In this document: piece by piece, positions 1 to 36,759 of the stretch | How positions within the stretch are numbered: the stretch's first letter is position 1 | Layout of the letters: each line of letters starts with the position of its first letter | Position numbers and translations under genes: made by a program | Assembly (NCBI RefSeq): GCF_030378085.1 | Contig: NZ_JAUCGK010000008.1 | Direction: 5' to 3' (one strand) | From: Candidatus Parabeggiatoa sp. HSG14 | GTDB lineage: Bacteria > Pseudomonadota > Gammaproteobacteria > Beggiatoales > Beggiatoaceae | DNA: 36,759 nucleotides | The notes under the pieces: model-generated | Databases searched by the model: none | What the model saw: only the letters and a program-made list of their open reading frames with translations | What the model was told of the DNA's origin: nothing

Positions 1-329
1 GAGTTCGATATAAGTTGATGAATATAACTAATTGTATTTGTTATATAATACACTGATAATTGTGACAATTGTTCCCCCATTTTATTTGGGAACATAATGC
101 ATCAGAAGCTTTGCTTCGAGTTTTGCCAAGCAAAGCTTGGCAGACAGTGCGTTCCCAAATAAAATTTGGGAACGATATTGAATTAACTCTATTTTTACAT
201 CGAACTCAGGTTAAAATTAGGCAATTAATTTCGGATTATTCTATAATTATTTATTGGGAATTCCTTAAAGTAGAGTGTGATTAAAAATACATCAACAAGT
301 CATCCAACATAAATTAGGGAAATTGAAAA

Positions 330-423
330 TTATAGCGTTTCCCAATTGCGTCTGGGCACCTCTTTAATTTAAGGAGGGGATTTAGGGGAGGTTGTACTTT
401 ATCCAATCGGAAAACGCTATAGC
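330..423. repeat. Hairpin element with 'tatagcgtttcccaattg' and 'caatcggaaaacgctatag' arms enclosing a conserved purine-rich 26-mer
   Basis: The arms are at 330-350 and 404-423. The loop contains 'aaggaggggatttaggggaggttgtacttta'. The loop plus right arm recur at 36271-36333 ('aagaaggggatttaggggaggttgtactttatcaaatcgggaaacgctataac'). Confidence 0.7.
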
Positions 424-470
424 ATTCCCGCAATTTTAATCACACTCCAATAAAAAGCTTTTATAATATT

Positions 471-2462
471 ATGAAATTTAAGGATTATTATAAAATTCTG
501 GGGGTCACATCAAATGCGAGCCAAGAAGAAATTAAGTGTGCCTATCAACGGCTTGCTCGTAAATTTCATCCTGATAAAAATTACGAACCCAATGCTGAGC
601 AACAATTTAAGGAAATCAATGAAGCGTATAACGTTCTCAAAGATCCTCAAAAGCGTGTAGCTTATGCATCTAGTTTTAAACTTATTTTACCTTATACTTA
701 CGCTTGGTTTCTTGCCAAAAAAGAAGCCTGGCAACGTACCAACGCCCAAAAACGTGTTAAAAAGAAAGCTGGAATACGTGCCAAATTTTTAGGGTATTCC
801 AAAAAACAAGCACAAAAACATACTCACACAAGGGGACATACTATTGAGGGTAACAACATGAAATCTACTAATAAATTTTCCATTCTTTTGATGGGGATTT
901 TTGTACTTGTCTTGTCGGCTGTAACAATAGGTATTATTTATGCTGTGGAACAATTCGGTCAATGGCAATCACATCAGAAAATTATTTTCGCGCTCGAAAA
1001 AGGCGATGAAACGGCTATCGACACTTTAGAAAGTTCAGATATCGATACCCAGAGAAAAATCCTCCAAAGTGATCATGTTAAAAAAGCGGTCATTCAACTT
1101 TATCTCCAACGTCCTAATCCTGTTTTGGAGCAATTGGAGCTTTATGACAATGTTGTAAAAGATGACCTCTTAAAAGATGATGAGGTTTACAGTATCTTGA
1201 AGACACATTATTTTCACCAAGTAGAAAGTGAAATTAAAGCTGATAATTTCAATAAAGCACTCCAATTATTAGGTACTCTCGAAAAGAGATATCCTAATTC
1301 TAGGGAATTGTCCGACAAATCTGAAAAAATCAGGGTAAATAAACAACAACGATTATCCAGTTTAACTCAACGGTACATGGAATGCCTAAATCAAACGCTT
1401 GCACCATTGCTTGAAAGAACACACTGTATGGCTGAATCGCGGCAAAAAATTGAGAATGTGGGTATTGAACATACTTTACCCAGTGATTCTAATTTACCAA
1501 CCATGTACACAAAAGAAATCAAGCGTGCTTTAGCAGAAAAAAAATACAAACATGCTGAAAAAGTATTGTTAGATTGGCAAAATTTACTGCCCTCCCCCTC
1601 AAAAAAGCGTGAAGTGCTTCGGCAAAATTTAGCCCTTCACCAACAAACAAAAAATATTGTTGCTGATTTGAGAGGCTCTAATAACACAAAAATTGTGAAA
1701 CGACTGAGTCAACTGACAACTGACAAAATCCTACAAAAAGAAGTACTTGCCAATCCTCAAATTCAAAATAATTTGTTGAGGTATCATCTCAAGGAACTTC
1801 TTACATTGATGACAAATAAAGACAGTAAAATTAAAGTTCATCCCAAAAACATTGTCAGAATAGAACAACTCTTGGCGAAAGCACATCTGAACGTGGCACA
1901 ACAATCTGATAAACCCAATTTACAGCCATCATATTTCTCTACTGAGACAAGCCAAGTGGCGATTCTTTTAAAAGAATGTAAAATGCACTATAAGGCTAAA
2001 CGCCTTACCACTGGAAAACCTGGTACAGCATTGGGTTGTTATAAAGCGGTTTTAAAAAAAGAACCGAATAATCGTGAAGCTTTAAAGGGTTTAAAATCAA
2101 TAGAAAACCGTTATAAAACATGGGCAGAAAATGCCTTTCAACAAAATAAACTGAATAAGGTAAAAAGTTATTTAGCGGGTTTAAAAAAAGTAAATCCAAA
2201 ATCACCATATCTTGCAAAGTTAACACGGCGTTTAGATAAAACAGAAACAACATCTACCTTAACAGAAACAACATCTACATTGATCGAGCCATATCCAGTA
2301 CAACCATCTATCAAACCAACACAACAGATACACTCACCTCCTGCTGTGTCGAATAATCATTGCGAAGAGTGCAATTGCTCTGCTCTTCTTAGGCAATTGT
2401 CAATGGGAGTTAAACCTTTAACATCAGCAGAAGAGACTTTTTTTCAAAACCAATGTCGTTAA
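471..2462 (+). CDS. J-domain (DnaJ-like) membrane protein with a long helical, TPR-like C-terminal region
   Basis: The N-terminus 'DYYKILGV...ARKFHPDKN' is a canonical J domain with an HPD motif. One strongly hydrophobic segment ('[24 protein letters not shown]') follows, then a long K/E/L-rich helical region. Upstream is AT-rich with no strong SD. Confidence 0.75.
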
Positions 2463-2505
2463 GAAAAAGTCATGAAATAATTTCCCGATTTCTAATTCTC
2501 TATTG

Positions 2506-2543
2506 GTTTTAACCCCAATAGGGCGTGAATGTGAATAGCCACC
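2506..2543 (-). repeat. Dispersed CRISPR-repeat-like hairpin unit (variant, minus orientation)
   Basis: The reverse complement, 'ggtggctattcacattcacgccctattggggttaaaac', is about 33/38 identical to the 26731 unit. The shared leader 'gtcatgaaataatttccc' is at 2469-2486, matching 26700-26717. Confidence 0.75.
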
Positions 2544-2790
2544 GCTGGAACCGATGGAACAGGAAGTTATTTCGTGATCATTCCTAAAAAAGTCATCCAG
2601 ATAAATTTTGATTTAAACCTTCAAGGTTTTCAAAACCTCGAAGGTTTTTTTACAAAACAAAACTTTTTTAGATATACTTGTCCAGAAAAGTTTCGTGTCA
2701 AACCTACCAAATTTTCATCAAAGACAAAACTTTTCTGGATGAGTATAATTTTAAATTATACTTATAGTTTTTCAGGTAAATAGCTTCACA

Positions 2791-2823
2791 AAACCTGCCA
2801 GGTTTCCAAAACCTGGCAGGTTT
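2791..2823. repeat. Palindromic AAACCTG(C/G)CAGGTTT element pair
   Basis: 'aaacctgccaggttt' (2791-2805) and 'aaacctggcaggttt' (2809-2823). Confidence 0.85.
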
Positions 2824-3079
2824 GATCGAGAAATTATTTTTCTGAATATCTATAGCGTGAGAATAAATTTAACCTTAATATTGATTACCCACTTTATCTA
2901 AACAGTGAATGTTCATTTGAAAATGAGACTCGACTCATTATTATTCTCGTTACAAATATTCACACTACTTTAAACTCTTTGTAGTTTATGACTTCTGATT
3001 TTGTCTCTAATTTCAAACCTCCAAATCCTTTGAATTGAAATACTTTATCTGTTATTTTTTAAATTTGAGAATTTAATGA

Positions 3080-4180
3080 ATGAACAAAAAAATTAGATTT
3101 TTGACAGTTTCTTCTCATTTTTTAATCATCTTCCACCTGCTTTTAGGGGGATTTGTTCATGCTGAGTCAGAGCAGGCTGAACAAAAATTGCACGTGATTA
3201 CTAAACCATTTGAACCCTTTGTTATTCTACAAGAAGAAAAGTTCATTGGTTTCAGTATTGAATTGTGGGAAACCATAGCCGATAAAATGAATGCGGAATA
3301 TGAGCTTTATCATGTAGAAACCATGACAGAATTACTCAATATGATCGAATATGGTGAAGCAGATATAGGAATTGCAGGCATTAGCATGACTGCTGAACGA
3401 GAAGAAAAGCTTGATTTTTCCTATCCATTTTTTGAATCAGGCTTACAAATCATGGTCTTAGAGAAATCTAATAAACCATTCTCTGCGGTATTTGATTCAT
3501 TTTTTGTTATTTTTTCTCCTAAACTTTTTTATGCGATTGGTCTTTTATTAATAGCTCTCCTTATCATGGCTCATATTGTTTGGTTTATTGAGCGGAACAA
3601 TAATCCTGATTTTTCAAAAAAATATGGGAGAGGGATTTGGGATGGTTTTTGGTGGGCTGCGGTGACTATCACAACAGTAGGCTATGGTGATAAAGTACTA
3701 CGAGGAGATATTGGACGAGTGTTTGGGCTATTTGCCATGTTTATTGGTTTTTTCATTTTTGCATCGTTTACTGCAACGGTAACAACAACTCTCACCATTC
3801 AGCATTTACAAGAGGCAATTAATGGGCCTGAAGATCTTATTGGTAAGCAAGTTGCTACTGTTGAAGCTTCCACTGCTGATCAATATCTTTCCAAGCAATT
3901 TTTGAGAGTAAGTAGATTTAAGCACATTAATAAAGCATATCAAGCTTTGGAACAAGGTCAAGTAGATGCTGTGGTTTATGATACACCTGCACTTTGGTAT
4001 TACGCTTCCTATGAAGGAAAAGGGAAAGTAAAAGTTGTGGGGCGTGTTTTTCAAAAAGAAAGTTATGCCATTGTATTTCCATCAGATAGTCCCCTTAAAG
4101 AAAAGATAAACCGAATACTTTTAAAGCTATCGGAAGATGGATTCTATAAAAAATTAAAACAGAAGTGGTTTGGTTCTTGA
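3080..4180 (+). CDS. GluR0-type prokaryotic ligand-gated K+ channel (periplasmic binding lobe S1, then M1-P-M2 pore, then lobe S2)
   Basis: There is a signal-peptide-like N-terminus and an S1 lobe ('ITKPFEPFVILQE...IAGISMTAEREEKLDFSYPFFESGLQIM'). Two TM helices flank a K+ selectivity filter 'TTVGYGD'. An S2 lobe follows ('LIGKQVATVEASTADQYL...VDAVVYDTPALWYY'). This is the architecture described for Synechocystis GluR0. Confidence 0.8.
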   Translation: MNKKIRFLTVSSHFLIIFHLLLGGFVHAESEQAEQKLHVITKPFEPFVILQEEKFIGFSIELWETIADKMNAEYELYHVETMTELLNMIEYGEADIGIAGISMTAEREEKLDFSYPFFESGLQIMVLEKSNKPFSAVFDSFFVIFSPKLFYAIGLLLIALLIMAHIVWFIERNNNPDFSKKYGRGIWDGFWWAAVTITTVGYGDKVLRGDIGRVFGLFAMFIGFFIFASFTATVTTTLTIQHLQEAINGPEDLIGKQVATVEASTADQYLSKQFLRVSRFKHINKAYQALEQGQVDAVVYDTPALWYYASYEGKGKVKVVGRVFQKESYAIVFPSDSPLKEKINRILLKLSEDGFYKKLKQKWFGS

Positions 4181-5202
4181 GTGATATGAAAACACTCAAG
4201 AGTGAGGTAAAAAGCATGAGATCACAAGACCAAAAACAGTGTCGCTACATCGATCCAAATGCTCATCGCTGTACCGGTGACGTGGAGTCTCGCGGACTTT
4301 GTTATTGGCATAATCCCGATATTGCTAAAACAGGCGATGATGTTAAACAACGTTTAGAAGCTTATGCGAAAAGTGGGCGTTCTATGGCCGGTTTTTCCCT
4401 GAAATATGCCAATTTGGAAGGGATACGTTTGATAGTCCCTGGAAAGAATGCCGGTTTAAATCTCACTTATGCTGATCTTTACCATGCCAATTTAAGAAAT
4501 GCACACTTGTTTCATATTGATTTGTATGGTAGTTCATTGATGAAAGCTGACTTATACTGTGCCAATTTGAATTGTGCTAATCTAGAAAAAGCAAATTTAC
4601 TAGGTACAAATTTCAAAAATGCCAAAATAGAACATATTTCTTGGGGAGAATATATTGTACAAGAAGAAAAGGCTCATGCTACCCTCAAACAAAAAAACCT
4701 AAACGAAGCATTAAATTGTTTTGAACAAGCTGAAGAAATTTATCGTGGCTTACGTAAAACGTATGAAGCACGAGGTTTATTTGAACATGCTGGTATTTTC
4801 TTTTATCGAGAAATGATCATGCGCCGTTTTCAAATACCCAAATTTTCTTTTAAAAGACTCCTCTCAAAAATGGTTGATATATTTTGCGGCTATGGTGAAA
4901 AACCCTTGCGAGTGGTTATTTTTTCTTGGATGCTCATTTTAATAAGTGCAATTCTTTACTTTAGTTTTGGTATTAATGGAAAGGACACGATAATTGTCTT
5001 TGATAGTCAGTTAAATATACAACAAAATATTCACAATTTTATTAATTGCCTTTACTTTAGTGTCGTCACATTTACAACGTTAGGCTATGGTGATTTATCT
5101 CCATTGGGTTTGACAAAATTTATTGCAGCCTGTGAAGCTTTTACTGGAGCCTTTACAATAGCACTATTCGTTGTTGTTTTTGTAAAAAAAATGACTCGTT
5201 AA
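4165..5202 (+). CDS. Pentapeptide-repeat protein fused to a 2-TM K+ channel pore
   Basis: It has an N-terminal Cys/His cluster ('CRYIDPNAHRCTGDVESRGLCYWHNPD'), then pentapeptide repeats (ANLEG / ADLYHANLRNAHLFHIDLYGSSLMKADLYCANLNCANLEKANLLGTNFKNA). Near the C-terminus are two TM helices around a 'TTLGYGD' filter. The track start at 4165 overlaps the upstream gene by 16 nt. An internal ATG at 4216 is preceded by a GAGGT SD-like motif and may be the real start. Confidence 0.7.
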   Translation: MVWFLSDMKTLKSEVKSMRSQDQKQCRYIDPNAHRCTGDVESRGLCYWHNPDIAKTGDDVKQRLEAYAKSGRSMAGFSLKYANLEGIRLIVPGKNAGLNLTYADLYHANLRNAHLFHIDLYGSSLMKADLYCANLNCANLEKANLLGTNFKNAKIEHISWGEYIVQEEKAHATLKQKNLNEALNCFEQAEEIYRGLRKTYEARGLFEHAGIFFYREMIMRRFQIPKFSFKRLLSKMVDIFCGYGEKPLRVVIFSWMLILISAILYFSFGINGKDTIIVFDSQLNIQQNIHNFINCLYFSVVTFTTLGYGDLSPLGLTKFIAACEAFTGAFTIALFVVVFVKKMTR

Positions 5203-5296
5203 ATTGAGGAACTAGGCATTCACCAACAATAATCTCATGAAAATTGATTCTACAGAAATCATTACGATACACGAGTTATTTAATTTTTGAGAAACA

Positions 5297-8200
5297 ATGA
5301 AAACTTTTGAAACAACTATACATAATTTATCAAAATTAGCTGCACAGAAAACGCTTAGTATAGAGGCAATGGACGAGTGGAGTAGCCAAAGTAATCATAT
5401 TCAACTCTATCTACAGACGATGAAATTGGCAGTCAAGCCAGAAGCGGCTACGTCTGATTTGTTTAGAAATATTATTGCTCTGGAAAATGTACATTTATAT
5501 CCTGAAATGCGGCAAGGAGAACGAGGTAATGTCGATTTTGTCGTGCAAGAAACCAGAAAAAATCCGGTATTAATTGAACTAAAATCGTTATTTGTCCATA
5601 AAAAAAATAAAGCCGGTGACATTGTTGGCATTAAATACAATCCCTTAAATTACCAAAAACATCAGGATCAAGTTCGGAAATATTTGGAGAAAAACGATTA
5701 TTTAATTTTAACCAATTTAGCGGAAGCTTATTTGTTTAATCGTGATGTACTCTATGGTGATTTTCAACCTTACCATAGTTTATCCTTTGCCGAATTATTA
5801 CAAGAGTATCATGATACCAAGCAAAGCTTTTGGGATTTATTGCATCGTTTTGATGAAGGCTTAGGGCGAATTATCTTAGAAAACTGTTTTTTTGAAGATT
5901 TATCACGCTGGTATAACAGTTTACAAACAATTAACTTCATAGAAAAAGAGGGTTTTCAGAAAGAAGAACTTATCGTCTTGTTATTAAACAAAATTATTTT
6001 TATCAAGACACTAGAGGATTATGGCTTAGTCCGTTTTAATAAATTAGCTGATGCCTATACTTATTATTATGAGGAATGGATTTATAAAGGGATTTTAGAA
6101 ATTTTTCAGCATTTTTTTGCCGAAATCGAAGATTGGTTTTGGAAGTATTATGACACGGAACTATTTAGCACCCAAATTTGGTCATTCATTGATAAATCAC
6201 CGGCTAATTTAGATAAATTTCGCCGCGTGTTTGAAAAAATTTTAGGAATCGGTATTTGGGATAGAGCCTTTGGTAAAGGCATGATTCATTATGATTATCG
6301 TAAGATTGATGAAGATGTTTTTGGCAAGGCTTATGAAACTTTTATTGCAAAGCAAAAGAAAGACACGGGTATTTATTATACCCATCATTTGATAACGCAA
6401 TATATGGTGGAACAGCTAGTAACTGCTTTATTTACAGATAAAATAGAAGCGGTGATAACGGCTTTAGAAAACAATGATGTTGCAACTGCACGACAAAAAA
6501 TAACAACCGTTCAACAAATTAAGATTGCCGATACTTGTTCAGGGAGTGGCAGTTTTTTGATCAAAGTCTTGCGGGAGGTTTATGCTCAATATCGTAAAAT
6601 TGAAGAAAAAACCCGTTATGTAAAAGCCTTTAATGGGCAAGATTTATTTGACAAGCCGCCCCATATCAAAGCAGTAGAACAGTTTCGTTTAAGTTATCAT
6701 TTCGATAATGAAAGACAACTATTATCTAGTATTATTTTGCACCATATTTTTGCTATTGATATTGATGAACGCGCTTTGGATACGGCAAAAACGAATATGT
6801 GGAAAGAAGCGGTTAAATTGAATCCCCGTGTTTTTAATTTTCGCTTAATTCCTGAAAATATGAATCATACATTGCCCAATCTGGCTTTGAACTTTATCAA
6901 TGGTGATACATTGTATGATTTACCGTTAGAGTGGCAATTGCAATTTTTACAGGAGAATTTTATAGCCGAAATGAAACAATTGCACACGATCCGGTGTGAT
7001 TACTTATTGAATTTGCATAATCCACAGATTTTAATAGAAGTGGCAGCGTTGAAGGCTAAAATGCGTGAATCAATGCTGGTGGCTGTGAATGACGACTTAT
7101 TTAATGATTTATTGAACCAACATAAACCCATTTTAATAGGTATTGAATTTTTTTATTTGTATTTTGATGAACAAGGAAATGTACTGCCAGAAAAACAACG
7201 TGGCTTTGATGGTATTGTGAGTAATCCACCTTGGGAAGTTTTGAAACCAATCAAAAAAGAATTTGCTGGAATTGGCAAAGGGCAAATGGATAAAAAACAA
7301 TTTGATGTTTGGTTTAAAAAGAAGTGTCAAGAAGACAAACCGTTTTCTGAAGATTGGCAGGCGTACCAATCCTTTTATGATAAATATCGAATTTATTTAC
7401 GAGCCAATTATCAATATCAAGGTGAAGGAGATTTAAATTATTTTAAGCTCCTTGTTGAAAGAGATTTTAATCTTGTTAAAACAACAGGCTATGTTAATTT
7501 GTTAATTCCGTCTAGCATCCAAACTGATTTAGGTTGTACTGAATTAAGAAAATTACTAATTCAGAAAAATACATTGTGTGGCTTGTATAGTTTTGAAAAT
7601 AGAGGTTATGAAACGGAAAATTCGGATAAAAAAACTAAGATTTTTCCGGACGTTCATCCTCAATTCAAATTTTCCATTGTGCAAACACAAAAAACGCACT
7701 GTGCCGAAGAATATGATTTTAAGGGATTATTCTATTTGCATCATCCTCAAACTCTTTATTCCAAGCAACCAATCACCATTAATTCAAAACTCATCGAAAA
7801 ATTTTCACCAGACAGTTTTTCGATTATGGAATTTTCCAATCAAATTGATTTTAATCTTTGCCAAAAAATCTTGGGTAATCACACTTTACTTAAAGATTTG
7901 AATTATGCTTTTCGTCGTGAATTTCATATGACAGGGGATGCAGATTATTTCAACACGCAGAAAAAAACAGATGATTGGATATTGTATGAAGGAAAAATGA
8001 TCCATCAATTTAATTCCAATTTTTCTTTACCAAATTATTTTGTTGAACCTGCCCTAGCTTTGGAAATTTTATTAGAAAAAGAAATCAAACGCATTAAAAA
8101 AGATTTGAATGTCACTAAGAAAGTTGAGGAACTTAAAGCATTTTTCCAAGAACAAGGGTACTTATTGGATTGTCAAACTTATCGTTTGATTTATCGTTCT

Positions 8201-8746
8201 GTGGGAAGTTCAACGAATGAAAGAACTTTAATAAGTTCAATCATTCCAAATAATGTATTTTCAGTTAATTCAGTCAATTACTTAATTAACTGTTCTTATG
8301 AACAAAATGGGGACTATTTTATTCAAAAAAGGCTATCTCATTTTGACGTTGTTTTTTTAATGTCGGTTTTAAATTCCTTAACTTTAAATTACTACATTAG
8401 AAATAAAATTTCTGCCAATTTGAATATGTTCTATCTCTATGAACTCCCCATAGCCAAACCCAAACTCAAAAAAGAACTCATAGAAAAAGGCTTCACACTC
8501 CTTTACGCCAAAAGCAAAAGTGAACTTTATGAAGATTTAAGACAAACACTGAATCTTGCCCCCATCAATACCGAAGAACTTGACTTAATCCAAATTCGTG
8601 CCGAATTGGAAGTATTGATTGCCAAACTTTATGGCTTGAATGCAAAAGACTGGGATTATCTCACCTCAACTTTTGTTTACGGCGCAAAATCCGAGACGAA
8701 AAAGGAATTGGATGCGATTATTGAACATTCTAGGGAAATTTTTTAA
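5297..8746 (+). CDS. Type IIG restriction-modification enzyme (N-terminal PD-(D/E)xK nuclease, gamma-class N6-adenine methyltransferase, C-terminal specificity region); MmeI/Eco57I-like
   Basis: A D-x13-E-x-K motif ('NVDFVVQETRKNPVLIELKS', D at 5534-5536) sits near the N-terminus. MTase motif I 'DTCSGSGSF' lies at about 6530-6556 and motif IV 'NPPW' at 7223-7234. The protein is 1149 aa. No separate M, S or R genes are adjacent. Confidence 0.72.
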   Translation: MKTFETTIHNLSKLAAQKTLSIEAMDEWSSQSNHIQLYLQTMKLAVKPEAATSDLFRNIIALENVHLYPEMRQGERGNVDFVVQETRKNPVLIELKSLFVHKKNKAGDIVGIKYNPLNYQKHQDQVRKYLEKNDYLILTNLAEAYLFNRDVLYGDFQPYHSLSFAELLQEYHDTKQSFWDLLHRFDEGLGRIILENCFFEDLSRWYNSLQTINFIEKEGFQKEELIVLLLNKIIFIKTLEDYGLVRFNKLADAYTYYYEEWIYKGILEIFQHFFAEIEDWFWKYYDTELFSTQIWSFIDKSPANLDKFRRVFEKILGIGIWDRAFGKGMIHYDYRKIDEDVFGKAYETFIAKQKKDTGIYYTHHLITQYMVEQLVTALFTDKIEAVITALENNDVATARQKITTVQQIKIADTCSGSGSFLIKVLREVYAQYRKIEEKTRYVKAFNGQDLFDKPPHIKAVEQFRLSYHFDNERQLLSSIILHHIFAIDIDERALDTAKTNMWKEAVKLNPRVFNFRLIPENMNHTLPNLALNFINGDTLYDLPLEWQLQFLQENFIAEMKQLHTIRCDYLLNLHNPQILIEVAALKAKMRESMLVAVNDDLFNDLLNQHKPILIGIEFFYLYFDEQGNVLPEKQRGFDGIVSNPPWEVLKPIKKEFAGIGKGQMDKKQFDVWFKKKCQEDKPFSEDWQAYQSFYDKYRIYLRANYQYQGEGDLNYFKLLVERDFNLVKTTGYVNLLIPSSIQTDLGCTELRKLLIQKNTLCGLYSFENRGYETENSDKKTKIFPDVHPQFKFSIVQTQKTHCAEEYDFKGLFYLHHPQTLYSKQPITINSKLIEKFSPDSFSIMEFSNQIDFNLCQKILGNHTLLKDLNYAFRREFHMTGDADYFNTQKKTDDWILYEGKMIHQFNSNFSLPNYFVEPALALEILLEKEIKRIKKDLNVTKKVEELKAFFQEQGYLLDCQTYRLIYRSVGSSTNERTLISSIIPNNVFSVNSVNYLINCSYEQNGDYFIQKRLSHFDVVFLMSVLNSLTLNYYIRNKISANLNMFYLYELPIAKPKLKKELIEKGFTLLYAKSKSELYEDLRQTLNLAPINTEELDLIQIRAELEVLIAKLYGLNAKDWDYLTSTFVYGAKSETKKELDAIIEHSREIF

Positions 8747-8880
8747 TATAGCATCAAGTTCCTAAATCGTTATTGGAACATAATTAACATATTATCGGCT
8801 CGACAAAAATCAATTGTTTATCCATATATTGAAATTTATGGCATGGCTCAATTCAGGGTAACACTCAAATTTAGTAGGCT

Positions 8881-8932
8881 GGAGTCCAAACCTTTAGGTT
8901 TGGGCATTCCAAACCTGAAGGTTTGAACTCCA
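8881..8932. repeat. Compound palindromic element (CCAAACCT..AGGTTTGG type) within a longer IR-bounded element
   Basis: 'ggagtccaaacctttaggtttgggcattccaaacctgaaggtttgaactcc'. Outer inverted 'ggcatgg...ccatgcc' and 'gggtaaca...tgttaccc' arms lie at about 8842-8956. Confidence 0.75.
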
Positions 8933-9029
8933 TGTTACCCGCCTTTAAACCATGCCAAATTTATTTTCATTTTCATGAGACAATCGTCTTAAAAACTACT
9001 ATCTTTTCCCTATTTATGGTTATTAACCC

Positions 9030-10553
9030 GTGAAATCATTATCTTTACAAGGACGCTTAGGCGATATCCTTTCTCTCATTGCAGGCGGACTTCTGCCATT
9101 GGCTTTTGCCCCACTTTCTTTATTTCCTCTTGCAGTATTATTACCTGCCCTGTTATTTTTGCTTTGGCAAAATATCTCTCCCAAACGCGCCTTTTGGCGA
9201 GGCTTACTTTTTGGTATTGGCTTGTTTGGTATCGGTGTCTCATGGGTGTATGTGAGTTTTCACCAGTTTGGTGGCATACCGATGATAGGTGCTATCTTTA
9301 TGACAGCAGGTTTTGTATTGGCATTGGCACTTTATCCGGCATTGCTAGGTTGGCTGTTAACACGCTTTTTTCCTAATAACACACTTTCAAAAATAGTATT
9401 AGTCTTACCAGCTGCTTGGACATTAACAGAATGGTTACGGGGTTGGTTGTTTACCGGCTTTCCTTGGTTAAATCTCGGTTACAGCCAAATTGATTCACCA
9501 TTAAATGGATTTGCGCCGCTATTAGGTGTTTATGGTGTTAGCTGGATGACAGTGTTTACAGCAAGTCTTCTCGTTTATCTTTTTAATTTCAAAAAATTGA
9601 TTATCTTGCCTATGGTGATAATAATATGGGGGAGCGGTTGGTTTTTATCGGGTGTATCATGGACTCAACCTGTGAATAAGCCATTAGATATAGCCTTAAT
9701 ACAAGGCAATGTTCCCCAAGAATATAAGTGGCTATCTAGTTTTCAGATTCCCAGTATGCAGCGTTATTTGCAATTAAGCCAAGCCCACCGTGATGCTGAT
9801 ATTATTATTTGGCCCGAAACTGCTGTCCCATTGTTTTACAGTGATGTACTTACTTACGCACCTGGCTTTTTAGAACAATTAACAGCAGAACATACCACAT
9901 ACAACACCGATTTTTTAATTGGTATTCCGATACTCTTGGAAGATGGTAAAACCTATTTTAATAGTGTGACAAGTATTGGCACGCAATCGGGTGCTTACTA
10001 TAAACATCATTTAGTCCCATTTGGTGAATACATTCCTTTTCAATCCTTTTTTGGCAATTTGTTAAAACTGCTTGATGTGCCTATGTCTGCATTTTCACCA
10101 GGTGCAGTTCAACAACCTAACCTTCATAGCATGGGAGAGCCGATAGGTGTTTCAATTTGTTATGAAGATGTATTTGGAGAATTAGTACGCAACAGTTTAC
10201 CCACAGCAACATTATTAGTGAATGTTAGCAATGATGCCTGGTTTGGTGATTCGATTGCACCCCATCAACATTTAGAAATCGCCAGAATGCGAGCTTTAGA
10301 AAGTGGACGCTATTTGCTACGTGCCACCAATACAGGGATTTCAGCAGTGATTGATGTAAAAGGTAAAATTACAGCCCAAGCTCCACAATTTAAAATCACT
10401 ACATTACGCGCCAAAGCACAACCTTATCAAGGCGTTACACCATACATTCATTTTGGTAATAGTTTGGTAATGATTTTATTATTACTGTGTATGCTAGGAG
10501 GTGTGATTAAAAGTACATGTTTTTTTTCATTTTTAGGTGCTAAAGCAATCTAA
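9030..10553 (+). CDS. lnt: Apolipoprotein N-acyltransferase
   Basis: It uses a GTG start. The N-terminal half is multi-TM, followed by a CN-hydrolase domain with the characteristic 'ICYEDVFGE' and 'VNVSNDAWFG' segments. The length of 507 aa is typical of Lnt. Confidence 0.85.
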   Translation: MKSLSLQGRLGDILSLIAGGLLPLAFAPLSLFPLAVLLPALLFLLWQNISPKRAFWRGLLFGIGLFGIGVSWVYVSFHQFGGIPMIGAIFMTAGFVLALALYPALLGWLLTRFFPNNTLSKIVLVLPAAWTLTEWLRGWLFTGFPWLNLGYSQIDSPLNGFAPLLGVYGVSWMTVFTASLLVYLFNFKKLIILPMVIIIWGSGWFLSGVSWTQPVNKPLDIALIQGNVPQEYKWLSSFQIPSMQRYLQLSQAHRDADIIIWPETAVPLFYSDVLTYAPGFLEQLTAEHTTYNTDFLIGIPILLEDGKTYFNSVTSIGTQSGAYYKHHLVPFGEYIPFQSFFGNLLKLLDVPMSAFSPGAVQQPNLHSMGEPIGVSICYEDVFGELVRNSLPTATLLVNVSNDAWFGDSIAPHQHLEIARMRALESGRYLLRATNTGISAVIDVKGKITAQAPQFKITTLRAKAQPYQGVTPYIHFGNSLVMILLLLCMLGGVIKSTCFFSFLGAKAI

Positions 10554-18533: not shown

Positions 18534-20139
18534 TAATGTTATTAGATGATTTCTCATTATCAACAGCCAACTCTTCTGTTTTGATCTGGCTTTTTACGCC
18601 GTTACTCCCATTGCTAAGTTTCGCAACTTTTGTTTTTGCAACAGTCAGATAAACTTTCTTTTTAACCATTTTACCAGTTAATGCCTTGTCAATCTCTTTT
18701 CTGTACAAATTCATCGCTTCACTGAGTTTATCTTTGGACATTACTTTTGTAGATTCCAATGAATCAAGTAAACTGTGAAGACGTTTAGAAAACCATTTTG
18801 CATATTCTTCAGATAAAGCACCTGCTAATTTATCCAAATCCTGAATAACATTTTTCGTTTTGTCGATAACATTTTCAAAAGTGTTAATGCTTTGCTTTGT
18901 ATAATCTTCCCAATCTATCTGTTTTAAAAGTTTTTCGGGATCGCCTTTTCCAAGACTACGTGATGTAGCCAATAATGTTGACTTAGTCAGTTTACCGCTT
19001 TCTTTTAGAATAGCTTTAAATAGTCCTTTTAAAAAACTGCCAAAAGTGGGAACACATCCAATCAGAGTGATTAAGAGATTTGTCCAATTTCCTATTTTTT
19101 CTCGTTCTGCATTATCGCTCAAGGTTATGATGTTTGCAGTGAGATCACGAGCGTCGCCTACTTGATCTAAAATAGGAAGCATTGTGATCACTGTGTTAGC
19201 AATAATTTGAAATGTTGTCGGTTCTTTGTTAAAGTCACCTTGAATGATACCCCAAATCAATTTTATAGGCTCTAAAACATTATCAATAAGTACATCGTAA
19301 ACAATACTCCAATGACCTGATTTTTCAGTAGGTTCTTTTTGAGTAATTTGTTTAGAAGTCAAATTGGAGGCATATATTGGATTGGATTGCGCTTCTTTAT
19401 TTGGTTTATAATCACGAGTATCCTCACCACATTCTATTTCTATTTGCCCCTCACTTACAGTAACACAGGCAATGCCTTTGTCAGAGAAAAAGCCTGTCAA
19501 TTCTTGATTGTCACTATCTTTAATTTTATAGGATGCTTTACAGACAGGTGTATCATCTTGATAGTAATAAAATAATTCAACATTAATTTTTTCTTTATCA
19601 ATTTTTTCTTTTTCACCAATGTTGATTTGTTCTTTAACAACTTTATTTTGATTACCAGTTTGTACTGATACTTGACTTTCTTTCTTTTTTAAGAATAACG
19701 ATTGCGGTGCTGTCGCTTCCACTGCCATTATGTCTTGCTCACATTCAACAACTTGCCATTGCCCATTCTTAGAAAGAATTAAATCAGGTTTACCATCTGG
19801 TGTTAAAGCGGGTTGAGCCACTATTGCTTGAAATGTTCCCTCTGTTTTTTCAGTGACACAAGCAGTCTTAGAAAATACCTCTGTACTCAATGTCGAGCTA
19901 TCCACTGATAATTCAATTAACAAGAGCATTCCCGGCGTTGAATGAATTTGTGTGGTATACTTTTTTCCAATATTTTGAATTTGTGGAAAATCTGTCTCAA
20001 TAACAACCGGTTCTCCCTTAATATTTAGAAGAGATTGTCCACCATTCAAATCTGTTTCACCATTAAAACCATCCCATGCCCAACTGGTATCAGGTTTTAA
20101 CTCAATTTTTCCACCCTTAACAACTAAAAATACTGACAT
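18502..20139 (-). CDS. Hypothetical protein (545 aa): beta-rich N-terminal region, then an amphipathic/hydrophobic helical C-terminal half
   Basis: A long minus-strand ORF. Its last 10 codons and the stop codon are encoded by a dispersed CRISPR-like repeat unit (18497-18533), so the true C-terminus is uncertain. The N-terminus 'MSVFLVVKGGKIELKPDTSWAWDG' weakly resembles Hcp/tube-protein N-termini. That resemblance is very tentative. Confidence 0.6.
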   Translation of the reverse strand: MSVFLVVKGGKIELKPDTSWAWDGFNGETDLNGGQSLLNIKGEPVVIETDFPQIQNIGKKYTTQIHSTPGMLLLIELSVDSSTLSTEVFSKTACVTEKTEGTFQAIVAQPALTPDGKPDLILSKNGQWQVVECEQDIMAVEATAPQSLFLKKKESQVSVQTGNQNKVVKEQINIGEKEKIDKEKINVELFYYYQDDTPVCKASYKIKDSDNQELTGFFSDKGIACVTVSEGQIEIECGEDTRDYKPNKEAQSNPIYASNLTSKQITQKEPTEKSGHWSIVYDVLIDNVLEPIKLIWGIIQGDFNKEPTTFQIIANTVITMLPILDQVGDARDLTANIITLSDNAEREKIGNWTNLLITLIGCVPTFGSFLKGLFKAILKESGKLTKSTLLATSRSLGKGDPEKLLKQIDWEDYTKQSINTFENVIDKTKNVIQDLDKLAGALSEEYAKWFSKRLHSLLDSLESTKVMSKDKLSEAMNLYRKEIDKALTGKMVKKKVYLTVAKTKVAKLSNGSNGVKSQIKTEELAVDNEKSSNNISFNPKGVKHE

Positions 20140-20181
20140 TTTTTTACTCTCTTTATTTGGTTGATTTTTTCATTAAAATTT

Positions 20182-20343
20182 TTCTGATTATAACGAATTT
20201 TGGGGACACCCCCCTAACCCCCCGTACACAGGGGGAAGTCCCAAAATAGAAAAATTAAAGCAAAGTGTCGAATGATGTTTGGTTCCACCCGTGTACGGGG
20301 GGTTAGGGGGGTATGGTGTCCCCAAAATCTGTTACAATCAGAA
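20182..20343. mobile_element. MITE-like element B, copy 1: about 50-bp terminal inverted repeats around a 61-bp core
   Basis: The left arm is 'ttctgattataacgaattttggggacacccccctaaccccccgtacac'. The right arm is 'gtgtacggggggttaggggggtatggtgtccccaaaatctgttacaatcagaa'. A second copy at 36605-36742 has its core in the opposite orientation. Confidence 0.8.
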
Positions 20344-20387
20344 ATTTTTGATATAATAAATTTGATGCTCAAGTTTCTTTCCAAAGC

Positions 20388-20573
20388 CTATAACTACAAG
20401 GATTACTTATAATAAAGGATTAAATCAAAACCAGATTAATGAGGAGTTATGTTATTCTCAATAACCAACGACTTTTGTTTGATGTTCATTAAGATTCATT
20501 ATGGTAGTGTTTCTTAACTAACCAATTGTGATGTTTTTATCCCTTATTATAAGTAATCCTTGTAGTTATATAG
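20388..20573. mobile_element. MITE-like element C
   Basis: It has roughly 33-bp inverted repeats: 'ctataactacaaggattacttataataaaggat' at 20388-20420 and 'atcccttattataagtaatccttgtagttatatag' at 20539-20573. These flank a core of about 120 bp. Confidence 0.7.
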
Positions 20574-20638
20574 TAAGAGCGACAAAACTTGAACATTTAA
20601 GATAAACCAATTTCCAATTTTTATAAAGCCAAAAAAAC

Positions 20639-22291
20639 ATGAAAGAATTTTTATTAATAGGAAAACGTCCAACTCACAAAATCAATGATGCTGCCGTTGG
20701 TGTTAACGATTATAAATTTTATAATAGGTTATCAACCCAATTTAAGGAAACTTTAATTTATCCACGCGATGAATATCATGAAACATTTTGCTGTGCTGTG
20801 ACTCAAGAAAAAGATTACCTGAGTATTTTTGTAAGTAATAAGCGTCCTGAAGATTTTAAAAAAGATTTTCCCAGTTTGCTATTTTTTAGTTATGCACTTG
20901 AAGCGAATACCCTACGTTTTATGCGAAAAACTGAAAGTGGTAGAGAAGAAAATGTAGCCTTTTATCATGCTATCACAAGTGAAAGAGGACTTAAAATTCT
21001 TAGCATGAAAAAAATTGCGCTTGCTTATGATGATAATAAAACGCTTTGGCAACACAAATCATCACTCAGTCAGCACTTATTTATTCAAGAAACCAAAGAT
21101 GATTATCAACCAAACGGTTATAAGGTAATTATACAACGTCCAAATAAATTGCCTGAGACAAAAAATACCGTTTGGGTAAATCCAATCTGTTTACGTTTAC
21201 CATTGATGGGAGGTGAACTCAATCCAGAAACCTTTCAATTATGGGAGGAAAATACCGAACCACTTTGGTTAGAGCCGCTTTTTCAAAATGAACAAGCTCC
21301 TCTGATTCAGTTTTATCAACATGGCGAGGAACAAATTAAGTCTAAAAAATCGTTGAGCCGAATTGAAAAATTGATTTGGGGCAATTCTACAAACCAAAAT
21401 GATTATTATCGTTGGCAAGTCTTTGCGGCTTTAGATGCTTTACAAGGACATTTTCATCTTAATAATCAATCACAATATTATTGGGAGCCTCCCAAAACGT
21501 TAAGCCCAAATGCCCGTTACTTTGCCGATTATTGGTTAAAGCGTTGGCATGGTAAAGAGGAAAAGGATATTATCCATAATGATAATAAGCCAATTTCTCC
21601 GCCTTCATACACGCCAACCTTTCGTTATACGACTAATACGATGGATGTACCTTTCAATAATAATCACCATAATCGGGAAAAATTATTTGAAGATTTTTCG
21701 TTATTAGAGCAATCGGCGTTTAAGATGATTTCAGCGATATTAAAAGATTGTCCTGATAGTCATGTTGCCAACGATTTACATCGTGGTTATCTCACGATTC
21801 ACGAAAATCAAAACGGACAATATAGCCTAAATTTTAATGCCAACGCCTATTTGTACGAATTTGCCCAACGTTATATTGTGCCTTTTTCACCCATAACAGT
21901 AGCATTTCCGCAACCCGTATTTAAAGAAAAATCGGGAGTAACAGATTTTTTAAAGGCACAAAAGAAATATTATGAAAGTGATATTGAGAAATTAGAAGAG
22001 CGGTTTGATCTCATCAAATCTACATTTCATGGCGCACGGGGATTTTTTCAACAGTTATGTGATTGTTTAGAAAATGGCTTACAAGATGATAACTTTGAGC
22101 CACCCTTGCAGAACGGCTGGTGGAATCATTGGCATGAATGGTTATATAGTCACAGCATCCAAAGCCAATTTATTTTCACTTTACCACCGATTCAACAACC
22201 GACTCGGGTTGGACAAGCCAAAGTGGGGGAAAACACTTTTGTTGGGGGACACAAAAATTATCGACAAGATAAAATTGAAATGTGTTTTTAA
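20639..22291 (+). CDS. Hypothetical protein (550 aa)
   Basis: A long ORF divergent from 18502..20139. No motif was recognised. W/H/Y-rich. Confidence 0.6.
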   Translation: MKEFLLIGKRPTHKINDAAVGVNDYKFYNRLSTQFKETLIYPRDEYHETFCCAVTQEKDYLSIFVSNKRPEDFKKDFPSLLFFSYALEANTLRFMRKTESGREENVAFYHAITSERGLKILSMKKIALAYDDNKTLWQHKSSLSQHLFIQETKDDYQPNGYKVIIQRPNKLPETKNTVWVNPICLRLPLMGGELNPETFQLWEENTEPLWLEPLFQNEQAPLIQFYQHGEEQIKSKKSLSRIEKLIWGNSTNQNDYYRWQVFAALDALQGHFHLNNQSQYYWEPPKTLSPNARYFADYWLKRWHGKEEKDIIHNDNKPISPPSYTPTFRYTTNTMDVPFNNNHHNREKLFEDFSLLEQSAFKMISAILKDCPDSHVANDLHRGYLTIHENQNGQYSLNFNANAYLYEFAQRYIVPFSPITVAFPQPVFKEKSGVTDFLKAQKKYYESDIEKLEERFDLIKSTFHGARGFFQQLCDCLENGLQDDNFEPPLQNGWWNHWHEWLYSHSIQSQFIFTLPPIQQPTRVGQAKVGENTFVGGHKNYRQDKIEMCF

Positions 22292-22412
22292 AAACTTGTT
22301 CTGTTGAACTTTGAATCTTATTGTATTTTTATTTTCTTAGTCCTAAAATAAATCTGCAATTTTTCAACTATTTTTTTAAATGATGAGTCACAAGAAGGAG
22401 ATATGATTTATT

Positions 22413-22838
22413 ATGAGTACACAAGAATTGACTCTCGAATTACCTAAAAACCTATTTCAGCAATTAGCTCAAATAGCAAAGCTAACCCATCAATCAATTG
22501 AATCATTAGCTATTCAGAGTATTTCGAGTAATTTACCACCAACCATAGAAAATGCACCCTTAGAAATGCAAGCCAGTTTACAAAAACTACAAACGCTCTC
22601 AATTGAAAAATTACTCAACGTTGCCAACGCCCAAATACCTGCGAATCAACAACAACGCCATTTAACCTTGCTCACTGAAAATCAAACAACTGAATTGATG
22701 TCTTTTGAAAAACGTCAAGAACTCGGAGAATTAGGCCAACTGGCAGATCAGTTAACGTTGAAAAAAGCTTATGCTTGGGCAATTTTACGCTGGCGTGGTT
22801 ATCGAATCCCTAACCTCGAAGAATTACCCTTAACATAA
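22413..22838 (+). CDS. Small hypothetical protein (141 aa), partner of the downstream HNH gene
   Basis: It has a GGAG SD about 7 nt upstream. Its stop lies 2 nt before the HNH start, which suggests an operon. It is helical and Q/L-rich, with no catalytic motif. Confidence 0.5.
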   Translation: MSTQELTLELPKNLFQQLAQIAKLTHQSIESLAIQSISSNLPPTIENAPLEMQASLQKLQTLSIEKLLNVANAQIPANQQQRHLTLLTENQTTELMSFEKRQELGELGQLADQLTLKKAYAWAILRWRGYRIPNLEELPLT

Positions 22839-22840
22839 CT

Positions 22841-23260
22841 ATGTCTATTTCTGAAACTTTAAGACAACAAGTATCGGCAGAAGCTGGCCATTGTTGCGAA
22901 TATTGTCGCACTTGTCGGCGGATAATTGGTATGCCATTAGTCATTGATCACATTATTCCTCAAGTCAAAGGTGGAGGTGATGAACGAGAAAATCTTGCAG
23001 CTGCTTGTTATCGTTGCAATGAATTTAAAGGAGCAAAAACTGAAAATATTGACCCAGCAACAACTACCTTAGTTCCTTTATTCAACCCTCGTTCCCATAC
23101 TTGGAAAACCCATTTTGTTTGGGCAAATGGTGGAATTCATCTGATTGGTTTGACTCCAATTGGTCGTGCTACAGTTATTGCTTTACGGATGAATAATGAA
23201 TATATTGTGGAATCCCGACGTTTATGGGTGGCAATGAATTGGTATCCACCATTAGATTAA
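22841..23260 (+). CDS. HNH endonuclease
   Basis: It carries an HNH core 'CEYCRT...PLVIDHIIPQVKGGGDERENLAAACYRCNEFKG', with a Cys-x2-Cys ... His-x(n)-Asn ... Cys-x2-Cys arrangement. Confidence 0.8.
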   Translation: MSISETLRQQVSAEAGHCCEYCRTCRRIIGMPLVIDHIIPQVKGGGDERENLAAACYRCNEFKGAKTENIDPATTTLVPLFNPRSHTWKTHFVWANGGIHLIGLTPIGRATVIALRMNNEYIVESRRLWVAMNWYPPLD

Positions 23261-23281
23261 CTCTTATTAAAAACAATTATT

Positions 23282-23330
23282 CCTCGTTTCCAATGCCTAT
23301 CATGACGCGCCAGCGTCATTCCTTATAAAA
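23282..23330 (+). repeat. Repeated box 'tcgtt(t)ccaa.gc...atcatgacgc.ccagcgtcattccttataaa', copy 1
   Basis: It lies between the HNH gene stop and the 23348 start. A second copy is at 30912-30974, between the Rpn gene stop and the ung start. It contains the palindrome tgacgc-N4-gcgtca. Confidence 0.8.
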
Positions 23331-23347
23331 AAGAGTTAAAGCTATTT

Positions 23348-26300
23348 ATGACAACTAACGAAACCCCACTTTTTAAATTATTGTCCGAATTTAAAATGTG
23401 GACAAATGATGATGCCTTAGATGAACAACGCTTAGTACAACATGAACTCGTCTTGGCACATCTTGCCCGTTTGTATGGGAGCCTTTATTGGAATAGCCAA
23501 GTATTTGGTTTGTGTCCACAGATACCATTGCAACTTGATATCCAAGCAGGTACGCTCTCCAAACTGGTAGCGATTACCAAAACGGGCAAGTTGATGGTTT
23601 GCGAGCAAGCCAAAATCCCTGAGTGCGATAATTCTGGTGATAGGGGGTTATTTGCTATTGCTTCGCCTTATCCATTCCCAAAGTCATTACAAAACAAGCT
23701 GCCCCATTTTCCTTTGTGTCAAGTCAAGTTGGAATGGTTGCCGTGGGAAAAAGGAAATCGGGAGATTGTTAAAACCGGTGCGGGTATTCCATTGGCGCGG
23801 ATGAAAGAAGGACAATGGGATAACTATAAACCACCTGTTGTTAATTTAGTGACTGATGACATTTTACAAAAAGAAACGGTTCATCGGGAACGAATGGAAA
23901 AATATCTTTCCAATGATGTGGAAACGTTAAAACAAAATACGCATTCCTTGAAACAGCAATTTTCCGACAGAAATTCTCATTGGGAGAGAACAGAGCAAAG
24001 TTACCAAGAAAAAAATCTTGCCTTGGAAAAACAACTGGACGATTTGAGAACGCATCATAAAAGAGGGATTATAGATATTGTTTTGTTGGGCGTTTTTGTC
24101 ATTGGGGGATTAGTTTTCTGGCATACGCAGACAATAGAAAGTCTGAAAACAGAATCCAATCAACTCAAAGTTGCTTTGGAAAACCAAATATCAGAGTTGA
24201 CTAAACAACATGGTAGTCAATTAACAAGTTTGACTAGCCAACAAATTCAAGACAAAGTTGCTTTGAAAGAGCAGATTCAAAACTTGGGAGAACAACATGA
24301 CGAAAAACTGAAAACTCAGTCAACTCAATTAACAACTTTGGATAAAAAGCACAACCAAGAACGGAAAGGACTTAAAGTTGTTTTGGAAAGCCAAATATCA
24401 GAGTTGACTAAACAACATGGCGATAAACTGAAAACTCAGTCAAGTCAATTAACAACTTTGACTGAACAACTAAAATCTGAAATTGAGCAAGTAGCAACTA
24501 CACATAATACGAATGTCAAAGAACTCAAGGATAAGTCAACTCAACTAGAAACCGCTTTGACAAACCAAAAAAATGCCTTGACTAAAAAGCATAACAACGA
24601 TTTGAAAGAGCAGTCGATTCAATTGGCAAGCTTGACTAACCAGCAAAGCCAAGACAAAGAGGAATTGAAAACAGAGTCGAATCAACTCAAAGTTGCTTTG
24701 GAAAGTCAAATATCAGAATTGACTAAACAACATGGTAGTCAATTAACAAATTTGACTAACCAGCAAATCAAAGATAAAAATGAGTTGAAAAAAGAATCCA
24801 ACCAACTCAAAGATGCTTTGGAAAGTCAAATATCAGAATTGACAAAACAACATAATAGTCAATTAGCAGGTTTGACTAGCCAGCAAAGCCAAGACAAAGA
24901 GGAATTGAAAACAGAGTCGAATCAACTCAAAGTTGCTTTGGAAAATCAAATATCAGAATTGACAAAACAACATAATAGTCAATTAGCAAATTTGACTAGC
25001 CAGCAAAGCCAAGACAAAGTTGCTTTGAAAGAGCAGATTCAAAACTTGGGAGAACAACATGGCGATAAACTGAAAACTCAGTCAACTCAATTAACAACTT
25101 TGGATAAAAAGCACAACCAAGAACTGAAAGGACTTAAAGTTGTCTTGGAAAGCCAAATATCAGAGTTGACTAAACAACATGACGAAAAACTGAAAACTCA
25201 GTCAACTCAATTAACAACTTTGACTGAACAACTGAAAACTGAAATTGGGCAGGTAGCAAGTACCCATCAAACGAATGTCAAAGAACTAAAGGATAAGTCA
25301 ACTCAACTGAAAACTGATTTGACAGGCAAAATGGATGCTTTAACTCAAAAGCATGATAACGATTTGAAAATACAGTCAACTCAACTGGAAACCGCTTTGA
25401 CAGGCAAAATTGATGTTTTGATTCAAAAGCATGACAAAGACTTGAAAGAACAGTCGATTCAATTGGCAAGCTTGACTAGCCAGCAAATCAAAGACAAAAA
25501 TGAGTTGAAAACAGAATCCAATCAACTTAAAGTTGCTTTGGAAAGTCAAATATCAGAGTTGACTAAACAACATAATAGTCAATTAACAAATTTGACTAAC
25601 CAGCAAATCAAAGATAAAAATGAGTTGAAAAAAGAATCCAACCAATTCAAAGTTGCCTTGGAAAACCAAATATCAGAGTTATCTAAACAACATGGTAGTC
25701 AATTGACAAGCTTGACTAATCAACAAAGCCAAGACAAAAAAGATTTGGAAACATATTCCAAACAACTGAAAACTGTAGAAAAGTTATCTAAACAACATGG
25801 CGATAAACTGAAAACTCAGTCAAGTCAATTAACAAAATTGGATAACAAGTTTAATCAAAACCAAAGGAAAAATGAAAAATTTTTCGACAGATTAAAAGAT
25901 GGTAGTTTAGGCCCGGCAATGGTTTGGATTCCTGCGGGGACTTTCCGTATGGGAGATATTCAAGGCAATGGCGATTCAGATAAAAAGCCAGTGCATGTAG
26001 ATGTAAAAAAGTTTGCGATAGGACGCTATGAAGTGACTTTTGCAGAATATGATAAGTTTGCCGAGGCAACGAGTAGAACACCACCTTCTGGTGGTTGGGG
26101 GCGCGGTAATCGTCCGGTGATAAATATATCTTGGGAGGATGCCACCGCTTACACCGAATGGTTAAGTCAACAAACCGGTAAACAGTATCGTTTACCCACC
26201 GAGGCGGAATGGGAATACGCTGCACGAGCGGGGACGGAGACTAAATACTGGTGGAGCAATGACATTGGCACTAATCAAGCCAATTGTGATAATTGTGGTG

Positions 26301-26590
26301 ACCGTTTTAAAAACACAGCCCCGGTGGGTTCGTTTGCGGCGAATCCGTTTGGTTTGTATGATACAGTGGGTAATGTTTGGGAATGGACTTGTTCTGAATA
26401 CGAAAGCAACTATAGTGGTAAGGAAAAAGTCTGTTTAAGTAAAGAACATTCTAATAATAGTAGCCTTTTTGTCCTGCGCGGTGGCTCGTGGGATGACTAC
26501 GCGGAAGAAACGCAATCGGCGAGCAGCAGAAAGTATTCGCGGACGTACCATCTCTGGAACATAGGTTTTCGACTCGCTAGGACGCTGTAA
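23348..26590 (+). CDS. Membrane-anchored protein: N-terminal domain, about 570 aa of tandem coiled-coil repeats, and a C-terminal FGE-sulfatase (SUMF1 / C-type-lectin-fold) domain
   Basis: A TM helix 'IIDIVLLGVFVIGGLVFWHT' sits around aa 240. About 40-aa repeats ('ESNQLKVALESQISELTKQHGSQLTSLTNQQ...') are arranged in a higher-order unit of about 290 aa that is itself duplicated, with near-identical DNA (24131-25853). The C-terminus 'MVWIPAGTFRMGD...LRGGSWDD...IGFRLART' is a canonical FGE-sulfatase domain. Confidence 0.8.
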   Translation: MTTNETPLFKLLSEFKMWTNDDALDEQRLVQHELVLAHLARLYGSLYWNSQVFGLCPQIPLQLDIQAGTLSKLVAITKTGKLMVCEQAKIPECDNSGDRGLFAIASPYPFPKSLQNKLPHFPLCQVKLEWLPWEKGNREIVKTGAGIPLARMKEGQWDNYKPPVVNLVTDDILQKETVHRERMEKYLSNDVETLKQNTHSLKQQFSDRNSHWERTEQSYQEKNLALEKQLDDLRTHHKRGIIDIVLLGVFVIGGLVFWHTQTIESLKTESNQLKVALENQISELTKQHGSQLTSLTSQQIQDKVALKEQIQNLGEQHDEKLKTQSTQLTTLDKKHNQERKGLKVVLESQISELTKQHGDKLKTQSSQLTTLTEQLKSEIEQVATTHNTNVKELKDKSTQLETALTNQKNALTKKHNNDLKEQSIQLASLTNQQSQDKEELKTESNQLKVALESQISELTKQHGSQLTNLTNQQIKDKNELKKESNQLKDALESQISELTKQHNSQLAGLTSQQSQDKEELKTESNQLKVALENQISELTKQHNSQLANLTSQQSQDKVALKEQIQNLGEQHGDKLKTQSTQLTTLDKKHNQELKGLKVVLESQISELTKQHDEKLKTQSTQLTTLTEQLKTEIGQVASTHQTNVKELKDKSTQLKTDLTGKMDALTQKHDNDLKIQSTQLETALTGKIDVLIQKHDKDLKEQSIQLASLTSQQIKDKNELKTESNQLKVALESQISELTKQHNSQLTNLTNQQIKDKNELKKESNQFKVALENQISELSKQHGSQLTSLTNQQSQDKKDLETYSKQLKTVEKLSKQHGDKLKTQSSQLTKLDNKFNQNQRKNEKFFDRLKDGSLGPAMVWIPAGTFRMGDIQGNGDSDKKPVHVDVKKFAIGRYEVTFAEYDKFAEATSRTPPSGGWGRGNRPVINISWEDATAYTEWLSQQTGKQYRLPTEAEWEYAARAGTETKYWWSNDIGTNQANCDNCGDRFKNTAPVGSFAANPFGLYDTVGNVWEWTCSEYESNYSGKEKVCLSKEHSNNSSLFVLRGGSWDDYAEETQSASSRKYSRTYHLWNIGFRLARTL
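24131..25853 (+). repeat. Intragenic tandem repeats (about 120-bp units within duplicated about 870-bp super-units) in the 23348..26590 CDS
   Basis: Near-identical DNA blocks recur. For example, 'caactcaaagttgctttggaaa.tcaaatatcagagttgactaaacaacat' appears at least six times. Confidence 0.85.
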
Positions 26591-26719
26591 CAATTGGGGT
26601 TAAGTTGGAAGAAGTTGAGATAGACAGAGAATGGTAACGAAATGTTATTTTTATAATTAATTGATGTTACGCACTCAATTTTCACAAGCCTTGGGAATGG
26701 TCATGAAATAATTTCCCCT

Positions 26720-26850
26720 CTAATTCCACCGGTGGCTATTCACATTCAACCCCTATCGGGGTTGAAACAAACCCGTTTACCTAATTCCACCGGTTCCACC
26801 GGTGGCTATTCACAGTCAACCCCTATCGGGGTTGAAACAAACCCATTCAC
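26720..26850 (+). repeat. Tandem duplication of a roughly 61-70-bp CRISPR-repeat-like hairpin unit, upstream of the LRR gene
   Basis: The units are 'ggtggctattcaca(t/g)tcaacccctatcggggttgaaac' at 26731-26768 and 26801-26838. Each is preceded by 'ctaattccacc' and followed by 'aaaccc', so the spacing sequence is itself repeated. An inverted partial unit lies at 26892-26925. Confidence 0.8.
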
Positions 26851-26978
26851 AGGTTTTGAGGTTGAAGTTTCGTTTCAGTCAAAAAACTGCCCAACCCCGA
26901 TAGGGGTTAAATGTGAATAGCCACCGGTGAAACCGGTGGAAACTGACGTGAAAACAAATAAGGAACAATTTATTTATT

Positions 26979-36393: not shown

Positions 36394-36560
36394 AACTCGA
36401 CTATCAAGTTTTTATTGTGACAGTGAAATCCAAAAGTGAGACGCGAGCATCGGAAACGCGAGCATCGCGTCTCTACATATTATTGAATTTGGTAGAGACG
36501 CAATGCTTGCGTCTCTTGCTTTGCAATGCTTGCGTCTTCTTTAATAACTGATGTTACGCA
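36394..36560. mobile_element. MITE-like element A, copy 2 (left TIR and core; the right end is replaced by the 'ttaataactgatgttacgca' motif)
   Basis: 'aactcgactatcaagtttttattgtgacagtgaaatccaa' and the core match copy 1 at about 90% identity. It ends with 'ttaataactgatgttacgca' (36541-36560) rather than the right TIR. Confidence 0.7.
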
Positions 36561-36604
36561 CTGTACTTCAAAAGTGAATACCAGAGTAGTGCAAAATGAA
36601 ATTT

Positions 36605-36742
36605 TGCTGATTGTAACAGATTTTGGGGATACCCCCCCTAACCCCCCGTACACGGGTGGAACCAAACATCATTTGACACTTTGCTTTAATTTTTCTATTT
36701 TGGGACTTCCCCCTGTGTACGGGGGGTTAGGGGGGTGTCCTC
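36605..36742. mobile_element. MITE-like element B, copy 2 (core inverted relative to copy 1; right arm degenerate, close to the window edge)
   Basis: The sequence 'tgctgattgtaacagattttggggataccccccctaaccccccgtacac' is followed by the reverse complement of the copy-1 core and then 'gtgtacggggggttaggggggtgtcc'. Confidence 0.75.
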
Positions 36743-36759
36743 AATTTTGCACTCCAGTT

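Follow-up and report, generated by a model that had tools for sequence, protein, structure and literature searches.

What are the hairpin-forming repeats that lie scattered over this DNA, two of them alone and three together upstream of a leucine-rich-repeat (LRR) gene, and what keeps them there? The window, that is the whole stretch of 36,759 nucleotides that was analyzed, had been described in an earlier note as carrying five copies of a 38-nt unit with the look of a CRISPR repeat. All five exist. A perfect match to the 38-mer lies at 26731-26768 and one with a single mismatch at 26801-26838, where shuffled sequences lead one to expect none, and repeat finding recovered the diverged copies at 18490-18546 (plus strand), 2503-2559 (minus strand) and 26892-26941 (minus strand). 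A covariance model (R1), built from window and foreign copies and run over the whole window with its filters off, matches exactly these five, and strongly so (53-75 bits, E 1e-20 to 1e-29); its next-best matches reach at most 18 bits and are weak or overlap the five copies.

The repeated unit itself is longer than had been proposed. Alignment of the five copies with their flanks, together with their folds, gives a unit of ~55-60 nt (about 57) with two hairpins, for which 38 nt is too short. The 38-mer omits the 5' arm and the loop of the first hairpin (H1), and the 'flank' ttccaccg is the 5' arm of H1. Read from its 5' end, a window unit consists of H1 (CCACCGG, a 3-5-nt loop, CCGGTGG), the linker CTATTCAYR, the second hairpin (H2; TTCAACCCC-TATC-GGGGTTGAA) and a final AC. 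The units and the elements that accompany them are arranged in the window as follows.

2469-2486, plus strand: leader, or outer arm, GTCATGAAATAATTTCCC (exact match); the single-stranded DNA fold pairs 2470-2485 with 2562-2577.
2506-2559, minus strand: unit D, diverged (covariance model 65.3 bits, alignment, fold).
2539-2557: H1 of unit D, CCACCGC-TGGAA-CCGATGG on the plus strand.
2530-2538: linker of unit D, TGTGAATAG; its degenerate H2 follows at 2511-2529.
2562-2577, plus strand: partner arm GGAAGTTATTTCGTGA of the outer inverted repeat (fold, sequence).
18481-18533, plus strand: unit E (covariance model 70 bits; fold -19.5 kcal/mol, z -3.5; translation).
18483-18489 and 18495-18501: arms of H1 of unit E, CCACCGA-TTTTA-TCGGTGG.
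18502-18510: linker of unit E, CTATTCATG; the H2 arms are at 18511-18519 and 18523-18531.
26700-26717, plus strand: the leader again without a mismatch, a short way upstream of units A to C.
26724-26768, plus strand: unit A (covariance model 53.2 bits, fold, sequence).
26726-26735: H1 of unit A, a loop-less palindrome, CCACCGGTGG; the linker is at 26736-26744 and the H2 arms are at 26745-26753 and 26758-26766.
26785-26838, plus strand: unit B, complete (covariance model 74.7 bits; fold -27 kcal/mol, z -5.2).
26787-26793 and 26799-26805: arms of H1 of unit B; the linker, CTATTCACAG, is at 26806-26815 and the H2 arms are at 26816-26823 and 26828-26835.
26890-26941, minus strand: unit C, complete and inverted relative to unit B (covariance model 73.9 bits).

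With the exception of the degenerate copy D, the copies have two hairpins that fold better than shuffled sequences (z -2.9 to -5.2), and H1 of unit E carries a compensatory change from G-C to A-T. Units A and B are spaced 70 nt apart, and their flanks were duplicated together with the unit. The 9-nt direct repeat TTCCACCGG occurs twice in copy B and one time fewer in copy A, which explains why H1 of copy A has collapsed. Units B and C are 94% complementary and form a convergent doublet of the REPIN kind; as single-stranded DNA, positions 26790-26938 can fold into a single long hairpin (-52.8 kcal/mol, z -11.6). The ends of units often carry partial duplications of the outer H1 arm, as with the two copies of TTCCACCGG in copy B and four copies of AATGTTCC in a related locus (L145); these duplications may be footprints of a transposase-type process or of slippage.

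The units occupy three sites, each just past the 3' end of a gene: a singleton within a larger inverted repeat (unit D), a singleton fused to a gene's 3' end (unit E), and the tandem-plus-inverted cluster (units A to C). The 18-nt leader that the earlier note had placed at 2469 and 26700 is exact at both positions, and a third copy, inverted and with 3 mismatches, lies at 35834. Unit D sits in the loop of the inverted repeat 2469-2577 and is antisense to both neighboring genes. Outer inverted repeats also surround many of the metagenome doublets described below, and the window leader corresponds to an arm of such a repeat. Copies A to D are intergenic; the 3' end of ORF 18502-20139 covers most of copy E. 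As had been noted, translation of this ORF ends (...SFNPKGVKHE*) within the unit: the reverse complement of unit E supplies its last 10 codons and its TAG stop, the latter being the reverse complement of the conserved CTA. Such units can thus create or truncate gene ends, here that of the contractile-injection-system spike-tip gene, which matters for annotation.

The genes of the window (GC 33-42%) include those for a DnaJ-TPR protein, ion channels, an Eco57I-like methylase, Lnt, a 922-aa LRR protein, the spike-tip protein, a bacterial homolog of the major vault protein, and a long coiled-coil protein with an FGE-sulfatase domain at its end. A second small hairpin family is also present in the window and is common to Thiotrichaceae loci. 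The FGE-sulfatase (C-type-lectin-like) end of the gene upstream of the units prompted us to consider a diversity-generating retroelement, an idea that we dropped, as the other two unit sites follow unrelated genes; the 20 window ORFs scanned include no reverse transcriptase.

The stems had been said to covary, and alignments both within the metagenome and across phyla bear this out. Among 150 metagenome copies, 99.5% of stem cells pair, with compensatory changes in 7 of the 12 pairs; in a cross-phylum alignment (A6), 98.3% of cells pair and all 12 pairs show compensatory changes. When the partner columns of A6 are slid as a control, pairing falls to 30-53%. In this alignment, H1 occurs as CCACCGAT/ATCGGTGG, CCATAGGT/ACCTATGG, CCCCGGAT/ATCCGGGG, CTATGGAT/ATCCATAG, CCGTGGGC/GCCCACGG and other variants, and H2 as CCCC/GGGG, CCAC/GTGG, GTAC/GTAC and CTGC/GCAG, while the linker (C/T)TATTnAYnTTnAA stays constant as the stems vary. 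The structure of the unit is under selection, and the pattern of covariation points to hairpins of a single strand rather than to a double-stranded, protein-binding palindrome. Among copies that are not independent of one another, G-T mismatches compare with A-C mismatches as 20 to 17 in H1 and as 56 to 16 in H2. The H2 loops are often TTCG, TACG or TGCG; together with the G-T excess, these UNCG-like loops hint at selection on one strand or on RNA.

Where else do such units occur? Our first search of the genome collection used a pattern (CGGTGGCTATTCA...GGGGTT) with 19 specified bases, for which we calculate that ~26 matches would be expected by chance. It returned 35 loci, and we recognized real members by the additional presence of the 5' arm CCACCG, which the pattern does not select; these number 14 matches in 13 of the 35 loci. 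They come from Thiotrichaceae and Guaymas gammaproteobacterial metagenome-assembled genomes (MAGs), two Rikenellaceae MAGs and two unclassified MAGs, and the units of the Guaymas MAG B20_G6 are nearly identical to those of the window. The relatives are Thiotrichaceae and Beggiatoaceae; the window most likely derives from a large, Beggiatoaceae-like sulfur bacterium, and the earlier comparison with cyanobacterial repeats was wrong. The repeat consensus sequences of Thiomargarita nelsonii contain neither GGCTATTCA nor its variants. Beggiatoaceae genomes have been reported to be rich in IS200/IS605 elements and in unexplained palindromic repeats (PMC4853749).

A more specific pattern, run over metagenome contigs, found the unit on at least 120 contigs, mostly from three related samples, and a profile search (nhmmer) found at least 277 units in at least 134 sources, including at least 97 convergent pairs. 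The metagenome matches listed fall into 141 clusters, of which 51 are singletons, 77 are doublets and 13 hold three or four units; none of these 141 holds more than four. Among the same matches, 75 of the 77 doublets are convergent (+/-), and 246 of 252 units lie outside ORFs, in DNA of which ORFs of at least 100 aa cover 74%. A typical metagenome doublet reads GTTCCACCGATTTCATCGGTGGCTATTCACATTTAACCCCTTCGGGGTTGG, ~20 nt, CTAACCCCAACGGGGTGAAACGTAAATAGCCATAGGTGAAACCTATGGAAC. Its two arms have different H1 sequences, each internally complementary, so that in the main metagenome family it is the local hairpins that are conserved. The metagenome units occur in both orientations relative to neighboring genes.

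Upon examination of the ORFs in the fetched loci that have units on both sides (13 candidates), we found that one is a Y1 (IS200-like) transposase gene (L145, 1744-2190; PF01797, E 1.7e-25), with at least four units upstream and at least four downstream. It is the only Y1 gene among 871 ORFs in ~0.98 Mb of fetched loci, and a tblastn search found no cognate Y1 gene in the window. The protein collection yielded 4764 relatives. The best 120 of these 4764 are almost all exactly 148 aa long and 63-88% identical, mostly lie on one to three contigs per protein cluster, and, where named, belong to Ca. Parabeggiatoa, Thiomargarita, Ignavibacteriae, Bacteroidia, Ferruginibacter and Gracilimonas. Several relatives bear the JGI label 'REP element-mobilizing transposase RayT'.

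We then fetched six homologs by protein identity, that is independently of the repeat. In the loci from Thiomargarita (L156 and L157), Ignavibacteriae (L158) and Bacteroidia (L159 and L160), all model matches lie within ~650 nt of the gene, on both of its sides where the contig allows; in the 20-kb loci L161, L162 (Gracilimonas) and L163, the best matches lie directly against the gene at 10001-10447. The only further match with E < 0.01 in the protein-fetched loci of 8-20 kb is a weak one at 135-201 of L163 (13.6 bits). By a rough estimate, the probability that the best match would fall so near the gene by chance in each of the five protein-fetched loci is ~1e-6. In total, units flank the 148-aa Y1 (HUH) gene in seven of seven independent loci, which span Beggiatoaceae, Ignavibacteriae, Bacteroidia and Gracilimonas, plus L161 and L163, and all come from genomes other than that of the window. 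The Bacteroidia, Gracilimonas and other non-Beggiatoaceae loci hold no further copies within 8-20 kb of the gene, so that dispersal is seen in some lineages only. In most loci, a minus-orientation unit lies at the 5' end of the gene and a plus-orientation unit follows its 3' end; the two flanking units thus face opposite ways, as repeats around RAYT genes do and the ends of IS200/IS605 elements do not.

The neighbors of the Y1 gene are unrelated housekeeping genes, and no tnpB lies beside it in the loci examined. Invariant across the homologs are the HUH histidines, a WQ pair and the tyrosine of YIKNQEEHH. The protein scores 73.8 bits against the NCBIfam IS200 model (cut-off 55) and 30.8 bits against the RAYT model NF047646, below its cut-off of 80. 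Its best PDB relatives are the TnpA proteins of IS608 and ISDra2 (E ~2e-6), and no chain of E. coli TnpA-REP is among the PDB matches with E <=0.01. The 148-aa protein looks like a domesticated enzyme. The window units would be tied to the Y1 gene through the homology of the repeats, and we infer that the window's own genome encodes the enzyme.

The anatomy, covariation, intergenic location and inverted doublets of the units, together with the repeated flanking of a Y1 gene in seven loci from several phyla, support the REP-like family that the earlier note had listed among its options. We consider it probable that the units are a dispersed REP-like family with REPIN-like inverted doublets, likely spread and, by analogy, maintained by a single-copy, RAYT-like Y1 enzyme whose gene lies elsewhere in the genome.

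Three other origins have to be weighed against this. The headline reading of the earlier note, that a CRISPR array elsewhere in the genome gave rise to the units as solo repeats, rests on a superficial likeness, namely a GC hairpin followed by GTTGAAAC. Comparison with the CRISPR repeats in Rfam yields only CRISPR-DR60, at 15.5 bits (E ~7; 6.6), far under the gathering score of 45. The actual unit of ~57 nt has two hairpins, and GTTGAA lies within the stem of H2 rather than forming a free 3' handle. No array-like order appears in the 141 clusters among the matches listed, which hold at most four units and include 75 inverted doublets. The note's own remark that the copies are not arranged like an array and lack unique spacers was correct, as tandem copies repeat a whole block of 69-70 nt (69 nt in the related locus L010). 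None of the 20 largest window ORFs, which were scanned, has a cas domain, and members of the family lie on both sides of a transposase gene in several phyla. We regard a CRISPR origin as extremely improbable. The flanked gene raises a different possibility, namely that the units are decayed ends or miniature derivatives (PATE- or MITE-like) of an ordinary, actively mobile IS200/IS605 element. The NCBIfam assignment of the gene to IS200/IS605 above cut-off, the IS608 and ISDra2 TnpA relatives and the reported abundance of such elements alongside unexplained palindromic repeats in Beggiatoaceae are all in line with it. The gene, however, is found on one to three contigs per protein cluster (best 120 of 4764) at a fixed 148 aa, lies amid differing housekeeping genes without tnpB, and in most loci has inverted flanking units, whereas the ends of IS200/IS605 elements are direct. 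Such an origin from an ordinary insertion sequence is, in our judgment, quite unlikely.

The reading of the units as structured-RNA genes or cis-elements (a small RNA, a stabilizer of mRNA 3' ends or a terminator module), with the flanking of transposase genes incidental or regulatory, draws on the Rfam motif Acido-Lenti-1 (RF01687, typed 'sRNA'). At gathering thresholds, Rfam matches nothing in the window or in 13 related loci. A permissive scan of a related locus (L015) gives RF01687 at 28.7, 24.1 and 23.8 bits (E 7.5e-5 to 7e-3), all short of the gathering score, which is 37. The window units have no match to RF01687 at E <=10, nor do the gene-flanking units in L156-L160 and L163, and a sequence-only HMM finds no similarity between the Acido-Lenti-1 seed sequences and the units. 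On the flank in L163, Rfam gives only spurious microRNA-precursor matches, which are due to the long hairpin of the doublet. The strong covariation, the UNCG-like loops of H2, its preference for G-T over A-C mismatches (56 versus 16, in non-independent copies) and the position of all three window sites just past gene 3' ends would suit an RNA. H1, by contrast, has no such strand bias (G-T 20, A-C 17), and among the window copies C alone has a T-run after H2, opposite in strand to the flanking genes. An intrinsic terminator on the plus strand was rejected. The units take both orientations relative to their neighbors and mostly form inverted doublets, unit D being antisense to both of its neighbors; these mixed orientations argue against an obligatory role as sense RNA. 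REPs, too, reach hundreds of copies per genome and consistently lie beside a Y1 gene. We therefore hold an RNA function as the primary explanation to be unlikely. The two readings are, on our analysis, not mutually exclusive, as E. coli REPs also affect mRNA decay, and secondary effects on mRNA ends are plausible given that all three window sites follow gene 3' ends. What survives of the small-RNA or terminator proposal is such a secondary effect; the mixed orientations and the lone T-run after copy C speak against more.

How might a REP-like family of this kind be spread and maintained? Each unit offers an 8-bp H1, a conserved linker, (C/T)TATTnAYnTTnAA, which would be single-stranded, and a short GC-rich H2. 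A small single-copy HUH Y1 transposase, encoded elsewhere in the genome, would act on single-stranded DNA, probably at the replication fork: it would recognize H1 with its adjacent AATAG/CTATT foot and would cut and rejoin the DNA there, spreading and maintaining the family; the five window copies would be passive. If the foot is on the 5' side of the hairpin, the arrangement known from IS608 and REPs, the enzyme would use the strand complementary to the one on which the units were first described. We infer that the enzyme binds, cuts or moves the units, and on which strand it acts, by analogy with the TnpA proteins of IS608 and ISDra2 (IS200) and with E. coli TnpA-REP.

The analysis removes a false CRISPR lead and would explain a conspicuous repeat family of giant sulfur bacteria. 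It also identifies a risk for annotation, since a unit may be misread as a CRISPR repeat, a small RNA or a microRNA-like hairpin. Its main value is that it connects, in a way open to testing, the large repeat family of giant sulfur bacteria with an orphan Rfam motif and with a transposase subclass to which no REPs had been assigned. If the link to the transposase holds, it would provide a testable function for the Rfam motif, an orphan since 2010, and a substrate for a widespread and highly conserved Y1 subclass thought to have none, and it would imply that partnerships of the REP-RAYT type arose on the IS200 branch, with a two-hairpin recognition element.

Among known systems, the ends of IS200/IS605 elements and PATEs resemble the units in having subterminal hairpins that a Y1 HUH enzyme, the closest sequence relative here, recognizes on single-stranded DNA. 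They differ in that IS ends are direct and the IS is multi-copy, whereas here most flanks are inverted and the gene is effectively single-copy.

The Acido-Lenti-1 RNA motif (Rfam RF01687; Weinberg et al. 2010, PMC2864571) shares with the unit an 8-bp hairpin (CC...GG) with a 4-nt loop, CUA(UU), a linker of ~12 nt and a 5-bp GC hairpin with a UUC-type loop. Like the units, it is multi-copy and sometimes tandem, at periods of 69-74 nt, compared with the 70-nt spacing of units A and B, and its Koribacter seed sequences have GGUGGGCUAUUUCAU in common with GGUGGCUAUUCACAU of the unit. It differs in that the window copies have no match to the model and the L015 relatives score under its gathering threshold. 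The original description presents the motif as an RNA from Acidobacteria and Lentisphaerae and reports no link to a transposase (PMC2864571). Kinship with Acido-Lenti-1 is thus a well-founded lead rather than membership.

The flanked gene matches subclass 1.2 of the TnpA-Y1 transposases, for which Quentin et al. 2018 give a median length of 148 aa, the motifs DH[IV]H, WQ and YIKNQKEHH, and a mean of 1.7 copies per genome, at 36% identity (PMC6006769). That subclass is found mostly in Cyanobacteria and Bacteroidetes, is listed with REP status 'no', and has neither IS properties nor typical terminal hairpins (PMC6006769). Gene and subclass have in common the 148 aa, DH[IV]H, WQ, YIKNQ(K/E)EHH, a conserved C-terminal tail and a low copy number; they differ in the two-hairpin units that flank the gene in seven of seven loci, including Gammaproteobacteria and Ignavibacteriae. 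We found no later literature linking subclass 1.2 to repeats. On balance, we lean toward the view that the 148-aa subclass 1.2 has its cognate REPs in these two-hairpin repeats and in the orphan Acido-Lenti-1 class. If so, they would constitute an unrecognized system of the REP-RAYT type, present across several phyla and derived from the IS200 branch, whose recognition module (a hairpin, a CTATT linker and a second hairpin) differs from that of GTAG REPs.

The REP/REPIN elements of E. coli and Pseudomonas and their RAYT (TnpA-REP) enzymes were reportedly described in Nunvar 2010, Bertels & Rainey 2011, Ton-Hoang 2012 and Messing 2012. Where those repeats have one hairpin, the units here have two, joined by a conserved linker of ~14 nt. 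The foot here is AATAG/CTATT instead of GT[AG]G: no GT[AG]G tetranucleotide lies 5' of the hairpin, and the motif beside H1 is (C/T)TATT, or AATAG on the other strand. The enzyme, in turn, is IS200-like and of class 1 (subclass 1.2), not a class 2 RAYT. In other respects the two systems are alike: both comprise short, high-copy palindromes between genes, frequent inverted doublets capable of forming a single long hairpin, a short motif conserved beside the hairpin's foot and, here in genomes other than the window's, a low-copy HUH Y1 gene with repeats on both sides.

The cluster of three two-hairpin, REP-like units (from a family with a unit of about 57 nt) is bordered by two genes that are both highly repetitive:

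23348-26590, plus strand: gene for a 1080-aa protein with coiled-coil-like repeats of 120-nt period and a C-terminal FGE-sulfatase domain
26979-29747, plus strand: gene for a 922-aa LRR protein with at least 21 repeats of 72 nt

The gap between the last unit of the cluster and the start codon of the LRR gene is only 37 nt; a sigma-70-like promoter was looked for from 26550 to 27050 but not detected. Another unit, at 18481-18533, reaches into a coding sequence: it supplies the final 10 codons and the stop of ORF 18502-20139 (minus strand), whose product carries an N-terminal contractile-injection-system spike-tip domain. The original 3' end of this ORF was probably replaced or extended by the repeat.

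Upon examination of the unit edges, we observed short tandem runs in which the outer arm of the first hairpin (H1) is often duplicated in part. Such runs (for example, AATGTTCC four times, GGTGGAACGTGAA twice and TTCCACCGG twice) occur in the window (26785-26802), in the metagenome locus L145 (2215-2250 and 2355-2395) and in several other metagenome loci, and may be the footprint of insertion/excision chemistry or of slippage. In L163, a 20-kb locus fetched by protein identity, a unit doublet at 9716-9954, upstream of the gene for an IS200-like HUH transposase, forms a very long, regular hairpin. Because of this length and regularity, the doublet scores against Rfam plant microRNA-precursor models, with a maximum of 48.7 bits (E 3e-8) that stays under their gathering scores, and false ncRNA annotations could possibly arise from hairpins of this kind.

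Further small repeats, and one large ORF, share the window with the units:

2611-2647, 2787-2823, 15356-15392, 17583-17619 and 29852-29888: a second small family, hairpin doublets of AAACCTGnCAGGTTT twice
8873-8928 and 34358-34511: tandem and inverted copies of (G)TCCAAACCTTnAGGTTTGG, which make up a third family of small hairpins
18455-18470, 26658-26673 and 36545-36560: a 16-nt module, TAATTGATGTTACGCA
20164-20570 and 36596-36744: a cluster of MITE-like elements
31675-34293, minus strand: an 872-aa ORF with major vault protein (MVP) domain matches

In the window, the hairpin doublets directly follow the 3' ends of genes; the family also occurs in two Thiotrichaceae/gammaproteobacterial loci (L025 and L034) at 94-97% identity. 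The MITE-like cluster is distinct from the two-hairpin units. It is built around a 112-nt inverted repeat (20200-20311 against 36633-36744, 98% complementary) with internal palindromes (ACCCCCCTAACCCCCCGTACAC...), adjoined by further inverted repeats at 20164/20315 and 20389/20532. The 16-nt module is present three times against 0.03 expected, and two of the three are located upstream of two-hairpin unit sites, at a distance of a few dozen bases. The third includes TAACTGA, a heptamer known from Beggiatoaceae intergenic repeats. The window as a whole shows no enrichment of this heptamer, with 5 occurrences against 5.9 expected.

The large minus-strand ORF strongly matches domains of the eukaryotic MVP, namely the Vault repeat domains (E 6e-68) and the MVP shoulder domain (E 1e-51), along with Vault_2, Vault_3 and Vault_4. 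For a stretch of bacterial DNA to encode a nearly complete MVP homologue is unusual.
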